Shown: positions 1-64,000 of the stretch, piece after piece
Position numbering within the stretch: position 1 is the first letter of the stretch
Layout of the letters: the number at the start of each line of letters is the position of its first letter
IMG/VR virus record: IMGVR_UViG_3300032665_000003
Source of the DNA: a virus
Taxonomy: Duplodnaviria > Heunggongvirae > Uroviricota > Caudoviricetes
Direction: 5' to 3' (one strand)
Length of the DNA stretch: 64,000 nt
Translations under genes and position numbers: made by a program
Notes under the pieces: model-generated
Told to the model about the DNA's origin: nothing
Databases searched by the model: none
Seen by the model: only the letters and a program-made list of their open reading frames with translations

Positions 1-136
1 CTGCCTTTGCGATGAAGCCCGGACATTGAGTAATTTTTTCTACACAACGGAAAACCTTAGAATTTACACTTATCCATTTTGCTTGATTCCCGCAGTATAC
101 GCAAGTATAATTATGTTGCTCTTGAAGTTTAGGCAT
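1..136 (-). CDS. N-terminal fragment of a Zn-ribbon protein, possibly a homing endonuclease (runs off window start)
   Basis: Manual translation MPKLQEQHNYTCVYCGNQAKWISVNSKVFRCVEKITQCPGF; CxxC motif; late promoter upstream. Confidence 0.5.
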   Translation of the reverse strand, partial: MPKLQEQHNYTCVYCGNQAKWISVNSKVFRCVEKITQCPGFIAKA

Positions 137-177
137 AGTTCAATCTTTCTTTCATCATTGTATTTATGCCTAAACCT
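125..177 (-). promoter_or_regulatory. Late promoter (CATAAATA) inside a hairpin that sequesters the start codon
   Basis: Perfect 10-bp inverted repeat gtttaggcat (127-136) / atgcctaaac (166-175); CATAAATA at 168-161 on minus strand. Confidence 0.65.
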
Positions 178-317
178 TTAAAGGAGACCAGTATGAGATA
201 AAATTTTTAACCCAAATCGTGATATTGAAATTACCGTTTCAGAAGACGGTGAAAACGGTGCCACGATTTTCTATAATACTACTCAATCTCAACAACTCAC
301 CATCTAAGGAACTAAAA

Positions 318-551
318 ATGGCAAAGCTCGACAATAAGTCTATCGTCAATCAAATCTTTGAAGATTTGGAGAACTACCGTATTTTCTGTAGAGACTACGG
401 TTATCGATATGATGAGCGAGATTTATATAACAACAAGAGCTATATCTATCGGCAGTACCAAAAGACAGTTGCAAGCAAACCTGCAAAGAATCAATGGGAA
501 ATCGATGCAGAGAAGTTTAAGGAACGTGAACTTCTTAATACCCGTCGATAA
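318..551 (+). CDS. Hypothetical protein
   Basis: ORF 219-551; AAGGA RBS precedes ATG 318 (MAKLDNK). Confidence 0.7.
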   Translation: MAKLDNKSIVNQIFEDLENYRIFCRDYGYRYDERDLYNNKSYIYRQYQKTVASKPAKNQWEIDAEKFKERELLNTRR

Positions 552-611
552 AGTATCGACATACAGTAACGGGTGGTTAACCACCCGTTACCTTTTTATT
601 AGGACAATATT

Positions 612-1787
612 ATGCGTAAACTATACTATATGGGATTGGAGCCTTATAAGGCTCGGTACACTCTCCAATTGACATACTGGAATACTAGAGTCTTTGATCG
701 TAGGGGCATCGACTACATAGTGGTGCCGGGCGAAACGCTCGATAGCAGCAAGGCTATCGTAACTGGTCAAGTGCTAGACGCACATGGTCGTTCTTATTTC
801 GGTATGAGCCAGATGATGAATTTGGTAAAGCTGATGAAGGAAGGTAAGATCACACAAGAAGATGTTATCTACTTTGAAGATATGTTTCAGCCGGGAATTG
901 AGTCTCTTCCGTATATCATGGATCAGATTCCATATGACATGAGACCCAAAGTATATGTTCGCTGTCTAGCACAAACGATTGACCCTGATGATTTTGTTCA
1001 CGTATGGGGAATGGAACGCTGGATGGGGCATTACGAGAAGATGGTTAACGAATTTGTCGACGGTGTTCTTGCAACCAATGAAGAAATGGTTGCGCACATG
1101 GCCATTGCTGGTTGGACTGCTCCCATCTATAATATTTCCGGTCTTGCTTTTGGTAAGGATGAGGTGCAAAGTCGAGTTGAACGTATCAAGCCGTTCAATG
1201 ACCGTCGTATGCGAGTTGTTTTCTCTGCACGCTGGGATCAGGAGAAGCAACCTGACTTCTATCTCGATTTGATCGATGAATGGCACAAGCAACATCCGAG
1301 CAAAAATGTAGAATTCGTTATTTGTAGCGGCAGCAAGCTGAAAAGCAACAATGACAGCTACATGCAACGCACTCGCAAGATGATCGAAGATCGAAAATTA
1401 ACGCTATATGAAGATTTGGAAAAGAATCAATACTATGAGATTGTTAACGATAGCCGAGTAGTCTTCAACTGTGCATTACAAGATTGGGTATCCAACACTG
1501 TAAGCGAGGCTGATGCATTGGGTTGCAATGTGCTGTATCCCGCATATCGTTCGTTTCCTGAAACTTTTGCTAATGATCCTGAGCGTTTGTACATTCCGTG
1601 GTCTATTCAAGATGCGATCAACAAGCTAGATCCTTTGCTGCGTCGTCCACACGCAAATATGGGCAAGATCAGTGATTGGACCGATAAAACTGTGGATCGT
1701 ATTTGCGATATCCTTGAAGGAAACGGGGAGAAGTGGAATCGTGATCGTACGGATTATAGAAAATATACAAGAGAATCAAAGTACTAA
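612..1787 (+). CDS. GT-B fold glycosyltransferase (phage alpha-glucosyltransferase-like)
   Basis: 391 aa; FSARWDQEKQP and VSEADALGCNVLYP resemble GT4/GT-B C-terminal donor-binding motifs. Confidence 0.75.
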   Translation: MRKLYYMGLEPYKARYTLQLTYWNTRVFDRRGIDYIVVPGETLDSSKAIVTGQVLDAHGRSYFGMSQMMNLVKLMKEGKITQEDVIYFEDMFQPGIESLPYIMDQIPYDMRPKVYVRCLAQTIDPDDFVHVWGMERWMGHYEKMVNEFVDGVLATNEEMVAHMAIAGWTAPIYNISGLAFGKDEVQSRVERIKPFNDRRMRVVFSARWDQEKQPDFYLDLIDEWHKQHPSKNVEFVICSGSKLKSNNDSYMQRTRKMIEDRKLTLYEDLEKNQYYEIVNDSRVVFNCALQDWVSNTVSEADALGCNVLYPAYRSFPETFANDPERLYIPWSIQDAINKLDPLLRRPHANMGKISDWTDKTVDRICDILEGNGEKWNRDRTDYRKYTRESKY

Positions 1788-1849
1788 ATACATGTGTCAC
1801 ACAACGGTGACGCACTCAAAATTGACATCCGCGTAAGGAAGGATTTACT

Positions 1850-2530
1850 ATGTCATACAACAAAACCAAAACGGACCCCGATCTGGGTCGTAGCGTCCAT
1901 GAACATCTTGTTAAAGTCGGAGTAGAAACTCCGTTTAAAGATAACGGATTAGACCGTAAAGACAAGATTGAAATCATCGAACGAGATTTCGAACATATTA
2001 TGAAAACGTTAGGACTTGATCTAACAGACGACAGCTTGGCTGAAACGCCAAAGCGGGTTGCTAAAATGTACTGCAACGAAATATTTTGGGGTTTGGATTA
2101 TGATGCATTCCCGAAGTGTACGACTGTAGAGAATAAGATGAAATATAACGAAATGGTAGTAGAACGAAACGTGAACGTTCAATCTAACTGTGAGCATCAT
2201 TTTGTGGTCATCGATGGAGTTGCGACGGTCGCATATGTACCTAAGGATAAGGTTCTTGGGTTGTCTAAGATCAATCGCATTGTCGAATACTTCAGTAAGC
2301 GTCCTCAAATTCAAGAGAGACTGACTGAACAGGTATTTCATACTCTGCAATTTATTCTAGATACTGAGGATGTTGCAGTTATGATTGATGCACAGCACTA
2401 TTGCGTGAAATCGCGTGGTGTTGAGGATACCGGATCTTCAACGGTAACTGTTCGTTTAGGTGGTGGATTCAAGACTGACCCTGCTGCTAGAAATGAATTC
2501 CTAAGCATTGCAAGAATGGGAAAATGCTAA
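1850..2530 (+). CDS. folE: GTP cyclohydrolase I
   Basis: TPKRVAKMY, SNCEHHF, GLSKINRIV, RPQIQERLT, HYCVKSRG motifs. Confidence 0.97.
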   Translation: MSYNKTKTDPDLGRSVHEHLVKVGVETPFKDNGLDRKDKIEIIERDFEHIMKTLGLDLTDDSLAETPKRVAKMYCNEIFWGLDYDAFPKCTTVENKMKYNEMVVERNVNVQSNCEHHFVVIDGVATVAYVPKDKVLGLSKINRIVEYFSKRPQIQERLTEQVFHTLQFILDTEDVAVMIDAQHYCVKSRGVEDTGSSTVTVRLGGGFKTDPAARNEFLSIARMGKC

Positions 2531-2736
2531 ATCTAGATTTACATGGTGTACGACATCAAGACGTTGATGTTATGGTGGAAAACTTCATTCTGTTAAATCA
2601 GAAGGAGTTTCCGCTTACCATACTGTGTGGTAACAGTGTAAAAATGATTAAGCTAGCAGAAGCAGTCATAGAAAGAATTGGCTGTGAAGCAAAAATGTAT
2701 CGTTACGGTATCATAACCGTTGAACGATTTACGTAA
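2524..2736 (+). CDS. Small Smr-like domain protein
   Basis: LDLHG N-terminal motif and ILCGNS. Confidence 0.5.
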   Translation: MLNLDLHGVRHQDVDVMVENFILLNQKEFPLTILCGNSVKMIKLAEAVIERIGCEAKMYRYGIITVERFT

Positions 2737-2742
2737 GAAAGA

Positions 2743-3252
2743 ATGAAAATGACATTACAACCAGTATCATATGCATATACTAGTACAAAGGAATACCACG
2801 ATGCGTTTCCTTGTGCTTATCGGCAATGGAGAGCAGATTCTCATTGCAATTTGATTCACGGATATAGCTTTTCTATGAAGTTCTATTTTGGAACTAACGA
2901 GCTAGACGTTCGTAATTGGGCCGCCGATTATGGCGGTCTTAAGGAGCTAAAGAAGGTACTTGAAGACCAATTTGACCATACCACATTAGTTAGTTCTGAT
3001 GACCCGGAACTTGACTGGTATAAAGAAGCAGAAAAGCGTGGTCTTATGAAGTTAACTATACTCCCGAAATTGGGATGCGAAAGCTTAGCCGACATGCTTT
3101 ATAAGTATGTCAATGGAGTTTATATTCCTGAAATGTGGGGGCCTTCCGAGGCGGCCCGGCTGTGGTGCTATCGCGTCGAAGTGCGCGAGACTCAAAGCAA
3201 TATGGCATTCAGAGAAGGGCACCGTGAATGGAATGAGGACCTTTTTGCGTGA
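2743..3252 (+). CDS. queD: QueD-like 6-carboxytetrahydropterin synthase (T-fold)
   Basis: CAYRQWRADSHCNLIHGYS, DYGGLKELK, FDHTTL, CESLA, VEVRET; between folE and queE. Confidence 0.85.
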   Translation: MKMTLQPVSYAYTSTKEYHDAFPCAYRQWRADSHCNLIHGYSFSMKFYFGTNELDVRNWAADYGGLKELKKVLEDQFDHTTLVSSDDPELDWYKEAEKRGLMKLTILPKLGCESLADMLYKYVNGVYIPEMWGPSEAARLWCYRVEVRETQSNMAFREGHREWNEDLFA

Positions 3253-3413
3253 ATAAACTTTGGGGATTATGGGCTAAGGCTTTAGGAGAAAAGGCTTCTC
3301 CTTGTGATATAGAGTCTGATCGGATCGCTTGGATTCGAACAGTCTTAATAACCCAGTCTGTGATTACCAACATTTTTATTATCGAAAACGCAATTAGACA
3401 CTGGCATGGATAA
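3249..3413 (+). CDS. Small hypothetical protein (54 aa, below ORF-track cutoff)
   Basis: GTG start overlapping queD stop; MNKLWGLWAKALGEKASPCDIESDRIAWIRT...; fills gap to next gene. Confidence 0.65.
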   Translation: MNKLWGLWAKALGEKASPCDIESDRIAWIRTVLITQSVITNIFIIENAIRHWHG

Positions 3414-3864
3414 ATCTAACAGAATGCGAGCCGACTTGATGGTGCAGCAGCAAATAAAAGGACCATGGCAACACATGGTCGGAGTAATCATGTTGAACCA
3501 AACATCCAGGCAGCAAGTAAAGAAAGTATTACCTGAGTTTTTAACGAGTTGGGATACACCTGAGAAGTTGCTGTTAGCTATCGAAGACGATATCAAACGT
3601 GTAGTCTCTCCTTTAGGCATGACTAATGTTCGGGTAAAAAGATTGCTTGGAATGACCCGAGATTATTTGAATTGGGATCATGATGATGCTACAATGCTCT
3701 ATGGTATTGGTAAATACGGCAGCGACAGTTATGAAATATTTTTCAAAAATAACTATGCGGTTCAACCAACGGACAAAGAACTAATACGATACTTGTCGAG
3801 TAATCAGCATAAGTCCGAAAATGATAACTTGAAAGAAGAAAATGACAAAAATAAAGATCAGTGA
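3406..3864 (+). CDS. MBD4-like HhH-GPD DNA glycosylase
   Basis: PWQHMVGVIMLNQT, PLG, LYGIGKYGSDSYEIF and PTDKEL mirror MBD4 LHGIGKYGNDSYRIF...PEDHKL with catalytic Asp. Confidence 0.85.
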   Translation: MDKSNRMRADLMVQQQIKGPWQHMVGVIMLNQTSRQQVKKVLPEFLTSWDTPEKLLLAIEDDIKRVVSPLGMTNVRVKRLLGMTRDYLNWDHDDATMLYGIGKYGSDSYEIFFKNNYAVQPTDKELIRYLSSNQHKSENDNLKEENDKNKDQ

Positions 3865-4723
3865 GTTATTCTACTCAATTCAAGGCGAGGGAAGATATCA
3901 AGGCGTCCCGTCGGTATTTTTACGCACGTTTGGCTGTAACTTCAAATGTGCTGGTTTCGGAATGCCCAAAGGTGAGTTAAGTGACGAGGTTGATGCTATC
4001 GCCTTCGCTCATAAGAATACTCCTTATGAAAATTATGAATCTCTACCATTAGTCAGCACCGGGTGTGACAGTTATGCTAGCTGGGATCCTCGCTTCAAGG
4101 ACTTGTCTCCATTCAAGACGGTCAATGAAATAGTTGATGACATTATGGTAATACTACCGTTCAATGAATGGAGGCGAGAGCATCTTGTTATTACTGGCGG
4201 AGAACCATTGCTTACGTGGCAACGATCATATCCGTCTTTGTTGAGTCATCCCAAAATGAAGGGTCTGCGAGAAATCACCTTTGAGACAAATGGCACCCAG
4301 CCGCTTACTCATGAACTTAGACACTATCTAGAGGATTGGGTGTATGAAGGTGGAAAGTTAGGATTTGGTTCAGATGACAAGGATCGTGAGATTACGTTTT
4401 CTGTCAGTGCCAAACTAAGCTGCTCGGGCGAAGCACGCGAGAAGGCGATTCAGCCCGATATCGTATGCAGCTATGAGGAAGTTGGACACACGTATCTAAA
4501 GTTTGTTGTAGCTACAGAAAATGACATTGATGAGGCCTTAGAAACGACTCAAGTGTACCGTGATGCTGGATTTACGGGTGATGTTTATCTGATGCCAGTT
4601 GGTGGCGTAGAAAGTGTGTATCAACTGAATAACAAGAACGTGGCACTAGCAGCAATGAAGCATGGGCTTCGTTATAGTGATAGATTGCAGGTCACGCTCT
4701 GGAAGAACCAATGGGGAACGTAA
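3842..4723 (+). CDS. queE: QueE-like radical SAM 7-carboxy-7-deazaguanine synthase
   Basis: ELFYSIQGEG, VFLRTFGCNFKC, ITGGEPLL, ETNGT, VSAKLS, RYSDRLQ. Confidence 0.92.
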   Translation: MTKIKISELFYSIQGEGRYQGVPSVFLRTFGCNFKCAGFGMPKGELSDEVDAIAFAHKNTPYENYESLPLVSTGCDSYASWDPRFKDLSPFKTVNEIVDDIMVILPFNEWRREHLVITGGEPLLTWQRSYPSLLSHPKMKGLREITFETNGTQPLTHELRHYLEDWVYEGGKLGFGSDDKDREITFSVSAKLSCSGEAREKAIQPDIVCSYEEVGHTYLKFVVATENDIDEALETTQVYRDAGFTGDVYLMPVGGVESVYQLNNKNVALAAMKHGLRYSDRLQVTLWKNQWGT

Positions 4724-4957
4724 ATGTGGCATATGGTCAACACAGAGGCTAACCTAATTTGGATAAGGGGTGCAGATGAAATTCGATTAATGTTCTGTTT
4801 CTTTCCACACAAGTGCAGTCAAAGCGGAGATTGGATTTGGTTTAAAACTGCATATAGAATATCGCAGAGACTAACATATAATGAATTAGGAACTACCTAT
4901 AGGATAGATCGTTGGTACACGATTCAAGATTATCATCTATTGTTGGTTGCTAGATGA
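4724..4957 (+). CDS. Hypothetical protein
   Basis: 77-aa ORF abutting neighbours. Confidence 0.55.
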   Translation: MWHMVNTEANLIWIRGADEIRLMFCFFPHKCSQSGDWIWFKTAYRISQRLTYNELGTTYRIDRWYTIQDYHLLLVAR

Positions 4958-6291
4958 ACTTATATACTCACAGAATTGGCTTTTTGGTTAGTTCACAGAC
5001 CCTAATTCCGCATGGTGGAATTGGACAATTCGCAAAGAGTTTCTGTGAAATGATGAGTAGTCATGGCATAAAAGTTGATATCATTACAGATAAAGTTCCA
5101 CAGGGTCTTGCAGAAGATTTTGTTAAAGAGCTTAAGGTTAATGTAATTTATCCTAAGGTTCCGCTTCAATACACTGATCACAGTGCAATTTTTATGTATG
5201 AAGATAGCTATTGTTATGAACGCATGGCTAACTTTAGAGATGCAATCGTTAAAGCATTAACAACTAACATCTATGACGCATTTGTATGCAACACCTATGA
5301 AACTATACAAGTTGCCGCCGCATTAGGATTATCTGATTGTATTCAAAATATCGCTTACACTCACCTAGAATCACAGATTTTTAAAGATACTAAAAATCCT
5401 TTTTTGGACAGTGTCAATGAAATGATGCGTGAGCAGTTACAGTTGAATAGCCTTACTATTGGAACACAAAGTAGGTTTAATCAATCGACATTCTCTAACG
5501 CAGAGTATCTACCTATTCCTATATCAGAAAAAGGATTGCTCGAAAAATACAGCGGACCTCGCGAGGGTATTTTATTTGTAGGTAGATGGGAAGACGGAAA
5601 ACAGCCCGAACTTTTTATAGAATTGATAAATCAGGTTAAACTGCCGGCCCGTATCATGACCAGTGCCACCGGCGCTAAGAAGTTTGAAGATCGTCTGAAA
5701 ACTATCAATGCCAAATACGAAATTAAGGTAGGGATCATAGGACAAGAAAAAGTAGATTTCATTTCAGGGTCTAGGATAGCATTTAATCCTAGCACCGTAG
5801 AAAGCTATGGCATGGCTTTTTATGAACAGCACATACAATTACCTACATTTGTGCTTGAAAATCAGCGATGGACTAATAACTTTAACAAGAAATTCTTTTT
5901 TGAAACCAATAAGAAAACGATGGCTAATGACATCATAGTTGCTTATGAAAAGTACCCTACTGCAAATGATTGGTATCAAGTAGGATCACTATCCAATGCT
6001 ATAGCTATGGAATCAACGGTATTTCACAGCTGGAGTAACTGTATCAATAACTTTGTTGAAAAGAAGTCAAACAATAGCACTGCTAAGATATGCAATGAAA
6101 CCACTGTAAAGTATGCTGATTTTATAAAAGATTTAGGTAGAAAGATAATCTGCATCGATGACATAAAGTCTGTTCTAACCAATAAGCATAAGTTCAGAGT
6201 TATCTATACGGATAACGATACATACTTAACAAAAGACCCGATGTTCGAACCTAAGAAAGAACTATCGGGCCTAGATTTATTTGAATTTTAG
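4954..6291 (+). CDS. GT4-like glycosyltransferase
   Basis: PHGGIGQF, LFVGRWEDGKQPE, FNPSTVESYGMAFYE motifs. Confidence 0.8.
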   Translation: MNLYTHRIGFLVSSQTLIPHGGIGQFAKSFCEMMSSHGIKVDIITDKVPQGLAEDFVKELKVNVIYPKVPLQYTDHSAIFMYEDSYCYERMANFRDAIVKALTTNIYDAFVCNTYETIQVAAALGLSDCIQNIAYTHLESQIFKDTKNPFLDSVNEMMREQLQLNSLTIGTQSRFNQSTFSNAEYLPIPISEKGLLEKYSGPREGILFVGRWEDGKQPELFIELINQVKLPARIMTSATGAKKFEDRLKTINAKYEIKVGIIGQEKVDFISGSRIAFNPSTVESYGMAFYEQHIQLPTFVLENQRWTNNFNKKFFFETNKKTMANDIIVAYEKYPTANDWYQVGSLSNAIAMESTVFHSWSNCINNFVEKKSNNSTAKICNETTVKYADFIKDLGRKIICIDDIKSVLTNKHKFRVIYTDNDTYLTKDPMFEPKKELSGLDLFEF

Positions 6292-7490
6292 TGCATTAGC
6301 AGGAAGCTGTTTAGAACGTCACTTCTGTTTGCAGAGTCGTCACCGTCTCCCGGCATGACGATCACGTTGTACTTGTTTTTTTCGGAACTAACTGGGGTTG
6401 ACATCATTTCATCGTATGTTAGTATTGACTTTGGATCTACACTGTATTTTGCAGCAAGGCGTTCTTTGAATGCCTTGAGATCCTGTTTTGTTTTGAACTG
6501 CATACGACCTTTGGCGTCCTTCAGTAGTTTTGCTCCGTCTTTAGCAATAAGATCAGTGAATAATTCACGAGGAACAACTCTACTGTTTTTAGTAACAGCA
6601 AAATCGATTTCTTTTTCTTGAGAAGGTTTTGCACCCATTGAATAGTTAATCTTGAAGTTATCAGGCTTTTCTGATTTAGCAACCGATGCTAATTTTGTGT
6701 AAGCATAGAAGTCTACTTTAGGATACTTTTTAGCTAGTGAATATGCCATTGCAAGATATTGTGGAGAGAAGAAGTCACCTGCGTCGTGCCAACGAATTAC
6801 TAGTTTGGTCTTCTTGTCTTTCTTGTTAAACTTTTTGTCTGCTGCTTCAATTTCACTACCCATCATGTCCATAAATCCTGATGGATCATTATAGAGGAAG
6901 TTTAAAAGCTGTGACTGGTCCATCGATACATTCTTCCATTGTATGTAGCCGCCCTTCATAGCGTAACAATATGTTTGACATGCACCCGCACCCGGACAAG
7001 TGTCGATGATTACGAATTCTCCGTTGTCTTCATCGACCGCTAAGCCTTTAAGCGCAGGCAGACCTACATTGTAGAAGACGCTTGCAGTACCATCACTGTG
7101 TTGCATCTTTTCGTTCTGCTTGAGTACTTTGGCTGGCCTCTTAGTGATATCTGAACGTAGTTTCTTTAGATCGTATTTTTCGCCGCCTTCACCAACAATA
7201 GGAATGTTACTACCATGAATATATGGCTTTTTATACTTATCTGCTTTGCCTTTAGTTTTGCTTGTGATTGTATCGAGGTACTTTGTCATTTCCTCTTTGC
7301 CAAAAGGTCTCGCGGTCGCATCTAGTTTTGCTTCGTCAACCTCTTCCTCTTTCTCATCTGGAGTGAGGATTCCTGACATGTTTAGAAACTGTCCCAACGT
7401 CATGACATTCAAGTTATCCGAAAACGGAGGTGTTCCCTTGACTTCTCCGGTGTTTTCATTTATTATGTCTATAATTCTACGAATGTCCAT
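6288..7490 (-). CDS. GP88-like (radical-SAM-related) protein
   Basis: TCPGAGACQTYCYA Cys cluster, RWHDAGDF, FYAYTK; late promoter GATAAATA at 7524-7517; start chosen at MDIRRII. Confidence 0.65.
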   Translation of the reverse strand: MDIRRIIDIINENTGEVKGTPPFSDNLNVMTLGQFLNMSGILTPDEKEEEVDEAKLDATARPFGKEEMTKYLDTITSKTKGKADKYKKPYIHGSNIPIVGEGGEKYDLKKLRSDITKRPAKVLKQNEKMQHSDGTASVFYNVGLPALKGLAVDEDNGEFVIIDTCPGAGACQTYCYAMKGGYIQWKNVSMDQSQLLNFLYNDPSGFMDMMGSEIEAADKKFNKKDKKTKLVIRWHDAGDFFSPQYLAMAYSLAKKYPKVDFYAYTKLASVAKSEKPDNFKINYSMGAKPSQEKEIDFAVTKNSRVVPRELFTDLIAKDGAKLLKDAKGRMQFKTKQDLKAFKERLAAKYSVDPKSILTYDEMMSTPVSSEKNKYNVIVMPGDGDDSANRSDVLNSFLLMH

Positions 7491-7543
7491 ATATAATCCC
7501 ATTGTTAAGTATAAACTATTTATCATTCATCTGGAGAAGTACG

Positions 7544-8131
7544 ATTAACATTTTCTATGTAAACTCTGATCCCAAGCTTGCTGCGCAGTCTATGGTCGAT
7601 CGGCACGTGGTCAAAATGATCATCGAGACAGCACAATTGCTATCAACTGCCCATCGTATGCTCGACGGGGTTCAGGAAGCTCAAAAGACGGCCCGAGGCC
7701 GTAACATTAAGCGATATGTTCTATCAGATAGCCGCGAGGATCATCTGTACAAAAGTACCCACGCAAATCACCCGTCTGCTGTTTGGGCCCGGGAATCATT
7801 GGATAATTACAAGTGGCTACATGCACATTTGATCGCATTAGGTGATGAGTATACTCATCGTTATGGCAAGCAGCATTCTACTATGAAAAGCGTAGCTCGG
7901 ATTCTTGAGACTACCCCAACGAACTTGCGCCGAAACGCAATGACTAAAATGCCGTCTTGCATGGCTGTCGAATTTATTATCAGTGATGATCCTATCGTCA
8001 ACTATCGAAATTATTACAACAAAGGTAAGAAAGACTTGCATCGCTGGTCTAATCGAGAGCCTCCTGTTTGGATTGACGGTGCTGTTGTTTCTCAACGGGT
8101 TAAGGACAAGACGATATATACTACTATATAA
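7544..8131 (+). CDS. Pyrimidine-dimer DNA glycosylase (DenV/Pyr_excise-like); possible ATT start
   Basis: NIFYV...HVVKMIIETAQLLSTAH, THANHPSAVWARES, EYTHRYGKQH; GGAG 7 nt before in-frame ATT at 7544. Confidence 0.8.
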   Translation: MNIFYVNSDPKLAAQSMVDRHVVKMIIETAQLLSTAHRMLDGVQEAQKTARGRNIKRYVLSDSREDHLYKSTHANHPSAVWARESLDNYKWLHAHLIALGDEYTHRYGKQHSTMKSVARILETTPTNLRRNAMTKMPSCMAVEFIISDDPIVNYRNYYNKGKKDLHRWSNREPPVWIDGAVVSQRVKDKTIYTTI

Positions 8132-8140
8132 GGAAAAATT

Positions 8141-8593
8141 ATGTTTGATGCATTAAAAAAGTGGTGGAATGGCACACCTGTTGAGCAGCCTGCACCTATC
8201 CCAGAACTAGTCGAAGTTCCTAAGGTTAGAAAGCCTAGAAAGCCTAGGGCTCCTAAACCAGCGGTACCCGCATTGACTGCTAAGGAACTGGCTACTGCTG
8301 CTGGTCAACCATATATCGCAATTACTAAAGTCGAACTTGATCCCAAAGACATTAACAATGGATCGTTTGAATTAGACTGGAATGACAAGTTTGTGTTAAA
8401 TCTTGTCAAACAAGGTTACAAATTTAGACAAAATGACACTGATGCAGAGATTGTTGACCGCTGGTTTCAAACAGTTTGTCGCAATATTGCACTAGAAGTG
8501 TATGAGCAAGAACAAGCAGACCCGGCTAAGCGTGACGATGTTCGTATCATAGCTCAGCGAGATTTGGGTAACGGATTTACTGAGGTCAGCTAA
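8141..8593 (+). CDS. Hypothetical protein with Pro/Lys-rich N-terminus
   Basis: 150-aa ORF with AAGGA RBS. Confidence 0.75.
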   Translation: MFDALKKWWNGTPVEQPAPIPELVEVPKVRKPRKPRAPKPAVPALTAKELATAAGQPYIAITKVELDPKDINNGSFELDWNDKFVLNLVKQGYKFRQNDTDAEIVDRWFQTVCRNIALEVYEQEQADPAKRDDVRIIAQRDLGNGFTEVS

Positions 8594-9106
8594 ATGAATA
8601 ATTTTAAATTTTTACATGAACTAGTAGACTACTTACACAGCGATTCTACCGAAAGTGTTCGACAATATGTCACAGAACAGGTCGTAAAAACCACAGACAA
8701 TAACAAAGGATATTTTTGGGAGGGTGTTTTGGCTAAAGCCATGTCGGGTCACACGACATGGCTTGGGAAACAGACGGTAGGTAGGGATTATGATGACAAC
8801 ACTGATGCAAAATTTGCAACATTCTACCGTACAGGCGAGTGCAATCTCACTTTTCAAGCCTAAGTATCCGGAATAAAAAATAAAATTGGACCTCTGAGAG
8901 TGTGTCTATGTGTACCTGGACAGAAATTTCACAAATTGTTTTTCCTATTCATACCGCATGAAGCTTACCAGCAATATATTAAAAACAGCAACGCCGAACA
9001 AGTTGCATTGAAGTTTGGCTTAGGATCGGGTGGAACTCCCACTAGCCCGCTCATGAAGTACGCTTGTTCATTCCAAGAAGTTTGCAGACCACATATTTTT
9101 CATTAA
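8594..9106 (+). pseudogene. Hypothetical gene split by an in-frame TAA (8861-8863)
   Basis: ORFs 8594-8863 and 8900-9106 are in the same frame, joined by sense codons VSGIKNKIGPLR after a single TAA. Confidence 0.55.
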
Positions 9107-9136
9107 AAACCTAACGACAAAAAGGATTTATTAAGT

Positions 9137-10363
9137 ATGTCAAGTTCTAAGTTTCCGTCAGTTTTCAAACGGATTGATATTCTAAACAATAGAAAGGGTC
9201 AAGATACGATTGATTCGGCCGCTAGACCTACTAACGTATTGGACAAGAAACCAGGAGACGTTGCTGGGGTATCTGTAGAAAGTTTAGTAAATGATTTTGT
9301 TAGTTGTCCGCTCGGTGTAAAAACGAAGGACATTTTAGAAAAGAAATCGACTCCGAATCTGGCCATCAAGCCAAAGCCTGAGGAGATTCCGTTGCGCAAA
9401 TTACTCAGTGCGCAGGCCGTCCAGCGACCGTATAGCCCAAAACATATCAAAAAGATATTAGAAAACTTTGATAGTAAAAAATCTCAGTTCGTCAATGTGC
9501 TGAAAATCAAGCGCGGAAATAAGCTTAATTATTACATCACAGACGGGCAACACACCGCGATCTGTCATGGTATATTAGCCAAATGGGGATACTATCATTC
9601 TAGCAAAGGCATTTCATCAGATAAGTGGCTTGATCTAAAAATTGAATGTCAGGTTGTGGAATTTGACAACTTTATATTTGCACGGGAACACTTTTTAGGT
9701 ATTAACGGAGATGACAAAAAGAAACTTGCGTCCTTTGACAAATGGAAAAATTACGTATTGGCTAAACGTCAGGATAGTCCGAATTCCATAACGCTCGACA
9801 AGTATGAAACTGCATATGCATTTCAGAAAATTATGGAATCATATGACATCACTCCGGTTCACGAAAGAGATGATGAAAACAAGGATAAACCCGGAGCCTT
9901 CACTCGGGTAGATTTGCTTAAGGATCTTACTGTAGAAGAAATGCATTGGTGGTGCCAAATTCATAAATGGAACTGGGATGACCGAGCAGTAGATTCGGTT
10001 GAGGTTTTACCGATGGTAACCCTACGTAGGAAAATTAAAGGTACTACGTCACTGTCTAACAAAACAATAAAAGAATTTTTACATACTTTAGGTAACATCA
10101 TTTACAATCTTGAAGGTTCTCCCGGAGAATTTCGACTCTTAGCAGACGCCACGTACAAACACTGGTATAGTATGAAATATCCTAAGGAGAAGATACCTAA
10201 CACACCAGCAGACGCTTCATTGGCTCTATGGTTGCAGATATATTATCAGGCCGGCGGAACTTTCAAAAACATATCTAAGAATTTTTTGGACGACTATGAT
10301 GACAACGGATATACGTTGTTTCATGCTTTGTCGCAGGCTAAGCAGACTGCTATCTTAAAATGA
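9137..10363 (+). CDS. ParB/Srx-like domain protein
   Basis: VQRPYSPKHIKKILENFD ... YYITDGQHT motif pattern. Confidence 0.6.
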   Translation: MSSSKFPSVFKRIDILNNRKGQDTIDSAARPTNVLDKKPGDVAGVSVESLVNDFVSCPLGVKTKDILEKKSTPNLAIKPKPEEIPLRKLLSAQAVQRPYSPKHIKKILENFDSKKSQFVNVLKIKRGNKLNYYITDGQHTAICHGILAKWGYYHSSKGISSDKWLDLKIECQVVEFDNFIFAREHFLGINGDDKKKLASFDKWKNYVLAKRQDSPNSITLDKYETAYAFQKIMESYDITPVHERDDENKDKPGAFTRVDLLKDLTVEEMHWWCQIHKWNWDDRAVDSVEVLPMVTLRRKIKGTTSLSNKTIKEFLHTLGNIIYNLEGSPGEFRLLADATYKHWYSMKYPKEKIPNTPADASLALWLQIYYQAGGTFKNISKNFLDDYDDNGYTLFHALSQAKQTAILK

Positions 10364-10791
10364 CATTAGTTCTGTATATCGCAGAAATAAAAGGGGTTGA
10401 CACCTATACCAAACCTGGAATTACAACAGATTTATACAGTCGCACCAATGCATATACTAAAATCGGAAATACAGCAGTAATACATTTTTTAGCTATTGCT
10501 CAGCCAGGTTTTGAGGGGCAGATCAGAACCTTAGAGGAAGACGGGAAAACCTACCTAAAACCCCATAGGTCTAGATTTAATGGACTAGATCGTACAGAAT
10601 ATATAAGTGTCAGTAAAACTGGCATCACACCATCTGTGGTAGAAGAATATTTTCGCAAAAAAATTGAAGGTATTCCATCTGTACATATTGTAAAAAAGGA
10701 ATATCTTCCTCTTAACATAGAAAGTCCTGACCTTAAGAATTTTATTACACTCGCACTTAAGTATCCAGATAAATATCTTGAAAATTTTTAG
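10360..10791 (+). CDS. GIY-YIG/T5orf172-like protein
   Basis: LYIAE...TKPGITTDLYSR pattern. Confidence 0.5.
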   Translation: MTLVLYIAEIKGVDTYTKPGITTDLYSRTNAYTKIGNTAVIHFLAIAQPGFEGQIRTLEEDGKTYLKPHRSRFNGLDRTEYISVSKTGITPSVVEEYFRKKIEGIPSVHIVKKEYLPLNIESPDLKNFITLALKYPDKYLENF

Positions 10792-11154
10792 TAGTTGGAG
10801 TAAAACTGGCATCACACCATCTGTGGTAGAAGATATCGCAGTTTGTTTTGCTGCTAATAAAAGCTGCTGAGATAAACCTAAACTTCTATAATTAGGATGA
10901 ACCCAAAGACCGCGGCTCCTAAACTCTAGTGGACTAGATAAATGTCCGCTGTTAACGGCAATTAAATCTCCCCCATCGTAAATTCCCCAAAAATAAACTG
11001 GATTACTGAATATACCCATGTCGTATGGTTCAGCTTTTGGCTTAGGCCAAGTCATAGCACTATGTGTTTCAATTTCTGACATTCTGTCGGGCCATAGTTC
11101 ATTTTTCCAAATAGGAAGAATCTGAGTGAAAGTTATAACCTGAACATCTAGCAT
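10585..11154 (-). CDS. GNAT acetyltransferase, C-terminus apparently disrupted at ~10833
   Basis: WPDR..IETHSAM, VNSGH, FRSRGLWVHPNYRSLGLSQQLL; paralogue of 60628-61077 but lacks its CWSYPR..GF end. Confidence 0.7.
   Translation of the reverse strand: MLDVQVITFTQILPIWKNELWPDRMSEIETHSAMTWPKPKAEPYDMGIFSNPVYFWGIYDGGDLIAVNSGHLSSPLEFRSRGLWVHPNYRSLGLSQQLLLAAKQTAISSTTDGVMPVLLQLLKIFKIFIWILKCECNKILKVRTFYVKRKIFLFYNMYRWNTFNFFAKIFFYHRWCDASFTDTYIFCTI
10612..10833. repeat. 35-bp perfect direct repeat (10612-10646 and 10799-10833)
   Basis: agtaaaactggcatcacaccatctgtggtagaaga occurs twice, 187 bp apart. Confidence 0.95.
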
Positions 11155-11163
11155 ATGAGTATC

Positions 11164-12114
11164 CTACGTGCCTACAGTTAATTTCTGGTTTGAGTAGAGT
11201 TCGTCTTTGTACAAATACACTACCATATCATTATATTTAACTTGTTCTGATAATTTATATCGAAATAGTATATCAAATGCTCTTTTACTAGGCATATTAC
11301 CATATCGAATGCGTTCTATAGGTGTTAACGTATTATGTTCGTCATAATAGTCTTTGATTAACTCAAATCCGGTAAATTTGGTTTTCTGTGGAATAACGGG
11401 TATACCTGCTTTATGAAGTATTGATATTTTATTATTATACTTATGAAGCATTTCTATATGCCACTCTAAGCCTTTAGTTTGGTCCTCTAGAGGATCATAC
11501 ATAAACTGAGCCATAGCGGCAGCTAACTCTGCGTCGTGTAGAAGGAAGAACGGAATTACATTAGTGTTTACGTCAGCGTATCTCTTAAGACCCAAAACAG
11601 TATAGGTATAGCATCCTTCTTGAATAAAGTTTCCGCTGAATATATTTGTACCAGATACCATTTCGGCTATTTTCATATGAGAGCATATATGAGGACTTGT
11701 GCAACGATATTTGGCAGCATAATCGTAAAGATGGTTCTCTAGAAAGTCAAAGATATTAAGCTGTTTGTAAGTTATAGGTATGTTGAATTTATTTGCAAAT
11801 TCTTTTAACTGTTCAAGATCATGTTCGTTGTAAACCTTTCCAGTATTGTCTACATATTCTATAGAGATACAATTAAAAGGAACACCAGAATGCATCCAAC
11901 ACCAAAGCATAGTCTGACTGTCGGAACCACCGCTTACCATAAGATTATATGGTGCAGGGTACTGGTTAGAAATATCGCGTATGACTCTCTTAGCGATTTC
12001 AGTTATTTTATTGTACGTTGGGGTAAGATTAGATAGGTCTATGTGTAACTGCTTTTCTTCATGAAAAACATCAGAGAATTCGCTTCCCCAACCCATCCTA
12101 GTCCATTGGTGCAC
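11164..12114 (-). CDS. PP-loop (adenine nucleotide alpha-hydrolase-like) ATPase
   Basis: MVSGGSDSQ PP-loop; no QueC C-terminal Cys cluster. Confidence 0.6.
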   Translation of the reverse strand: MHQWTRMGWGSEFSDVFHEEKQLHIDLSNLTPTYNKITEIAKRVIRDISNQYPAPYNLMVSGGSDSQTMLWCWMHSGVPFNCISIEYVDNTGKVYNEHDLEQLKEFANKFNIPITYKQLNIFDFLENHLYDYAAKYRCTSPHICSHMKIAEMVSGTNIFSGNFIQEGCYTYTVLGLKRYADVNTNVIPFFLLHDAELAAAMAQFMYDPLEDQTKGLEWHIEMLHKYNNKISILHKAGIPVIPQKTKFTGFELIKDYYDEHNTLTPIERIRYGNMPSKRAFDILFRYKLSEQVKYNDMVVYLYKDELYSNQKLTVGT

Positions 12115-12120
12115 TGAATC

Positions 12121-12345
12121 CTACCATTTATTAATCGGACAGGAAGCTGATTTTAATTTAGTTTTTGCTAACATAAAGCAGCCGCATAACTTACATTGGT
12201 GAGTAAGATGAGTAAGCTCCGGGCACCCTTTACATATGTCTAGTCGCTGCTCGGCTTCGATTGATGTTACAACTTCGATGGCCGAACTTACTTGGTCTGC
12301 TACCTCAGTCAATCGTTGCTTAAGTTTATCAGCAAACGAAGTCAT
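12121..12345 (-). CDS. Small Cys-rich protein (CxxC...CxxCxC...C)
   Basis: RLDICKGC...QCKLCGCFM..K.KLKSASCPINKW. Confidence 0.75.
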   Translation of the reverse strand: MTSFADKLKQRLTEVADQVSSAIEVVTSIEAEQRLDICKGCPELTHLTHQCKLCGCFMLAKTKLKSASCPINKW

Positions 12346-12347
12346 TG

Positions 12348-14231
12348 TTACTTACCGAAAATTCTGAACTTTACGTTAGAAGGTAACCGATTATAATCGA
12401 CCTTGAAGTAACCGGATTCTGTATTGACCACAGCCTTTTCGTGAACTGTACCGATCAGCTCTTGTGCCATTACACCAGAAAGCCTACGATGCTTATCCCA
12501 AATATAGTTGTATGAATAGATATTCAGTCCATCTATAGTGTCCTCTAAGAGGATATTGTCCTTAACTCTCTCGTCACTACCATATTGACAATAGCAACCA
12601 AATTTCCCGCTGCCCAGACACGCAAAAGGTCCTTCAAGATAACAGTCGTCAACGCCGCAATATCCGTTAGTCAAACAGGTATTGGCTAGTAATACTGCAT
12701 TTACTACAGGATCTGTCGTAGGAACTAGTGTAGAGATATTGCCTAACGTTACCCCATCTCTGAATACAAACAACATAACACTAATATTTTGAGTTGCACC
12801 AGAGGCTGAGTACGTTGTTAAGCTCAAAGAAGGAAGTTGTTCATATGGATCGGTTATTGTCGGAGAGGTAATAGTCATTAGTCCGGTTTCATCGATTGTG
12901 ACGTAACTAGGTAAATCTGGTCCAGTGATTCTAGTGATAGGTGCATTGACTAGTACATCTGAATAGTACGGCTTACCTGATTCTGAAATTATTCTGATTG
13001 TAGGAGACACTATAGCAACTGATTGTAGGTATGATGCGATTAAATTCTCAGAAAGAGCATATTTAGGGTCAGAAAGATTCAGCACATCTTTCTTACCTAA
13101 ACACATCATTCTGTACATCGTATTATCGTCCATAGTAATATTTGAAGTTGACAATACCCCTGCAAAGTAATCTTTTCTGGCACTATGATTTGTGTAAACA
13201 CTAGGTGTATTTCCGTTACTATCTACATATACACTTAAATTATGAGCAATAGCTCCTGAAGCAATTGCAGAAGAAGCTGAAGTACCTGCAATAAATGCAT
13301 ATGTACCTTTTAATCCAGCAGCCCAAATCTTCTCTCCAGGTGCCCAGCCGTCTAGCGCGCCAGAGTTTGTAGTAGAACCCGTTACCGAAATAGCGCTGCC
13401 TGTGTAATCAGAAAAATCACTAGGGGTTAGTGAGTGACCAAATGAACCAATAGTCAATACATCAGGAATAGCAGCAGGGGTAACGTCACCGATTGTAGTT
13501 CCACTATTACCAGCAGCAGCTACCACAAAAATACCTAAATCGATTAGCTCTTGAATTTTAGAGTCTACATATATGTTTCTGGCAATAGACCAACTTAAGT
13601 TAAGAACTGATGGAGGAAGACCATTGCTATTATAATCTACTGCAATCGCATCTAGTGCTGATAATAGATCACTTTGTTTAGTGGCAGTGTTAATATCGAA
13701 TACCTTAACTACCTTAATTTCAGCTCTAGTCAGCCCACAAGTATCACCTGCAACTAAACTAGCCAAAGCAGTGCCGTGTCCCTTTGTATCAGTAAAGTCA
13801 GTAGTAAAACTATGTAACAAAGTAACTTTAGCGTTCGTAAAATCAGGATGAGTAGCTTCGATTCCGCTGTCCATAATATATACGACGCTACCAAAACCAC
13901 GACGTTCCTGTGTGTAAGTTGGCTTGGAAAGATCAACGTCATTAAGAGAAACTACCTTCCACCAATCCTTATCGTCATGTACCTGTATATCTAATTCTTC
14001 GCTCTTTGGTTGAGTCACTGTGATATCAAAATCTAGAAGTTTGATATCATTGCCATCATCAGAATTTACTTTTAGTACTGAGGAATCGACCTTAGGTTCT
14101 ACCTCTGAGGAAACAAGATGTACATTCTTGAAAGTCGTGTATGCCTTTACTGAGGTCATGTTATTAGCGGCTAAATATGCGTTGATATCAGCATCAGATA
14201 ACGTGGTAGCAAAGTCGATTAGATAATTCAT
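12348..14231 (-). CDS. Subtilisin-like S8 protease fused to a Cys-rich segment and a C-terminal S74-like intramolecular chaperone
   Basis: Triad motifs IMDSG, GHGT, AGTSAS; C-terminal SDERVKDNI...Y.Y...GVMAQE...KVDYNRL; late promoter GATAAATA at 14270-14263. Confidence 0.88.
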   Translation of the reverse strand: MNYLIDFATTLSDADINAYLAANNMTSVKAYTTFKNVHLVSSEVEPKVDSSVLKVNSDDGNDIKLLDFDITVTQPKSEELDIQVHDDKDWWKVVSLNDVDLSKPTYTQERRGFGSVVYIMDSGIEATHPDFTNAKVTLLHSFTTDFTDTKGHGTALASLVAGDTCGLTRAEIKVVKVFDINTATKQSDLLSALDAIAVDYNSNGLPPSVLNLSWSIARNIYVDSKIQELIDLGIFVVAAAGNSGTTIGDVTPAAIPDVLTIGSFGHSLTPSDFSDYTGSAISVTGSTTNSGALDGWAPGEKIWAAGLKGTYAFIAGTSASSAIASGAIAHNLSVYVDSNGNTPSVYTNHSARKDYFAGVLSTSNITMDDNTMYRMMCLGKKDVLNLSDPKYALSENLIASYLQSVAIVSPTIRIISESGKPYYSDVLVNAPITRITGPDLPSYVTIDETGLMTITSPTITDPYEQLPSLSLTTYSASGATQNISVMLFVFRDGVTLGNISTLVPTTDPVVNAVLLANTCLTNGYCGVDDCYLEGPFACLGSGKFGCYCQYGSDERVKDNILLEDTIDGLNIYSYNYIWDKHRRLSGVMAQELIGTVHEKAVVNTESGYFKVDYNRLPSNVKFRIFGK

Positions 14232-14298
14232 AATGGGTTCCTATAATCGGGAGTATATGTCTTATTTATCATCGGAGATCATCTTATCAAATTAAACA

Positions 14299-14327
14299 TT
14301 GACATTATCTTATAATCATTGTATTAT
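14299..14327 (+). promoter_or_regulatory. sigma70-like promoter
   Basis: TTGACA-17-TATTAT. Confidence 0.65.
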
Positions 14328-14349
14328 AGTGAAAATAATGAGGATATAG

Positions 14350-15348
14350 ATGATAAAGTATGCATTAGTAGATACTGCTAACACATTCTTTCGCGCTCGG
14401 CACGTCGCGTCTCGCAATAGCGACACGTGGGAAAAGATCGGGATGGCGATGCACCTAACGCTGTCGTCTGTCAATCAGGCTGTTCGCATGTTTGACATTG
14501 ACCACGTTGTGTTTTGTCTTGAAGGACGTTCTTGGCGCAAGAAGTTCTATGCTCCTTATAAGGCCAATCGAGTAGCTACTAATGCTACTGAGGCCGAAGT
14601 CGAAGAAAACAAGATGTTTTGGGAGACGTATGAAACGTTTACTAACTATCTTCGTGAAAAGACCAACACTAGTGTCCTTCGCTGCGAGAATGCAGAAGCC
14701 GATGACCTTATCGCTCGCTTCATTCATCTGCATCCTGAGGATCAGCACTACATCCTGTCGTCTGACACTGACTTTGTGCAGTTGATTAGCGAGAATGTGA
14801 GTCAGTACAACGGTGTTGCTGGTCAACTGATCAAGCTTGACGGTTACTATGATGATCGTGGCCGTCCTGTTAAGGACAAGAAGTCCGGCACACAAAAGCT
14901 TTTGGAAGACCCCGAATATCTGCTGTTCAAGAAGATCATTCGTGGTGACGCCACTGATAACGTGTTTAGTGCTTATCCTGGCGTGCGAGAAAAGGGAAGT
15001 AAAAATACAGTAGGCATTAAGGAAGCATTTGACGACCGCACGAAGCAGGGCTTCAAGTGGAATAATCTGATGCTTCAACGGTGGACTGACCATAACGGTG
15101 TCGAACACCGTGTTAAGGATGATTATGAGCGTAATCGTACTCTCATCGATCTAACTGCTCAACCGCAAGAAATTAAAGAGGCGGTCGATGCTGTTATTCG
15201 CGGAGATGTTCGTACTAACATTACTCCTCAGGTCGGCGTTCATCTGATGAAGTTCTGTGGTAAGTACGAACTTAATAAGATTTCTGAACAAGCCGAAACT
15301 TTCTCTAAATGGCTGAACAAGCCTTATTCTGGAGCATTACATGAGTGA
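14350..15348 (+). CDS. rnh: T4 RNase H-like 5'-3' exonuclease
   Basis: LVDTANTFFRARH, EADDLIA, SSDTDFVQL, IRGDATDNVFSAYPG. Confidence 0.9.
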   Translation: MIKYALVDTANTFFRARHVASRNSDTWEKIGMAMHLTLSSVNQAVRMFDIDHVVFCLEGRSWRKKFYAPYKANRVATNATEAEVEENKMFWETYETFTNYLREKTNTSVLRCENAEADDLIARFIHLHPEDQHYILSSDTDFVQLISENVSQYNGVAGQLIKLDGYYDDRGRPVKDKKSGTQKLLEDPEYLLFKKIIRGDATDNVFSAYPGVREKGSKNTVGIKEAFDDRTKQGFKWNNLMLQRWTDHNGVEHRVKDDYERNRTLIDLTAQPQEIKEAVDAVIRGDVRTNITPQVGVHLMKFCGKYELNKISEQAETFSKWLNKPYSGALHE

Positions 15349-15646
15349 CAACCAAACCAAGCACACTGAATATCTCTGCAAGGACTGTAAGCATAGTTCT
15401 GTGTCATTTGCAGACATGGTTTTTTATTTCGGAAATCCTCCATCATATGATTACAAGTGCCTCAAAAATTATAAGGAATCGGTTGAGAAAGAGGATGTAG
15501 TGACTGGCCCCCAAAAAAGTAAGGCTGAATATGAATCCTGTCGAATGACCAGAGCTACTAGTGTGTGCGGTCCGAACGCTAAGTTGTGGTCTCCTAAACA
15601 CAAGAAAGACCTATTTAAATTGATTACAAAGGACCATTCAGAATGA
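15341..15646 (+). CDS. Hypothetical Cys-containing protein
   Basis: CKDCKH ... C..C..C motifs; overlaps rnh stop. Confidence 0.65.
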   Translation: MSDNQTKHTEYLCKDCKHSSVSFADMVFYFGNPPSYDYKCLKNYKESVEKEDVVTGPQKSKAEYESCRMTRATSVCGPNAKLWSPKHKKDLFKLITKDHSE

Positions 15647-15849
15647 TGTATGAAGACTGGATGACCGGCGAGTCTGAATGGCGTTGGGACCAAAGGAGAG
15701 TCTACAACCCATTCCGTAAATGTGAAAAATCAGGTAAGTTTCTATTTTTGCAAAAGGCCTACTACGGAGTTGAGTTCATAGACTACATACCTGACAGGGA
15801 AATATGTCTCAGTGAAAAGGAATATATATGGAGCGTACTAACAAAATGA
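15643..15849 (+). CDS. Hypothetical protein
   Basis: ATGA-coupled ORF. Confidence 0.55.
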   Translation: MMYEDWMTGESEWRWDQRRVYNPFRKCEKSGKFLFLQKAYYGVEFIDYIPDREICLSEKEYIWSVLTK

Positions 15850-16301
15850 CAGAGCTAATTGCTAAGCCAATCGTTAAGAATCAATTCTGGATTGTAACAG
15901 ACGGTGAAAAGAAAGTAGGAAACATTGAGGCAAACAACGCAGGGTACGGCGTTCAGATCAATGGTCACTTTTTACAGTTTAACAATGCTACTGAATTAAA
16001 GAAAAAGACACAAATAAAGTTTGAACCGCTCAAGTCTAACAAGACGAAGGCGGCTTTGCCGTATCCGCAATATCCAACAACCGCTCGCACATATAACTCT
16101 GTGTTTGATATCAAACGCGGATTACATCTGTTTACTAAGACTAACAAGAGCAAGTGCCAATATGCTGCCGGATGGTTTGTTATGGATCAAAATGGAACTC
16201 AAACTATATCGTTTTGTCCGAAGTATATCTTCATTCAGCGCTACAATTATAAGGGCCCGTTCAAATCTGAGGAAGATGCTAAAGCGGCACTAAATACTTA
16301 G
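15846..16301 (+). CDS. Hypothetical protein
   Basis: ORF; ATG 15846 overlaps upstream stop. Confidence 0.75.
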   Translation: MTELIAKPIVKNQFWIVTDGEKKVGNIEANNAGYGVQINGHFLQFNNATELKKKTQIKFEPLKSNKTKAALPYPQYPTTARTYNSVFDIKRGLHLFTKTNKSKCQYAAGWFVMDQNGTQTISFCPKYIFIQRYNYKGPFKSEEDAKAALNT

Positions 16302-16303
16302 TT

Positions 16304-16507
16304 ATGATACACATCAAGCGATTTTTGGACAAGATGGCAGTGGTTGAGGCCAAACTTAATAAGGATTTGGTTCTTCCTATCGCAGAAGCCCGTGGATTGC
16401 GTGATGACGTAGCTAAATTATTAGCTGACCTACATGAATTGAATGTTGCGCGTCCTATTGATAATGAGGTTATGCAGATTGAGATAAAAGGAGGCACCTT
16501 TAAATGA
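16304..16507 (+). CDS. Hypothetical protein
   Basis: ORF just after CTAAATA late motif. Confidence 0.7.
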   Translation: MIHIKRFLDKMAVVEAKLNKDLVLPIAEARGLRDDVAKLLADLHELNVARPIDNEVMQIEIKGGTFK

Positions 16508-16803
16508 GCAGGACGCAACCTAATGTTCTGTTAGAACATGTAGATAAAAAAACATACAAGTGCGATCAAATTGTAGAAGCCTCAGGTATTTGGGCAGTAT
16601 TCTATGATGATCAACCTATCAATCTTAAATCCTCACATTATCTCAAGGATGATGCTGCCCCTAAGTACAAGAAAACTAGTTTCTCTAATCCAGGACACGC
16701 TAGAAATCTATGTCGAAAGTTAAACTCACAGTTCAGGACCGACAAATTTACGGTTGTTTTTCTAAATTCCGGAAGAACCGTATATCCCGATGACCTATCC
16801 TAA
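16504..16803 (+). CDS. Hypothetical protein
   Basis: 99-aa ORF, GGAGG RBS, coupled start. Confidence 0.8.
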   Translation: MSRTQPNVLLEHVDKKTYKCDQIVEASGIWAVFYDDQPINLKSSHYLKDDAAPKYKKTSFSNPGHARNLCRKLNSQFRTDKFTVVFLNSGRTVYPDDLS

Positions 16804-17221
16804 TTCTAAAGAAGAAATCACAAGAAAGATTCTTGCAGAGATAGGAGATGATCCTGATAGTCCATGGAAGGATATCCCTGTAGATAAGTTGATGTTTGCC
16901 TGGTGGACAACAGGGCGATCTGGTAGTGGACTACGATTGACTGATCCTGGTCGCAATGCGTTTGAGTATGCCAAAATAGCGCATTATGATCTTCCATTTG
17001 ATGGGCCCAAAGACCTGTCAGGGGCTCCATCGACCGGCGGATGGTCGATGTATTCATTAGAGCTAGATAAGAAAATTAAATGTCCGTACTATTTAGGTAC
17101 AGAAATAGTAGATAAAAAAAGAAAACCTTTTATTAGAATATACGATCATCGCATTGCAGTGATGATGACGCTGTACGGTGATACTAATAGTTATTTGGAA
17201 TCTATTCGATTACCCAAATAA
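16790..17221 (+). CDS. Hypothetical protein
   Basis: 143-aa ORF overlapping upstream gene. Confidence 0.7.
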   Translation: MTYPNSKEEITRKILAEIGDDPDSPWKDIPVDKLMFAWWTTGRSGSGLRLTDPGRNAFEYAKIAHYDLPFDGPKDLSGAPSTGGWSMYSLELDKKIKCPYYLGTEIVDKKRKPFIRIYDHRIAVMMTLYGDTNSYLESIRLPK

Positions 17222-17295
17222 CTTTAAAAACACGGTTACATATAGTATAAATACTACTGTAGTTTTACTACAAACACACACAGAAAGGAACTAAT

Positions 17296-17571
17296 ATGTA
17301 TAAATTATTTGCCAACACCGTTATTGAAACGGTTCAGTCAGCTAAAAAGGTAGCTGTCGATACTTTCGTGAAGCACGAAGGACTTGCCAAATCTCTCACT
17401 GATTTTGTGGATGCTCAAACCGAGTACACCAAAAAGTTTGTAGATGCATCAGTTGATGCTGGCACCAAAGTTGCGACCACATTGTCTACTCCAAAGTTCT
17501 ATGAAGATGCTTTCAAGAACGCACAGGCTCAGGTCGAAACTCTATTCCCAACTTCAAAGAAAGGTAAGTAA
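17296..17571 (+). CDS. Phasin-like helical protein
   Basis: Ala/Lys/Thr-rich amphipathic helix pattern; TATAAATA late promoter and AAGGA RBS upstream. Confidence 0.5.
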   Translation: MYKLFANTVIETVQSAKKVAVDTFVKHEGLAKSLTDFVDAQTEYTKKFVDASVDAGTKVATTLSTPKFYEDAFKNAQAQVETLFPTSKKGK

Positions 17572-17702
17572 ATTGTTTAAGAATTGTCAACTAGATTTAG
17601 ACGACGTGATCGGTAAGGTAGCAGTAGCGGGCGGAGCTACGCTCGGTGTGTTATCTCTCGTCGTTTTTACAATTTTCACTATATAATACAGGAAACGCAC
17701 AA

Positions 17703-17981
17703 ATGAGCGAAAATAAGATTCATAATTTACCGGAAGTAAAGTTCAATAAGAACGGCTACGAAATTAGGACCGACGTCCTTGCAATGGCAAAAGACCTAGT
17801 GCAAGCTGAATATAACATGAAGTGGGCGGGATGGGAAATGCAACAGTATCGGGACGAGAAGACCGGTCAGCTTGTTGCGCGGGTTGAAGCTCCGGAATTT
17901 CCAGGACTGGACAAGGTTCTAGAAACTGCACAAAAGATGTACGATTTTGTTAATCAAAGTCGACCAACTGCATCTAAATAA
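17703..17981 (+). CDS. Hypothetical protein
   Basis: MSENKIHN...KNGYEIRTDVLAMAKD; AGGA RBS. Confidence 0.75.
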   Translation: MSENKIHNLPEVKFNKNGYEIRTDVLAMAKDLVQAEYNMKWAGWEMQQYRDEKTGQLVARVEAPEFPGLDKVLETAQKMYDFVNQSRPTASK

Positions 17982-18002
17982 ACTACCCAATCGGTAAGGG
18001 GG

Positions 18003-18033
18003 ATAAATGCTCGATTCGTCGGGCATTTATTTT
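18003..18033 (+). terminator. Rho-independent terminator
   Basis: ATAAATGCTCGA-TTCG-TCGGGCATTTAT followed by TTT. Confidence 0.75.
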
Positions 18034-18078
18034 GGATAAAGAGGTTGACTACAGCTACAATTTTTGATACTATGAATT

Positions 18079-18288
18079 ATGGAAAAGAGTTGCACACATT
18101 TCGTCGGATTTAACGGTGATGAATTCACCAGGGCCTGTGCTTTTTTTGGCAAGCCCGATTTCATCCATCGTTTTTGGGACGGTCGAGCCAAATCTATGGT
18201 TATGGATTGGGATACGGTGGTATTTGCCAAAGGTACCGAATTCGATACTCCACAGATGTTTTCCTTTGATGACTCGCAGGTGATGTAA
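18079..18288 (+). CDS. Hypothetical protein
   Basis: 69-aa ORF. Confidence 0.6.
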   Translation: MEKSCTHFVGFNGDEFTRACAFFGKPDFIHRFWDGRAKSMVMDWDTVVFAKGTEFDTPQMFSFDDSQVM

Positions 18289-18289
18289 T

Positions 18290-18463
18290 ATGACACAACG
18301 CAATTACTTTTCTGAAGGGCACAATGCCTTCTATTCGGGTAACGGATATCGACCCGAAGATATCAACGACTATAAAGAATTTATGCGTGGATGGAATGCT
18401 GCTCGTGATCAAGAATATGAAGAATTCATTGAGGATGAGAGGCGCTGCGGACGGGCCGAATGA
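18290..18463 (+). CDS. Small hypothetical protein (57 aa)
   Basis: Manual translation MTQRNYFSEGHNAFYSG...; fills gap, stop overlaps next ATG. Confidence 0.6.
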   Translation: MTQRNYFSEGHNAFYSGNGYRPEDINDYKEFMRGWNAARDQEYEEFIEDERRCGRAE

Positions 18464-19047
18464 AGTACGGACCTAAAACTAAATCTGTCGAAGCATTTTT
18501 GTGCTATCTCATGAAGATGATTCCGGAAGATCATGGTAATGTTATAGGTGCGTTGTGTGCAGCGAAACCAAACTTATGGGAACACGATGAACATTACTCT
18601 GATGCTGAAACGAAGGCTCAGGTTTCTGCGATCATGGCTCATAAATGTGATTATGAGAAGATGGAATTAGCAGGACATCACGCTGATCTTCTTACGCAGG
18701 AAAATCTTTTTACGTGTTCAGTAGCTCGATATGCTGCATTTGAGATTCAGGGTGCAGACTTCTTGCGCGAGAATAACACGCCCTTTTTCTTTTTGCCGAT
18801 GTTTGGATTCACTAATCCGGATTCAATCATTTCGGAGGTTCGTGCTATTCTAGAAAGCAGAAACCCGAGCAGTAAGAAAAAGGCTAAGAAAAATTTCATT
18901 CAATGGAAAAGACCGTCATTTAAAGTTTTCAGTGCTATTGGCTTTTACTTGTTACTGATGTTTATTTTCGGTATGTCAACTATGAGTTTTGTTTTATTGA
19001 CCGTTCATTGGTTGTATACCCACCGACACTCACTTTGGCTAAACTAA
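18460..19047 (+). CDS. Hypothetical protein with C-terminal hydrophobic segments
   Basis: 195-aa ORF. Confidence 0.65.
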   Translation: MKYGPKTKSVEAFLCYLMKMIPEDHGNVIGALCAAKPNLWEHDEHYSDAETKAQVSAIMAHKCDYEKMELAGHHADLLTQENLFTCSVARYAAFEIQGADFLRENNTPFFFLPMFGFTNPDSIISEVRAILESRNPSSKKKAKKNFIQWKRPSFKVFSAIGFYLLLMFIFGMSTMSFVLLTVHWLYTHRHSLWLN

Positions 19048-19053
19048 AATATT

Positions 19054-19239
19054 ATGACTGAAATAACTAGAAGCACCTGCTGGGATCAAGGAATAGAACC
19101 AAACGATTGGGTAGCGTATGCTACTTGGAATGAACCGCACAAGACGATTCATATCGATGAGTTCCGTAACCCTAATCTTATCAGCAAAAGACAACAACCT
19201 CCGCCAGGCGGTTGGACTACTAAAAATGAAGGTAAATAA
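19054..19239 (+). CDS. Hypothetical protein
   Basis: 61-aa ORF. Confidence 0.5.
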   Translation: MTEITRSTCWDQGIEPNDWVAYATWNEPHKTIHIDEFRNPNLISKRQQPPPGGWTTKNEGK

Positions 19240-19671
19240 ATGACTATTTTTGAAACTATCAAAGCTGATGTCCTTCAGGCTCGTAAGGACCGTGACCAGG
19301 CTAAGGTGAACGTACTTAATACGCTCATTGCAGAGCTATGCCGAGAAACTAAGGAACCGAATGACGATCAAGTTGGTAAGGGTGTTCGCAAGTTTCTAAA
19401 GAATCTAGACGCCAACATTCAGGCTCTTGCATCAGTCAAGATGAGTTCTCCGGAACTAGAACGTGAAGTACAGATTGTCTCTGCCTACAGTCAACAAACA
19501 GACATGGTTGATTTTCAGCCTGTCTGTGATATACTGATTGCTGGCAATCCTGAGAAGATTCTGTCTGAAAAGACTATCGGCTGGTTCGTCGGACAAACCA
19601 TGAAGTCTGTTGGCGGTAAGGCCAATCCATCTAGCATTAAGACATATCTAGAAAGCAAAATCAATGAATAG
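19240..19671 (+). CDS. GatB/YqeY domain protein
   Basis: IKADVLQARKDRD, ELEREVQIVSAY, GWFVGQTMKSVGGKANP. Confidence 0.75.
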   Translation: MTIFETIKADVLQARKDRDQAKVNVLNTLIAELCRETKEPNDDQVGKGVRKFLKNLDANIQALASVKMSSPELEREVQIVSAYSQQTDMVDFQPVCDILIAGNPEKILSEKTIGWFVGQTMKSVGGKANPSSIKTYLESKINE

Positions 19672-19837
19672 CTACGAATGGGTAAAGAACAACATTACCG
19701 TAATTACCGAACTAAATCTTCGGCAAATTCGTGAATGGCAAGACGCCAATCCTGATAAGGAATGGACGCCAGCAGTGCTGGGATGGCATTTCTTTGACTG
19801 GATGAAGAGGAACTCCGATGGGAATGTATGTCAATAA
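19664..19837 (+). CDS. Small hypothetical protein (57 aa)
   Basis: Manual translation MNSYEWVKNNITV...; overlaps both neighbours. Confidence 0.5.
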   Translation: MNSYEWVKNNITVITELNLRQIREWQDANPDKEWTPAVLGWHFFDWMKRNSDGNVCQ

Positions 19838-20030
19838 AGATGGTCAGCTAGTATTACATGATCATTTTTGGAAAGTTAAGCAACCTATTTCCTGGAGTGC
19901 AAAGCCGGTTTTCTTTGGTCTGTTTCAATCATACAAAGTATTGAAGTATCGATATAATCACGGTGTGTATGAAGAAGCTTGGATGCCGTCTTCATATGCT
20001 GAAATCGAATCAAACGCGAGTTATGATTAA
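19818..20030 (+). CDS. Hypothetical protein
   Basis: 70-aa ORF. Confidence 0.5.
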   Translation: MGMYVNKDGQLVLHDHFWKVKQPISWSAKPVFFGLFQSYKVLKYRYNHGVYEEAWMPSSYAEIESNASYD

Positions 20031-20093
20031 ACGGTTGACTTGCTGCATTCTTAGTGTATAGTACTAATACGATCTAACTTATGGAGAACGACA

Positions 20094-20309
20094 ATGCCTT
20101 CTGAACTTCCGCGTATGCCGGGTGAAACGTATCAATCCATGCTTCGTCATGGTTCTGCTAAGGGCCTTGGTCTTCAAGCCGGCGAAGTTGCTTGGTCTGG
20201 TTCTAGGAAGGGTCCTACTTTCTCTAAGGGCGCCAAGCTTGTCGTGGCCGGATCTGTGCTTGGTATTGCGGCCGCAGTTGCCGGATTTGTTTTTCTGATG
20301 AGCGGATAA
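20094..20309 (+). CDS. Small membrane-anchored early protein
   Basis: GGAG RBS; TTGACT-16-TATAGT upstream (20035-20062); C-terminal hydrophobic helix. Confidence 0.7.
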   Translation: MPSELPRMPGETYQSMLRHGSAKGLGLQAGEVAWSGSRKGPTFSKGAKLVVAGSVLGIAAAVAGFVFLMSG

Positions 20310-20312
20310 CGC

Positions 20313-20531
20313 ATGCCAGGTAATCGGAAACAGATTATCAGCCTTCTATGTATCGCCGTAATTAGTACATATTTGCTTGTTGGTTCGTATGTAGGATTAC
20401 TCTTTAAGAGTAATATCCCTGCAATCAATTTGTACGGAGAAGCATATATTGCGTTAACGTGGCCGGCCTGGTTTAAAAACTCGTATGTTAATCTTCCGGT
20501 ACCAAATTGGGTATTCACGTTTAAGGATTGA
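20313..20531 (+). CDS. Small membrane protein
   Basis: Hydrophobic N-terminal helix. Confidence 0.55.
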   Translation: MPGNRKQIISLLCIAVISTYLLVGSYVGLLFKSNIPAINLYGEAYIALTWPAWFKNSYVNLPVPNWVFTFKD

Positions 20532-20537
20532 AAAACA

Positions 20538-20876
20538 ATGGACACTCATACTATTATCTACATGAATCGGGCTGAGGAAGCTGATCGGCGCGCGGCACAG
20601 TTGGCTATGCAAAACGAAAAGTTAGCTTCGGAATTAGCACGGGTGAAGGCTAGCTACGCTGATGCTATGGAAAAATGGAGCTTATACGTTCAGGAATTTG
20701 CACCGAGAGCGAAGAAGGAAGACAACCGAGTAGATTTGGAAATCGAGCTAGAGCATGAAGAAATTTATGATCTTATGCTTATGGCACACGAGCGAGACAT
20801 AACACTCAATCAATTGATTGAGGAATCGCTAACTATTGCTATGCAAAATTTCGACGAATCTAAAATTACAGAGTAA
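20538..20876 (+). CDS. Hypothetical protein (coiled coil plus ribbon-helix-like end)
   Basis: 112-aa ORF; LMLMAHERDITLNQLIEE. Confidence 0.65.
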   Translation: MDTHTIIYMNRAEEADRRAAQLAMQNEKLASELARVKASYADAMEKWSLYVQEFAPRAKKEDNRVDLEIELEHEEIYDLMLMAHERDITLNQLIEESLTIAMQNFDESKITE

Positions 20877-21295
20877 GAATAATGGCTAAACATTTTAAAT
20901 ATCCAGCGCCCGGCTTTATAGCGACTTTAAGTGCTGCACAAAAATCATGATTTTTGGTCCAAAGAGAAAATTTGAGATAAAAATCCAAGGTCCCAAAAAT
21001 ATAGACCATTAGCTATTGTGAAGCATTGAGAAAGACGAGACATGACACCGCTTGCCGTTAAAATCATGATTGATAATCGCGTTAAGGAACTTGACGCTCT
21101 TATCAAATCTTCTGATGAAAAGCATCACTACGCTCTTATGGCGGCGCAGTTTGAACTCCTCCGTCTCGGACAAAAGATCATTCAACTTGAACAGGCTGAG
21201 AATTAAATCAAAAGATTTCAAAATATAGGTTGACACCTATTGCCCATTCTACTATTATAATTCGTAGATTTATAAATACATCTAAGGAACGTCAC

Positions 21296-21496
21296 ATGAA
21301 TATCAACGAAGTCATGCAACCGAGCGAGCAAGCGCTCTTTGAAGCTATCGATGCTAACAATGACACCGGTCTTCGTACCGAAGATGTTGTCAAGATCATC
21401 AAGAGCAAGAACGGTCCGTGGTCTGGGCCTTACACCCTTGAGGAATCTAAGGCTCGGTTGCGAGCGGTAGCGGAAGCTAATGGCATCTCCTTTTAA
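21296..21496 (+). CDS. Small protein, putative antitoxin
   Basis: 66 aa, AAGGA RBS, TTGACA promoter at 21230, overlaps downstream toxin-like gene. Confidence 0.5.
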   Translation: MNINEVMQPSEQALFEAIDANNDTGLRTEDVVKIIKSKNGPWSGPYTLEESKARLRAVAEANGISF

Positions 21497-21923
21497 AGGT
21501 CAACCTGTAAACACAGTGGTGTTTGATTACGGACCTCTTTGGGACGAGTCATTGATTTCTGCCATCAAGGACACTCCTAATATTCTCAAGAAGATTGAGG
21601 AGTTTCAAGAAGTTAAGAGTCGGGATCCAATAACACCGTTTGGTCCAAGTGATAATCGCTTTAAATCCGAAGGGGCATACGCCCAGTATATGCCAAAAGC
21701 TAGAAAGGCCCACTTGTCTTCGGACATGTCTATAGTGTATGAACTATCCGGTAGAAAGCCTACAACAATTAAATTATACGGAGTATTCACCCATGCTCAA
21801 TTGGGTACGGGCCAACCACCCAACATAAAAATTCAACAAAATATGGCGAAGCGCCTTGCAAAAGAAGACGCTGACCCTTGCGACGATGACTTGAACACCC
21901 TAATTGAATCCTGGCTTAGATAA
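21480..21923 (+). CDS. RelE/YafQ-like mRNA interferase
   Basis: KAHLSSDMSIVYE...IKLYGVFTHAQL resembles YafQ ECHI.PD.LLIY...L.R.GTHSEL. Confidence 0.6.
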   Translation: MASPFKGQPVNTVVFDYGPLWDESLISAIKDTPNILKKIEEFQEVKSRDPITPFGPSDNRFKSEGAYAQYMPKARKAHLSSDMSIVYELSGRKPTTIKLYGVFTHAQLGTGQPPNIKIQQNMAKRLAKEDADPCDDDLNTLIESWLR

Positions 21924-22033
21924 CCTACTAAGTCAGTGCATAACCTAATACGAAAATAGGTAAACTTTCGGCTTGACCTTTTCCTCATTCAGCATTATAA
22001 CTAGTACATAGTTTGAAGCAACGGAACAAAGAA

Positions 22034-22684
22034 ATGGCTCGCCCTTCTTATCAAAAAGTGATTCGCTCTTACGAAACTGCCGACGTGTTTTCTGCGGCTA
22101 CTGCTGCGCAACGCATCAACGGTTCTTATATTCGGGAACTCACTGCTGAACCCCCCGAAGGTACTCAACTCAATCGTAACATCGTCAACCGCCTTTTGGC
22201 TGATACTACTCAAATTACCGAAGAGGATCGCATTGAAGGCGCCAAGGTTCGGCAGTATTATCAGGGCCTTACTTTCAAGATTCTTAAGGGAATCACGCTG
22301 AATGATTTTGAATATCAGGCTCTGACGCTCGCTAACTGTGAAACTATCGAGACTTCTCTAGGCGTCGGAGTGATCACGTCTCTTCCGTCTTGCTATCTTC
22401 GTTCTATCGCCCGCGATGAAGCCGAACGCAAGGTTCGTTACGCTAATGGTGGCTATCTTGCTGCTCCGGGCGTTAAGGTCAATGATGTTGTGCTTGAGGT
22501 TATGAAGTCCGTCTATTCTGAAAAGTACGGTGTGTATTTCATTACGTGCCTCACTCCCGACAAGCAAGCGGTGTTCTTTAGCTATCGGGAACGTCTGCTT
22601 GTTGGCAACACTATTAAGGTCAGCGGTCGGGTTAAGGCTCACCGGGACGGTTCCACCCAACTATCACACACAAAGGTTATTTAA
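22034..22684 (+). CDS. Hypothetical early protein with possible C-terminal OB fold
   Basis: ORF; IKVSGRVKAHRDGSTQLSHTKV; TTGACC promoter-like upstream. Confidence 0.7.
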   Translation: MARPSYQKVIRSYETADVFSAATAAQRINGSYIRELTAEPPEGTQLNRNIVNRLLADTTQITEEDRIEGAKVRQYYQGLTFKILKGITLNDFEYQALTLANCETIETSLGVGVITSLPSCYLRSIARDEAERKVRYANGGYLAAPGVKVNDVVLEVMKSVYSEKYGVYFITCLTPDKQAVFFSYRERLLVGNTIKVSGRVKAHRDGSTQLSHTKVI

Positions 22685-22686
22685 TT

Positions 22687-22842
22687 ATGGATATGAAGTG
22701 GTATTTTATTGCAATAGCTGTGATTTTTGCTAGTATGTTTGCTGAGCAGGCATATGATTCTCACTACAAGGCTCAGTGCAGAATCGCCTATTCTAAGTAT
22801 AACCACACTCCCGAAGAAATTAACAAAGTCTGCGGGAACTGA
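22687..22842 (+). CDS. Small secreted/membrane protein (51 aa)
   Basis: Manual translation MDMKWYFIAIAVIFASMFAEQAY...C...C. Confidence 0.55.
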   Translation: MDMKWYFIAIAVIFASMFAEQAYDSHYKAQCRIAYSKYNHTPEEINKVCGN

Positions 22843-22846
22843 ATAA

Positions 22847-23212
22847 GTGCCTGAGGGACCCGAGTGGTCTTTCGTAAATTGGGTCTCCCTTAAGTGGGTT
22901 GTAAATTCCCTAAGTGGACTGTCTCTCAGGCATTTATATACTATCGTGATTAGGCTCGGTAAAAACATAGAGGATTTCGGTGAGATCACGACGTGGTGCG
23001 AGGAAACCTTTGGTCCTTCACTTCCGTGGCAAGAAAATGTTGTCAACGGAATTGATGGTTCGGGCTGGCGTCTCAGCGTTGATATAGTTCCTGAAAGAAT
23101 TATGTGGCTTAGTCAACCTGATCATGGATACATTGATTGGCCATGTCCGTATATAACTTTACAAACAACCAATCCTAGTTGGGAAACCTTTGCTGCGTTG
23201 AGGTGGGAATAA
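22847..23212 (+). CDS. Hypothetical protein
   Basis: 121-aa GTG ORF. Confidence 0.55.
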   Translation: MPEGPEWSFVNWVSLKWVVNSLSGLSLRHLYTIVIRLGKNIEDFGEITTWCEETFGPSLPWQENVVNGIDGSGWRLSVDIVPERIMWLSQPDHGYIDWPCPYITLQTTNPSWETFAALRWE

Positions 23213-23409
23213 TGTCTAGTGCTGAAAAAGAAAATGTTTTTAGAGTCTTAAAAGATGAACCATTATTGGTTACTAGTTTTTGGTGTAGGTTTGGCTGGCA
23301 TCGTTGGTTGAAATGGTCAGAACCCAAAAAAGACGGCATTCACGCTGTACAAACTAGAACCTGTTCATCCTGTAATTTATGGTCTCGCAGACGTAAAGAT
23401 GATTTTTAA
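23212..23409 (+). CDS. Hypothetical protein (C..H..C..C)
   Basis: WCRFGWHRWLKW...CSSCN. Confidence 0.6.
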   Translation: MSSAEKENVFRVLKDEPLLVTSFWCRFGWHRWLKWSEPKKDGIHAVQTRTCSSCNLWSRRRKDDF

Positions 23410-23747
23410 TGATTCCAAAAATTAATAGAACGGTTGTTAACTCAACGCCGAGAACATTAGATGCTAAATGGACGATGGACCCGTTGATAATACAATCAGC
23501 GGATGACCTCGATACGGAACTCTGGAAAAAACTTTCAGAAGAAGTATCCAAAGAACTCGATTGGGAAGTAGTCAAATCGTTGAGCAGCAAACATCATGTT
23601 GTCACTATAAACAATCCAAAAGCGGAAGAAATTAAGATTTGGCTTGCGCAGGCCTGTACAGAGCCCTATATAGCTAAATTTGATTACAGTGAGATTTTGT
23701 TCATTTCAGGTGAAGATGCCTCTTGGTGCATTCTTCGATGGGGATGA
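23409..23747 (+). CDS. Hypothetical protein
   Basis: 112-aa coupled ORF. Confidence 0.65.
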   Translation: MIPKINRTVVNSTPRTLDAKWTMDPLIIQSADDLDTELWKKLSEEVSKELDWEVVKSLSSKHHVVTINNPKAEEIKIWLAQACTEPYIAKFDYSEILFISGEDASWCILRWG

Positions 23748-23753
23748 TTTAGT

Positions 23754-23782
23754 TTGACAACCTCACGCTCCTAAGCTATAAT
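23754..23782 (+). promoter_or_regulatory. Consensus sigma70 promoter for ligase
   Basis: TTGACA-17-TATAAT. Confidence 0.85.
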
Positions 23783-23801
23783 ACTTTTAAATCATTAAGG
23801 A

Positions 23802-25223
23802 ATGCACATGTCGGCTTATTGGATTAAAGAACTCAACAAAAGCGAATCTCGTCTGCACAAAGAAGAGGTCCTTAAGAAGGCGTATACTGCTGCTGCAATC
23901 GGCAATAAGACCGCTAGCACTTTTATAACCCTGTTGGGTGCATGTTACGACCCATTCAGCACGTACGGAGTCAAGCAGATTCCTACCACTGACGGAATTG
24001 TCGGCGGCGAGAACCCATACGAAGATTTTATGGGACTTCTGAATCGTCTTGCTAAGCGTGAATTGTCAGGTAATGCTGCGCGAGACGCTATTCAATCAAT
24101 GGCTGAACGCTTTGACAGCGATGAATGGAACACTTTTGCTGCTGCCGTTCTTCGTCGTGATGTTCGTGCGGGTATCAGCACTAGCACAATCAACAAGGTG
24201 TTTAAGGGTACTCCGTATGAAGTAGCGACTTTTGAATGTCAGTTGGCTACTAACTGTGAAGGGCGCCCCGAAATGCGCGGCATCAAGCGTCTTGAACCCA
24301 AGCTTGATGGTGTTCGTGTTCTTATGGTTGTTGACCTGGGCCCGGGTGCGATTCCTACTATCACTGTGACTTCGTACAGCCGCAATGGTAAGGTTTTTGA
24401 AAATTTCACTGGAATCGAAAATCAGATCAAAGCTAATCTTACGCCGATCATGTCTGCATTTGGTCAAAACGGAGGATGGTACAGTTTCGTGCTTGACGGT
24501 GAAGTCGTTGGTAATTCTTTTCAAGAACTTATGCGACAGGCTCGTCGTAAAACAGACGTGCAAGCAGATGACAGCGTTTTCCATGTGTTTGACATTATTC
24601 CTCTGGTAGATTTCCGCAAAAAGATTTGGTCGACCCCGCTGTCTGATCGAATTGCCCTTCTTGAGACCGTGCGCTCTACGTTTGACCGTATGCCAAATTT
24701 GGAACTGCTGCCTCATATTCAGGTTAATCTTGACACCGCAGAAGGTAAGTCTGAGCTAGAGAAGTACGCCAGTGAGATGGTCGCACTTGGGTATGAAGGT
24801 ATTATGATCAAAGACCTAGATCAACCATACGTCTGTGATCGCAGCACTGCATGGATGAAGTGGAAACCTACTATTACGGTTGATCTTCAAATTGTCGGGT
24901 CCGAAGAAGGTACTGGTCGTAACGAAGGCAGGTTGGGGGCATTGATTTGCGCCGGTGTAGATAATGGTCGAGAAATCACGGTAAATGTCGGAAGTGGATA
25001 CGATGACCAGCTTCGGGCTCAAATTTGGGCAGACATTACTAACACTACTGTTACTTGGGAAAAGAAGGTTAACAAGGTTTGGGTTACTATGACTGAAACT
25101 CCTAGTGGAACTCAACACATTGGTAATACGGTTGAGGTTATGGCTGATGCTGTAACTCAAAATCGAGACGGCACTTATTCGCTTCGTTTCCCTCGATTTG
25201 TTCGCTTTAGGGATGATAAATGA
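23802..25223 (+). CDS. lig: ATP-dependent DNA ligase
   Basis: EPKLDGVR (motif I), LDGEVV, FDII, EGIMIK, WMKWK, SLRFPRFVRFRDDK. Confidence 0.96.
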   Translation: MHMSAYWIKELNKSESRLHKEEVLKKAYTAAAIGNKTASTFITLLGACYDPFSTYGVKQIPTTDGIVGGENPYEDFMGLLNRLAKRELSGNAARDAIQSMAERFDSDEWNTFAAAVLRRDVRAGISTSTINKVFKGTPYEVATFECQLATNCEGRPEMRGIKRLEPKLDGVRVLMVVDLGPGAIPTITVTSYSRNGKVFENFTGIENQIKANLTPIMSAFGQNGGWYSFVLDGEVVGNSFQELMRQARRKTDVQADDSVFHVFDIIPLVDFRKKIWSTPLSDRIALLETVRSTFDRMPNLELLPHIQVNLDTAEGKSELEKYASEMVALGYEGIMIKDLDQPYVCDRSTAWMKWKPTITVDLQIVGSEEGTGRNEGRLGALICAGVDNGREITVNVGSGYDDQLRAQIWADITNTTVTWEKKVNKVWVTMTETPSGTQHIGNTVEVMADAVTQNRDGTYSLRFPRFVRFRDDK

Positions 25224-25519
25224 TCGTTTCTGTGGCATGTAGACTGATTGCTCCAGTAGATTTGGGTGCAGTAAAAGCAGGTGACGAACTCATCCTATCC
25301 ATGCCGCGACCATGCAGGCACCATCACATTTTACATATGGTTCATGCGCTGGGATATGACACTATCATAGAACCCAAGAATCAGGGGTTCCTCACTGATA
25401 TCGGCGAGTTTGTCGATAGACGAACCGCATTTAAGATCGCAACAGAAGCTAATCAGGTTCTTCCTCGTAAGCCCGGTGGCTATAACGGGGATGAATTGTT
25501 CTCAGAGGACTTGTGGTAA
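25220..25519 (+). CDS. Hypothetical protein
   Basis: PCRHHHI...QGFLTD.GEFVDR...LFSEDLW. Confidence 0.75.
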   Translation: MIVSVACRLIAPVDLGAVKAGDELILSMPRPCRHHHILHMVHALGYDTIIEPKNQGFLTDIGEFVDRRTAFKIATEANQVLPRKPGGYNGDELFSEDLW

Positions 25520-25531
25520 GATGGGACTTTA

Positions 25532-25711
25532 ATGACTAAGCAAACTATCGGTTATATTGTATGGTCTGAGTCTGGACCTGTTCGTAATATTCGTTCAGAA
25601 GGACAATGGTTTCAGCGAAAAGAACCTATCAAGGTCTATAAGACAGAAGCCGTAGCCAAGCGTTATGGATCTGTTGTTAAGCCTGTTTATGTGGAAGTAG
25701 AAGAGGATTGA
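25532..25711 (+). CDS. Small hypothetical protein (59 aa)
   Basis: Manual translation MTKQTIGYIVWSESGP...VEVEED. Confidence 0.55.
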   Translation: MTKQTIGYIVWSESGPVRNIRSEGQWFQRKEPIKVYKTEAVAKRYGSVVKPVYVEVEED

Positions 25712-25713
25712 TT

Positions 25714-25909
25714 ATGACTACATTTGGAATTATTTATGAAGAACCACCGCAACGATGTGAACAGTGTGATGTGATTGCTGAGACACGTCCAATATGGACT
25801 CAATCACGAAGAAGTTTGTTTTGACTGTGCTATGAAGGACGAGGCGGTCACTGAAATGCGCATGAAAGAATATTTGACATTAGGCGGGGACGTTGAAGAT
25901 GGAAGATGA
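25714..25909 (+). pseudogene. Zn-ribbon protein with +1 frameshift at ~25791
   Basis: CEQCDV.AETRP then, removing one A, YGLNHEEVCFDCAMK completes a CxxC...CxxC pair. Confidence 0.55.
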
Positions 25910-26126
25910 AGAAGAAGTAGACTACGTTGCTCTCCAACAAATGGTTGGCAAACGATACCAATTTGAAGATGGCGATAGCATTGAAATCGTACAAATCAAA
26001 CGCAGAGAAACTGGTCCGTGGGTCACGTACCATGTTCACCAAGGACCCGGTATTCCTAGAAAGCTGCTAATGATGCTAGACGAATTTAAAGTAACATACG
26101 GACATCTGTTTGAAGAATTGCCGTAG
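25899..26126 (+). CDS. Hypothetical protein
   Basis: ORF 25893-26126. Confidence 0.7.
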   Translation: MEDEEEVDYVALQQMVGKRYQFEDGDSIEIVQIKRRETGPWVTYHVHQGPGIPRKLLMMLDEFKVTYGHLFEELP

Positions 26127-26154
26127 TTACTGCATTATTTGAACTAAATACAGT

Positions 26155-27591
26155 ATGACTTTAATTAAAAGAATTTTTAGTTTTGCAACCGTAACACTTC
26201 TAGTTGCACTTTCTCTCGGTAGTATTGCTGCCTGGTACTCCATACAGGGCCTTGTGGCAATTTTCTCTGCGGCAGCATTGCCTATCATGATTATGGGCGG
26301 ATCATTAGAATTCGCTAAGGTTGTCACCACGGTTTGGCTGCATCGATATTGGCATCGTGCTAAATGGCAGATGAAACTTTATTTGGTCCCATCTGTAGTC
26401 GCCCTAGCATTTTTGACCAGCATGGGGATATATGGATATTTGGCAAAAGCACACAGCGACCAAAGCTTGGTAAGCGGAGACGTACAAGCAAAAATAGAAA
26501 TATACGAACAAAAACTTCAAACATCAAAGGACACGATAGATGCTGACCGTAAAGCACTTAAACAACTCGATGAGGCAGTGGACCAAACGTTGGGTAGAAC
26601 AACGGACGCGAAGGGCGCGGCAAGGGCGGTATCTTTACGTAGAAGTCAATCCGATGAGCGCAATCGTCTTGCCAACGAAATTGAAACCGAACAGGCAAAC
26701 AGTGCTAAACTTAATGAGCAAATGGCCCCGATTAAGGGCGCCGCGCGCAAGGTGGAGGCGGAAGTTGGGCCTATAAAATACATCGCCGCACTGATATACG
26801 GAGACAACCCTAGTAACGATTTACTAGAGCGTGCAGTGCGATGGGTTATAATTCTAATTGTATTTGTGTTTGACCCATTAGCGCTGATGCTAGTGCTTGC
26901 AGCACAAAGCAGTTACGAGTGGCTAGAAGAAGATAATAAACAACAAGATAGCCCAAAAGTCCTAGAGGAGGCACCAGAAGATGAATCAGAATCTATACAA
27001 CCAGATGATGTTGACGTGGATGTTGAATTGGGAGACGATTTACCAAAAGAACATATTCCCGATGCAATTGAACATGTTGAAGAATTGGAACCAGTTGAAG
27101 ACGAACCTTCAGGAGCAGCAGAACCAATCACAGAACCAGACACTATCGAAGATGCTGAGCCAAGAATTTCCCCAGTTTTAGAGTCTGATATCAAAACTGA
27201 AAACGTGATGCTAGAAAAAAGTGAGGGCGTCTATTTAACATATGCCGGTAAATCTATTCCTAGTCATGCACTCAAAGAACTTAGAACTGACTTGTTCGCC
27301 GCTAAACCAGACGCCGAACAAGTTAATACTAACTTCGGAACGTCTTTTCCTAACTTTGCTAAAAAAGGCGATATCTTTGTTAGAGTGGATTCACTGCCAA
27401 ATCGAGTCTTTAAGTTTGATAGCTTAAAGTGGATAGAGATTAATAAAGAACAAACTGACTCCTATCTATATGATAAAGAATACCTAAACTACCTTGTTAC
27501 TAAAATTGAGAGGGGCGAGTACGACGTAGAATTGCTTTCTGAAAACGAGAAAGCAGAATTGGAACAATATCTACAATCTAAAAAATCATAA
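26155..27591 (+). CDS. Membrane-anchored coiled-coil protein with acidic linker
   Basis: Three N-terminal TM helices, coiled coil, IVFVFDPLA TM, Glu/Asp/Pro-rich linker. Confidence 0.75.
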   Translation: MTLIKRIFSFATVTLLVALSLGSIAAWYSIQGLVAIFSAAALPIMIMGGSLEFAKVVTTVWLHRYWHRAKWQMKLYLVPSVVALAFLTSMGIYGYLAKAHSDQSLVSGDVQAKIEIYEQKLQTSKDTIDADRKALKQLDEAVDQTLGRTTDAKGAARAVSLRRSQSDERNRLANEIETEQANSAKLNEQMAPIKGAARKVEAEVGPIKYIAALIYGDNPSNDLLERAVRWVIILIVFVFDPLALMLVLAAQSSYEWLEEDNKQQDSPKVLEEAPEDESESIQPDDVDVDVELGDDLPKEHIPDAIEHVEELEPVEDEPSGAAEPITEPDTIEDAEPRISPVLESDIKTENVMLEKSEGVYLTYAGKSIPSHALKELRTDLFAAKPDAEQVNTNFGTSFPNFAKKGDIFVRVDSLPNRVFKFDSLKWIEINKEQTDSYLYDKEYLNYLVTKIERGEYDVELLSENEKAELEQYLQSKKS

Positions 27592-27628
27592 TTTCACACA
27601 CACCGTTTCAGTAAGATAAGTAAATCAG

Positions 27629-28825
27629 ATGGTAGACACAAAATTAGATCATTGTTCCTTCTGTGGAACTCATAAAGACCAAGTAACAAAGCTTATCGTT
27701 AGTGAAGACGTAGCGATTTGTAGCGACTGTATAGACTTGTGCAATCAACTTATTGCATCTGGAAAATCCTCCTCAAGTATTAAACCTGATCAAACAGAGA
27801 TTGATGCATATAGCATTAAGGAATATCTTGACCAGCATGTCATAGGTCAGGATGAAGCTAAGAAGGTTTTGTCGGTAGCGATTTCTAATCATTACAAGCG
27901 AATTAATAATCCACCTAAGGATTTAGAAATTCAAAAGGGAAACGTGCTACTGATTGGACCAACTGGTTCTGGTAAGACCCTTTTAGCTAAAACAGTAGCA
28001 AAATATCTGAACGTTCCTTTCGTGATTGCAGATGCTACTAACTTGACTGAGGCAGGGTACGTAGGCGAAGATGCCGAAACCATGATTGCAATGCTATTAG
28101 CTCTTGCAGATAACGATGTGAGCAAAGCAGAACGCGGGATAGTCTTTATTGACGAGATTGATAAAATCTCTCGCAAGAGTGAGAGTGCTAGCATTACCCG
28201 TGATGTTAGCGGAGAGGGCGTTCAACAAGCACTTTTGAAGTTGGTAGAGGGAACTAAATGCCGGGTAAGCCCGATTGGCAAACGCAAGCATCCACAAGGT
28301 GAAATGATTGAAGTGGATACCAAAAATATTCTGTTTATTGCAGGTGGAGCCTTTGTCGGAATAGAAAACATAATCAAAAGTAGAACACAGGGATCGTCTA
28401 TCGGGTTCGGCCCGGTGATGAAACCAAAAAATGACGCTGTTTGTTTATCATCTGTGAGTCCTGATGATTTAACAAAGTTTGGTATGATTCCAGAGTTTAT
28501 CGGAAGATTTACTACTACTATAACCTTGCAGGATCTAACTTTAGATCAACTGGTTGCAGTGTTGACTACCATCAAAAACAGCTTTATTGAGCAATATCAA
28601 TATCTGTTCGAACTTGATGGAATTGAACTCTCATTTACCGAAGATGCTATCGTGAAGACTGCGCAAAATTGTATAGATTTACATACGGGTGCTAGAGGCC
28701 TACACACGGAAATAGAACGTGTGCTAATGCAACATATGTTCCACATTCATAAGTATAAGGAATGCGGTATTAAAACTATAACAATCGATGTAGATCAAAT
28801 AACCAACCCTACACCACTAGTATAA
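27629..28825 (+). CDS. clpX: ATP-dependent Clp protease ATP-binding subunit ClpX
   Basis: CSFC...CSDC Zn domain, GPTGSGKT, IDEIDK, RDVSGEGVQQALLK, TGARGL. Confidence 0.97.
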   Translation: MVDTKLDHCSFCGTHKDQVTKLIVSEDVAICSDCIDLCNQLIASGKSSSSIKPDQTEIDAYSIKEYLDQHVIGQDEAKKVLSVAISNHYKRINNPPKDLEIQKGNVLLIGPTGSGKTLLAKTVAKYLNVPFVIADATNLTEAGYVGEDAETMIAMLLALADNDVSKAERGIVFIDEIDKISRKSESASITRDVSGEGVQQALLKLVEGTKCRVSPIGKRKHPQGEMIEVDTKNILFIAGGAFVGIENIIKSRTQGSSIGFGPVMKPKNDAVCLSSVSPDDLTKFGMIPEFIGRFTTTITLQDLTLDQLVAVLTTIKNSFIEQYQYLFELDGIELSFTEDAIVKTAQNCIDLHTGARGLHTEIERVLMQHMFHIHKYKECGIKTITIDVDQITNPTPLV

Positions 28826-28870
28826 TACCCAAAATACTAGAATTTTTACGAATTTATAGTAGTATAAATA

Positions 28871-28933
28871 CTATTGTAGATGCTCAATGAGGTCTACAAT
28901 AATAGTCTTGCTTAATAAAGGAGATAAAACATG
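28871..28933 (+). promoter_or_regulatory. ROSE-like RNA thermometer in hsp20 leader, after late promoter TATAAATA (28863-28870)
   Basis: 5' hairpin ATTGTAGA/TCTACAAT; 3' hairpin TCTTGCTT-AATA-AAGGAGA pairs the SD with a bulged G. Confidence 0.7.
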
Positions 28934-29380
28934 ACTAATGAACTAACCCTTCGTGCCTTCGACATTCCATCAATTCATAAATTTGCAGTAGGTTTTGACA
29001 GCGTTTTTAATGAATTGAGTAGAGCACATTTTCTGCAATCTAATGTCAATTATCCACCATTTAATGTAGTACAACATTCTGACGATAGATTCAGCATCGA
29101 ACTTGCTGTGGCCGGATTTAACGAAGGAGATATCGATGTTACTTTGGAAAAAAACGTTCTAACTATTCAAGGTAAACAAGCAGTAGAAGACAATCTAAAT
29201 GGACCTGTGTATCTACATCGCGGTATTTCGGCCCGCAGTTTTACTCGTTCGTTCACTTTAGCAGAACATGTTGAGGTTGAAGGAGCTGACGTTAATAACG
29301 GCATTCTAACTATTGATCTTGAGCGCAAGGTTCCTGAGGAACAAAAACCCAAAACCATTGCGGTTTCATATAAAAAGTAA
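28931..29380 (+). CDS. hsp20: Small heat-shock protein Hsp20 (IbpA-like)
   Basis: NYPPFNV, IELAVAGF, YLHRGISARSF, NGILTIDLER. Confidence 0.96.
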   Translation: MTNELTLRAFDIPSIHKFAVGFDSVFNELSRAHFLQSNVNYPPFNVVQHSDDRFSIELAVAGFNEGDIDVTLEKNVLTIQGKQAVEDNLNGPVYLHRGISARSFTRSFTLAEHVEVEGADVNNGILTIDLERKVPEEQKPKTIAVSYKK

Positions 29381-29420
29381 TATAAATAATAGTGCTTGCA
29401 GCCGATGTGGCTGCAAGCAC
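29381..29420 (+). promoter_or_regulatory. Late promoter plus perfect 12-bp 5' hairpin before clpS
   Basis: TATAAATA then GTGCTTGCAGCC-GATGT-GGCTGCAAGCAC. Confidence 0.6.
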
Positions 29421-29439
29421 ACTATCAAGGATTAATAAA

Positions 29440-29748
29440 ATGGCAAATGCAGAAATCAAAAGCAAAATTAAGCCTAACGTAGCTCTTAAGGAGCCGCCAC
29501 TATACAAGATTATCTACATCAATGATAATCATACTTCTATGGAATTCGTGATTAGTTCTCTCGTTGAGTACTTTAATTACAATCCAGACACTGCATCAGT
29601 CATTACTGTTGATATTCATGAGCAAGGTAGCGCGGTGGTTGCTGTTCTGCCATATGAAATCGCCGAACAGAAAGGAATTGAAGTCACGCTTGATGCCCGT
29701 GCACAAGGATATCCTCTACAAGTGAAGGTAGAAGCAGAATCAAACTAA
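29440..29748 (+). CDS. clpS: ClpS N-end-rule adaptor
   Basis: PPLYKIIYINDNHTSMEFVI, VHEQGSAVV, YEIAEQK, YPLQV. Confidence 0.93.
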   Translation: MANAEIKSKIKPNVALKEPPLYKIIYINDNHTSMEFVISSLVEYFNYNPDTASVITVDIHEQGSAVVAVLPYEIAEQKGIEVTLDARAQGYPLQVKVEAESN

Positions 29749-30438
29749 TACTGTGATTCGCTTAGCCCAATAGGGCGACTTTTTAATGTATGGATTATTA
29801 ATGTAGTTGATGTTACTAACTACAGTATCAGACCCCTTATCGTAGGTGCCAAATACCCAATGTGTTACTTTGTGTTCGGTATCACTATCCAAAGAAACAT
29901 TTAGTGGTATTTGGTCTTCTACGACATTGGGTCCTTCACCGAAATATAGATTTGGATTAGGTACTGCGTTAGACACTACGATTATTTTCTTAACATCTAG
30001 GTGTTTTTGCAATTTACCGATAGCTTTGTGTAGATATGTAATATCTTCGTGTCTTGCTGCTGCCGGTAAAAGATTCTCTAGTGTAAGAGCATCGCTAACG
30101 TTACTCCATCCATTTATGCCTACAATAGCAATACCGTCAATAATTACAACGTGCTGATGAAGCATACAGACTTTAGGTAGACTTTGTGAAATAGACATTA
30201 GCTCTTCGGTTCTAGAAACAATATCAATGGCTGTTTCGTATTCTAATATACCTGGAGTATAGAATACTCCTTGATAGAATCTACCCAAATGTGCTAATGT
30301 TTGAAGGACTGTCATTATGTCAGAACTGACATTACCTGCAACTATACAATAAAGGCTGGTTGCCTTACCTTCCCAATTAAAACTGTCATGGGAAGATAGA
30401 TTAAGGTCACTGATTACATCAAAGCCTATGTCTTGCAT
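29740..30438 (-). CDS. Degenerate metallophosphoesterase-like protein
   Basis: ISDLNL, VAGNV, WVFGT pattern with lost His ligands. Confidence 0.55.
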   Translation of the reverse strand: MQDIGFDVISDLNLSSHDSFNWEGKATSLYCIVAGNVSSDIMTVLQTLAHLGRFYQGVFYTPGILEYETAIDIVSRTEELMSISQSLPKVCMLHQHVVIIDGIAIVGINGWSNVSDALTLENLLPAAARHEDITYLHKAIGKLQKHLDVKKIIVVSNAVPNPNLYFGEGPNVVEDQIPLNVSLDSDTEHKVTHWVFGTYDKGSDTVVSNINYINNPYIKKSPYWAKRITVLV

Positions 30439-30444
30439 GTATAA

Positions 30445-30828
30445 TTATTTTGCAACATCTAGCTTAGGCTTACGTGGAGTGCCGGCCTTCTTCACTACGG
30501 ATTCAGCTTCATTAACTACTACATTTTCGACTTGCTTAGCAGCGGCCTTAATACGAGGAGATGCCTTCTTTAAGGCTACTTCAACTACATCTTCAACCTT
30601 TTCAGCAACTTCTTGGACTTCCGGTGCATATTGTTTAACAGCCACTTCAACATTTGCAGCAACTGCCTCAGCCTGCGGCGCATATTTTTCAATAACTGCT
30701 TCTACTTTGGCTGCCTCGCTAGTAACTGTTTCGGTAACCTGTGTTATAGACTTGTTATTCTTTTTGTAATAAAAATAAACAACTGTAGCTACTGCTGCAA
30801 CTACGATTATTCCTAATAGAAATACCAT
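30445..30828 (-). CDS. Membrane-anchored Ala/Val/Glu-rich protein
   Basis: N-terminal TM helix, VEAV/YAP repeats; GGAG RBS; CATAAATA upstream. Confidence 0.65.
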   Translation of the reverse strand: MVFLLGIIVVAAVATVVYFYYKKNNKSITQVTETVTSEAAKVEAVIEKYAPQAEAVAANVEVAVKQYAPEVQEVAEKVEDVVEVALKKASPRIKAAAKQVENVVVNEAESVVKKAGTPRKPKLDVAK

Positions 30829-30904
30829 AAAATATTCTCCTATTTGTTGGTCTTCAAGTGTATTTATGATGACTACCATAGGACTAAACTAATAAAGAGA
30901 AAAT

Positions 30905-31846
30905 ATGACTATTACCCGTATCAAAAATCAAATGCTAGATTTAATAAATAACACTACCGATTTATGTGTATTGACCAATTCACTTAAGGTTCTTGAGCAC
31001 GGCGATATTCGCAATCGAGCGTTAAATGTCCTAAAAACTAATCCTACTGCTGCTGCTTTTGCAGATCAAATAGCAAACACTATAATTAGCATTGATGTTC
31101 CGGTCATCGAGAAAAATGATTTCTTGAACAGATATCCTAAAGGTGTCTTAGATGTATCTTTACTACTAGACAAGAATCCACACACCTTTAGGGAGTTAGT
31201 TGGCTCAGGCTTTTCTGCTATCTTATACAAGGAGTTGTGTATTTCTTTGGTGTCACAGGGTGTTGGGCCCGGAGAGGTTGCTATTGCAGCTATGAATCCT
31301 ACCATCCGATGGAACGGACAAGTTCCTGGTGGCGGTGATATCGTAGTCGGCGGTATCTGCGTTGAAGTTAAGACTAAGATTAAATCTGGCGGACGATGGT
31401 TAAATACACGCAAGGCTAACATGAACATGCCGGCTATAAAACATGCTATTGAAGGCCAGAGCGGGAGTTCGATACCAGATAGATTATCTATCTCCGATTG
31501 GATTTATATCTATCGACCTAAGATACCTACTACTAATTTACCTGACGTATGTAAAACAATAGCTACTGGATTATTCACTGCTACAGATACTAATGCATTT
31601 GAAACGGCATTAGTGACCGGTGACAAAGAAACTATTTTAGACGAGCTTCTACGAGCAGGATATAACAACTACAAAACCCTATCTAAGTTTGATGGAATAT
31701 TGATGATAGATGTTCCAAAAGAAAAAGCACAGTATTTCACCACCTACGAAGAAATGAAGGGTAAAATTAAGGTCGAGTGCGCATATCTGTATGCACCCGA
31801 AAGTGAAGCGATGCCTAAGGTTTCGTTAAGTATTCCAAATTGGTAG
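30905..31846 (+). CDS. PD-(D/E)xK nuclease-like protein
   Basis: GVGPGEVAI...GGDIVV...VEVKT. Confidence 0.5.
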   Translation: MTITRIKNQMLDLINNTTDLCVLTNSLKVLEHGDIRNRALNVLKTNPTAAAFADQIANTIISIDVPVIEKNDFLNRYPKGVLDVSLLLDKNPHTFRELVGSGFSAILYKELCISLVSQGVGPGEVAIAAMNPTIRWNGQVPGGGDIVVGGICVEVKTKIKSGGRWLNTRKANMNMPAIKHAIEGQSGSSIPDRLSISDWIYIYRPKIPTTNLPDVCKTIATGLFTATDTNAFETALVTGDKETILDELLRAGYNNYKTLSKFDGILMIDVPKEKAQYFTTYEEMKGKIKVECAYLYAPESEAMPKVSLSIPNW

Positions 31847-31914
31847 CCGAAACATTTGCTTTTCACTGCCTGCTTATATAACATAAATCTATAAACTCAA
31901 ACAAAGGATATTAA

Positions 31915-32505
31915 ATGAGTCTCGTTCCAATCGTACTTGAACAAACCAGCCGTGGCGAAAGAAGTTATGACATTTATTCGCGCCTTCTCAGAGACAGAGT
32001 GATTCTTTTGGAGGGTGAAGTTCATGATCAAATGGCTAACCTTATCGTAGCGCAATTGCTCTACCTAGAATCCGAAGATTCTTCTGCTGACATTTCGCTC
32101 TATATAAACTCGCCAGGTGGCTCCGTTACTGCTGGCATGGCGATCTACGATGCTATTCAGTTCATCAAGCCTGATGTTTCCACTATCGTGATGGGACAGG
32201 CCTGCTCGATGGGATCATTGCTTGCTCAGGCAGGTGCAGCTGGAAAGCGATTTATGCTTCCGAACGCTCGTCACATGATTCACCAACCATCTGGTGGCGC
32301 CCGCGGAATGCAAAGTGATATCGAGATTTCTTACAAGGAGATCACCTATCTCAAGAAGCGTTTGACTGAAATCTACGTCGAACATAACTCTGCCGGAAAG
32401 ACGTATGCAGATTTTGAGCGTGACATGGACCGCGATAAGTTTATGTCTGCCCAAGAAGCTTTGGAATACGGGCTTATCGATAAGATCGTCACTAAGCGCG
32501 ACTAG
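31915..32505 (+). CDS. clpP: ATP-dependent Clp protease proteolytic subunit ClpP
   Basis: [36 protein letters not shown]. Confidence 0.98.
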
Positions 32506-32644
32506 CAGGTTGATAATCCTGATTTTCCTAATCACCTAAAGACTAGCGAGAAGAACGAACTGTTCTACGATCCGCTGTCCGCTTTGGTCGTGGAGATTTG
32601 GTTCAGCAAGGGTACTAATAGTTATCTGTTTAGGATCTATTGAA

Positions 32645-33223
32645 ATGCTACCGCCGCTATCTGGCGAACAAAAGATGTGGTATATCCTTAAGGGGTATAC
32701 TATTAACGTGGACGTATTCGGAAATCGGGAGTGGTGTCTAAACGGACAACTTCACCGAGAAGACGGCCCGGCGTGTGAATATGCGAACGGCATTCGGGAT
32801 TGGTATCTTAACGGGCAACGTCACCGAGAAGACGGCCCGGCGGTTGAATATGCGGATGGAACTCGGTATTGGTATCGCTACGGAGAATACCACCGAGAAG
32901 GCGGCCCGGCGGTTGAAGATGCGAACTTCGGTCGGCATTGGTATCTTAACGGGCAACGTCACCGAGAAGGCGGCCCTGCTATTGAATATGCGAACGGCGA
33001 TCGGCATTGGTATCTTAACGGGCAACGTCACCGAGAAGGCGGCCCTGCTATTGAATATGCGAACGGCGATCGGCATTGGTATCTTAACGGGCAACGTCAC
33101 CGAGAAGACGGCCCGGCGGTTGAATGGGAGAACGGCAATCGGGCTTGGTATCTAAACGACCAAAACATGACCGAACAAGAACACCGAAAACTCACTCAAA
33201 AGAAAATGGCTAATATCGGTTGA
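32645..33223 (+). CDS. Tandem-repeat protein (WYLNG.RHREDGPA.EYANG; MORN-like)
   Basis: Six 23-aa repeats; paralogue at 54548-54781. Confidence 0.85.
   Translation: MLPPLSGEQKMWYILKGYTINVDVFGNREWCLNGQLHREDGPACEYANGIRDWYLNGQRHREDGPAVEYADGTRYWYRYGEYHREGGPAVEDANFGRHWYLNGQRHREGGPAIEYANGDRHWYLNGQRHREGGPAIEYANGDRHWYLNGQRHREDGPAVEWENGNRAWYLNDQNMTEQEHRKLTQKKMANIG
32732..33145 (+). repeat. Six tandem 69-bp coding repeats
   Basis: Units start tggt(a/g)t...; units 4 and 5 are identical. Confidence 0.95.
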
Positions 33224-33248
33224 CTTCGGATATCCATATCTGTATATT
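33220..33248 (+). promoter_or_regulatory. sigma70-like promoter overlapping stop codon of repeat gene
   Basis: TTGACT-17-TATATT. Confidence 0.7.
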
Positions 33249-33299
33249 CAGAACATAGAGAGCAACGGTGCTCTCGCACACAAACACGAGGAACTTGCA

Positions 33300-33560
33300 A
33301 TGTCGTACATCGTCTATCACATCGCTTCGACTCAACTGAGCAAGTCTTACAAAGACGAGACTGGCGCCAAGCGCGGACGCACTTGCATGAACCGTAACGC
33401 TGGCAGTGTTCAGTATGCTTATGCGAGCAATGAAGACTATCACAACAAGGTGGTCGGCATGAAGACTGTTCGCAATCTGATGACTGGTAAGGAAATTCAA
33501 ATCCCGACGAACACTCCCGGATGTTGTGATCCCAGTCGGGAAAGCTATTGGTCGATGTGA
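33300..33560 (+). CDS. Hypothetical early protein
   Basis: GAGG RBS; VRNLMTGKEIQI.TNTPGCCDPS.ESYWSM. Confidence 0.8.
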   Translation: MSYIVYHIASTQLSKSYKDETGAKRGRTCMNRNAGSVQYAYASNEDYHNKVVGMKTVRNLMTGKEIQIPTNTPGCCDPSRESYWSM

Positions 33561-33568
33561 GAATCAAA

Positions 33569-33748
33569 ATGACGATGGACAGGGCTCACACTATTCTCAT
33601 TAAGATGGCTAAGGAACGTTATACCTCTATCTTTGCGGTTCTTGCCGAATTCAACCAATATCAAGTGGACGGTGAATGCAAGCATTTCTGGCCCGATGAA
33701 AATACCGCCTGCAACACTCTATTGGGATTGAAGGTAAATGTCTCCTAA
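33569..33748 (+). CDS. Hypothetical protein
   Basis: ORF 33548-33748. Confidence 0.5.
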   Translation: MTMDRAHTILIKMAKERYTSIFAVLAEFNQYQVDGECKHFWPDENTACNTLLGLKVNVS

Positions 33749-34088
33749 TGTAAGTGATATGGTCGGCAAAATCTTTACTAAGGTTTACGCTGACGATGAT
33801 TGTATGGTTTTTGAAAATGCCGAGGAGAGATACACCTTTACGCATGTTCAAGATTGTTGTGAAACTGTCAGAATTGAGGAAATCTGGGGAGATTTGGAAG
33901 ACCTTGAACTTTGGCCTCTGCTCGTCGCCGCAGAAGTCAACGGCGAATCTCCGGACTATGAAGGAGAATCGTGCACCTGGACCTTCTACAAATTCGCTAC
34001 CTTTAAGGGATTTGTAGATGTTAGGTGGTTGGGCGCGTCAAACGGGTACTACTCTGAAGGCGTAGACCTTCATCATGAAAAACTTTAA
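33738..34088 (+). CDS. Hypothetical protein
   Basis: HVQDCCETV...TWTFYK...VRWLG.SNGYYSE. Confidence 0.8.
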   Translation: MSPNVSDMVGKIFTKVYADDDCMVFENAEERYTFTHVQDCCETVRIEEIWGDLEDLELWPLLVAAEVNGESPDYEGESCTWTFYKFATFKGFVDVRWLGASNGYYSEGVDLHHEKL

Positions 34089-34102
34089 TTAGGAAAAATA
34101 CT

Positions 34103-34309
34103 ATGGAAGCTCTTATCAAGGCTTTGGTTTTGTTTGTTGTCGCTCTTATTCTAGGTATTCTACTTAGTTGGCCCGCGATGATGCTTTGGAACGGATGTCT
34201 AGTTCCGGCAGTAACCTTTGCTAAGCCGATCGGCTGGATGCAAGCTTGGGGTCTGATGGTTCTGTTCAGCCTCATGTTCAAGTCTACCAACTACAACTCC
34301 AACGATTAA
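34103..34309 (+). CDS. Small membrane protein
   Basis: Two hydrophobic helices; AGGA RBS. Confidence 0.7.
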   Translation: MEALIKALVLFVVALILGILLSWPAMMLWNGCLVPAVTFAKPIGWMQAWGLMVLFSLMFKSTNYNSND

Positions 34310-34311
34310 AC

Positions 34312-34515
34312 ATGAGTGAGTGCGCGACCAAAATAGAATGTGTTCCGAATGAGGATATCATTCAGTGGTTAGTTAAGCATGTTGGGCCGCGCACTCACTA
34401 CACTGCAAAAAGCATAGGCGGTAAGGGTTGGAGATTTACGAGGTACGGGGCAACCCCTTGGTATCTTGTATTTGACGACGAAAAACTGTTAGTTTATTTT
34501 TTATTGATGAGGTAA
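34312..34515 (+). CDS. Hypothetical protein
   Basis: ORF 34246-34515, ATG 34312. Confidence 0.55.
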   Translation: MSECATKIECVPNEDIIQWLVKHVGPRTHYTAKSIGGKGWRFTRYGATPWYLVFDDEKLLVYFLLMR

Positions 34516-34519
34516 AACA

Positions 34520-34720
34520 ATGTATTTTTTGATTTCTTTGGCTATGCATACTTCAATGGGTAGCTACTCTACGTTGGCTAGCTGTAACGCAGCTATTCGT
34601 AGCATCTACGAACAGAAACTGGATCCGTATCACATGATGCCTAAGGATCAGGTGAAAGCAGCATTAGACTCGCAAATGATATATCTTGCACCTAAAGAAT
34701 ATATTTGCACCAAACAATAA
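34520..34720 (+). CDS. Hypothetical protein
   Basis: GAGG RBS; 66 aa. Confidence 0.6.
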   Translation: MYFLISLAMHTSMGSYSTLASCNAAIRSIYEQKLDPYHMMPKDQVKAALDSQMIYLAPKEYICTKQ

Positions 34721-34726
34721 ATTCGG

Positions 34727-34755
34727 TTGACACCCGTTTCTCAATTAGCTATAAA
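34727..34755 (+). promoter_or_regulatory. sigma70-like promoter
   Basis: TTGACA-17-TATAAA. Confidence 0.65.
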
Positions 34756-34785
34756 GAATCACAAGCTGATTGAAGGAGCTGACAG

Positions 34786-35073
34786 ATGACCGACTTTGCT
34801 CTCACTTACGAACGTTGCAGCGACGAACGCACCGGCGAGCATAACGGGTTCGTTCGTGCTATTGTGTTTTACGGTGACGTGAAAACTAACCATTGGGGCA
34901 TTTGTGACATTCTTAAAGGCAAGCATGTCATCGACCTTGAATGCGGTATTCGTGAGCGGGCCGAAGAAGGTCAGTACGAAAATGTGAATCTGGGGCTGTG
35001 GTATGAATTCACGACTAAAGAACAGCCCGATTGTATCAACATCTTTGAAGCCGCCGAAGCGGCTATGGTGTAA
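34786..35073 (+). CDS. Hypothetical early protein
   Basis: AAGGAG RBS. Confidence 0.7.
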   Translation: MTDFALTYERCSDERTGEHNGFVRAIVFYGDVKTNHWGICDILKGKHVIDLECGIRERAEEGQYENVNLGLWYEFTTKEQPDCINIFEAAEAAMV

Positions 35074-35075
35074 AA

Positions 35076-35462
35076 ATGGACATGCTCGCTGAAGGCAGTC
35101 GCGTCACGATTAAGGTTCGCAACCCGTATTGGGCTTCGCGTGATCGTGTTGCCAAACATATCGTGATCCCGGAGTTTGTCGAATATACGGGCACGATTGT
35201 TCGTCAATCCTGGCAGAGTGCAGAAGAAATTGGTATTACTTCTGGCATCCCCCACTTTCCCATGCGGCGTATTCTGCGTGAAAACATTGTTGAGGTGAAC
35301 GGGGCGGTGACTGACTACGTGCCAGCAAAGTCTGATAAGGTGACCAAAATCGTTCAAGGATCTAAAGGTAGTACATACATTGTCACTACTGAAAATGGTA
35401 AATCCACTTGTACATGTCCTGGATTCAGTTTTCGAAAAACTTGTAAGCACGTCGAGTCATGA
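35076..35462 (+). CDS. SWIM zinc-finger protein
   Basis: STCTCPGFSFRKTCKHV. Confidence 0.8.
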   Translation: MDMLAEGSRVTIKVRNPYWASRDRVAKHIVIPEFVEYTGTIVRQSWQSAEEIGITSGIPHFPMRRILRENIVEVNGAVTDYVPAKSDKVTKIVQGSKGSTYIVTTENGKSTCTCPGFSFRKTCKHVES

Positions 35463-35771
35463 AGGTTACGCCAGCATATCTCGGTCCAAAAACACTAGAT
35501 CGAATTTGGTTAACCTGGTTGGAAGAAAACTATCCAAATGCATCGGAGTTGCGCGGTGCCAAAGTTGGATGGAGGCAATCATACGCTCATGCTAATAGAA
35601 AATCCAATCAGAATATGAAATTTGAACAGTGGTTATTTAATGAAGGAGCCACTGCAGTGGATTCAAGAACAAGTAGATAACCACGGCGGTCCAATCATCA
35701 GGGACTACATCTTTATCAAGTCAAATCCCGTAAAGCATCAGAATGACGATGATGACGAAATTCCATTTTAA
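35459..35771 (+). pseudogene. Hypothetical gene with +1 frameshift at ~35660; acidic DDDDEIPF tail
   Basis: Removing one G of gtggatt joins 35459 ORF to IQEQVDN...DDDDEIPF-stop. Confidence 0.5.
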
Positions 35772-35780
35772 GGAAAATGC

Positions 35781-36014
35781 ATGACTGAACAGGAAGCAAT
35801 GGATAAGTGGTGCCCGCATTCAGCGAAGTATCATTCACATGGCTCATACAACCGAGGTGACTCCGCAGTTACGCCGGCTGGCACACATTGTATAGGTGGA
35901 CGTTGTATGGCTTGGAGGTGGATTCAGGATGAGCTAGTGGCCTTTGTTGCTAACGGAAAAACCGTTGTAAGCGAGGGTGAACACGGTTATTGCGGTTTGG
36001 CTGGACCACTTTAA
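35781..36014 (+). CDS. Hypothetical protein
   Basis: KWCP...CIGGRCMAWRW...GYCGLAG. Confidence 0.75.
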   Translation: MTEQEAMDKWCPHSAKYHSHGSYNRGDSAVTPAGTHCIGGRCMAWRWIQDELVAFVANGKTVVSEGEHGYCGLAGPL

Positions 36015-36017
36015 GGA

Positions 36018-36046
36018 TTGACAATATCCAACCGCTTTGATACAAT
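36018..36046 (+). promoter_or_regulatory. sigma70-like promoter
   Basis: TTGACA-17-TACAAT. Confidence 0.75.
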
Positions 36047-36071
36047 CAATAATCGACTAAGGAGTATTTCA

Positions 36072-36479
36072 ATGACTATGCATCTACTCGGTCCTGCTTA
36101 TTCTACGATTTCTTCTAAGAAGCGTAAGAGCAAAGGTGTGACCATTGATGCTAAAGTTGCTACTGACTTTCGTGAACACAACAAGCAACGAAAGCGTTTG
36201 GGCCTCAAGGAACGCACTGTAGATGAATATATTGCTTATCGTCAGGGTAAGCTTAAGTACCAACCCAAAATCATTGAAGAACCTCTCTACGCTAAGTCAC
36301 ACATTCGACAAAGTCCTAAGATTCCATCCTACGGCGATCAAGTGGGTTCAGTCGCTGCGAGGACCGAAAATAAGTACACCGGCACGTTGATTACTGGCAT
36401 CGCAACTATGCATAAATCTAATGCAGTTCCGGTAATCAACAAGAATCAAATGGAAGAAATCGCCCGAATGCGGCGCTGA
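36072..36479 (+). CDS. Basic hypothetical protein of T4-like phages
   Basis: YTGTLITGIATMHKSNAVPV...ARMRR; AAGGAG RBS. Confidence 0.75.
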   Translation: MTMHLLGPAYSTISSKKRKSKGVTIDAKVATDFREHNKQRKRLGLKERTVDEYIAYRQGKLKYQPKIIEEPLYAKSHIRQSPKIPSYGDQVGSVAARTENKYTGTLITGIATMHKSNAVPVINKNQMEEIARMRR

Positions 36480-36614
36480 CCTTCTCTACTATTTTTAGTA
36501 ACTAAATCTTTATTAGCACGGAGTGTTTGTGGCTGACTTTGTTTGGCAAGGAGAACTGCGTGCCCTTCGATTGGCTAAGCAATTGAGCATTGCATTGGGA
36601 GTTAAGATTTCACC

Positions 36615-37109
36615 ATGAAAAAAGACCTAGATGAAGAACTGTGCAGGAAGTATCCGTTGATCTTTAAGGATCGGAATGGACCAATGGATCAGACCTCGAT
36701 GTGCTGGGGATTTGACATTGATGATGGATGGTATCCTATTATCAATATGTTGTGCATATCCATTCAAAATCATATCGATCAGGTTCAACGCGACATAGAT
36801 TGGACTATCAAGTTTAATGCTGACTTAGAAACCGCAAAAAATAACAATTGGGAAAACTGGGCGGATGTTTGGGGCAAAGAACCTCGAACCATTCCCGATC
36901 CGATTGAACAAGTTGTAGCCACGCAAGTCAAAGAAAAGTTTGGTACTCTGCGATTTTATTATTGCGGCGGGGACAATTACATTCGTGGACTAGTTGATAT
37001 GGCTGAAAACATGTCCGGTGTCATGTGTGAGGTTTGCGGAAGTCCCGGCGATGGCTCCGACGGACCCTGGTTTCGTACTCTCTGTGAGGAACACAGGCAT
37101 ACTGCTTGA
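36615..37109 (+). CDS. Hypothetical protein
   Basis: WGFDIDDGW...QVKEKFGTLRFY...CEVCGSPG. Confidence 0.8.
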   Translation: MKKDLDEELCRKYPLIFKDRNGPMDQTSMCWGFDIDDGWYPIINMLCISIQNHIDQVQRDIDWTIKFNADLETAKNNNWENWADVWGKEPRTIPDPIEQVVATQVKEKFGTLRFYYCGGDNYIRGLVDMAENMSGVMCEVCGSPGDGSDGPWFRTLCEEHRHTA

Positions 37110-37159
37110 CACTCAAATACTCCTATGATAATATGTTTAGATTGATAGGAGTATAATAA

Positions 37160-38047
37160 ATGATTAAGATAGCTTTGGCATCGGATCTTCATTTGGAGAT
37201 CGCGCCCATCACCCTTACCAACACCGACGGGGCCGATGTTCTGATCCTATCCGGCGATATCTGTGTAGCTCACTCACTACATGATCATCCCATCGATAAG
37301 CCTGTGCCAGAAGATGCGATGAAGCCTGGCAGAAACCAAGGCGGCGCTGTAAGGTATCGTGAGTTCTTCAAGCATGTGAGTGATGAATATGAGCATGTGG
37401 TATATGTGGCGGGCAACCACGAGTTTTATCATGGTCCCTATCCTGATGTTTATGGTTGGCTGCGTGAAGAATTTACGAACTATCCTAACATTCACTTTCT
37501 TGACATGGACACCGTTGTAATTGACGATGTTACATTTGTGGGCGGAACACTTTGGTCAAACATGAACAAGCGTGATCCTACTACTATGCATGTCATCGAG
37601 GGTATGATGAATGATTTTAGGATCATTCGTAATAGCCGGCGTAACTATGCTAGGTTCAGCCCATTGGATGCTGTGCTGCATCACGAAGCCACACTGAATT
37701 ACATTCAGGAGGTGGTTGAAAGTGATGCTACTAAGAAGTATGTGGTGGTTGGACACCATGCTCCTACATCGCTTAGCATTCATGAAATGTATAAGAAGGA
37801 CACCTGGATGAACGGTGGCTACTATAGCGACCTGTCAGAGTTCATCCTAGATCATCCTCAGATAGTCCTGTGGACTTTGGGACATGTTCATAATCCTCAT
37901 AGTTACTATATGGGTGATACCTTTGTCGTAGCTAACCCTCGAGGTTATGCAGGGCACGAACCAAACGCAGCAAACTTCAAGCTACGATTCATTGATTTGG
38001 ATAACATGCCGGAGAAGTTTGACGGTGTCAACTGGTCAAGAGATTAA
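37160..38047 (+). CDS. Calcineurin-like metallophosphoesterase
   Basis: SDLHLE, SGDI, AGNHEFY, VGHHAP, GHVH, NPRGY. Confidence 0.9.
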   Translation: MIKIALASDLHLEIAPITLTNTDGADVLILSGDICVAHSLHDHPIDKPVPEDAMKPGRNQGGAVRYREFFKHVSDEYEHVVYVAGNHEFYHGPYPDVYGWLREEFTNYPNIHFLDMDTVVIDDVTFVGGTLWSNMNKRDPTTMHVIEGMMNDFRIIRNSRRNYARFSPLDAVLHHEATLNYIQEVVESDATKKYVVVGHHAPTSLSIHEMYKKDTWMNGGYYSDLSEFILDHPQIVLWTLGHVHNPHSYYMGDTFVVANPRGYAGHEPNAANFKLRFIDLDNMPEKFDGVNWSRD

Positions 38048-38706
38048 AGTCTGCCTCGGGTCCATTCGGGTCCAGGGCATTCTCTTGCCATAGTAGATTT
38101 GATTCCGTTGTTCCACCACTTAGTACCGGCTGCGTGTAAGTTGGGCTTGTTCTTCTTAGGAGATGATAATCTCCCTACGGTATATCCGGCGGGAATGCCA
38201 TTACCATGAACCATCATTTCATGCTTCCCGTTATTGATCCAAACCTTTCCTCGTTGTCTATCAGTTCCTATTTTGGCACCAAGGTTGTTAAACTGTAATC
38301 TACCTGGAACATAACTATCATCTGGTGGTAGTTGCTCAAACACTTGGTTAGTTCCATTGTTCCACCATCTGCGTAGCTTATTTTCCTCAACCATACGGGG
38401 AATCCATTTCTTAAAGTTCTCCGTTTTGCTCGTGTCTCCTCCGTCGCCGGTTTCTGGTCTTAGGTTAGCCCATTCATCACTCTTTACAATATTCCAGAGT
38501 TCGCTGTAGTAGGAGCCCCAGTAAGTCATTTCTTCTTTAGTAGCACATTCTTTGATGATTTCTGTAGTTAAGTCAGTGCCGTGCTTATCAAGATGGGTTA
38601 ACCAGCGAGTACCAGAACCACAATAGGTATATGGATCCTTTTCGGTCTTACCAAGATATTGTAAGCCGGTTTTATTGTGGGTCTTCTTGTACAAATAAAT
38701 AGTCAT
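38044..38706 (-). mobile_element. Free-standing Seg-like (GIY-YIG-related) homing endonuclease with NUMOD-like WxNNG repeats
   Basis: YLYKKTHNKTGLQYLGKT...YCGSG; three W(W/I)NNG motifs; antisense to neighbours. Confidence 0.75.
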
Positions 38707-38774
38707 GCTGATGCTCCTATATAGCGTTAGAGTAGTTGGGATTTCCTAGATCCGCGAACTACATCTTTATTTAG
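38707..38774 (-). promoter_or_regulatory. Late promoter plus structured leader of endonuclease
   Basis: CTAAATA; GTAGTT/AACTAC stem enclosing GGAT/ATCC; CTCTAA linker; CATCAGC before ATG. Confidence 0.6.
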
Positions 38775-38844
38775 TCCGTTTTTGTTGACTCATCTGCTAT
38801 TGTTTGTTATATTGCATTCAACTCAAGTTTTTGGAGATTTAACT

Positions 38845-39006
38845 ATGATTATCTGGGAAGCAAAATTAGACGACATCTACGATTGTAAGGTAGTGCGTCT
38901 CACTGAAAGTACTGGTAAACTGACTATGACTGATCAGTTTGACCGAATCTTGCTTGACAAGGAAGTTGAGTTAATGTACGGGGCTGTCTTTGGACCTGAG
39001 TGGTAA
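38845..39006 (+). CDS. Hypothetical protein
   Basis: GGAG RBS; MIIWEAKLDD...YGAVFGP. Confidence 0.6.
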   Translation: MIIWEAKLDDIYDCKVVRLTESTGKLTMTDQFDRILLDKEVELMYGAVFGPEW

Positions 39007-39020
39007 GGATAAATATTATC

Positions 39021-39371
39021 ATGAATGCAGCACTTCTCTTGTTAGCGTTGGTCTGTTTGGGTGCCGGATACTATCTCGGCACTAGATCCGCGCTAACGGC
39101 CGAACTCACTAAAAATTTGGATCAGTTTATCAAGAGAAAGTCTTCTTTTCCGTTCTGCATTGCAGAATATGAGTCAGGAAACTATTATCTTTATGATAAA
39201 GAAACTAAGGCCTTTTTAGGTCAATCAAGCACAATCGATGGGCTTGCAGCAGAACTGTCAAATACTAGACGGATAAACCTAGCGTTCGTTACTTATCCTA
39301 CGGACATTGGATCGAGTAAAATATTTTGGTTCATTAACGGAAAGGCAAAATCAGTAAGCAATGAAAGTTAG
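39021..39371 (+). CDS. Membrane-anchored hypothetical protein
   Basis: N-terminal TM; GATAAATA 5 nt before ATG. Confidence 0.7.
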   Translation: MNAALLLLALVCLGAGYYLGTRSALTAELTKNLDQFIKRKSSFPFCIAEYESGNYYLYDKETKAFLGQSSTIDGLAAELSNTRRINLAFVTYPTDIGSSKIFWFINGKAKSVSNES

Positions 39372-39885
39372 TCTGGGAAAATTCCTAAAAAACGCTCACC
39401 GCAAAATTAGTATCGAAATAGATAAATTCGACACTTGGGGGCTAGATCATACTCTAGCCCTCATTATCCTACCTGCGCTTATACAGCTAAAGCAAACTAA
39501 ACACGGTGTACCCGGTGAATTTATAGACGAGTCTTGTGAGGATTATTCCAACCAAGCAGTTTTCGATTTCATGAAGGAAGACAAAGATGAAGTCTTTCAA
39601 AAAAATTGCGATAAGTGGGAAGAAACACTAGACAAGATGATCTGGTCTTTTCAACAGATCGCATACGAAGATTACGAAGACAAATATCATCATGGTGATC
39701 TGTCTCTAGAATGGGAAAAAGTTGAATCTTACACTGATCCTACTACCGGAAAATCTTCACCAACTTACCGATTAAAGAATACCGGAGAGCATTGGCATGA
39801 TTATGTCGGTGCACAAATGCATGAGGATCGAATCCAAGAAGGATTGGATTTGTTTGCCACATACTACCGTTCGCTTTGGGATTAG
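39361..39885 (+). CDS. Hypothetical protein
   Basis: DTWGLDHTLA.II.P.L.QLK..KHG.P...LDKMIWSF...GLDLFA.YY..LWD. Confidence 0.85.
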   Translation: MKVSLGKFLKNAHRKISIEIDKFDTWGLDHTLALIILPALIQLKQTKHGVPGEFIDESCEDYSNQAVFDFMKEDKDEVFQKNCDKWEETLDKMIWSFQQIAYEDYEDKYHHGDLSLEWEKVESYTDPTTGKSSPTYRLKNTGEHWHDYVGAQMHEDRIQEGLDLFATYYRSLWD

Positions 39886-39923
39886 GTTAATTTTTAGTCC
39901 CATAACCTTCGATAAATAGGTTT

Positions 39924-40692
39924 ATGAAGAAGTTATGTTATATACAAAGCAACTAACACAGTGAATCAAAAGGTTTATATAGGCTTCGATTCGAGGTGGC
40001 CGCGCAGGAAGGCCCAACACAAACACAATGCTAATCGCGGCGCAGAAAGATCAACTGTGTTCTATAATGCTATACGAAAATATGGTTGGGAAAACTTTAT
40101 ATGGGAGGTCATATATGAATCGGAAGACGGAGACTATACACTGAAAGTTATGGAAAACTGGTTTATTGTAGAATACAACTCCTATTTCTATTCGGAAAAC
40201 TCTAATGGTTATAATATGACATTAGGCGGCGACGGGACGTTAGGGCACCACAAGTCAAAACACAGCATTGATTCGCAAAAAAAGAAAATGAGAGGTAGAA
40301 AACAATCAGAAAAACATATTAGGTGTAGGACAGAATCCAGGTTAAACAATCCTAATAATCAAAGTTGGCATATCGGAAAAACAAAACACACTGATGCTAG
40401 GATCGCAGTGGCGGCATTAAAAATCAGTGAATCACTTAAAGGTAAGAAAAAATCAGAATTACATAAAGAGGCTATGCGATTGCGGCCGCAGGATACCACT
40501 GTACTCACTTGTTCCCACTGCGGTAAGACCGGAGACTATAAAAATATGAAAAGGTGGCATATGGATAACTGCAAGACAAATCCAAATAAAAAGCCGGTTT
40601 CGATTAAACAGGTCACATGCAATATATGTGGTATGACAGCGAACGAGAGTCCTAATTTTTATAAACACCACAATGAACGATGCAAGACATGA
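39924..40692 (+). mobile_element. GIY-YIG homing endonuclease with +1 frameshift near the start
   Basis: YVIYKATNTVNQKVYIG is one base out of frame with ATG 39924; NGYNMTLGGDG; NUMOD3-like; C-terminal CxxC motifs. Confidence 0.75.
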
Positions 40693-41120
40693 AACCTAAA
40701 TTTATAAAGTATTTTATGGAGTTTGCTGAACTAACTGCTACACTCAGTTATGCTAAACGATTGAAAGTAGGAGCCGTAATAGTTAAAGGTGACTCCCAAA
40801 TTATTGCTACTGGTTATAATGGTATGCCGGCCGGTTGGGACAATAACTGCGAGATTACACTAGAGGACGGTACCCTCAAAACTCGTCCAGAAGTACTGCA
40901 CGCCGAAGCAAATTCAATTAGCAAGGTAGCGTGTAGTACGGAATCTAGTGAAGGTGCTACTTTTTTTTGTACACACGCACCTTGTATCGACTGTGCGAAG
41001 CTCATATATCAAGCCAAAATTTCCACTGTTTATTATAAAGAAAAATACAGAGATGACAGTGGCTTAAAATTTTTGACCCAAGGAGGTATTAATGTCTATC
41101 AATGTACCGACTGCTCATAG
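40689..41120 (+). CDS. cd: dCMP deaminase
   Basis: KVGAVIV, TGYNG, LHAEAN, HAPCIDC. Confidence 0.93.
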   Translation: MKPKFIKYFMEFAELTATLSYAKRLKVGAVIVKGDSQIIATGYNGMPAGWDNNCEITLEDGTLKTRPEVLHAEANSISKVACSTESSEGATFFCTHAPCIDCAKLIYQAKISTVYYKEKYRDDSGLKFLTQGGINVYQCTDCS

Positions 41121-41292
41121 CGCCAACGTTACTATTCCATATGGAGAATTAAAACACGTTGTAGAATGGTGTAAACGTAACTGTGAAGCAGAATGGGGAT
41201 TCGACCATGCTCGCAATAATATGTATGAAGAATTTGAATTCCTATTTGAGTCCGAACGAGACTACGTAGCATTTTTAGTTTGGAAAAAGTAA
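41092..41292 (+). CDS. Hypothetical protein
   Basis: 66-aa ORF, GGAGG RBS. Confidence 0.7.
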   Translation: MSINVPTAHSANVTIPYGELKHVVEWCKRNCEAEWGFDHARNNMYEEFEFLFESERDYVAFLVWKK

Positions 41293-41568
41293 ATGAAGAA
41301 GATACTGTTTCATAGAGAGTCAAACGATTTTACTGATATCCTTACAGATGTAACTCTCAAAAAGCATATCAAAACAAAGGTTCATTTTTTAGGGCATCTT
41401 ATCATAGGATTCAGTGATAATGACGATGCGGATAAGATTATAGCATATGCTATGATAAAATTCGGGGACGATGCAATTGATTTTCATCACATCATCCCCG
41501 ACAGATCACCTATTCCAAACAAAGATTACGTACCTATTAGAAAAAGTCGTAATCGTACTAGGCACTGA
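41293..41568 (+). CDS. Hypothetical protein
   Basis: 91-aa ORF. Confidence 0.6.
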   Translation: MKKILFHRESNDFTDILTDVTLKKHIKTKVHFLGHLIIGFSDNDDADKIIAYAMIKFGDDAIDFHHIIPDRSPIPNKDYVPIRKSRNRTRH

Positions 41569-41574
41569 TTCGTG

Positions 41575-42162
41575 TTAGAATGGCATCCAAAGCCATAGAC
41601 CTTGTGTCATCAACACTACACCAATCCCTGCTACAATAAAACTACCCCAAAACAAATCCATACTAACCGCAAGGATGCTCGCTGAAAGAATAACAATGCT
41701 TAGTTGGAATGCAGTACCCGCAAAACCAATCCATGGACTGCGTTTTTTAGCTTCATTTCTTTCTGCTTCTAGCTTGTTTGCCTTAGCCATAAGTTCCTTC
41801 TTACCCTCGCCGGATTTAGGATCGCTTTCGTAACTAGCAGCCTTATCCTGCCATTGCTTAGCAAGAATTTTATTAGGTGTCTGTAGCGCAGCTAATTCAT
41901 ACTGTGTTTGCTTAATGGACTTAGCCTCATAAAAATTCCAAACGTCATTCGCAGCGATAGTGTTATTCATTACTGTGCTACTCAACTTTCCTCCGTACCA
42001 GGCATTTACTGCAAGCAGTAATGCAAACACGTTGATTACCATGCCTGCTTTGTCCTTAATTTTTGCCTCACGTTCTGAACGAGAACCGGGAGGTGGCTTA
42101 GGAGCATTTGGGTCCTTTGTTGTTTTCATAAATATGTTCATTACTGTGTCTATTAGAGCCAT
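41575..42162 (-). CDS. DUF4337-like membrane protein
   Basis: TM, DVWNFYEAKSIK, coiled coil, QLSIVILSASIL, two C-terminal TM helices. Confidence 0.75.
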   Translation of the reverse strand: MALIDTVMNIFMKTTKDPNAPKPPPGSRSEREAKIKDKAGMVINVFALLLAVNAWYGGKLSSTVMNNTIAANDVWNFYEAKSIKQTQYELAALQTPNKILAKQWQDKAASYESDPKSGEGKKELMAKANKLEAERNEAKKRSPWIGFAGTAFQLSIVILSASILAVSMDLFWGSFIVAGIGVVLMTQGLWLWMPF

Positions 42163-42260
42163 TTGTTTTCCTTATTGTTTTTGGCTATGAAGATCCTTGA
42201 CATCAAAGATTCTTCATGTAATAATACGTAATATTTAGTAAGTTTGAATAAATATAATCT

Positions 42261-42815
42261 ATGAAGATCATAGAACTAATAGAAAGTAAGCAATTAGACA
42301 AGGGTAAACCAACCGTATTTGTGGATATGGATGGCGTACTAGCTGATCTATTCGGTTACGCAGGTGATCTTCACGACGTAGAACATTACAATGAAATGAC
42401 TCCTGATCAATGGGAAACATTTTTCAGAGATTCCAACGCATTTCATCTGTTTAAAAGCATCGGTGTTTTCCCCACTTCAAACGAACTGCTGGAAATAGTA
42501 AAGAAGTTTGCCGGTGACTACGACATTCTTAGTAGCCCACTGAACTTTGATCGGGACGGTAGTATCAAGGGAAAGCGCGAATGGTTGAATAAGAATATAA
42601 CGGTGAAACCAAAACATGTTATATTTGATCATGATAAGGCCAAATACGCTGTTCAGAAGGACGGTACTCCAAACATACTCATCGATGACTATGGCGTAAA
42701 TATTCGAAAGTGGATTGCTGCCGGCGGAATCGGAATCAAGTATCAGGCTGACGAAGATAGGTTGGATAAGGTTGTGAGTGGTCTTTGCTCTGCTTTTAAG
42801 GAAACTAGTAAGTGA
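42261..42815 (+). CDS. HAD-family 5'(3')-deoxyribonucleotidase-like protein
   Basis: FVDMDGVLAD, ILSSP, GKREWL, ILIDD...W.AAGG.GI. Confidence 0.88.
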   Translation: MKIIELIESKQLDKGKPTVFVDMDGVLADLFGYAGDLHDVEHYNEMTPDQWETFFRDSNAFHLFKSIGVFPTSNELLEIVKKFAGDYDILSSPLNFDRDGSIKGKREWLNKNITVKPKHVIFDHDKAKYAVQKDGTPNILIDDYGVNIRKWIAAGGIGIKYQADEDRLDKVVSGLCSAFKETSK

Positions 42816-42979
42816 CCACTGAACCTGTATTTAAGATAGAACAACCCAAAAAACCTGTCGGAAAACGATGCGGTAAATGCGGACAAAATACTGTAGTTCA
42901 CACTGAAAAGGGCTGGTACTGTTCTTCATGTGACTCTAAGCGATGCGGTAACTGTGACAGTTGCTCATGTTCGGAATAA
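42812..42979 (+). CDS. Small Cys-rich zinc-finger protein (55 aa)
   Basis: Manual translation ...RCGKCG...WYCSSCDSKRCGNCDSCSC. Confidence 0.55.
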   Translation: MTTEPVFKIEQPKKPVGKRCGKCGQNTVVHTEKGWYCSSCDSKRCGNCDSCSCSE

Positions 42980-43022
42980 ATATCATAATGACACCCAATA
43001 ATATATTCTCGCAACCCTTGGG

Positions 43023-43217
43023 ATGCGAATGACTACTTCAAAAAATTCAAACGGCGTAAGGTATGAGGTAATCACACAAGAGGACGCTGAGACGGGCGAC
43101 CTCATCATTCCGCTACCTATTCCATTATTAAAACAATTAGGTTGGAAAGAGGGCGATGACGTGGAAATCGGCATCGATGATTCTGGCCAAATATTTCTTA
43201 AAAAGGCAAGCAAATGA
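43023..43217 (+). CDS. AbrB/MazE-like domain protein
   Basis: DLIIPLP..LL.QLGWKEGDDVEI. Confidence 0.75.
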   Translation: MRMTTSKNSNGVRYEVITQEDAETGDLIIPLPIPLLKQLGWKEGDDVEIGIDDSGQIFLKKASK

Positions 43218-43711
43218 GCGAAGAAACCGATGACGGTATTTTTACTTCTAGGTTAGATAGTATATTGAACAGTATTAAAGTGACCAGCCCTACACAGACG
43301 TATGGGTTAAATAATATGAACAACAATCCTATAGGAATGGCTACAACTTTCAGTAATTCTACTATTACTACCGGCGGATATTCTGTAACCAACGGAACCA
43401 CTTACGGAATTAATTGGTCACCTAGCATATATTCTTCTACTATTACTGCGACATCAAGTCCGTATACGGTTTCTACACCAAGTTCAACTTTGTCTGTTTC
43501 GGTCGACGCAGACTTTCAGGGTAAGGTTTCAATTAAAGGAAAATACCTTATTAAAACACTAGAAGATATTGAAGCTCGTTTAGCTATTCTTCACCCAAAT
43601 CCACAACTAGAAGAAAAGTGGGAAGAACTTAAGGCTCTCGGTGATAGGTATCGTGAGCTAGAAAAAGAGATTATCGAAAAGGAGTCGATATGGTCTATAC
43701 TAAAGAAATAA
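43214..43711 (+). CDS. Hypothetical protein (Ser/Thr-rich N-term, coiled-coil C-term)
   Basis: 165-aa ORF. Confidence 0.7.
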   Translation: MSEETDDGIFTSRLDSILNSIKVTSPTQTYGLNNMNNNPIGMATTFSNSTITTGGYSVTNGTTYGINWSPSIYSSTITATSSPYTVSTPSSTLSVSVDADFQGKVSIKGKYLIKTLEDIEARLAILHPNPQLEEKWEELKALGDRYRELEKEIIEKESIWSILKK

Positions 43712-43714
43712 ATT

Positions 43715-43930
43715 ATGGCAAATCAGGATTCAATTAAGGTGGAAGGAGAAATTATAGACGTACTACCAAATGCAACGTTTAAAGTAAAGCTTGATAACGG
43801 TGTAATTGTGTTTAGTCATCTAGCAGGTAAGATGCGACAGCATCAAATTCGCATACTTATGGGTGATAAGGTCGACGTGGAGCTAACTCCGTATGATCTT
43901 ACACGAGGAAGAATAGTTCGGCGCAAGTAA
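43715..43930 (+). CDS. infA: Translation initiation factor IF-1
   Basis: [24 protein letters not shown]...[22 protein letters not shown]. Confidence 0.96.
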
Positions 43931-43944
43931 CGATAAATATACTC

Positions 43945-44499
43945 ATGCGTGAGTATATTACCATCCTCGAGGACAAATCAAAACCTCAAGACGTAGAAAT
44001 TATTGCACTAAACTTCGATGTCAAAGAAGTGTCTCCCGTCATGAGCGGAGAGACCCTTAATCTGCATTATGAGAAGTTGGCAAAAGGCTACGCAACAAGA
44101 TTCAATGACAAAGAAGGTGACCCCGATTTTAATTATGCGGGCGTTTTCCTACATAACTTATGGTTTACTCAATTCAGAGCAGTGCGAGTCGGTAACAAAC
44201 CGAACGGGCCTATGCTTACTTTTATCAATAAGCATTTCGGTGATTATCGCAAGTTTCAGGCTGACTTTTTAGAAGAAGCCATGAAGATTCATGGATCCGG
44301 TTGGATCTACCTAGCCTACGACGGCAAAATCAAAACAATCAAGAACCATGAAGTGCGCGATGACATTCTACTGTTAGTAGATTGGTGGGAACATTCATTT
44401 GTGCTTGACTATGGCTCAGATAAGAAAAAGTATCTTACCGAACTTTGGAAGATCATCAACTGGAATGTGATTAACACCAGGTGGGGTAAGTCACTATGA
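43945..44499 (+). CDS. sod: Fe/Mn superoxide dismutase
   Basis: LHYEK, FNYAGVFLHNLWF, HGSGWIYL, DWWEH. Confidence 0.88.
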   Translation: MREYITILEDKSKPQDVEIIALNFDVKEVSPVMSGETLNLHYEKLAKGYATRFNDKEGDPDFNYAGVFLHNLWFTQFRAVRVGNKPNGPMLTFINKHFGDYRKFQADFLEEAMKIHGSGWIYLAYDGKIKTIKNHEVRDDILLLVDWWEHSFVLDYGSDKKKYLTELWKIINWNVINTRWGKSL

Positions 44500-45203
44500 G
44501 AGCAAATGAGTTCATCTTTGAAAAAAATCTTATGGAGGTACCGCTTCCTTCTGATTGGGACCCAAACGAATTTAGTACCAGACCTACTCCAGAAAAACCA
44601 AAAGCTAAATCCTTCAAAAGTAGATTGGCGTATGCACTAGAGCGTGCCAAACGATTAGGCACTGGTTCTGCTCGTGTAGCGATGACTATTGAATATCAAG
44701 GTAGACCTACTGTTCTAAAGATTGCAAAGAACGCTAAAGGCATGGCACAGAATGAAGCTGAGGTAGATATTCTAGAAGATGGATACATTGGACAACTAGA
44801 CATTGTTATTCCTCTTATCGACTATGACAAGCAGAATCATAAGCCGGTCTGGATTCAAACTGAGTTGGCAGAAAAAGCGTCTGAAGCAAAACTATGCAAG
44901 TTAATGAGGTGCTCTACTTTAGGCCTTCGTAACTTAATAGCAGTTGCGGAAAATAAATCAGGACAGGACCGGTATAGGTCATTAAATCCAATAGAGGCAA
45001 AAAGTTGGATGACTAAAAGGGGCGCCACTGAAGAAGACATAGAGACTACTATGCACTATGTAGACGAACTTGCGACCTTGGCTAGCAGCAGTAACATTCT
45101 TTTGGGTGATTTTTCCCGTGCTAGTAACTGGGGAATCTACAAAGGTAGCCCAGTCGTCATAGATTTAGGATTTACTCCGCACGTAAAGAATGAATTTTAC
45201 TGA
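44496..45203 (+). CDS. Protein-kinase-like fold protein
   Basis: GTGSAR Gly loop, VLKIAK, QNEAE, DFSRASN catalytic loop, VIDLG. Confidence 0.6.
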   Translation: MRANEFIFEKNLMEVPLPSDWDPNEFSTRPTPEKPKAKSFKSRLAYALERAKRLGTGSARVAMTIEYQGRPTVLKIAKNAKGMAQNEAEVDILEDGYIGQLDIVIPLIDYDKQNHKPVWIQTELAEKASEAKLCKLMRCSTLGLRNLIAVAENKSGQDRYRSLNPIEAKSWMTKRGATEEDIETTMHYVDELATLASSSNILLGDFSRASNWGIYKGSPVVIDLGFTPHVKNEFY

Positions 45204-45256
45204 GATACGGACAATTCTTTCGATCCTTATTGATAAATACATCATAAGGATTGAAA

Positions 45257-46324
45257 ATGAGTATATCTGGAAAAGAATCAATAAATATTGGTCTACCTAA
45301 CGAGTCGGTAGGTAGCGATTCACTATATACAGCTTTTACTAAAGCTAGCAACAACTTCACCACACTTTTTGCTTGTGCGAGCCCGTATAATACATTTACG
45401 TCCGGTGGTGCTATAAACATAACTACTGATTCTTCTAATGGTATCGTCACTTTTACAAACACTGGTGTTACTTCTCTTTCTGCGGGTTCTGGCGTTCAGT
45501 TAACTGGAACGACCGGTGATATTACTATCTCGCTCGTTGGCGGAGGAGGCGGAATAGGTACTGTAACCTCAATAGGTATAACACCTATTTCTACTTCTAG
45601 ATTAGTAGTTACCAATACTCCTATAGTATCTAGTGGGAATATCACTATAGATTTAGCAACGACCGGCGCGAATGCAGGAACATACTCTAATCCAATACTA
45701 ACTATTGATGCCTACGGTAGAGTAACATCTGCATCTAACGGGGCATCAGCTGGAACTGTAACTAGCGTAGGGCTAACACCCGGCGCGGGCATTCAGATTA
45801 ACGGTGGACCAATTACTACTAACGGTAGTATCACAGTTACTAACATCGGCGTAACTAGAATCACAGCAGGATCCGGAATTACTGCATCTGGTAGTAATGG
45901 AAATATCACTATTTCTGCTACTGCATCAGGTGGAACCGTTACTTCAGTTGGACTATCTAGCAACAGCTTGAATGTAACTAGTAGTCCAATAGTATCAGCC
46001 GGTACGATTAACGTTGAGTCTCCAATTGGATTCAGTAGCGAGAATTTAACTAATGGTTCTGCTGCAAATCTAGCCGTCACGGCAAGTTACTTTAGCACGA
46101 CCGGAGGAAGCACTGCTACATTAGCTGCTGGAACAGCCGGACAGATTAAGACATTTATGATGGTAACACACGGCGGAGATATGGTCATCACAGTCGCTAC
46201 TGCTGGTTGGAAAGCTAGCGGATCCGGAACCATAACATTTGCTGCTGTAGGTGCAGGATGTACCCTGCAGTACGTAAATAGTAAATGGTTCTGTGTTGGC
46301 CAAAATAGCGTTACATTCGGATAA
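45257..46324 (+). CDS. Gly/Ser/Thr-rich virion (tail fibre-like) protein
   Basis: Repeated GTVTSVG/I motifs, IDAYGRVTSA; late promoter GATAAATA upstream. Confidence 0.7.
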   Translation: MSISGKESINIGLPNESVGSDSLYTAFTKASNNFTTLFACASPYNTFTSGGAINITTDSSNGIVTFTNTGVTSLSAGSGVQLTGTTGDITISLVGGGGGIGTVTSIGITPISTSRLVVTNTPIVSSGNITIDLATTGANAGTYSNPILTIDAYGRVTSASNGASAGTVTSVGLTPGAGIQINGGPITTNGSITVTNIGVTRITAGSGITASGSNGNITISATASGGTVTSVGLSSNSLNVTSSPIVSAGTINVESPIGFSSENLTNGSAANLAVTASYFSTTGGSTATLAAGTAGQIKTFMMVTHGGDMVITVATAGWKASGSGTITFAAVGAGCTLQYVNSKWFCVGQNSVTFG

Positions 46325-46339
46325 TAGGAACAAACAAAT

Positions 46340-49300
46340 ATGATTTCCAGCATAAAAATTACTAGTCTTAACAACATAGGGTCTAATCTCAGTTACACCT
46401 CTCTATTCCCTGTGGTTGATATGTCAGGTACCCCGACTACTAAAAATGCTAATCTTCAAATTGTGGGGAATCTAATTCTTAGTGGTGCTGGTGGATCATA
46501 TTTTCCGCCGGCAGGCCAAGCAATTTTAGCACAATCAGTAACTAACGCCGCGCAACCAAACATAACCAGTGTTGGTACACTAGCTAACTTGTCAGTCGTT
46601 GATGTCAGTACTGTTAGGATTCCGGGCGGGAACAATGGATATGTTCTACAGACTAATGGTAATGGTAATCTATCGTGGACTGCTCAAAGTGGTTCAGGAA
46701 ACGGCAATCCGGGCGGAGCAAACTCTCAGATTCAGTTTAATGATTCTGGTCTATTTGGTGGAAGCCCGTCATTGACCTGGGATTCTCCCAACACACAATT
46801 AAACACTGTAAATTTTGCTGCCGAGCAAGCTACTATCTATGGTCCTTTAGCAACAGTTGATGCAACTGTTACTGGTAACCTAAACCTTGATGCTAATATC
46901 AATGGTACTAGAGGATTTATTACAATAAATCCTGATCCCGGTAATTCCGGTTTAGCATGGCAATTTGGTGATGAGGGTCCTAATGTCAGTCTGTTAATTG
47001 CTCCACAGAGTGATGATGCGAACATCGGTGGTATATCATTGCCGGGTTATTCCGGAGAAGCTTTCTTGGGTTGGTTAGGTAATACTGCTAACTTATTGCC
47101 CTCGCCATTTATCAATACTTTATTAATAGACAGTTCAAATAGTGTAACTATCTCGACACAGTTGGGTATGGGCTTTGGTTCTGCAGGTTGGGTATTTGAT
47201 CATGCAGGTAACTTGACTCTTCCAGGTAATGGTGAAGTGGCAATCAATTATGCAAATGGTGTCCCATACGGTGGAGGTGGTAACACAGGTAATGTTACAT
47301 TCAATGATATTAACATCATTGGCACTGGTAATTTACATTTACAGCCTAATCCCAACAATGCAGGTGCATTTTTGGATATATACTTAACTATCGGTCCAGA
47401 TATTCACATTGCAGGTAACGGTGAAAATCTAATTCTTGGAAGAGATAATAACGCAAATGTATCAGTAAATGCAAACGGGTCAGTTAGTATTCAATCAACT
47501 GATTTTGTTTCGGTTGCACCAACTACAATAGTTATCAGCGGTGCTGATTTTGCAACGGTGAACACTACGTACATAAGAGACCTCAATCAGCTAACGCCAA
47601 GTTGGTATCCGGCGGGTTACAATCCAGCTACTGATCCTTATATACTTTTTGATACGGAGTGGGGAATTTGGACCCCAGGATTCGGTCAAGCACTTTATGT
47701 GAACATCGGAACATTGACTAATCCATTAACTCAGTGGAATACTAATCCTCCTTTAGGTAGTGTTCCTCCTACTGGAACGTATTTCCCTACAATCAACACT
47801 AACCTTTGGACGTTCGGCACCGATGGCAACTTAACAGCGCCTGGCAATGCAGATTTCAATGGCAATGTAGTTACAATTGGATCGGGTGCAAGCGAACTAG
47901 CAGCATCATTACAAAACGCCACACTTGTAATAAGTGATAATGGTTCTGCATATGTACAGGCAGCTATCACCAACGTAGCAGATATCGGTTCTGCTGACTG
48001 GGTCGCTTACGGGCATCACGGCAACGACGCTGGGGGTTGGGTCGATGTGGGCTTTACTAGCTCATTCTTCAGTGACGCCAATTATACTATAACTGGTTCA
48101 GGTGATGGTTATCTGTTTGCTGAGGCCTATCTTCCGGATCAGGCCCCAGCTATAGGTGGCGGCAATTTAGTGTTGGCAACAGGTTCTCAGGGTACAACTA
48201 AGGACATCATATTCGGTACCGGCGGATTCTTGACAGAAAATATCTTTGGTAGAATAAGCGATTCAAACAACGAACTTGAGTTATCCCGTACCGGAAGCAG
48301 TCTTAATTTTGTGGGCGGCGGAAATATTATCGGCGCCAACAATATTCAGGCAGGCAATCTAACTGTAAACAACATTAATCTTTCTGGGCATATATTTGGT
48401 ACTTCTAATCCTAGCCTTGAAGGGTCAGCTACTGGACAGATGTCAAGTGGCAACTTAACTACGGTATCATATACCGCAGGCGCCCAATCAGTGATTGTTG
48501 TTGCCAGTGCATGTGAAACCGGAAATTCCGGGGGAAATGCAGTTGCAAGTATTACTGGTATTACTGGATTAGGGTTAACCTGGATTCAAAGAAGTTCTTA
48601 CGTTGACCCAACTACATTATGTGGGCAAAAGAGTGAAATATGGTACGCTATTAACAACAGCGCTACTCCTGTTTCGGGAGTCATTACTATTAGCTTTGAC
48701 ATAAATGTAGATGATCAAAGTACTATAGTTTCTAGTTATCAAAATGTAAATCTTAACAATCCATGGACTAGTTCTGGTCCACAATACAGCAATCAAGTAA
48801 ACCCAACCAGCAACGTTGCTACTATAACAGCAAATATAGCAGAACACAACACAACAGGTGTTGTATTCATGTCTACTCCGAATTTTGGTAACAGTGAGAA
48901 TGGTGCAGGATATGCGGACGGATGGAACACGGTCAATCAGGTTCTTAACAGCGGAGCTGATCTATGGGAATACAGCTATTTCAGTTGTTTACCATTCTTA
49001 AACCCGCAATCCGATCTAGTAGTAAACAGTACTAATGCTGTATTACCGAATGACGCCGACGGAAATGCTACTGGATTAACTATTATTTTTGACGCTTTGC
49101 TAGGAGGTACCGGACTATCAGTTGATCGTTTAAGCAACGGTGCGTATAGCGCAATATTGACTAGTTCAGGAAATCTCAATCTTCCTGGCAATCTAGCAGT
49201 GAGCGGTGGAGTTATTACTGGTGGTATACCTACGCAGATAGACATAAATGATTCCATAACCGGTATTAGTATAGGACCAAACTGTAATGTAACACTCAGC

Positions 49301-50863
49301 GGTAATACTTTTAATTATGCAGAAAGAGGTACTGTTGTAATTGGCAATGTTAATTCAACTACTCAAGCGATAGGTACTTGGTATTATGAGGCGTCTTGGT
49401 TTAACGCATTTAATATCTTTACGGATAATACATATAGCACACCCGTAGATTCATCTACTTGGACAACGTTTGTAGGACCTACAGATGGCACTGCTACTAT
49501 TACAGGTTATTCCCCTATTGTACCCATTACCATAGATGCAGGTGGATATCAAACTGTATTTGGAATAGACGGTAATATATATTTACCATCTAATGAATTA
49601 GGAAACACTGCATCTATAAGCACACCATTTAATGCTAATCTATCATTTAAAGTAGGTGGAACTAACACATATACTTTAGGATATGATGGTAATCTAACAC
49701 TACCTGGTAATACATTCGCTGTTAACTATGCCAACGGCACACAGGTCAACATTGGTGGCGGTGGTGGTGCAACTAATCTCATTGCCAACGGTAACAGCTA
49801 TGCCAATATAGCCACAGCAGACGGTAATTTGGTAGTCAATGTGGGCACGGATGGCTACGGAACTTGGATCTTTGAAACAGGCACGGGCAACTTGATTGGC
49901 CCCGGTAATGTATCCCAAGGTGCTGGCATTGTGTTCAGCGCAGAACAAAGTGTTTACATCCGTGAGGACATGGGTCAACTAAACATAGATGCTTTTGGTA
50001 CAGTAATCACAAGCAATTCTGGCAACACCGGCAATACCCAATCTTGGAACTTTGACAACGATGGTAACTTGACTGTGCCGGGCAACATAATCGGCAACAA
50101 TCTTGGCAATCCAATGTATATCACCGGGGCAACTGCCAATACTGACCGTATAGCTGGCACATTGGTCTTGAGTGGCGGCAGCACAACCAACGGCATAGGT
50201 GGACTTCCGTCGGCTGGTGGAGCCTTGGTATTAAATGGTGGCACCGCAACTGGCTGTGCGACCGTGGGCGGCAGTGTGTTAATCAATGCCGGGCAAGGCG
50301 ACGGTGACTGGGGAAATATAACTCTAACTGTCAACTCAAAAGCCACGCTGTTCAACGAATCCGGTCAGGTAATATTGCCCGCAGTCAAGATCGGTACAGA
50401 AATCACGTATGATCCAGGCAATCCTTACGAAGGTGAGCAGCTGGGCCTATACGGCACACGCAGAATCATATCACCTAACTCGGGCAACACCAATCAAGTT
50501 ACAATTTCTACCATCATACAGAGTCCACAGTTTGGCTCTCCACAGGTGGTCTACACCGCATACAACGCAAAGGTCTGGGCATTTCGGATGACCATGCGTA
50601 TCCAACACGGAGCCGGCACACCGCAAAACATGCAGATGGCCGATATTTTTGCCGCCAGAAATGATTCGGGCGACATAACTTACAGCATAACCAATCGACT
50701 CAAAACAGATCCAACCGAAGATGATGTGGTGATTGTTCCTGCCTATGATCCAATCTACGGCACCATGTTCATCAATGCCACTGCTACTGGCAACGGAACA
50801 GCTGCCAATGGATCATACTACTTTACATTCGATGTTGTAGAATTCAACCAAACTTTTGATTAG
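46340..50863 (+). CDS. Large mosaic tail fibre/adhesin protein
   Basis: 1507 aa, Gly/Asn/Thr-rich, PGGANSQIQFN, recurrent GNLTxPGN motifs. Confidence 0.75.
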   Translation: MISSIKITSLNNIGSNLSYTSLFPVVDMSGTPTTKNANLQIVGNLILSGAGGSYFPPAGQAILAQSVTNAAQPNITSVGTLANLSVVDVSTVRIPGGNNGYVLQTNGNGNLSWTAQSGSGNGNPGGANSQIQFNDSGLFGGSPSLTWDSPNTQLNTVNFAAEQATIYGPLATVDATVTGNLNLDANINGTRGFITINPDPGNSGLAWQFGDEGPNVSLLIAPQSDDANIGGISLPGYSGEAFLGWLGNTANLLPSPFINTLLIDSSNSVTISTQLGMGFGSAGWVFDHAGNLTLPGNGEVAINYANGVPYGGGGNTGNVTFNDINIIGTGNLHLQPNPNNAGAFLDIYLTIGPDIHIAGNGENLILGRDNNANVSVNANGSVSIQSTDFVSVAPTTIVISGADFATVNTTYIRDLNQLTPSWYPAGYNPATDPYILFDTEWGIWTPGFGQALYVNIGTLTNPLTQWNTNPPLGSVPPTGTYFPTINTNLWTFGTDGNLTAPGNADFNGNVVTIGSGASELAASLQNATLVISDNGSAYVQAAITNVADIGSADWVAYGHHGNDAGGWVDVGFTSSFFSDANYTITGSGDGYLFAEAYLPDQAPAIGGGNLVLATGSQGTTKDIIFGTGGFLTENIFGRISDSNNELELSRTGSSLNFVGGGNIIGANNIQAGNLTVNNINLSGHIFGTSNPSLEGSATGQMSSGNLTTVSYTAGAQSVIVVASACETGNSGGNAVASITGITGLGLTWIQRSSYVDPTTLCGQKSEIWYAINNSATPVSGVITISFDINVDDQSTIVSSYQNVNLNNPWTSSGPQYSNQVNPTSNVATITANIAEHNTTGVVFMSTPNFGNSENGAGYADGWNTVNQVLNSGADLWEYSYFSCLPFLNPQSDLVVNSTNAVLPNDADGNATGLTIIFDALLGGTGLSVDRLSNGAYSAILTSSGNLNLPGNLAVSGGVITGGIPTQIDINDSITGISIGPNCNVTLSGNTFNYAERGTVVIGNVNSTTQAIGTWYYEASWFNAFNIFTDNTYSTPVDSSTWTTFVGPTDGTATITGYSPIVPITIDAGGYQTVFGIDGNIYLPSNELGNTASISTPFNANLSFKVGGTNTYTLGYDGNLTLPGNTFAVNYANGTQVNIGGGGGATNLIANGNSYANIATADGNLVVNVGTDGYGTWIFETGTGNLIGPGNVSQGAGIVFSAEQSVYIREDMGQLNIDAFGTVITSNSGNTGNTQSWNFDNDGNLTVPGNIIGNNLGNPMYITGATANTDRIAGTLVLSGGSTTNGIGGLPSAGGALVLNGGTATGCATVGGSVLINAGQGDGDWGNITLTVNSKATLFNESGQVILPAVKIGTEITYDPGNPYEGEQLGLYGTRRIISPNSGNTNQVTISTIIQSPQFGSPQVVYTAYNAKVWAFRMTMRIQHGAGTPQNMQMADIFAARNDSGDITYSITNRLKTDPTEDDVVIVPAYDPIYGTMFINATATGNGTAANGSYYFTFDVVEFNQTFD

Positions 50864-50872
50864 GAATCATAA

Positions 50873-51613
50873 ATGTCAGCAAACATAACACCATTTAACT
50901 CGGACGGCGGGTTTAGCACAACAGGCAATATTACTGGTGGCAACATTGCTACCTCAGGCACAGGTGGAGATATCACTTTAACTGGTGGTAACATCGCTGG
51001 TGCTAATAATGTCAGCACTGGAACTGTCACACTTGTAAACGGTGCTGTATTAAAAGATAATGCGGGCAACGCAGTATCATTTGGTCCAGGTGCCGGCCAA
51101 ACATCGCAAGGCGACTCAGCAGTGGCTATTGGTCCTTCGGCTGGTGGGAACACCCAAGGCATTGAATCAGTGGCTGTTGGTTCGCTGGCTGGATATGACA
51201 CTCAAGGCAATAACGCAGTGGCGGTTGGTTCATTTGCTGGTCAAACTAATCAAGGGTTACAAGCAGTGGCTATCGGTGGTGGTGCTGGTGCAACCAATCA
51301 AGGTGTCTACGCGGTGGCAATTGGCGCGGCTGCCGGTGCCGCGGGCAATTCAGCAGTGGCCATTGGTGTAAGTTCTGGTTTTAGTAATCAAGGTAATTTT
51401 GCAGTGGCCATTGGTGCCAGTGCTGGTGCAACCAATCAAGGCAACAATTCAATCATATTGAATGCCACTGGTAGTAGCTTAGATCAACCCACAGCCAACA
51501 CATTCACAGTGAAACCTGTGCGTGGTGATAGCACAGCCAATTTAGTCAGCGGAGGATTCAAAGCAGTGTATTACAATTCCACCACTGGTGAGTTCTGTTA
51601 CAGTACCGATTAG
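50873..51613 (+). CDS. Tail fibre protein with YadA-head-like repeats
   Basis: Repeats QGxxAVAIGxxAG. Confidence 0.75.
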   Translation: MSANITPFNSDGGFSTTGNITGGNIATSGTGGDITLTGGNIAGANNVSTGTVTLVNGAVLKDNAGNAVSFGPGAGQTSQGDSAVAIGPSAGGNTQGIESVAVGSLAGYDTQGNNAVAVGSFAGQTNQGLQAVAIGGGAGATNQGVYAVAIGAAAGAAGNSAVAIGVSSGFSNQGNFAVAIGASAGATNQGNNSIILNATGSSLDQPTANTFTVKPVRGDSTANLVSGGFKAVYYNSTTGEFCYSTD

Positions 51614-51621
51614 GACAATCA

Positions 51622-52350
51622 ATGGCAATAACATTTGGACCTGGAATAACCCTCGGAGCAGGAATATACACAGCACCTCCATTGGTAACTGATGGGTTAC
51701 TGTTAAATTTTGATGCCGCTACATATTCAGGGTCAGGCAACTGGGTTGATAGTTATAATGGCGTTCAAGCGGTTCCTACAAATGCGCCAGCCTGGAGTTC
51801 AACTAATGGCGGAACTTTTGTATTGGATGCTCCGTCGGTTCAATACTTTACTGTGCCTTGGCCCACATTTCAGCCTACCTACACCATAGACATATGGTTT
51901 AACTTTACAGCCAGTCAAGTTGGCGGTGCCCCTTGTTTAATATCTGATGAATTTACTGGTGCGCAATTTAACTTTACAATAAACGCCTCTGCTGATTATC
52001 TACAAACAGGCTGGTACGATACTAACTGGCAGGGACAGTTTGCTACCAACAATGTCGCAACAGCATTTACACACGATGGATCAACTTGGTACAATATTAC
52101 TATGGCAGTAGGTGCCGCAGAATATAAAGATTACATCAACGGTGCTGTAAGTTATGCGCCAGGCAACTTTGGCGGCGGAGCAGCTCCTAACGGTAGTAGT
52201 CCTACACAGAGATTTTTTATTGGACATCGTTGGGACTTGGATGAAACAGTAAATGCCAAAATAGCTGTGGTCAACATCTACGACCGTGCCTTAACCGATG
52301 CAGAAGTCTCCCAAAACTTTAATTATTATCGCTCACGATTTGGTCTATAA
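51622..52350 (+). CDS. LamG/concanavalin-like domain virion protein
   Basis: GLLLNFDA..Y.GSG, YTIDIWF, WYNI, IYDRALT..EV.QNF. Confidence 0.8.
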   Translation: MAITFGPGITLGAGIYTAPPLVTDGLLLNFDAATYSGSGNWVDSYNGVQAVPTNAPAWSSTNGGTFVLDAPSVQYFTVPWPTFQPTYTIDIWFNFTASQVGGAPCLISDEFTGAQFNFTINASADYLQTGWYDTNWQGQFATNNVATAFTHDGSTWYNITMAVGAAEYKDYINGAVSYAPGNFGGGAAPNGSSPTQRFFIGHRWDLDETVNAKIAVVNIYDRALTDAEVSQNFNYYRSRFGL

Positions 52351-52360
52351 GGATAACACA

Positions 52361-53194
52361 ATGACAAAGCAGCCCGTAATTGATCAATCACAAGATCCGG
52401 GAATTAATCGCACACCCGTAAAGTTCAAGCCAGCTAACCTTCCGATGGCCATTCCCAAATATCATTGGGTACGGGATTTACCTGATTCTCGTGATTATAT
52501 TTACAAACCCATAGCATCCGTAACTCCGTCGACCGTTGATCTTAGATCATACTCGACACCAATAGAGAATCAGGGTCCATTGGGAAGTTGTACCGGAAAC
52601 GCCATCGCAGAGGCAATAGAGTATCTAAACAGAAAAAACAATAAGAGCACCGAAGTAAGTAGATTGTTTATCTACTATTACGAACGTCTTATCGAAGGCA
52701 CAGTTAGCTACGACAGTGGTGCATACATACGCGACGGTATTAGAGCCACATATACATACGGTGCTTCTCTAGAAAGTCTCTGGCCTTATAATATTACTAG
52801 ATTTAAGCAGGCACCTTCTCCTGCTGCGGTATCTGATGGATTGAGACGCAAAGTAACATTATACGAGAGAGCGTTAGATTTTAGTGCGTGTATCAATGCA
52901 TTGTCTAACGGGTATCCTGTTACGGTCGGGTTTGATGTATACAGTAGCTTTGAAAGTACCACGGTAGCACGAACCGGAATAATGCCGTATCCTAACGTTC
53001 GCACTGAGCAACTTTTAGGTGGACATGCGGTTCTTCTTGTAGGATATAATAATAGTACCCAACAATTTATTGCGAAAAACAGTTGGGGATCCAATTGGGG
53101 TGATCATGGGTATTTTTATATGCCATATGCGGTCATTCAAAATACCAACATGAGCAGTGACTTTTGGATCATAAAATCCGTCAACAATCCATAA
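52361..53194 (+). CDS. Papain-like C1A cysteine protease
   Basis: QGPLGSCTGNA, GGHAVLLVGY, KNSWG..WGDHGY. Confidence 0.92.
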   Translation: MTKQPVIDQSQDPGINRTPVKFKPANLPMAIPKYHWVRDLPDSRDYIYKPIASVTPSTVDLRSYSTPIENQGPLGSCTGNAIAEAIEYLNRKNNKSTEVSRLFIYYYERLIEGTVSYDSGAYIRDGIRATYTYGASLESLWPYNITRFKQAPSPAAVSDGLRRKVTLYERALDFSACINALSNGYPVTVGFDVYSSFESTTVARTGIMPYPNVRTEQLLGGHAVLLVGYNNSTQQFIAKNSWGSNWGDHGYFYMPYAVIQNTNMSSDFWIIKSVNNP

Positions 53195-53218
53195 AAGAAG
53201 CCCCTTACGGGGCTTCTT
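53195..53218. terminator. Bidirectional terminator between convergent genes
   Basis: AAGAAGCCCC-TTAC-GGGGCTTCTT perfect stem. Confidence 0.85.
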
Positions 53219-53222
53219 TATA

Positions 53223-53426
53223 TTAGGAATCCTTAGGAAGAGAATCAGCTTCCTTCAGAAGTGTAGCAACTTCATCTAGATCATGACAGACCAATTTAAG
53301 ATTGGCCCAATCATCATTCTTATTGTGGCCTGAAACTTCGACCATATAAGCATTGTCGTAGAAGTGAACAGTAACACTTTCACTGACCTTAGTCAGTTTG
53401 TCAGCGATCTTTAACACCTTAGCCAT
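53223..53426 (-). CDS. Hypothetical protein
   Basis: 67-aa ORF. Confidence 0.7.
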   Translation of the reverse strand: MAKVLKIADKLTKVSESVTVHFYDNAYMVEVSGHNKNDDWANLKLVCHDLDEVATLLKEADSLPKDS

Positions 53427-53791
53427 TACTCGGAACCTACAGCATTGAGAATGTCATCAACCGTAGTGTCGATCTTAGGACGATTCTTGATGGCGTCTAG
53501 CGAAGGCTTAGCCTTAACCTTGACCTCGCCCTTACGAGATTCCTTTTCCTTATCAGCGAGAGTGTCACTGATAGTGGCTTGATCTTCCGCAGATTGATAA
53601 GAAGGATGGGTAAGCATGTGCTTGAGCGCATCGATCTTATTCATTTCGTTCGGCAGTTCAATAAAGTCGGTTCGTTGGGCGCCGCCCTTAGCAAATTGCT
53701 TTACACGGCGAACCATATCGTCAGTGAAGCGAACCTTAGCGTTGCCGTTATGGGCCGTAATACCAACAACCTTAAATAGTTGAGTAGTCAT
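53426..53791 (-). CDS. Hypothetical protein
   Basis: KVRFTDDMVRRVK...ELP..M.K. Confidence 0.75.
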   Translation of the reverse strand: MTTQLFKVVGITAHNGNAKVRFTDDMVRRVKQFAKGGAQRTDFIELPNEMNKIDALKHMLTHPSYQSAEDQATISDTLADKEKESRKGEVKVKAKPSLDAIKNRPKIDTTVDDILNAVGSE

Positions 53792-53887
53792 GTAATACCT
53801 TTAAAAGTTGAACCTGTGCAAAATTACACATTATTATATATAATACGGAAGGGTATGAAAGTCAATGACTCTCATACCCAAAACGCA

Positions 53888-54037
53888 TTAGCGAATGAAG
53901 TTCGCGCTCTCAGAGTAAAGCTTAGGACCGTAAAGAGCCTTAGCAAGCTGAATAGCTTCGTAGTTGTTATTAGCTTGAATCTCGACACGAATGTTAGTGC
54001 CGGCATCGTTACGAACCAGAATCCAATAGGTATGCAT
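53888..54037 (-). CDS. Small hypothetical protein (49 aa)
   Basis: Manual translation MHTYWILVRNDAGTNIRVEIQANNNYEAIQLAKALYG...; AAGGA RBS. Confidence 0.65.
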   Translation of the reverse strand: MHTYWILVRNDAGTNIRVEIQANNNYEAIQLAKALYGPKLYSESANFIR

Positions 54038-54071
54038 TTCAGTTTTCCTTGTTTGTGTTGGGGTTAAGTTT

Positions 54072-54485
54072 TTACGCAGTTACTTCGTACGGCTTGTTCC
54101 ACCGTCCGATATTTACATCCGCGTGCCACCCCACATTGAAGTAGTCCGATTGGACGTCCGACTTATTCCAGTTACCTTCATTCAGTGCCGGAATAACTTC
54201 TGACAGAAAAGCGAGGGCTTCGCCGTCAAAATGCTCTTGATAGTGATACGGGTTAACGTAAGCTGACTTAGTGGGAGTGAATCCACGTGCCACTTTCATA
54301 AGCATCAGCTCCTGGCTGCAAACGCGATTTTGGTTCGCAACAAAGTCAATCTTACCAGACTTGATAGTCAGCACCAACGTAGAGTGATTATCGACCGAAA
54401 GAGAACCCGTAAGATTGTACTTCTTAAGAAGTTCCTTCACCTTAGGGGCGATCTGTTGCTTGCGATCTTGCGACATATAAGCCAT
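54072..54485 (-). CDS. Hypothetical early protein
   Basis: MAYMSQDRK...NWNKSD.QSDYFNVGW...IGRWNKPY; GGAG RBS. Confidence 0.85.
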   Translation of the reverse strand: MAYMSQDRKQQIAPKVKELLKKYNLTGSLSVDNHSTLVLTIKSGKIDFVANQNRVCSQELMLMKVARGFTPTKSAYVNPYHYQEHFDGEALAFLSEVIPALNEGNWNKSDVQSDYFNVGWHADVNIGRWNKPYEVTA

Positions 54486-54522
54486 TTCACGTCTCCGTTT
54501 GTTGAGTCAATCTCTATGATTC

Positions 54523-54551
54523 ATAGTAACAAAACACATACCCGAAGTCAA
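54523..54551 (-). promoter_or_regulatory. sigma70-like promoter overlapping stop of single-repeat gene
   Basis: TTGACT-17-TACTAT. Confidence 0.65.
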
Positions 54552-54781
54552 CCGATATTAGCCATTTTCTTTTGTGTGAGTTTTCGGTGTTCTTCTTCGG
54601 TCATGTTTTGGTCGTTTAGATACCAAGCCCGACTTCCATCCGCATATTCAATCGCAGGACCATCTTCTCGGTGACGTTGCCCGTTTAAAAACCAATCCCG
54701 AGTTCCGAATACGTCCACATGAATGGTATACCCCTTAAGAATATACCACATCATTTGTTCGTCAGATATCGGAGGTAGCAT
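54548..54781 (-). CDS. Single-repeat paralogue of 32645-33223
   Basis: Same N-terminus (MLPP.S.EQ.MWYILKGYTI) and C-terminus (EHRKLTQKKMANIG), one 23-aa unit. Confidence 0.85.
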   Translation of the reverse strand: MLPPISDEQMMWYILKGYTIHVDVFGTRDWFLNGQRHREDGPAIEYADGSRAWYLNDQNMTEEEHRKLTQKKMANIG

Positions 54782-54790
54782 AACTAAACC

Positions 54791-55018
54791 TTAAAACATG
54801 TGGAGACGAATGGCAGCACCGACGACATAGATGCCGAGCAAGGCACCGTTCACTGCAATCAGTGAAGATTCCTTCATTCGCAGTGCAGCGACAAGCCAAA
54901 ACACAGAACCCAAATTCAGCAACACTACATTGAGCGGATCCAACTTAAATGCAGTAGCCATTGCTCCTGCAATAGTAAATCCAGTGCCCAGCCACTTAAA
55001 TACGGTTAGATTGATCAC
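54791..55018 (-). CDS. Small three-TM membrane protein
   Basis: KWLGT...NVVLLNLGS..W..A...KE.SLI.VN; GGAG RBS before GTG. Confidence 0.7.
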   Translation of the reverse strand: MINLTVFKWLGTGFTIAGAMATAFKLDPLNVVLLNLGSVFWLVAALRMKESSLIAVNGALLGIYVVGAAIRLHMF

Positions 55019-55199
55019 GCAACATCTCCAAATATTTTTCTGCAGGATATAGAGGATATTCCCAATATCCATATTCATCTAACTTTCTATAACCGCAAGT
55101 GAGTGATTCACACACACCAGTGCTAAATTGTGGCCGTTCGCCAGCTTCCCAACGAACAAGGGCTCCGCATTCTTTGGTAAATTCTACCAGTTCATCCAT
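54996..55199 (-). CDS. Hypothetical protein
   Basis: ORF 54996-55217; GAGG RBS. Confidence 0.55.
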   Translation of the reverse strand: MDELVEFTKECGALVRWEAGERPQFSTGVCESLTCGYRKLDEYGYWEYPLYPAEKYLEMLRDQSNRI

Positions 55200-55258
55200 A
55201 AAAAACCCTCGTTCCAATCTTACGTCAATATAAGATCAAAACGAGGGAAAGTCAATGA

Positions 55259-55843
55259 TTATCCGTAGAAAATCTGAGTACCTATTTGAGCAAGGCGTAT
55301 TAAGCGTGCCCAGTGAGGATGAACCACACTAGCATGAAAGTACAGGGCGTGCTCTATGCCCTTAACCCTCTTGCCATCAAGAGCCTGTTGGGCGACCTTC
55401 AAACAGTCTTCCCATGCAGCTCCTTTGGGCAATGACAACCTAGTCTTTTTATTACTAGCCCAATTGAATTGGTTTGGTGCTAGTACCACTCCGCAAATGG
55501 AGTTGGCGAATTTAGGACTTTGAGTACGGTTTATAGTCACTTGAGCCACAGCTAGTTTGCCTACCTGAGTCTCATGCCCTGCTTCATAGTAAATATTCTT
55601 AGCTAGACACGTCAGTTCTCGATTAGTATAGTTAATTTTTTCTGCGGTGTCTACGATTGACAGGAATTTAGCACTGTCGTATGCGTCTTTTAGTAATTGT
55701 TCCGGACTAAGAGCGGGAACCGGATTAGTATTTGCGGCTTCTTGCGCATGTAGTTGCTGCCAAGAAAAAGAAATGCAAAGTGCGACAGCTAAAACTTTAC
55801 ATAGTTTGGCCATTTTACTAGCCGTAGTTTGAGAAGTATACAT
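55259..55843 (-). CDS. Cell wall hydrolase (SleB/Hydrolase_2)
   Basis: CLAKNIYYEA, AVAQVTINR, ICGVV...QFNW, ALYFHA, IGTQIFY; N-terminal signal/TM. Confidence 0.9.
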   Translation of the reverse strand: MYTSQTTASKMAKLCKVLAVALCISFSWQQLHAQEAANTNPVPALSPEQLLKDAYDSAKFLSIVDTAEKINYTNRELTCLAKNIYYEAGHETQVGKLAVAQVTINRTQSPKFANSICGVVLAPNQFNWASNKKTRLSLPKGAAWEDCLKVAQQALDGKRVKGIEHALYFHASVVHPHWARLIRLAQIGTQIFYG

Positions 55844-55865
55844 AGTATTTCCTTAATTGGGCCGC

Positions 55866-56046
55866 TATATACCACACCAACGATAGTCTGTTAGGTATAT
55901 ACAGTAGCACTTCCATCAGCCTTCCATAAATGGGATAACCGTATCTTGGATACGGGTTTTGCATCCCCTTACGTAGGGCCATTTGGCAATTAACTGAAAT
56001 ATCAGTTAATCAGAGAATCTCCACAATAGAGACTCTCAGGCACTTC
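55866..56046 (-). ncRNA. Candidate structured RNA / long leader of the cell wall hydrolase
   Basis: At least five hairpins (e.g. 55989-56010, 56013-56037 with minus-strand G-U, 55937-55958, 55866-55901). Confidence 0.5.
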
Positions 56047-56064
56047 ACTATACAAATCAAAAGT

Positions 56065-56232
56065 TTAGTAACGGTTTAGGTCACATTCCTTTTTAGGATG
56101 CTTAGCTTTGCGCGTGTAGCGAGTATTAGGTTCGATTACTTTGTTCTTGAAGGGAGTATCGCCGAACAAAATGAGTCCGGCGGCACGTGCCTTCAAGCGT
56201 TTCGGTTCAAACTTAATAATTTCTCGTTTCAT
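56065..56232 (-). CDS. Small basic protein (55 aa), weak ArfA-like C-terminus
   Basis: Manual translation ...LFGDTPFKNKVIEPNTRYTRKAKHPK. Confidence 0.55.
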   Translation of the reverse strand: MKREIIKFEPKRLKARAAGLILFGDTPFKNKVIEPNTRYTRKAKHPKKECDLNRY

Positions 56233-56351
56233 GTTCTAACTATACATCCAACTTGATATAGTGTCAAGCCTTTTGTGTTTCGGCTTTCTCAAGGCCTACA
56301 CAGTAGTATTTAGTACGAGGGTGTAGTTTAAAAACACTTATACTTTTTAAG

Positions 56352-56657
56352 TCAGTCTACAGCATATTCGATTCTATAAACCGAACGATAGGTGAAGCTT
56401 CTCCAACCATTAGCTTGCACATCATAGACTGCAATCGAGGTGTCAGACCTCTTGCGCGGTTCCTTATTCTCCTTAATCTCTTGAGGAGGAAGGAGATCAG
56501 TTTGAAGCGTGCAATGCATCAATCGCTCGCTACCATCCTTTTTAGTAAACTTTACTGTAACCAGCTTATTATGAAGTAGTTCCTTGATAGAACTTTCAAA
56601 TACATTCCAATCAGAATCAGTCCAATCAGATTCTGGCTCAACGACTGCGATAGACAT
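56352..56657 (-). CDS. WYL_2/SH3-barrel-like protein
   Basis: VTVKFTKKDGSER.M.CTL...VYDV...GWRSF. Confidence 0.75.
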   Translation of the reverse strand: MSIAVVEPESDWTDSDWNVFESSIKELLHNKLVTVKFTKKDGSERLMHCTLQTDLLPPQEIKENKEPRKRSDTSIAVYDVQANGWRSFTYRSVYRIEYAVD

Positions 56658-56670
56658 TTGTTTTCCTTTA

Positions 56671-56898
56671 TTAGTTCTTAAGTAGATACATGACCAGATC
56701 GGGTCCGTCAAGCTTTACTGTGTCACTAGCATATTTATTGACGTTCCATGTGCGTTTTAGCCCGCTAACTCTAACCATTTTGGGGTTAAGTTTGTCAACC
56801 GTGCCGAGTCTTAGACTATTGCCATCAGGGTAGGCGATATAATCACCGACTGCCAATTGTCTACCTAGAAGATCATAATGTTTAGGTAGTTCCGCCAT
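56671..56898 (-). CDS. Small KOW/SH3-like protein
   Basis: DLLGRQL.VGD...G.V.KLNPKMVRV; paralogue of next gene. Confidence 0.65.
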   Translation of the reverse strand: MAELPKHYDLLGRQLAVGDYIAYPDGNSLRLGTVDKLNPKMVRVSGLKRTWNVNKYASDTVKLDGPDLVMYLLKN

Positions 56899-56901
56899 TT
56901 A

Positions 56902-57159
56902 TTACTTCTTCAACAAATACATAGTTAGATCGGGTCCATCGACCTTGACGACTTCTTTATATGGCCGATTGGCTTCTTCACTGCTGGGCTGATATTGTGC
57001 CCATGGCGTTCCATCGTATCGGTCATCTCTGTAGACAATTCTAACGGTTTTTGGATTAAGCTTGATAACTCTACCCAATGCCAAATTCTTAGTAGATCCG
57101 GGCGCGATAAAAATCACACTGTCATTTACTTTAAGATTCCTAAGGAGAAAGTCTTCCAT
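56902..57159 (-). CDS. Small KOW/SH3-like protein (tandem paralogue)
   Basis: G.V.KLNPK.VRI and DGPDL.MYLLK shared with 56671-56898. Confidence 0.65.
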   Translation of the reverse strand: MEDFLLRNLKVNDSVIFIAPGSTKNLALGRVIKLNPKTVRIVYRDDRYDGTPWAQYQPSSEEANRPYKEVVKVDGPDLTMYLLKK

Positions 57160-57162
57160 AGA

Positions 57163-57495
57163 TTAGCCTTTTGGTTCGATGGGTTTACGAAGACCAAGCG
57201 CCTTACGGTCCTTTTCTGACAGCTTATCCCATGCTGACTTCTTTAGTTCGTAAATTCTACGCTTTTCCTTTCGGTTATTTACTTTTGTCGCAGCAGCCTT
57301 AACTTCCTTTGACCACCATTCTCGGCACTCATCATCCCTAAGGAATAGAAAGGCGGCGTGCCCAGACTTAACCAAAGAAACCATAGACTTCATTGCGACT
57401 CTGTGGTCCCTATTATAGCGGGTCTTAGCATCAGTAACCTTAAGAAGTTCATCATAGACTTCTTGAGTGATGTGTTCTTCGGATTCTTCGCTCAC
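57163..57495 (-). CDS. Hypothetical protein
   Basis: 110-aa ORF; A..KLS..DRKALGL. Confidence 0.65.
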   Translation of the reverse strand: MSEESEEHITQEVYDELLKVTDAKTRYNRDHRVAMKSMVSLVKSGHAAFLFLRDDECREWWSKEVKAAATKVNNRKEKRRIYELKKSAWDKLSEKDRKALGLRKPIEPKG

Positions 57496-57920
57496 CGATA
57501 ACTCCTTGTCCTTGCGTTAGTAACTTTCTTTACAGGAGCCCTCTTTTTGGCACCCTGCTCATTTAGACCAAATACAGCCAGTTCTTCGGGAGTTAACTTG
57601 GCTGCGATTTCTGTACGAGCAGCAACTTCGGCGGCGCGACGGCCGGCTTCTTTTTCAAGTCGGGCAGCATTCGCGGCCTTCGCCTTATCGATTGCTGCCT
57701 GTTCAGCTTTGTACTCTTTGTACAACTTTTTAAAAGAAGGGTTGCGCTTGATCAACTGATCCAAAGTGTCTCCGCGTTCAAGAGCCTTGACCGCTGCATT
57801 GGCAATGTTTTGCATGTCTTTTAATTCCTCAGAATAGGGGTTACTCGTGATTGGATAGATGTTTTGAGTCCAGCTTTCCATCAAATCAAGGGAGGCATAG
57901 TCCCAGTCATCGTCTTCCAT
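57492..57920 (-). CDS. Hypothetical Ala/Lys-rich protein
   Basis: 142-aa ORF; AAKLTPEELAVFGL. Confidence 0.65.
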   Translation of the reverse strand: MEDDDWDYASLDLMESWTQNIYPITSNPYSEELKDMQNIANAAVKALERGDTLDQLIKRNPSFKKLYKEYKAEQAAIDKAKAANAARLEKEAGRRAAEVAARTEIAAKLTPEELAVFGLNEQGAKKRAPVKKVTNARTRSYR

Positions 57921-57922
57921 AT

Positions 57923-58396
57923 CTACTCCTTTTGCAAGCGGGCCTGAATCTCAAGATAAAACATCTGATACTTTGCCATACGAGCAATGTCCTTTTCAGA
58001 AACGCCCTTAAGACGACGAATATCAGTGTTGTGCCGAAGATCAGCCATCTTCACTCTCATAGCATCCTTATTCGCAAAGACGCATTCTTTGTACTCATCG
58101 TAGGTTTGGCCCGGAACCTTAGTAAGTGCGCGAATACCGTCGATGACACGTTCAGACATGCCTTGACTACGAAGGTCTTGGTATGTGACCGCAGTGTCTT
58201 CGATGACATCATGGCCAAGAGCAATGCATTGCAATTCTTCATCGTCCGTCTTGAGATAATGCATAACCTTCAAGGGGTGAAGAATATACGGTGCGCCGCC
58301 TTTGTCAAATTGACCTTGGTGAGCATTAGTAGCGATGACCAGCATCTTACCAAGCATTTCACCCTTCTTCAAAGTCATGACATTCTCCTTAACCAT
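57923..58396 (-). CDS. HD-domain hydrolase (SpoT/Mesh1-like small alarmone hydrolase family)
   Basis: H.GQFDKGG.PYILHP, ALGHDVIEDT, VKMADLRHN. Confidence 0.82.
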   Translation of the reverse strand: MVKENVMTLKKGEMLGKMLVIATNAHQGQFDKGGAPYILHPLKVMHYLKTDDEELQCIALGHDVIEDTAVTYQDLRSQGMSERVIDGIRALTKVPGQTYDEYKECVFANKDAMRVKMADLRHNTDIRRLKGVSEKDIARMAKYQMFYLEIQARLQKE

Positions 58397-58426
58397 AACT
58401 TACAATAGTACAGATTAAAGAGAATG

Positions 58427-58618
58427 TCAACTTGTTTCATCTATCCATTTGTTCCATACAGTATCAAACGAGTCATCTATGTTGAAACAAGTCGTCTCGT
58501 CAAATGTTTTTTGTTTGTCAAAAATAGGAATCAATTCCGCAAATAGTTCTTCTTTGATCGAAGGATTTCTAATAGTAGAAGAAATTGCCCAAATTATATC
58601 AGAAAATAAGTCATCCAT
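58427..58618 (-). CDS. Hypothetical protein
   Basis: 63-aa ORF. Confidence 0.45.
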   Translation of the reverse strand: MDDLFSDIIWAISSTIRNPSIKEELFAELIPIFDKQKTFDETTCFNIDDSFDTVWNKWIDETS

Positions 58619-58660
58619 ACATTAATAATAATGGGTTTATTAGAAAAAGTCAAGAATAAT

Positions 58661-58732
58661 GATAAATAATGTTGCGGATCACGATGTTGGCGCATCTACC
58701 CGCTCTAATGCTACGAAAGGAAACATCAGCAC
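58661..58732 (+). promoter_or_regulatory. Late promoter plus structured leader of endonuclease
   Basis: GATAAATA; GCGG/CCGC and GATG/CATC stems; CTCTAA; CATCAGCA before ATG. Confidence 0.6.
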
Positions 58733-59464
58733 ATGACTATTTATTTGTATAAGAAAACTCATAACAAAACAGGTCTACACTATTTAGGAAAAACTACACA
58801 AAATCCATATAAATATCAAGGTTCCGGAACGTATTGGAAGGATCATATTAAAATACATGGAAAAGATATTACTACTGAAATTTTACGTGAATGTCAAACA
58901 CTTGAAGAAATAAAAGAATGGGGAATGTATTATAGTACATTATGGAACATAGTCGAAGATAAAGACGAATTCGGAAAGAAGACCTGGGCGAATTTAAAAC
59001 CAGAAGCCGGTGACGGATCAACTGTAACTACCAGGCACTGGAATGACGGAAATATTACAATATTTCGAGAAACGCCACCAGACGATTCATTTAAATTAGG
59101 TAGACTTCCGTTTAACAATTTCGGTAGTGTTATTGGAGCAAATATGCAGCGAGGCAAAATTTGGATACACAACGACCACACTGAAATGATGGTTGATCCC
59201 ACATCTACTATTCCACCTGGGTTTGTGCTAGGACGGGATGGTAGCAGATGGTTCGGAAAACAACAGCCTGAAACCCACAAACAAAATGGAATTAAAAATC
59301 ATTGGAGTAAAAGGGGATATACGAGTTGGAATAAAGGAAAAAAATTAGGACCGAACAAAACAATGTGGATAAATAACGGTGAAACAAACTTAAAAATAAA
59401 AGTCGGATCACCGTTACCAATTGGGTTCAAGAAGGGTCGGTTGATGCACAATACTACTAAGTAG
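58733..59464 (+). mobile_element. Free-standing Seg-like homing endonuclease (paralogue of 38044-38706)
   Basis: MTIYLYKKTHNKTGLHYLGKT...YQGSG; WANLKPE.GDG; W(I)NNG motifs; antisense to neighbours. Confidence 0.75.
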
Positions 59465-60071
59465 GTGATCCATTACCCCAACTGTTATTGGGTGGCATAT
59501 AACCACAAGCTTCGTTTTGAGCTTGTATTCTAGCCTTCACCTCTTCAAAACTAATAGGGGCAAAGTTAGTGTGTTCCACTGATACACACAGATACCTAGG
59601 ATCAACCTCTTTTTGTTCGACTCCTTGTTCAGTAACAATCGTTCGCGTGACGATATTGCTATGGGTATGTCCATGTACGTTACACTTGAACCGATCACTG
59701 ATGCAATCCGGATGCAGAGGAATATGCGAAAACACAAATTCATCCACAAAGACTCGGTAAGCCACAATTTTATCGAAGCCAACCTCATAGTACAGCTTGT
59801 CGTCAAAGATGTCGTGGTTACCACGAATCAGACGCTTGTGACCGTTCAGACGCTTGATGTGATGCAGAGACTTCTTGTTGATGACCACATCACCTAGGTG
59901 ATACACCGTATCACTAGGGCTAACAATATTGTTCCAGCGTTCAACCATCGCTTCGTCCATTTCCTCAGTTGAGTTAAAAGGACGCAGAGGCGAACCATCA
60001 GCCTTCTTAAACTTTTCCCATGAATTGGTATGACCAAAATGGGTATCAGAAACTACGAAACGATTAGACAT
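59457..60071 (-). CDS. Calcineurin-like phosphoesterase
   Basis: SDTHFGH, YHLGD, RGNHD, SHIP, VHGHTH. Confidence 0.9.
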   Translation of the reverse strand: MSNRFVVSDTHFGHTNSWEKFKKADGSPLRPFNSTEEMDEAMVERWNNIVSPSDTVYHLGDVVINKKSLHHIKRLNGHKRLIRGNHDIFDDKLYYEVGFDKIVAYRVFVDEFVFSHIPLHPDCISDRFKCNVHGHTHSNIVTRTIVTEQGVEQKEVDPRYLCVSVEHTNFAPISFEEVKARIQAQNEACGYMPPNNSWGNGSPT

Positions 60072-60099
60072 AACTCTTCCTATTGCTATACATGTTCCT

Positions 60100-60127
60100 A
60101 TTATACGCAGTTATAGGAACATGTCAA
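60100..60127 (-). promoter_or_regulatory. sigma70-like promoter
   Basis: TTGACA-16-TATAAT. Confidence 0.65.
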
Positions 60128-60135
60128 CCCAATAA

Positions 60136-60585
60136 CTACTCTTTTAAAATCTCTATAACGCGATATTTTTCTACTAAATCGTCATACACATCATACGACA
60201 CTGCTGCTAATTCAGGGTATTTTCGATTTAACACATGGTCTGTCTTGTTAATTTTATAGCTAAAAACATAGCGTTCATCTAAGTGTGGTTCAATTCCCTG
60301 TGCAATCGCATCTTGATAAGGAATAGTCTTAGGGTATGCAGCGGCTTCGTGCTCAAACTTATACGATGTTATCAACGATACCACTCTACCATCACCATTG
60401 CAGTTTACACAAGTTTTTCTAAAAGTTTTATAGTCTCGTTTGTGATAATCTATCAGTTCTTCCGTTTCAAACGACCCGATACCATTACATTTGGTGCAAA
60501 CTGAAACTTCATTCTTTTTTGTTAGTACAAGTCTAATAGAGTCTGGTGGTGTAACTTTTTCATTCATATTGCAATTATATGACAA
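60136..60585 (-). CDS. Hypothetical protein with DnaJ-type CxxCxGxG motifs
   Basis: CTKCNGIG and CVNCNGDG. Confidence 0.65.
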   Translation of the reverse strand: MSYNCNMNEKVTPPDSIRLVLTKKNEVSVCTKCNGIGSFETEELIDYHKRDYKTFRKTCVNCNGDGRVVSLITSYKFEHEAAAYPKTIPYQDAIAQGIEPHLDERYVFSYKINKTDHVLNRKYPELAAVSYDVYDDLVEKYRVIEILKE

Positions 60586-60627
60586 TTGAAATTAATATTC
60601 AAGCAGTTTGGTTCTATAAATATTAGA

Positions 60628-61077
60628 ATGACTGACAAACTTATAACCATATCGTTCGATGAAATTTTACCAATCTGGCGAAACTATCTGTGGCCCGATA
60701 GGATTTCGACAATCGAAACTAACAGTGCAATGTGCAGAACCGGCGGATATTTAGGTTCAAATATGGAAACACCTGCAACATTCTTCGCTTACATGATAGA
60801 CGGAGAAATTGCAGGAGTCAACAGCGGTCACATGTGCAATGACAAAGAATATCGTTCTAGAGGATTATATGTATTTGAAAAGTTTCGGGGAAAGGGAATA
60901 GGTGTTGTACTGCTGAATGCTACGATTGCACAGGGTAGATCAGAAAAGGCAGTACTATGTTGGAGTTATCCCAGAGATGTTAGTTGGAAGACCTATGCTA
61001 AGTCTGGGTTTAAGTTAACCAGCGATTTTAACCCAAGCGAGACTGGTAACAACGCATATTGCGTGTACTATTATTAG
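60628..61077 (+). CDS. GNAT acetyltransferase
   Basis: YRSRGLYVFEKFRGKGIG, CWSYPR...Y.KSGF; TATAAATA 5 nt before ATG. Confidence 0.85.
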   Translation: MTDKLITISFDEILPIWRNYLWPDRISTIETNSAMCRTGGYLGSNMETPATFFAYMIDGEIAGVNSGHMCNDKEYRSRGLYVFEKFRGKGIGVVLLNATIAQGRSEKAVLCWSYPRDVSWKTYAKSGFKLTSDFNPSETGNNAYCVYYY

Positions 61078-61562
61078 TACCAATTACCTTCAGTGCGCAT
61101 ACGTCTAATAAACGTAGGATATGTGCTACAGATTCCATAGCAATTTAGCTTGACTGTACTCAACAGCCCTCTGTCATTTATTTCAGGAAGAACGACGATA
61201 CTAGAGTTATTTACGGGTACTGTTCCGAAGGTCCACAGTTGACCGCCGCTAGTGGTAACGTACGGTGGAGGATGGGTTATGTCATACCAAAAATAATTAG
61301 GATATGATTTGATCGGCTGTGTAGAAATCCATTCTTGCATTTCGACGTTTCTAGCATTGATCCAAAAACGATTACCCTTCAGATAATCAGGTGTAACTTC
61401 TGTGAGCGGTTGGTCCGTACCTAAATACAAAATACCGTTAACTCTCCAAACATCCACTGATACCGAATATCCATGGTTAAACGCCAAACCGATTTGGTTT
61501 GGTGTGTTGGCTTGATCATAATTTTGACCGTTAAAGATTCCCTGATAAGCGATTAATAACAT
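61074..61562 (-). CDS. Degenerate glycerophosphodiester-phosphodiesterase-like protein
   Basis: IAYQG...ANTP..I..A...G..V.VDVW....LYLG.D.P. Confidence 0.5.
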   Translation of the reverse strand: MLLIAYQGIFNGQNYDQANTPNQIGLAFNHGYSVSVDVWRVNGILYLGTDQPLTEVTPDYLKGNRFWINARNVEMQEWISTQPIKSYPNYFWYDITHPPPYVTTSGGQLWTFGTVPVNNSSIVVLPEINDRGLLSTVKLNCYGICSTYPTFIRRMRTEGNWY

Positions 61563-61579
61563 CTAGTATTTATGAAAAG

Positions 61580-61654
61580 TGGAGCTTCCAATCGGGATCG
61601 AACCGATTTCCACGCGTTGGCAACGCATTGTAATGACCATTATACTATGGAAGC
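61580..61654 (-). tRNA. tRNA-Gly(GCC)
   Basis: GCTTCCA/TGGAAGC acceptor, ATGCG-TTGCCAA-CGCGT anticodon arm, TTCGA, U73, CCA. Confidence 0.93.
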
Positions 61655-61658
61655 ATAT

Positions 61659-61733
61659 TGGAGCGGGTGGCCGGCAACGCTCCGGTCCTCTCTAGCTTGG
61701 AAGGCTAGGGCACATCTCCTATACCACACCCGC
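61659..61733 (-). tRNA. tRNA-Gly(TCC), non-canonical T-arm
   Basis: GCGGGTG/CACCCGC acceptor, CTAGC-CTTCCAA-GCTAG, T-loop AGCGTTG, U73, CCA. Confidence 0.8.
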
Positions 61734-61850
61734 ATAAATCTTCGAAAGTTCCCAGTCAAGTACAGGTCACTTACAACCCTCTATCCTAATAGGACCGATA
61801 CAGCAGTACCGGGCTCCACCAATTGTTTTTTACAGAAACAAGAAACTGAA

Positions 61851-61930
61851 TGGATGCGGGAGGCTGGATTTGAACCACCGATTTCCAGTTTATGAGACTG
61901 GCGAGAACGACCGGACTTCTCTACCCCGCG
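61851..61930 (-). tRNA. tRNA-Met(CAT), initiator-like acceptor
   Basis: C1xA72 mismatch, A11-U24, CCAGT-CTCATAA-ACTGG, TTCAAAT, CCA. Confidence 0.88.
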
Positions 61931-61935
61931 ACATT

Positions 61936-62035
61936 AAACTATTTAGAAGAACACACTTTCTTAATCTCAACGTCACCGGCCGATCAATGATCACCGTTTT
62001 TAGTTTTTTCGTAAGTGTGTTCATCAAAATAGTCT
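61936..62035 (-). other. Long hairpin spacer in tRNA precursor, behind late promoter GATAAATA (62048-62041)
   Basis: GAACACACTT/AAGTGTGTTC and AGACTATTT/AAATAGTTT stems; internal GATC-ATT-GATC hairpin. Confidence 0.55.
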
Positions 62036-62054
62036 AATATTATTTATCTTTTGT

Positions 62055-62507
62055 ACAGCCTGAGATTACAGCTTTAAACGAACGTCTTTGGTCATTACCG
62101 AATCCCTTGCGGGATACTCAATGTTTCTTTGCGGGTCCGGCTCCTTATGAAACCTTCTTCGCTCGAAATGCTATCTTGCCTTTCCTTGCAGGGTCAGACT
62201 CAATAACTACACGTTAACTTTCATCGTTCGTTAGTTTGGCTGCATGTCATGAGGGCGCCAACCCTCTTATCACTCACCGACTGGCTCTGTGACACATCCT
62301 TTCGGACAACACACCTAACTTATCGACTACCGCCTTTCTAGGGACGGATCCTTTCGGATTAGTTCGTGCTTGCATAGAGAGACCATTGGTGGCGCAAGTT
62401 TATAGGAAACCTTGCTTTAACCTCAATTGCTCAAGGCTATCTCATTATCGGGGCTATGCCCCCAATTCTTATTCTAAATTGTCAAAGATCGCTGATTTCT
62501 CAGCTTA
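62055..62507 (-). ncRNA. Large structured noncoding RNA, GOLLD-like
   Basis: No ORF >=60 aa over 62055-62455; many GNRA-capped hairpins on minus strand; own consensus promoter; upstream of tRNAs. Family name is recalled, not searched. Confidence 0.65.
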
Positions 62508-62513
62508 TATTTC

Positions 62514-62542
62514 ATTATATCAAAGACGCTAACGAATGTCAA
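62514..62542 (-). promoter_or_regulatory. Consensus sigma70 promoter driving the ncRNA/tRNA unit
   Basis: TTGACA-17-TATAAT. Confidence 0.88.
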
Positions 62543-62706
62543 CACCTTTTTATAGTTTTTAAATTTTTTATTGAGAACCTGTTGAAACATTTGTTTCTCT
62601 GCGCTCTCTCGATTTTGTTAGTATACTTATATGCTAGACCAAAGTCAATAACTTTTTTCAGTTATTTTAAAAAATACGAAAAGAAAGAGTAAGTCATAGA
62701 CTGTGC

Positions 62707-62948
62707 AAAAAACAGCGGGGCTCTTAAGAGCCACCCTTGTGTGCAATAGACACTTCACAATCTACAAAAACTACATATGTTCGAACAGCAAAGTGCAAAA
62801 TGTCTTTAATAGTTCGGGTCACGTAATTATGATGCCAAAAACGGAGCTGTCAAATGTAAATTTCTAATGAAACTTACGGTGTCTACTCTAATCTCTCTTT
62901 CTTTTCGGGTGGTTTTGCCCTGCAGTTCGCGCTACAAGGCATACCACC
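62707..62948 (-). ncRNA. Candidate structured 3' UTR/ncRNA ending in a terminator
   Basis: GGTGGT/ACCACC enclosing GCCTTGTAG/CTGCAGGGC; long-range AGTAGACAC/GTGTCTATT; GGCTC-TTAA-GAGCC then T6. Confidence 0.5.
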
Positions 62949-62954
62949 AAACCG

Positions 62955-63521
62955 TTAGATGATGTTCTCGGCCTGCAGAACCGCAACAGTCTTATCTGTC
63001 AGATGAATGACGTTGCGAACGTTGGATTCGAGAAGTTCATCTTGCAGCTTTTGCTTTTGCTTCTTGCATTCAGCAACAATGCTGCGGTAATTTTTTACGT
63101 CTTCGGTAGTGAGTACAGACGTTTGGACTTCGCCGGCTCGTCTATAACCGAATGCATCTTCTGCACGAGTGCGGATCTTAGCTAGCTTACCGTCGATGAC
63201 AGCTTGTTCAGCACGAACCTCAGCCTTAGCATAAGAACCGTAGAACTGAATGTCCTTTTCTAGGCGAGCGATATTTGCAAGCGTGCTATTGATATCGTAG
63301 CTGTTATTAACAGCATCAACTGACTTGCGAATCTCGTAGAGGGCATCAAGCAGAGCCGTACGACGACCGACGCTAGTACTAAAAGTAGTAGCAGCCGCTG
63401 CGATTGCAGCAATCGTGTCCTGGAACTCATTCAGCCCAACCGTGTAGTTGAAGTTTAGCCCCTTGATTGCTTCATTGATAGCAACTTGCAGTGCATTTGC
63501 CTTACGCAGTGATACCTTCAT
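62955..63521 (-). CDS. Hypothetical coiled-coil protein
   Basis: 188-aa Ala-rich ORF with GAGGA RBS. Confidence 0.8.
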   Translation of the reverse strand: MKVSLRKANALQVAINEAIKGLNFNYTVGLNEFQDTIAAIAAAATTFSTSVGRRTALLDALYEIRKSVDAVNNSYDINSTLANIARLEKDIQFYGSYAKAEVRAEQAVIDGKLAKIRTRAEDAFGYRRAGEVQTSVLTTEDVKNYRSIVAECKKQKQKLQDELLESNVRNVIHLTDKTVAVLQAENII

Positions 63522-63698
63522 TTTCTATTCCTCTGTAAATTACTTGTTCTTTATACTAAATTACTAGGTGATTGTAAAGTTTTTTGGGTAACTGCTAAAA
63601 GGAATAAATACACTGTGGTAATCAAAGAAGTTGTAGTTCTTTGAAACCCAGTCTGGAGTCCGGGCTGTCCCACAAACATACTTATCTGGAGATCACTG

Positions 63699-64000
63699 AT
63701 GTCAAATAATACCTTTACCTGCACCGCGTGCGACAAATATTTTCACTCGGAACGCGGACTGCGTTCCCATTTACATTGGCACGATCCTACATATGCAGCC
63801 GCATGTTCTAATAATGGTGAAAATATCAGCAAAGGAATTCGAATAAGAGCTAACAAAGATCGAGAAATTGCAACGAGTTCTTACCTACATAATCCTAAAC
63901 ATTGCAAACAGTGTAATAATCCACTGCCGTATGTTAGAAGAGGAGGTACATACTGCGATCAATCATGTGCTGCTAAATTTAACAACGTTGCTAGAGCCAA
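63699..64000 (+). CDS. C2H2-finger/Zn-ribbon N-terminus of a probable HNH homing endonuclease (runs off window end)
   Basis: Manual translation CTACDKYFHSERGLRSHLHWH...CKQC...YCDQSCAAKFNN; ATAAATA at 63604 and GGAG RBS. Confidence 0.6.
   Translation, partial: MSNNTFTCTACDKYFHSERGLRSHLHWHDPTYAAACSNNGENISKGIRIRANKDREIATSSYLHNPKHCKQCNNPLPYVRRGGTYCDQSCAAKFNNVARA

Follow-up and report, generated by a model that had tools for sequence, protein, structure and literature searches.

The genes for FolE, QueD and QueE in this viral DNA lie between two glycosyltransferase genes, in a stretch where neither a queC nor a dpdA gene is recognized, and raise the question of how the 7-deazaguanine that they presumably serve to make is finished and placed in DNA, and whether it bears a sugar. 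An earlier note had suggested a possibly new hypermodification route here that makes a glycosylated deazaguanine, with base exchange perhaps served by an MBD4-like DNA glycosylase encoded in the cluster. We analysed the window (the whole stretch of 64,000 nucleotides) together with the 259 kb genome record, about 73% complete, and compared it with 80 related DpdL loci from IMG/VR, to which the counts below refer. The region probably makes up the downstream two thirds of a DpdL-type module by which a T4-like jumbo phage from freshwater places 7-deazaguanine in its DNA.

All nine open reading frames of the noted cluster are present on the + strand (Table 1), with gaps of −23 to +62 nt, the queE start being overlapped over 23 nt by the HhH-GPD frame; the description of a tightly packed, one-strand cluster was accurate. 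The identities proposed for the folE, queD, queE, glycosyltransferase and MBD4-like genes were likewise upheld by Pfam, PHROG or phmmer matches and, for GT1, by the fold. The label Smr-like given to the 70-aa frame was not, as it goes back to the LDLHG motif alone: no Smr profile or structure match was found, nor any Pfam match at E 0.01, PHROG match or PDB sequence match at E 10. This and the other small frames are accessory. Throughout this clade the small w110 gene, with neither a Pfam nor a PHROG match, comes after DpdL and before GT1, and its product is probably ~77 aa long, starting at the ATG at position 318.

Table 1. Features of the module, in window coordinates unless L003 is given.
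Feature	Coordinates	Strand	Evidence or remark
u516, 516 aa	L003:1287-2837 (outside window)	- (of L003)	TGT fold
NUMOD3-type homing-endonuclease gene, 5' end	1..136	-	ORF 2..136, open at window edge
w110, small conserved protein	219..551	+	same position in 72/80 DpdL loci
GT1, retaining GT4-type (GT-B) glycosyltransferase	612..1787	+	AF2 model and Foldseek
FolE, GTP cyclohydrolase I	1850..2530	+	PF01227 E 3.4e-62; phrog_2197 1.6e-74
70-aa ORF	2524..2736	+	N-terminal LDLHG motif; 6/80 loci
QueD, CPH4 synthase, phage type	2743..3252	+	CxxxHGY; PTPS Pfam 8.5e-16; phrog_2389 1.2e-36
54-aa ORF	3249..3413	+	phrog_1679 E 1.5e-19; 4/80 loci
MBD4-like HhH-GPD DNA glycosylase, catalytic domain only	3406..3864	+	Pfam HhH-GPD 3.7e-7
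QueE, CDG synthase, radical SAM	3842..4723	+	phrog_2076 1.6e-54; Radical_SAM 2e-5
77-aa ORF	4724..4957	+	weak phrog_7749 match, 3.6e-5; 1/80 loci
GT2, second GT-B glycosyltransferase	4954..6291	+	Glycos_transf_1 5.7e-5, Glyco_transf_5 3.8e-3, both below cut-offs

The FolE, QueD and QueE families convert GTP to 7-carboxy-7-deazaguanine (CDG), and by homology the three proteins encoded here would do the same. QueD retains its catalytic Cys, unlike DpdL, and QueE is 44% identical to that of BUCT-ZZ01. QueC (PF06508), whose absence had been noted for the window, was found neither there nor elsewhere in the 259 kb record, about 73% complete; the one PP-loop protein encoded in the neighbourhood of the cluster (window 11164-12114, − strand) shares just SGGxDS with Escherichia coli QueC. 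Such an absence is expected, because the genes fit the published DpdL/dDG pathway, of which the lack of QueC is a defining trait (PMC10516641).

The claim that no dpdA is present holds for the window but misleads, since the cluster extends upstream beyond the window's first base, into a region where DpdL and the TGT-fold protein u516 are encoded on the same strand within 0.6–2.8 kb. A homing-endonuclease gene, which runs on beyond the window as L003:3-632 (+; NUMOD3 E 1e-4), sits between DpdL and the remaining cluster, whereas in the relatives w110 directly follows DpdL. The DpdL gene itself (genome 69528-70121) lies upstream, about 0.6–1.0 kb from the first base of the window. It is matched by the DpdL query of the Cellulophaga phage phiST at E 2e-12 and belongs to phrog_17812 (E 1.6e-31), the PHROG of phiST DpdL. 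Its product is a T-fold QueD paralogue in which LxxxHRHxF, here LAHPHRHIF, replaces CxxxHGH, and it is accompanied by FolE, QueD and QueE in the absence of QueC. In the QueC-less dDG pathway DpdL has been proposed to act as a CDG decarboxylase (Hutinet 2023, PMC10516641); heterologous expression of the pathway genes yielded no dDG (PMC10516641). Following that proposal, DpdL would decarboxylate CDG to 7-deazaguanine, so that no QueC is needed.

The candidate for the insertion step is u516, encoded on the cluster strand at about 1.3–2.8 kb from the upstream edge of the window. With its AF2 model (pLDDT 90.5) as query, the top 50 Foldseek matches in the PDB were all TGT or QTRT1 (E 3e-7). VIA-align gave Z 18–19.4 over ~305 aligned residues at an rmsd of ~4.5 (Z 19.4, rmsd 4.5 and 307 residues for Thermotoga maritima TGT), and the BFVD matches included phage TGTs, among them phiST M4SLA5 (E 3e-3). 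A profile of the u516 family, which comprises 825 representative clusters, was aligned with E. coli Tgt by hhalign at E 7e-6, pairing D104, D149 and D303 with D89 and D143, the aspartates of the DSGGFQ and FDEC motifs, and with the nucleophile D264 (E. coli numbering). Among 101 family sequences D149 and D303 never vary, and D104 hardly does. In the zinc region no CxCxxC...H is evident, the consensus holding a single conserved Cys, and the hhalign alignment ends before this subdomain.

When ~70 reference proteins were searched with the u516-family HMM, the only matches were to proteins of ACP17 (gp123, 5.6e-11), phiST (DpdA3, 2.6e-4; hhalign 84%, E 7e-6), ZZ01 (416 aa), BCSR5 (446 aa) and BUDD, the last annotated 'queuine tRNA-ribosyltransferase'. 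By profile comparison u516 would be related to phiST DpdA3, though longer. The PHROGs of phiST-type DpdA3 (phrog_20335, phrog_19058) have no match in the whole 259 kb record, and Pfam TGT matches nothing in the window or the record, u516 included. A TGT-like gene is present in 77 of the 80 loci; the remaining three break off immediately upstream of DpdL. The u516 family also has distant members with no que genes nearby. Fold, motifs and context together suggest that u516 most likely exchanges guanine in the phage DNA for the deazapurine by way of the conserved Asp nucleophile.

This would be the logic of the DpdA1 and DpdA2 phages (9g, CAjan, Vibrio nt-1/VH7D) and of bacterial Dpd, taken here as one group, in which a TGT-superfamily enzyme swaps G in DNA for a 7-deazaguanine derived from GTP through FolE, QueD and QueE (PMC6884629, PMC10164549). 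In that group, however, QueC makes preQ0, whereas DpdL stands in the place of QueC in our cluster; and those transglycosylases are recognized by Pfam TGT, whereas our candidate is reached only by profile and structure comparison. The idea of a new insertion route has accordingly lost its footing: a DpdA3-related protein and DpdL are encoded upstream, and the lack of QueC is a trait of a known pathway.

The order clamp-u516-DpdL-w110-GT1-FolE-QueD-QueE is kept across the 80 IMG/VR loci, and the module always adjoins DNA polymerase and clamp genes. Within it, what is new is GT1 and its constant link to the deazaguanine genes; the pathway itself is of a type already known. The AF2 model of GT1 (pLDDT 79) clearly shows a GT-B fold of the GT4 type, with two Rossmann domains, and gave MshA, glycogen synthase, PimB', OtsA and BshA as top Foldseek matches (E 5e-10 to 1e-9, TM about 0.6), and its Arg207, Lys212 and Glu299, residues of the donor-binding type, are invariant across five lineages. 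GT-B Pfam matches of both GT1 and GT2 fall below the curated cut-offs.

The earlier expectation that a glycosyltransferase is tied to deazapurine genes was supported for GT1. It was found in 73 of the 80 loci, the other seven being incomplete, so that it adjoins DpdL in 73 of 73 informative loci; and its adjacency to DpdL or the TGT-like gene recurs in seven phage lineages, among which the remaining gene order is shuffled. Homologues adjoin DpdL in BUCT-ZZ01, ACP17, BUDD/X1, BCSR5, Phosso and PA5oct, and the triad of GT1, DpdL and TGT-like genes is present in ACP17, BUCT-ZZ01, BUDD, BCSR5 and PA5oct. In Phosso the TGT-like gene lies 170 kb away, yet GT1 is still next to DpdL. In RHph_I1_18, Bakedbeans and Ahp1, which have DpdL, GT1 was not found within 10 kb. 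GT1 is a core partner of DpdL. Of the 31 related loci extending to QueE, 12 carry GT2, which is an accessory partner. It is 39% identical to the FolE-adjacent glycosyltransferase of BUCT-ZZ01.

A glycosylated deazaguanine in the phage DNA is plausible. GT1 most likely moves a sugar from an NDP-sugar onto the deazapurine or a derivative, and would act in DNA or just before insertion, while GT2 may extend or vary this sugar in some genomes. We put forward tentatively that the inserted 7-deazapurine, or a variant of it derived through DpdL, is glycosylated by GT1 and in some genomes by GT2 as well. If true, a very abundant freshwater clade of jumbo phages, along with cultivable phages such as PA5oct, ACP17 and BUCT-ZZ01, would carry sugar-bearing 7-deazaguanine in their DNA, the first known case of a glycosylated purine in natural DNA of any kind.

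Among these, the Pseudomonas phage PA5oct (Wroclawvirus) offers a close parallel. Its DNA carries a modified G: five restriction enzymes with G in their sites fail on the virion DNA, and END nucleases directed at modified G attack it (PMC12191111). The system around gp162–gp168 shares with ours a PolB that is split and accompanied by a homing endonuclease, a clamp, a member of the u516 family (gp168, E 9e-160), GT1 (gp167, 4e-45), DpdL (gp166) and QueE (gp162). PA5oct differs in host and clade, in having a PRTase (gp163), and in lacking an MBD4-like glycosylase and GT2 in that stretch.

The same pathway could instead end in plain dDG, as in phiST, with GT1 and GT2 acting on another DNA base, on a pathway intermediate or carrier, or on a target other than DNA. 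The phiST cluster resembles ours in its FolE, QueD and QueE genes without QueC, in a DpdL with LxxxHRHxF from one and the same PHROG, in a very divergent TGT-superfamily protein nearby (259 aa, as against 516 aa here) and in an adjacent DNA polymerase gene; it differs in containing MazG and in lacking GT1 and GT2. With DpdL and DpdA3, phiST nevertheless reaches 100% dDG (PMC10516641) without any glycosyltransferase. Moreover, 7-deazaguanine has no side-chain hydroxyl and offers no obvious site for O-glycosylation. The glucosylation of hydroxymethylcytosine in T4 by α- and β-glucosyltransferases, which also joins two GT-B enzymes to a base-replacement pathway, is an analogy of logic only: the base is another, and its hydroxymethyl acceptor is absent from 7-deazaguanine. 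No T4 glucosyltransferase is among the best 50 PDB matches listed by Foldseek for GT1, whose best structural matches (MshA, BshA, OtsA) take small-molecule acceptors rather than DNA, and relatives of GT2 in BUDD, X1 and Erwinia jumbo phages sit apart from que genes. Against an unglycosylated end product stands the persistence of GT1 beside DpdL or the TGT-like gene in all the lineages and informative loci counted above. In addition, the BUDD and BCSR5 clusters have genes for a PIG-L-like deacetylase and a PP-loop enzyme placed between those of FolE and GT1, and this speaks for the tailoring of a sugar-bearing pathway product. We consider plain dDG as the final base unlikely, though worth serious thought.

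Alternatively, the deazapurine might be turned into a nucleotide by a PRTase before replication, reduced, phosphorylated and incorporated by the polymerase, with the TGT-like protein acting elsewhere, for example on tRNA. The constant proximity of polymerase and clamp genes would suit such a scheme, as would the genuine PRTase in the BUCT-ZZ01 and PA5oct clusters, in ~18 of the 80 loci and in phiST, and complete replacement, as in phiST, is in our view typical of nucleotide-level routes. However, no PRTase homologue was found in this genome, which keeps the whole module all the same; a TGT-like gene with the covalent-catalysis Asp conserved is present in all 77 loci that reach far enough; and the PRTase is equally explained by salvage of the guanine freed in base exchange. 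The nucleotide-level route thus appears quite improbable.

That the MBD4-like glycosylase replaces DpdA, by making abasic sites for base exchange or by selectively attacking unmodified host DNA, is hardly credible. In its favour, the gene lies inside the cluster with an overlap into queE, a PRTase gene whose product could salvage released bases immediately precedes it in five relatives, and the Xp12 relative also adjoins a base-modification module. But it is found in only seven of the 80 loci and not in the ACP17, BUCT-ZZ01, BUDD, BCSR5 or PA5oct clusters, the phage has a TGT-fold enzyme whose catalytic Asp residues are intact, and we know of no enzyme able to place a free base into an abasic site. 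Its link to the cluster does not extend to other phages, an outcome that the earlier note had itself named as refuting its reading: of its closest named relatives, that of S-TIM54 has no deazapurine genes nearby and that of Xp12 adjoins 5-methyl-dCMP genes. The glycosylase is an accessory gene, not part of the core.

It is a glycosylase of the MBD4 type. The Pfam HhH-GPD score is 30.9 bits against a cut-off of 26.2, and phmmer aligned about 115 residues with the glycosylase domains of human and mouse MBD4 at E 1.2e-16. Like the mammalian enzyme it is an HhH-GPD protein that has no iron-sulfur cluster, and its C-terminal catalytic Asp aligns (...PED... for ...PTD...). Most plausibly it repairs mismatches of the U:G or T:G type opposite the modified G. 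It differs from MBD4 in lacking the methyl-CpG-binding domain and, as read from the alignment, in having Gln (LNQTS) in place of the arginine of the MBD4 LNRTS motif.

The window is the minus strand, bases 4954–68953, of a 258,859-bp IMG/VR viral record with a CheckV completeness of about 73%, and its annotation shows a T4-like jumbo phage genome. The interval 612–6291 is filled by nine ORFs in the same direction, with gaps of −23 to +62 nt between them. Family searches of the window ORFs gave unambiguous assignments for FolE, QueD and QueE, together with an HhH-GPD glycosylase and weak Pfam GT-B matches for both flanking proteins (GT1 and GT2), and therefore bear out the gene calls of the earlier note. 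Its description of a 70-aa ORF as Smr-like fared less well; the LDLHG motif is the sole basis for that label, and Pfam and PDB sequence searches found no match. A megablast search with the region found nothing among named phages.

The module extends beyond window base 1. DpdL of phage phiST (CGPG_00067), the proposed decarboxylase of 7-carboxy-7-deazaguanine (CDG) (Hutinet et al., 2023; PMC10516641), matches an ORF 0.6–1.0 kb upstream of this base on the cluster strand. The ORF shares a PHROG with phiST DpdL (phrog_17812, E 1.6e-31) and bears the published signature LxxxHRHxF. A NUMOD3-type homing-endonuclease gene on the opposite strand parts it from the small w110 gene that precedes GT1; relatives lack the NUMOD3 gene there, and their DpdL directly abuts the next gene. 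Reading towards DpdL, the upstream order is a split family-B DNA polymerase, a 243-aa protein, a 122-aa protein (u122), a 516-aa protein (u516) and DpdL. The 243-aa protein was considered as a DpdA3-sized candidate and ruled out, being a gp45-type sliding clamp. The T-fold QueD of the window retains its catalytic Cys (CxxxHGY), as do the QueDs of phiST, ACP17 and BUCT-ZZ01. The Pfam QueC model had no match in the 258,859-bp record (about 73% complete), in line with the earlier note; the DpdL pathway is characterised by a lack of QueC, and in phiST it yields the 7-deazaguanine deoxynucleoside, dDG, at 100% (PMC10516641).

Two features of this flank and its relatives may be recorded here. An HNH/PvuRts1I-like endonuclease gene lies on the other strand between the DNA polymerase halves, and PA5oct has the same split arrangement with a Hef-like homing endonuclease. 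In Vibrio phage Bakedbeans, DpdL forms the C-terminal third of the 383-aa gp176, whose N-terminal ~270 aa have no Pfam match; gp176 is possibly a fusion product and, as such, a clue to a partner of DpdL.

Coordinates of features in the genome studied and in related phages (L003, DNA upstream of window base 1)
Feature	Coordinates	Strand	Remarks
NUMOD3-type homing endonuclease	window 1–136 into L003:1–632	− (+ in L003)	
DpdL ORF	genome 69528–70121	cluster strand	
DNA polymerase halves	L003:4000–7838 (genome 72953–76791)		559-aa and 414-aa ORFs
GP88-like gene	window 6288–7526	−	Pfam GP88 (PF17338), CPGAGACQTYC motif; divergently transcribed from cluster
Pyr_excise match	window 7502–8131	+	24.9 bits (cut-off 23)
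PP-loop ATPase and GNAT acetyltransferase	window 10585–12114	−	ATPase at 11164–12114, SGGSDS; late operon with S8 protease–S74 fusion
Thymidylate-synthase homologue	genome 211728–212615		1e-104 against Pfam model
BUDD genes between FolE and GT1	L086:7380–8953		
BCSR5 genes between FolE and GT1	L087:7158–8996		
Phosso u516-family gene	323213–324733 (L102)		match holds one in-frame TAA
Bakedbeans gp176	L104:9221–10372		

We initially read the HMM searches as showing that the genome has no DpdA. The phiST DpdA3 PHROGs (20335, 19058), phrog_10773 and Pfam TGT found no match in the whole genome record, and u516 had none in Pfam, PHROG or PDB sequences. Profile and structure comparison of u516 overturned this reading. 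An exhaustive search placed u516 in a family of 825 representative clusters, and when some 70 reference proteins from such clusters were searched with a profile built on 103 full-length members, only five matched: ACP17 gp123 (5.6e-11; hhalign 96.7%), a 416-aa protein of BUCT-ZZ01, a BUDD protein annotated by its depositors as ‘queuine tRNA-ribosyltransferase’, a 446-aa protein of BCSR5, and phiST DpdA3 (2.6e-4; hhalign 84%, E 7e-6). All others had E > 0.8. The AlphaFold model of u516 is confident (pLDDT 90.5, pTM 0.90), and its best 50 Foldseek matches in the PDB are all tRNA-guanine transglycosylases (TGTs). VIA-align gave Z 19.4 to Thermotoga maritima TGT and Z 18–19 to Zymomonas mobilis TGT and archaeosine TGT, with about 305 residues aligned; in BFVD, TGTs of phages and the model of phiST DpdA3 are among the matches.

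Against Escherichia coli Tgt (hhalign E 7e-6, 187 columns), GD104SGGFQ of u516 pairs with TD89SGGFQ, LD149IPS with FD143ECT, and TFD303CASP with MFD264CVMP, which holds the covalent nucleophile; among 101 family sequences D149 and D303 show no variation, and D104 shows hardly any. The distance between u516 and TGTs cannot be bridged by sequence HMMs alone: a u516-family HMMER profile found no TGT match among PDB sequences, and Pfam TGT weakly touched just one of the 101 family members. We describe u516 as a DpdA3-related, TGT-fold candidate DNA transglycosylase, rather than a proven DpdA3, because no TGT-type zinc motif could be demonstrated and the phiST DpdA3 PHROG gives no match. For annotation, this means that the present clade, ACP17, BUCT-ZZ01, BUDD, BCSR5 and PA5oct look DpdA-less by HMM yet encode a TGT-fold enzyme that is long and has diverged strongly. 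The u516-type family also serves in non-phage or mobile-element contexts; on two Logan contigs, L090 and L091, distant members (about 30% identity) have integrases and an Eco57I/N6-methylase-like gene as neighbours, and que genes are absent from their vicinity.

A DpdL alignment search of IMG/VR returned > 589 loci, and we analysed the best 80, whose DpdL is 61–73% identical to that described here. Their order is clamp, (u122), u516, (ACP17-gp122-like), DpdL, w110, GT1, FolE, (70-aa ORF), QueD, (54-aa ORF, PRTase or HhH-GPD), QueE, (GT2 or w150), with variable genes in brackets. u516 is present in 77 loci, the other three ending just upstream of DpdL; GT1 in 73, the other seven ending within about 1.2 kb past DpdL; and w110 in 72. 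The remaining genes are less frequent: a PRTase, which the genome studied here lacks, in about 18 of 80, GT2 in 12 (all among the 31 loci extending as far as QueE), HhH-GPD in seven (five directly behind a PRTase), the 70-aa ORF in six and the GP88-like gene in three. u122 precedes u516 in 44 loci and the 132-aa ACP17-gp122-like gene follows it in 29; the two appear to be nearly mutually exclusive, occurring together in L010 only, and the present genome is of the u122 type. Because the 80 loci form one clade, their synteny alone could stem from common descent, and the informative test is provided by distant lineages with shuffled gene orders.

In BUCT-ZZ01 the order is QueE, PRT, QueD, FolE, GT2, TGT-like, DpdL, GT1; in ACP17 it is QueD, FolE, gp122, TGT-like, GT1, DpdL, QueE; and in PA5oct, clamp, TGT-like gp168, GT1 gp167, DpdL gp166, PRT, QueE. 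BUDD with X1, and BCSR5, have GT1, TGT-like, DpdL, QueE, and in addition a PP-loop protein and a deacetylase that is weakly PIG-L-like; Sinorhizobium phage Phosso has clamp, HhH-like ‘glycosylase’, DpdL, GT1, FolE, QueE. GT1 homologues lie beside DpdL in all of these phages. In phiST, RHph_I1_18, Bakedbeans and Ahp1, DpdL has no GT1 in its vicinity; GT1 is therefore a frequent, tightly linked but non-universal partner of DpdL. Environmental sequences of GT1 number in the thousands, and their contigs reach about 360 kb. In Phosso, 170 kb separate the u516-family gene from the DpdL/GT1 cluster, and the slot beside DpdL is taken by an unrelated 177-aa HhH-like protein with the ‘glycosylase’ annotation.

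The module thus belongs to the known DpdL/DpdA3-type deazaguanine systems, from which it differs in having a long TGT-fold enzyme family missed by standard HMMs and an added, conserved GT4 glycosyltransferase. The proposal of the earlier note, that DpdA is lacking and that a new insertion chemistry involves the glycosylase, was an artefact of the window edge and of sequence divergence, since DpdL and u516 lie just upstream. In the co-occurrence check that it proposed, GT1 goes with the deazaguanine genes, GT2 accompanies them in some loci and the glycosylase in few. Among solved structures, the 152-aa HhH-GPD protein is closest to the catalytic domains of human and mouse MBD4 (E about 1e-16, with the C-terminal catalytic Asp aligned). 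Its closest named relatives are in cyanophage S-TIM54 (48% identity), where deazapurine genes are absent from the vicinity, and in the Xp12 group, where, in the 5-methylcytosine phage Xp12, it adjoins thymidylate-synthase-like, dCMP deaminase and DHFR genes. These contexts and the low frequency argue for an accessory role, probably in repair or surveillance, and against base insertion. Recent preprints show that 7-deazaguanines are sensed or excised by HhH-family proteins of the host (10.1101/2025.10.29.685425; PMC12191111), and the phage glycosylase may therefore have a counter-defence or competitor-directed role.

The GT1 model, built from 20 sequences with the divergent ACP17, BUDD and BCSR5 rows left out, is that of a retaining GT4 GT-B enzyme, nearest to MshA, PimB', BshA, glycogen synthase and OtsA; the residues Arg207, Lys212 and Glu299 do not vary between lineages. 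MshA and BshA partner PIG-L-family deacetylases in established pathways, which makes the weak PIG-L-like match in BUDD/BCSR5 (E 4.7e-5) suggestive of a HexNAc-then-deacetylate logic there. In these phages the deacetylase-like gene lies between FolE and GT1 with genes for a PAPS-reductase-like PP-loop protein and a 143–155-aa protein, and these extra genes suggest further tailoring of the product.

We consider a glycosylated deazapurine in DNA to be a plausible reading, though less likely than not. As 7-deazaguanine has no hydroxyl, the way in which a sugar would be attached is not obvious; natural products such as huimycin and dapiramicin, in which the exocyclic amine of a 7-deazaguanine bears the sugar, offer one possible precedent. 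To our knowledge, every phage DNA sugar modification sits on pyrimidines. In the literature consulted we found no report of a purine sugar modification of phage DNA and no paper tying a glycosyltransferase to deazaguanine DNA modification, and ‘glycosyl’ is absent from PMC10516641. That a glycosyltransferase is so closely bound to the deazaguanine pathway, in seven phage lineages, suggests a sugar-bearing purine or, at the least, a dDG-pathway step not yet recognised. The question is directly testable in PA5oct, which is cultivable and genetically tractable; this phage is restricted by END nucleases targeting modified G, the modification having been inferred by the authors (PMC12191111). The answer bears on evasion of restriction, CRISPR, and glycosylase and END-nuclease defences against modified G.

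Other candidates were set aside. The PP-loop ATPase of the late operon, the sole PP-loop protein close to the cluster and considered as a cryptic QueC, has only SGGxDS in common with E. coli QueC, is unrelated to the BUDD/BCSR5 PP-loop proteins and occurs in none of the 80 loci. The thymidylate-synthase homologue, as a hydroxymethylase feeding a T4-style glycosyltransferase substrate, has a score that fits ordinary ThyA instead. The GP88-like protein was rejected as a hidden DpdA or an anti-END inhibitor: it shows no tie to the u516 profile and is infrequent among the loci, and PA5oct encodes the anti-END1 homologue gp52 yet no PF17338 member. It has no relation to ‘gp88’, the anti-END1 protein of Pseudomonas phage 14-1, and the overlap in name is coincidence. 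Beside it, the Pyr_excise match resembles the T4 endonuclease V-like pyrimidine-dimer glycosylases and is a second glycosylase-like gene near the deazaguanine module; the deazaguanine cluster of BUCT-ZZ01 has a 42% identical homologue at its edge.

Follow-up and report, generated by a model that had tools for sequence, protein, structure and literature searches.

The small heat-shock gene hsp20 belongs to the core genes both of T4-like cyanophages (PMC3037559) and of large freshwater phages (PMC7674155), and is regarded there as a gene of unclear role. One copy of this gene, carried by an uncultured virus whose record comprises 258,859 bp and is estimated to be 73% complete, lies directly behind a short leader that a sequence-only reading had interpreted as a ROSE-like RNA thermometer on a late transcript. 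This locus raises the question of whether the leader truly belongs to the ROSE family, how a phage came to carry it and what it is likely to do for the expression of the chaperone. The window analysed here is a stretch of 64,000 nucleotides forming one part of that record, and it was compared with related viral loci, cultured phages and bacterial genomes.

Genomic setting and structure of the leader

The virus is a giant (jumbo) freshwater phage of the T4-like type. Its genome contains gp32- and UvsX-like genes and encodes a gp55-type late sigma factor (T4 gp55 match, E 1e-5; PHROG 12791, 'sigma factor for late transcription', 6e-75). The features of the locus are as follows.

27629-28825, + strand: clpX (Pfam zf-C4_ClpX and AAA_2), the upstream neighbour, whose end lies 38 nt 5' of TATAAATA
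28863-28870, + strand: TATAAATA, the T4-type late promoter -10 motif (sequence; alignments A1 and A2, see below)
28873-28900, + strand: hairpin I (RNAfold, RNAalifold, covariation)
28903-28907, + strand: linker segment UAGUC, complementary to GACUA at 28933-28937
28905-28925, + strand: hairpin II, the putative thermosensing helix (RNAfold, motif conservation, cmscan alignment to ROSE_3)
28931-29380, + strand: hsp20, an ibpA-family small heat-shock protein of 149 aa (Pfam HSP20, 3.7e-19; PHROG 432 Hsp20, 6e-44)
29440-29748, + strand: clpS (Pfam ClpS, 1.5e-23), the downstream neighbour
31915-32505: clpP (Pfam CLP_protease, 4.6e-81)

The order clpX-hsp20-clpS is kept in at least 70 of 75 related loci. 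Together with clpP and a ClpA/B-like ORF of 755 aa with a Clp_N domain, found elsewhere in the genome (G000:C1:103894-104043), these three consecutive genes form a proteostasis set. A DNA-level search of the phages in GenBank with the clpX-clpS stretch returned distant clpX similarity and nothing else.

The leader is about 55-60 nt long, lies in the 5' UTR and extends to the start codon of a gene whose product matches Pfam HSP20, as is expected of a ROSE element. The late promoter motif and the two hairpins following it were all found where the sequence-only reading had placed them. In hairpin I, an outer stem of 8 bp is formed by ATTGTAGA (28873-28880) and TCTACAAT (28893-28900), and inward of this stem lie the pair U28881-G28892, a bulged G28882, a 3-bp CUC/GAG helix and the loop AAU. 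Hairpin II consists of UCUUGCUU (28906-28913), the loop AAUA (28914-28917) and AAGGAGA (28918-28924). Here, too, the pairing described earlier between UUGCU and the Shine-Dalgarno (SD) sequence was confirmed by the sequence and by RNAfold: the anti-SD CUUGCUU (28907-28913) faces the SD AAGGAG (28918-28923) in a helix with the pairs U-A, C-G, U-A, U-G, C-G, U-A and U-A, with G28910 left unpaired between the U-G and the second C-G pair, and G28905-U28925 is added at the base. The ATG at 28931 follows this SD by about 7-8 nt.

When the leader was folded with RNAfold, hairpin I was present at every temperature, the exact hairpin II was the minimum-energy fold at 10-30 C, and the folding energy of the 74-nt leader relative to shuffled sequences gave z = -2.4. 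The two-hairpin architecture of ROSE elements, with the SD in the 3'-proximal hairpin, is thus predicted by RNAfold at 10-30 C, and it is also present in the cmscan alignment to ROSE_3. In these predictions, hairpin I corresponds to the 5' hairpin of ROSE_3, a scaffold that stays folded as the temperature changes.

With regard to transcription, TATAAATA is a -10 motif without a -35 element in a genome that encodes its own gp55-type sigma factor, the combination expected of a late promoter of this type. The TAAATA core is conserved in the relatives at a fixed distance of 4-6 nt from hairpin I. Across the genome, 57 of the 91 copies of ATAAATA are intergenic, although only 10% of the genome is non-coding, and upstream of starts the motif is found 39 times in sense and 17 times in antisense orientation; the full 8-mer TATAAATA has 13 copies in the genome and is not over-represented. 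Neither a sigma-70-like promoter nor a + strand terminator was predicted near the leader. No sigma-32 promoter (CTTGAAA/CCCCAT-type) was found before the phage hsp20, and TATAAATA occupies the position of the bacterial sigma-32 -10 element. It is therefore plausible that the hsp20 mRNA is a late transcript; by the T4 rule, transcription can reasonably be placed at about 28876, approximately 6 nt after the motif and at the foot of hairpin I.

Between the clpX stop and TATAAATA, a block of the form CC(A/T)AAATAnTAGAA-TTTTTT-(G/A)CG-nAA (28826-28862) is kept in most of the approximately 70 related loci (L002-L076), and the pattern TTTT(G/A)CG-N8-16-TAAATA has a single copy in the 259-kb genome, before hsp20. 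The block is absent from cultured marine phages. Its spacing does not fit a sigma-70 or sigma-32 promoter, a MotA box or an UP-element, and these assignments were rejected; it might serve in the control of hsp20 transcription specifically, or as an UP-like element.

Relationship to the ROSE_3 family

A comparison with the Rfam ROSE models, which the sequence-only reading had proposed as a check, gave a divided answer: the leader matches one of these models from end to end, yet at a score under its gathering threshold. With cmscan, positions 1-69 of the ROSE_3 model (RF02523), which describes the short Pseudomonas ibpA thermometer and has a gathering cut-off of 43 bits, were aligned to 28874-28936 at a score of 31.4 bits (E 3e-4 for the 1.3 kb searched). 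Full-length sub-threshold matches of 25-33 bits were obtained with cmscan in seven of 12 relatives, each time in the corresponding place before the gene, and the leader of Methylophilales phage Melnitz reached 34.1 bits. Over the relatives and the cultured phages, the ROSE_3 scores range from 22 to 34 bits and are below the cut-off in every phage tested, which explains why annotation has missed the phage copies. Likewise, because the leader match is below 43 bits, a window-wide search at gathering thresholds shows just two tRNAs, and in the window and 20 relatives Rfam at these thresholds reported tRNAs or nothing. The classical ROSE-type models (RF00435 and others) gave no cmscan match at the leader. 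A genome search with RF02523 and a loose first pass returned two matches of about 9 bits elsewhere and missed the leader site itself, so that its negative outcome is uninformative.

The bare motif Y-U-Y-GCU/N2-10/AGGAG/N4-10/AUG occurs once in the 259-kb genome, with 0.41 copies expected by chance, and is not significant alone. It rises above chance through its position on hsp20, the full-length alignment to ROSE_3 and the conservation of the leader in approximately 70 related loci. The related set comprised 75 viral loci found with the Hsp20 protein (49-71% identity), and the same leader is visible by eye at nearly all of them. A covariance model, R1, was built from 50 distinct phage leaders (alignment A1) with the two-hairpin structure imposed, and A2 is the re-aligned set; R1 finds the leader at 72 of the 75 related hsp20 loci with 44-94 bits.

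The two hairpins are conserved in different ways. In hairpin I, nine of the ten pairs show changes on both sides while 97% of the cells remain paired (A2), and the covariation score was reached by none of 500 shuffles. When the 3' partners were slid by 1-3 columns, the pairing dropped to 42-55%, and RNAalifold independently recovered this hairpin with 7-8 compensated pairs in both alignments. The loop is AAU in the window and AUGGU in most relatives; the GAUGCC...GGGUC part is kept in sequence even between phages and bacteria, and with GAUGCCGAUGGUCGGGUC, the hairpin I sequence in most phage relatives, the ROSE_3 consensus is nearly reached. In 51 of 52 distinct sequences, hairpin II has the same five core pairs and the same bulged G, the sole change being C to U, which retains a U-G pair. 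As both strands are invariant, no covariation can arise there, and RNAalifold at 37 C did not predict this hairpin in either alignment. The case for hairpin II is thus one of conservation and of analogy with known elements. The motif (C/U)UUGCU(U/A) was found in 51 of 51 distinct leaders, even though the length of the neighbouring loop varies by 3-8 nt and the linker also varies freely; the pairing of UUGCU with the SD, whose loss from homologous phage hsp20 leaders had been named as grounds for giving up the ROSE interpretation, is therefore conserved in all of them.

Selection on the leader is also evident from its divergence. From hairpin I to the AUG, the mean identity to the window is 77%, compared with 75% for codon positions 1 and 2 of hsp20 and 45% for position 3, so that this non-coding leader is under purifying selection as strong as that on the protein.

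Some variation in the placement of leaders was observed. In one related phage contig (L067:534-2923), the leader (R1, 56 bits; ROSE_3, 29.6 bits) precedes dnaK (HSP70); hsp20 comes after dnaK with overlapping stop and start codons and without a leader of its own, and clpS is next. In this contig, the leader has thus been relocated to the head of a chaperone operon. In the window, clpS has a second TATAAATA of its own (29381-29388) directly after the hsp20 stop; between this motif and the clpS SD lies a GC-rich hairpin with a perfect stem of 12 bp (29392-29420), and an anti-SD hairpin is absent. The same layout of ATAAATA, hairpin and clpS is present in a related locus (L018). Possible roles of this 5' hairpin are capping of the late clpS message, termination of the hsp20 message, or a combination of the two; its minus strand has the form of an intrinsic terminator. 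The clpS leader was rejected as a ROSE-like element, as its R1 match of 22 bits covers promoter, hairpin and start only. An intergenic site at gp32/uvsX (R1, 23 bits) was likewise discarded, being a terminator-like hairpin with an SD and without UUGCU.

To place the phage leaders relative to bacterial ones, R1 was run over 151 sampled genomes of Pseudomonadota. It returned two matches, each directly upstream of an HSP20-family (ibpA-type) gene. One of them (L090) is a genuine ROSE_3 of 66.6 bits before a Pseudomonas-type IbpA, with which the phage Hsp20 shares 41% identity along its entire length. In both bacterial leaders, the spot of TAAATA in the phage leaders is taken by a sigma-32-type promoter, in which CTTGAAA is followed after a spacer of 13-14 nt by CCCTAGAT or CCCATATC. 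These comparisons support the interpretation that the phage leader is a diverged homologue of the short two-hairpin ROSE of bacterial ibpA genes (ROSE_3). Since a model built from phages detects a bacterial ROSE_3 that has a sigma-32 promoter where the phages have TAAATA, we conclude that the gene and its leader were captured together, with replacement of the promoter. This regulatory capture kept the host gene with its post-transcriptional control, the sigma-32 promoter being exchanged for a phage late promoter.

Within a bacterial genome of about 1.9 Mb (L089:1501-2028), an ibpA leader with a sigma-32 promoter and an AU-rich CUUGCUU/AAGGAG hairpin was matched by the phage model with 36 bits and had no ROSE_3 match at E <= 0.1. 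The curated ROSE_3 model thus seems to miss AU-rich bacterial members too. Seven alphaproteobacterial Hsp20 loci, selected through peptide patterns and 41-50% identical, had no R1 or ROSE_3 match and thus do not point to a donor. In a small unrooted tree that includes few bacterial sequences, 22 phage Hsp20s are separated from nine bacterial IbpAs with 100/99 support, which fits one old capture.

The leader is also present in cultured phages. R1 matches the hsp20 leader in all six cultured Kyanoviridae tested (E 1e-10 to 3e-5), namely the Synechococcus phages S-PM2 and S-SSM5, the Prochlorococcus phage P-RSM1, the Pelagibacter phages HTVC008M and Mosig and the Methylophilales phage Melnitz, and its presence there makes direct testing possible. 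In the cyanophages, the motif takes the variant form UCGCU. From the leader, a proteobacterial host had been suggested earlier; this suggestion has to be abandoned, as the same leader stands before hsp20 in the cyanophages S-PM2, S-SSM5 and P-RSM1 and the phage Hsp20 clade is separate from the bacterial IbpAs. The leader thus travels with the phage lineage and not with the host. Unlike the other five cultured phages, S-PM2 (L093:270-400) has CCGCCCATAC instead of TAAATA before hairpin I and a sigma-70-like element, TTGCTATAAT, further upstream, indicating that the class of promoter feeding the leader varies between phages.

Taken together, the full-length sub-threshold match to ROSE_3, the reciprocal detection of a bacterial element, the invariant anti-SD with its bulged G and the covariation of hairpin I bear out the earlier proposal of a ROSE-type element.

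Proposed temperature gating and alternative explanations

In addition to the two hairpins, a third helix can be formed in this phage clade. The linker UAGUC (28903-28907) is complementary to GACUA (28933-28937), that is, to the last base of the start codon and codon 2, with a dG37 of -2.9 kcal/mol. At least five contiguous Watson-Crick pairs between the linker and the start-codon region were found in 46 of 51 distinct leaders, and the mean run of 5.2 exceeds the 3.56 +/- 0.12 of shuffled linkers. The register differs by subclade: UAGUC/GACUA in the window and wherever codon 2 is ACU, GUCAU or UGUCAU/AUGAC(A), GUCAUU/AAUGAC, GUCAUA/UAUGAC and UUGUC/GACAA. Several of these variants differ on both sides, including a synonymous switch between ACU and ACA in codon 2. 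Leaders of the GUCAU class (L054, L036, L051) fold, at minimum energy, into a single long hairpin, with the linker helix enclosing the ROSE hairpin. In the window, the linker helix and hairpin II share three bases and have similar energies (-2.9 and -3.3 kcal/mol), so that either the SD or the start codon would be covered, as alternatives. The linker/start helix was not found in the cultured marine phages, which makes it specific to this phage clade. Judged from these pairings, the start-codon helix is a feature beyond the Pseudomonas elements and is new here. The last hairpin of classical ROSE elements, as described by Nocker et al. in 2001 and Chowdhury et al. in 2006, reportedly covers the AUG too, as the third helix does in the phage.

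Our analyses suggest that the leader is probably a diverged ROSE_3 homologue that acts as a temperature-gated control of phage hsp20. In such a mechanism, transcription would begin a few nucleotides past TATAAATA, the late promoter of gp55 type, and hence at the base of hairpin I, which would serve as a stable scaffold and 5' cap. In hairpin II, CUUGCUU would lie on the SD AAGGAG around the bulged G in a helix that is marginally stable, at about -3 kcal/mol at 37 C, and in this phage clade the linker would also pair with the start-codon region. In the cold, these weak helices would hold the 30S subunit off the ribosome-binding site; warming would melt them and allow the synthesis of Hsp20. The phage would thereby control its chaperone post-transcriptionally, without the host sigma-32. 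The start of transcription, the repression of translation and the response to temperature are the inferred parts of this scheme. For the Pseudomonas elements, which are built in the same way, thermometer function has been proven by experiment (Krajewski et al. 2013, PMC3669281): translation is repressed at 25 C and released at 42 C, hairpin II melts and hairpin I stays closed, and deletion of the bulged G locks them (PMC3669281). As the phage hairpin II shares their critical features and has nearly their computed stability, temperature-gated translation is the best-supported mechanism for the phage leader, and we regard it as fairly probable.

The main rival is that the leader, although derived from ROSE, no longer senses temperature and serves as a constitutive translational throttle with a 5' stabilising hairpin, keeping Hsp20 low and steady in late infection. 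Thermodynamic predictions lend this reading some weight, as the predicted accessibility of the SD barely shifts between 10 and 50 C and in the nearest-neighbour model the dG of the 8-bp hairpin II rises to 0 only at about 57 C, far above freshwater temperatures. In the partition function, the ROSE pairs have a probability of about 0.3 and compete with the UAGUC/GACUA helix. The predicted accessibility of the SD rises only from 0.50 at 15 C to 0.58 at 42 C; however, nearest-neighbour models mis-fold the validated bacterial element too, and such a small predicted change decides nothing. That clpS shares the layout of promoter and 5' hairpin without an anti-SD also speaks for a throttle, in that 5' hairpins may be general in late mRNAs of this phage. 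On the other hand, the exact U(U/C)GCU sequence and the bulged G, both unchanged among phages whose Hsp20s share 50-70% identity, would be superfluous in a mere throttle, and it is the bulged G to which ROSE helices owe their thermolability (PMC3669281, PMC11182007). In its stability, moreover, hairpin II comes close to the proven thermometer, with a dG37 of -3.3 kcal/mol in the phage and -4.0 kcal/mol in the bacterial ROSE_3. We therefore consider a temperature-blind throttle rather unlikely, although it is the strongest of the competing explanations.

The helices might instead form the binding site of a trans-acting factor, either a small RNA or a protein from phage or host, that acts on hsp20 translation or mRNA decay irrespective of temperature. 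The hsp20-specific block conserved upstream of the promoter, with its A-tract, T-tract and T(G/A)CG, suggests extra regulation of some kind, and the GAUGCC...GGGUC of hairpin I is conserved in sequence between phages and bacteria. However, hairpin I varies in its loop and covaries freely in its stem, as expected of a structural element and not of a sequence-specific site, no candidate factor is known, and the bacterial homologues function factor-free in vitro (PMC3669281), which leaves this explanation with a very low probability. The last alternative, a chance resemblance produced by an ordinary late promoter, a clpX terminator hairpin and a strong SD after a U-rich stretch, could appeal to the single copy of the core motif against 0.41 expected and to the sub-threshold Rfam match. 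Yet hairpin I has no U-tract and the + strand terminator scan was empty, conservation of the leader, with covariation, extends over 72 of 75 loci and six of six cultured phages, its detection with bacterial ROSE_3 is reciprocal, and it is far more conserved than synonymous sites. Conservation, covariation, detection of the bacterial ROSE_3 and presence in cultured phages effectively refute this reading, and hardly any probability attaches to it.

Returning to temperature-gated control as the preferred explanation, a more elaborate version of it may be envisaged, in which the SD helix and the covarying start-codon helix act together as a double lock, a late promoter replaces sigma-32 and the upstream hsp20-specific block provides a second layer of control, the whole being a lineage-wide, host-independent regulatory RNA of T4-like phages. 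We regard this version as speculative and, on balance, doubtful. If it were true, the holdase would be made, beside the ClpX/ClpP/ClpS/ClpA-like set, only under thermal stress of late-phase folding. More generally, a conserved leader of the thermosensor type implies that Hsp20 is wanted conditionally, and this points to stress proteostasis and not to routine capsid scaffolding.

Comparison with known thermometers and late leaders

The closest counterpart of the phage leader is the Pseudomonas ibpA ROSE_3 (PMC3669281). Both precede a gene of the IbpA/Hsp20 family and have two hairpins only, with a 5' UTR of about 55 nt in the phage and 61-62 nt in Pseudomonas. They share the GAUG-C..G-GGUC core of hairpin I with its bulged G and a hairpin II in which U(U/C)GCU pairs with the SD around a bulged G, at similar stability. 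In contrast, the phage element is AU-rich and scores 31 bits against the 43-bit cut-off, U-A and G-U pairs take the place of the G-C pairs flanking the SD/anti-SD core, and the sigma-32 promoter of the bacteria (CTTGAAA-N13-CCCnAnAT) is replaced by TATAAATA. In addition, the AUG of P. putida and P. aeruginosa is unpaired by prediction and by RNase T1/S1 probing (PMC3669281), whereas the start region in the phage clade pairs with the linker. The classical ROSE elements (RF00435; rhizobial hsp genes) and the ibpA leaders of E. coli and Salmonella have the U(U/C)GCU anti-SD, the bulged G and the 3'-proximal position of the hairpin in common with the phage leader, but comprise three to four hairpins over about 70-120 nt (PMC3669281).

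Few phage RNA thermometers are recorded in the searchable literature, and none is ROSE-type. Those counted up to 2024 are lambda cIII, SPbeta blyA and one fourU case (PMC11182007); the blyA thermometer is a fourU (PMC10586365), and the third case lies on a sigma-70 gene of a gut Caudoviricetes (PMC11182007). These systems are of the same kind as that proposed here, in that a phage encodes a temperature-responsive control of translation, but they use alternative structures or fourU motifs instead of ROSE and act on other genes. Chaperone genes are not among their targets, and none of these thermometers forms a family conserved over hundreds of phages. No account of the phage hsp20 leader was retrieved when the literature on ROSE elements or RNA thermometers was searched for phages, cyanophages or hsp20.

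The phage leader also resembles those of T4 gene e (lysozyme), I-TevI and soc, in which a late TATAAATA promoter stands by a hairpin that sequesters the ribosome-binding site. In these T4 genes, the late promoter lies inside the hairpin, so that late transcripts lose the 5' arm and are translated. In the phage hsp20 leader, on the contrary, the promoter is upstream of both arms and of both hairpins, and the late transcript would therefore retain the block. Compared with all of these systems, the phage late promoter, the extra start-codon helix and the sub-threshold divergence are what is new in this ROSE-type leader.

Follow-up and report, generated by a model that had tools for sequence, protein, structure and literature searches.

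GOLLD RNAs are among the largest non-coding RNAs of bacteria and phages, and structures of their cages were solved in 2025. The family (RF02032) was reportedly described by Weinberg et al. in 2009, and we know of no function established for it since. In the literature, the 3' region is universally conserved and the 5' region is variable (PMC12286853, PMC12990946). A cryo-EM study is available for env-38 GOLLD (PMC12286853); it describes eight bridges, all within 5' domains, which build the cap, places the ring contacts B6 and B7 and the half-shell joints B8-B10 in the 3' domains, lists a single contact, B1, joining 5' and 3' regions, and has the terminal loop L27 pair, within the 3' domain, with P23 and J24/26. 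Cage contacts of GOLLD are also placed in the 3' domain in PMC12990946, which reviews the Streptococcus agalactiae structures and describes decamers formed by the isolated S. agalactiae 3' domain and a 5' domain that caps the assembly and sets its stoichiometry. Since the domains fold separately and the 3' domain self-assembles in vitro, modular behaviour is established for these RNAs. A natural or engineered 5'-domain-only GOLLD was not described in the GOLLD structural literature covered by our limited search, and in the same limited literature we found neither a structure nor assembly experiments for a 5' domain on its own. ROOL (RF03087) is likewise a large GNRA-rich phage RNA located by tRNA clusters, and it forms cages; its 5' and 3' parts are intertwined according to PMC12286853, so that one domain of ROOL on its own is not expected to fold.

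Here we report a locus of an uncultured giant phage that keeps the GOLLD 5' cap domain without the 3' domain and is a natural counter-example to universal 3' conservation. It is found in a 64,000-nt stretch of DNA (the window) that is part of the 258,859-bp IMG/VR virus record IMGVR_UViG_3300032665_000003, a metagenome-assembled contig. The short RNA is a non-coding element of ~451 nt on the minus strand, with a predicted transcript at 62507-62057 (Table 1). An initial annotation, made from the DNA letters alone, had called attention to a sigma-70 promoter pointing into a region free of long reading frames and packed with mostly GNRA-capped hairpins. This description holds: the promoter P1 matches the consensus at 12/12 positions and is the top promoter-like site within 60500-64000, with a predicted transcription start near 62507; every named minus-strand hairpin is present where it had been placed; and the RNA ends in AAAGCUGUAAUCUCAGGCU before a late-promoter motif and three tRNAs, with the end sequence GCUGUAAUCUCAGGCU directly before the latter. 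No ORF of at least 60 aa lies inside 62055-62455, where the longest reach 48 aa (plus strand) and 33 aa (minus strand); a plus-strand 78-aa ORF at 62456-62692 contacts the 5' edge only.

Table 1. Positions of the short RNA, its parts and the neighbouring elements in the window.
Feature	Position	Strand	Details
Promoter-like site P2	62648-62620	minus	TTGACT-17-TATACT; tandem with P1, upstream of P1
Promoter P1	62542-62514	minus	-35 TTGACA 62542-62537, 17-nt spacer, -10 TATAAT 62519-62514, TG extended -10
Leader hairpin	62504-62491	minus	GCUGA-GAAA-UCAGC; 5' end
GOLLD 5' ("cap") domain, complete	62486-62104	minus	nhmmer profile
Hairpin	62462-62450	minus	GGGGC-AUA-GCCCC
Hairpin	62436-62421	minus	CCUUGA-GCAA-UUGAGG
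Hairpin	62359-62348	minus	AUCC-GAAA-GGAU
Hairpin	62306-62297	minus	UCC-GAAA-GGA
Hairpin	~62265-62250	minus	GAGGG/CCCUC
Kept GOLLD 3' tail	62116-62056	minus	GGGAUUCGGUAAUGACCAAAG, unpartnered 3' strand ACGUUC, terminal hairpin
Chimeric hairpin	62115-62102	minus	AUCCC-GCAA-GGGAU; contains deletion junction
RNA 3' end	62075-62057	minus	AAAGCUGUAAUCUCAGGCU
Terminal hairpin	~62072-62058	minus	loop UAAUCUC (GUAAUCUCAG)
One-mismatch T4-type late-promoter motif	62048-62041	minus	GAUAAAUA (GATAAATA), within conserved block AAAAGAUAAAUAAUAUUAGACUAUUUUGAUGAA
tRNA-Met(CAU)	61929-61855	minus	
tRNA-Gly(UCC)	61733-61659	minus	
tRNA-Gly(GCC)	61654-61580	minus	

The Rfam search by which the initial annotation had proposed to place the RNA in GOLLD, ROOL or OLE came back negative. 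Over the whole window only tRNAs pass the gathering scores, and the regions 62030-62560 and 60500-64000 were searched to E 10. The GOLLD model RF02032, whose gathering score is 150, gives the short RNA 16.1 bits; there was no match to ROOL or OLE (RF01071) to E 10 in either region, and the search of the region returned nothing for introns or RNase P. Weak matches to SpR19, snoRNAs and Lacto-rpoB were attributed to chance. In the alignment to RF02032, the last ~35 model positions (AAAG-acuguC-acuaAAAG-guGUAaUCUCAgcCU) fit the 3' end of the short RNA near perfectly and the remainder of the model is skipped. The end sequence is placed on the last model positions with maximum posterior probabilities and recurs unchanged in the related loci L027 and L004, and the terminal hairpin with its conserved loop, preceded by AAAG, is present. 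Rfam models only the 3' domain, about P14-P27, which is the part missing here, and this is why the GOLLD search fails. We do not assign the short RNA to RF02032, since the defining 3' domain was tested for and is absent.

Comparison with phage sequences led to the 5' half of GOLLD. While megablast against INPHARED phages gave no match, sensitive blastn against cultured phages gave a single one, 57 nt at 82% identity in Sinorhizobium phage Phosso. It falls in an unannotated 1-kb gap which holds a bona fide GOLLD (186.6 bits with RF02032, L002 2841-3309), upstream of the Rfam-modelled part, i.e. in the GOLLD 5' half, and the short RNA is collinear with this half over ~400 nt. We built a 5'-domain profile of 446 positions that includes two loci above the Rfam cut-off, L002 and L005 (205 bits), and leaves out the window. 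With nhmmer the short RNA matches positions 35-424 of this profile at 313.1 bits (E ~1e-93), a score exceeding those of several full-length members; L033, a locus absent from the profile and itself a full GOLLD by RF02032 (185.5 bits), scores 294.5 bits. On these alignments, the short RNA is unambiguously derived from GOLLD. The initial annotation had left open a short GOLLD variant or a new ornate class. The first option stands and can be narrowed to a GOLLD derivative with a deleted 3' domain; the second is unsupported. A new class, or one of the other known large RNAs (ROOL, OLE, group I introns, RNase P RNA), would agree with the lack of any Rfam family at gathering score, but it is at odds with the strength of the 5'-domain homology and collinearity over ~380 nt, with the GOLLD terminal hairpin and with a place syntenic with full GOLLDs, and we give it practically no credence. 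ROOL in particular has no sequence or covariance-model similarity to the short RNA. The reading as an RNA unrelated to GOLLD is refuted by the L033 alignment, the 5'-domain profile and the 3'-domain tail match described below.

Relatives were collected from IMG/VR by scanning for a conserved 5'-domain motif, which gave 26 loci, and further motifs raised this to ~70 profile hits. Additional scans with two 5'-domain motifs and a tail motif returned full-length relatives only. On genome contigs, a scan recovered one real but truncated copy, from a lake MAG; its two other hits were due to chance, and it pointed to no host. No close cultured relative was found through PHROGs and tblastn of the window proteins. 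A neighbouring 162-aa protein identified relatives at 61-73% identity, and those found by this protein and by the RNA have the surrounding genes, the tRNAs, the promoter blocks and the block resembling a late promoter in common with the window. In L033, the full GOLLD occupies the same position, upstream of the homologue of the 162-aa gene, and the downstream flank of L027 is identical over 30 nt. The large relatives carry exactly one GOLLD each; one of them, at 360,683 bp, is a complete genome and has terminal repeats. The short RNA shares with GOLLD the 5' domain of a subfamily common in giant-phage contigs, the terminal hairpin, the phage setting upstream of tRNAs and the syntenic slot, and several relatives have a dedicated sigma-70 promoter of the same kind. 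It differs in its length (~451 nt versus ~830-870), in lacking ~400 of the ~460 3'-domain positions, in having neither linker nor embedded tRNA, and in having no ring-forming or half-shell-joining element.

Support for an RNA structure comes from comparison of homologues, as the single-sequence fold (-134.8 kcal/mol, z = -2.5) is only a modest gain over shuffled sequences. In that fold the leader AGCUGAGA pairs with the strand UCUCAGGCU of the 3' terminal hairpin; we treat this as chance since the complementarity is inconsistent among relatives. In an alignment of 28 homologous sequences, RNAalifold predicts 89 pairs, and 60 of these show compensatory double changes. The leader hairpin has a counterpart at the same place in L033, GUUGA-GCAA-UCAAC, with compensatory changes. 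A tertiary helix 62443-62440/62382-62379, suggested by window-specific changes, was dropped because the alignment register differs between subgroups. These data also bear on the possibility of a coding or regulatory leader, with small translated ORFs or a tRNA-operon attenuator. Two minus-strand ORFs could be considered (33 aa at 62375-62274 and 38 aa at 62590-62474), but they are not conserved in the alignment and the 28 homologues vary by compensatory pair changes rather than by codon conservation, which makes such a leader highly improbable.

The 5' part of the short RNA should fold like a GOLLD cap domain. It keeps 84 of the 89 consensus pairs; among the missed pairs, two are alignment gaps in the hairpin AUCC-GAAA-GGAU, which the short RNA does form, and one has its partner in the deleted part. 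Compared with its nearest relative, it has 9 pairs with double-compensatory changes and 11 with one-sided changes, and a single pair is broken, similar to full-length controls. The terminal branch of the short RNA, at 0.156 substitutions per site, is not long, and none of the family-invariant tail positions has changed. G-U pairs number 17, tied for the most in the core family, a mild excess within the family range, and the consensus-structure energy is nearly the weakest in the core family. Across pair counts, change classes, G-U pairs, energy and branch length, the mild G-U excess is the only hint of decay in the 5' domain. This absence of decay means either that the deletion is recent relative to the branch or that the retained parts are still under selection.

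The 3' end gives a different picture. Against a family profile of the 3' domain (462 positions), the short RNA matches positions 401-461 only, at 42.8 bits (E 1.6e-12, window 62116-62056). No other 3'-domain match, which a split GOLLD could have left, was found in the 258,859-bp record, whose completeness is estimated at 73%. The kept tail is 83.6% identical to L033 2180-2240. Aligned to L033, the short RNA is collinear through the promoter, leader hairpin and 5' domain, then lacks ~415-424 nt, and resumes for the last 61 nt; collinearity with a gap of ~420 nt is seen with L033, L027, L026, L012, L024, L015, L004 and L022. The terminal hairpin follows the 5' domain at a distance of 408-465 nt in the ~60 relatives with enough sequence, versus 35 nt here. 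Among these ~60 family members the short form is unique and the rest are full length. Two gapped patterns, with which both IMG/VR and the JGI metagenomes were scanned, found no second short form; their only hit, L030, is a chance match within an apparent murE-type ligase gene.

The junction is a single UCC-CGCAAGG-G, with the repeat CCGCAAGG at 62112-62105. Relatives carry two such loops, TCCCGCAAGGA and CCTCGCAAGGG, ~424 nt apart, and their corresponding hairpins are UCCCGCAAGGA, which ends the 5' domain, and CCUCGCAAGGG, which lies close to the 3' end. The chimeric hairpin of the short RNA takes its 5' arm from the last 5'-domain hairpin and its 3' arm from the hairpin near the GOLLD 3' end. 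Loss of the sequence between two copies of a C(C/U)CGCAAGG loop characterises deletions that occur between short direct repeats, and as the AUCCC/GGGAU stem follows from the two ancestral arms, later adaptation need not be assumed. In the most probable scenario, an ancestor resembling the full-length GOLLDs at the same place in related phages of ~330-360 kb would have lost ~424 nt, with the break between the CGCAAGG loop closing the 5' domain and the one near the 3' end. Such a deletion would have taken out nearly all of the 3' domain, with its first hairpin, the ring-forming helices and the linker in which a tRNA is often found. It would have left P1, the leader hairpin, an intact 5' domain, the chimeric GCAA hairpin, a tail of ~50 nt and the terminal GUAAUCUCAG hairpin. 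The alignments support the short RNA as a 3'-domain deletion derivative of a full-length GOLLD. At the level of sequence comparison, its homology, the architecture of the deletion and the structural integrity of the retained parts can be regarded as demonstrated.

A tRNA in the linker has been reported for other GOLLDs. We observed tRNA-shaped modules in the linkers of L033 (1840-1910) and L002 (2906-2977), each at 54 bits with the Rfam tRNA model, and one read by eye only in L179 (~5020-4950). The deletion accounts for the loss of this module from the short RNA.

An assembly artefact, or a minority deletion variant in a population that carries the full-length GOLLD, would also produce a junction of this kind. 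The contig is assembled from a metagenome, the junction lies inside a repeated motif, and the pattern scans of IMG/VR and JGI metagenomes supplied no independent second short sequence. The repeat, however, is just 9-10 nt, far under assembler k-mer sizes, and both flanks are collinear with relatives with no other rearrangement, so that we consider an artefact or minority variant very unlikely.

If the deletion is genuine, the question is whether the short RNA is a remnant or a working molecule. Of the two, we slightly favour a remnant, either young or tolerated, over a new form that was selected. It is the one case in ~60 relatives, the pattern scans add no other, the junction requires no adaptation, and the number of G-U pairs and the weak consensus energy point in the same direction. 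A further argument is that GOLLD appears dispensable in this phage group, as discussed below for L031. Retention of P1 is explained by the tRNAs, for which it is needed anyway. On the other hand, the tail invariants are unchanged and the 5' domain is paired as well as in full-length members. The nearest relatives differ by 21-25% in the RNA and have 61-73% identity in the neighbouring protein, and intactness despite such divergence is as compatible with continued selection as with a deletion of recent date. Since the sequence is a consensus of a natural population, the short form is at least not strongly harmful.

The other reading is a selected, working GOLLD reduced to its cap, in which the 5' domain alone is functional in this phage. 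For instance, the cap contacts could hold together an open six- or seven-membered ring, or the RNA could bind the ligand of the cap, with the terminal hairpin acting as a 3'-end or stability element. The intact 5' domain, evolving at a normal rate on a long lineage, fits this reading, as do the conserved tail positions, all kept though their known partners are gone, and the perfect consensus of P1. It is also in keeping with the structural work: PMC12286853 puts the eight cap bridges of env-38 inside 5' domains with one 5'-3' contact, and the domains fold separately, with the 3' domain assembling alone in vitro (PMC12990946). Against it stand the solitary occurrence among ~60 relatives and the failure of the IMG/VR and JGI scans to find a second, a chimeric hairpin that follows from the ancestral arms with no adaptive change, the same G-U count and energy, a promoter explained by the tRNAs, and the status of the 3' domain as the universal core in the literature (PMC12286853, PMC12990946). 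We therefore regard a selected cap-only form as a real but minority possibility. The specific proposal that the 5' domain suffices for function, with its own cap contacts giving an open ring or lid and the terminal hairpin having a role independent of the 3' domain, seems to us rather unlikely.

Whichever applies, a closed dihedral GOLLD cage of 12 or 14 subunits would be beyond the short RNA, because the deleted domain holds B6-B10, the bridges of the ring and the equator, as well as the partners of L27. The nearest comparison is the S. agalactiae 3'-domain construct (P14-P27, decamer, PDB 9LMF; cited in PMC12990946), which is also one isolated GOLLD domain and shows that GOLLD domains fold and can assemble alone. 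That construct is a 3' domain made in the laboratory, whereas the short RNA is a 5' domain occurring naturally. If the short form works, a closed cage cannot be a requirement for GOLLD function, which would then have to be sought in the cap domain. If the short RNA is a remnant, the locus documents the loss of a GOLLD by deletion between its own repeated GNRA loops and indicates that this phage group can do without GOLLD. In both cases, it provides a ready-made construct for studying folding and oligomerisation of the cap domain alone. It also illustrates that GOLLD 5' domains go unseen in annotation based on Rfam.

In relatives the full RNA sits at the corresponding position, and a still closer relative has something else there. 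This is L031 (IMGVR_UViG_3300032242_000723; 333 kb, 92% complete), the closest by protein, in which no GOLLD was found. Absence or replacement of GOLLD in this slot implies that GOLLD is exchangeable and dispensable in the phage group, and on this basis it appears to be dispensable there. In L031 the slot is occupied by an unrelated ORF-free stretch of ~500 nt (2508-3010), located behind TTGACA-17-TATACT and before the same late-promoter block and tRNAs for Met, Gly and Gly. This stretch folds well (z = -4.15) and has no match to an Rfam family or a cultured phage. Possibly, a large RNA not described before has taken the place of GOLLD here.

The three tRNAs lie 128-477 nt downstream of the short RNA on the same strand, with no minus-strand terminator-like site between 62057 and 61930. 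The short RNA is probably transcribed by the host RNA polymerase from P1, to which P2 possibly adds. The P2 region is homologous to the promoter before the unrelated L031 element (window 62670-62612 and L031 2456-2514), and a TTGACA-17-TATTAT homologous to P1 precedes the full-length GOLLD of L033 in the pairwise alignment. The short RNA would form the 5' part of a precursor reaching tRNA-Met and the two tRNA-Gly, and processing of the tRNA precursor would then free it. Early expression by the host polymerase, as proposed in the initial annotation, is putative and has the consensus promoter as its basis. The GAUAAAUA block is a candidate late promoter, and the same block, as TATAAATA in some cases, is found 3' of full-length GOLLD in relatives. 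With a late motif in this block, the tRNAs may be transcribed both early, by read-through from P1, and late.

Several minor features of the region were also noted. In many relatives the interval from the GOLLD 3' end to the tRNAs includes a conserved block AAAAG(A/T)ATAAATAATA.TAGACTATTTTGA(T/C)GAA, which contains the T4-type late-promoter motif TATAAATA (GATAAATA in the window); its coordinates are 62009-62052 in the window and 3022-3055 and 3111-3139 in L031. The tRNA-Gly(UCC) scores 28.9 bits against an Rfam tRNA gathering score of 29 and has an atypical T-loop; ARAGORN calls it. The spacer of ~120 nt between tRNA-Met and tRNA-Gly (window 61744-61862) is 77% identical to L033 2488-2610, the one homologue found, and no tRNA was detected in L033 outside its GOLLD. 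No tRNA or Rfam family was called in the spacer, which could represent either a tRNA that has degenerated or a small RNA. Upstream of the short RNA, a promoter-like TTGACA-16-CATAAT (62853-62826, minus strand) is followed by a 32-codon ORF (62822-62724) and then by the sole minus-strand terminator-like hairpin of the region (62732-62719, with a T-run). By tblastx, L031 shows weak conservation of the ORF region (47% over 34 aa), and 62712-62853 on the minus strand may be a small early gene or small RNA.

Relatives also differ in how the RNA begins. A dedicated -10 or full promoter is seen for the short RNA and for L033, L027, L012, L021 and L024. In L010, L015 and L023, GOLLD has no promoter of its own and begins right after a tRNA 3' end (GGTTCGAATCC...). 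The same RNA therefore seems to be wired into transcription in two ways.
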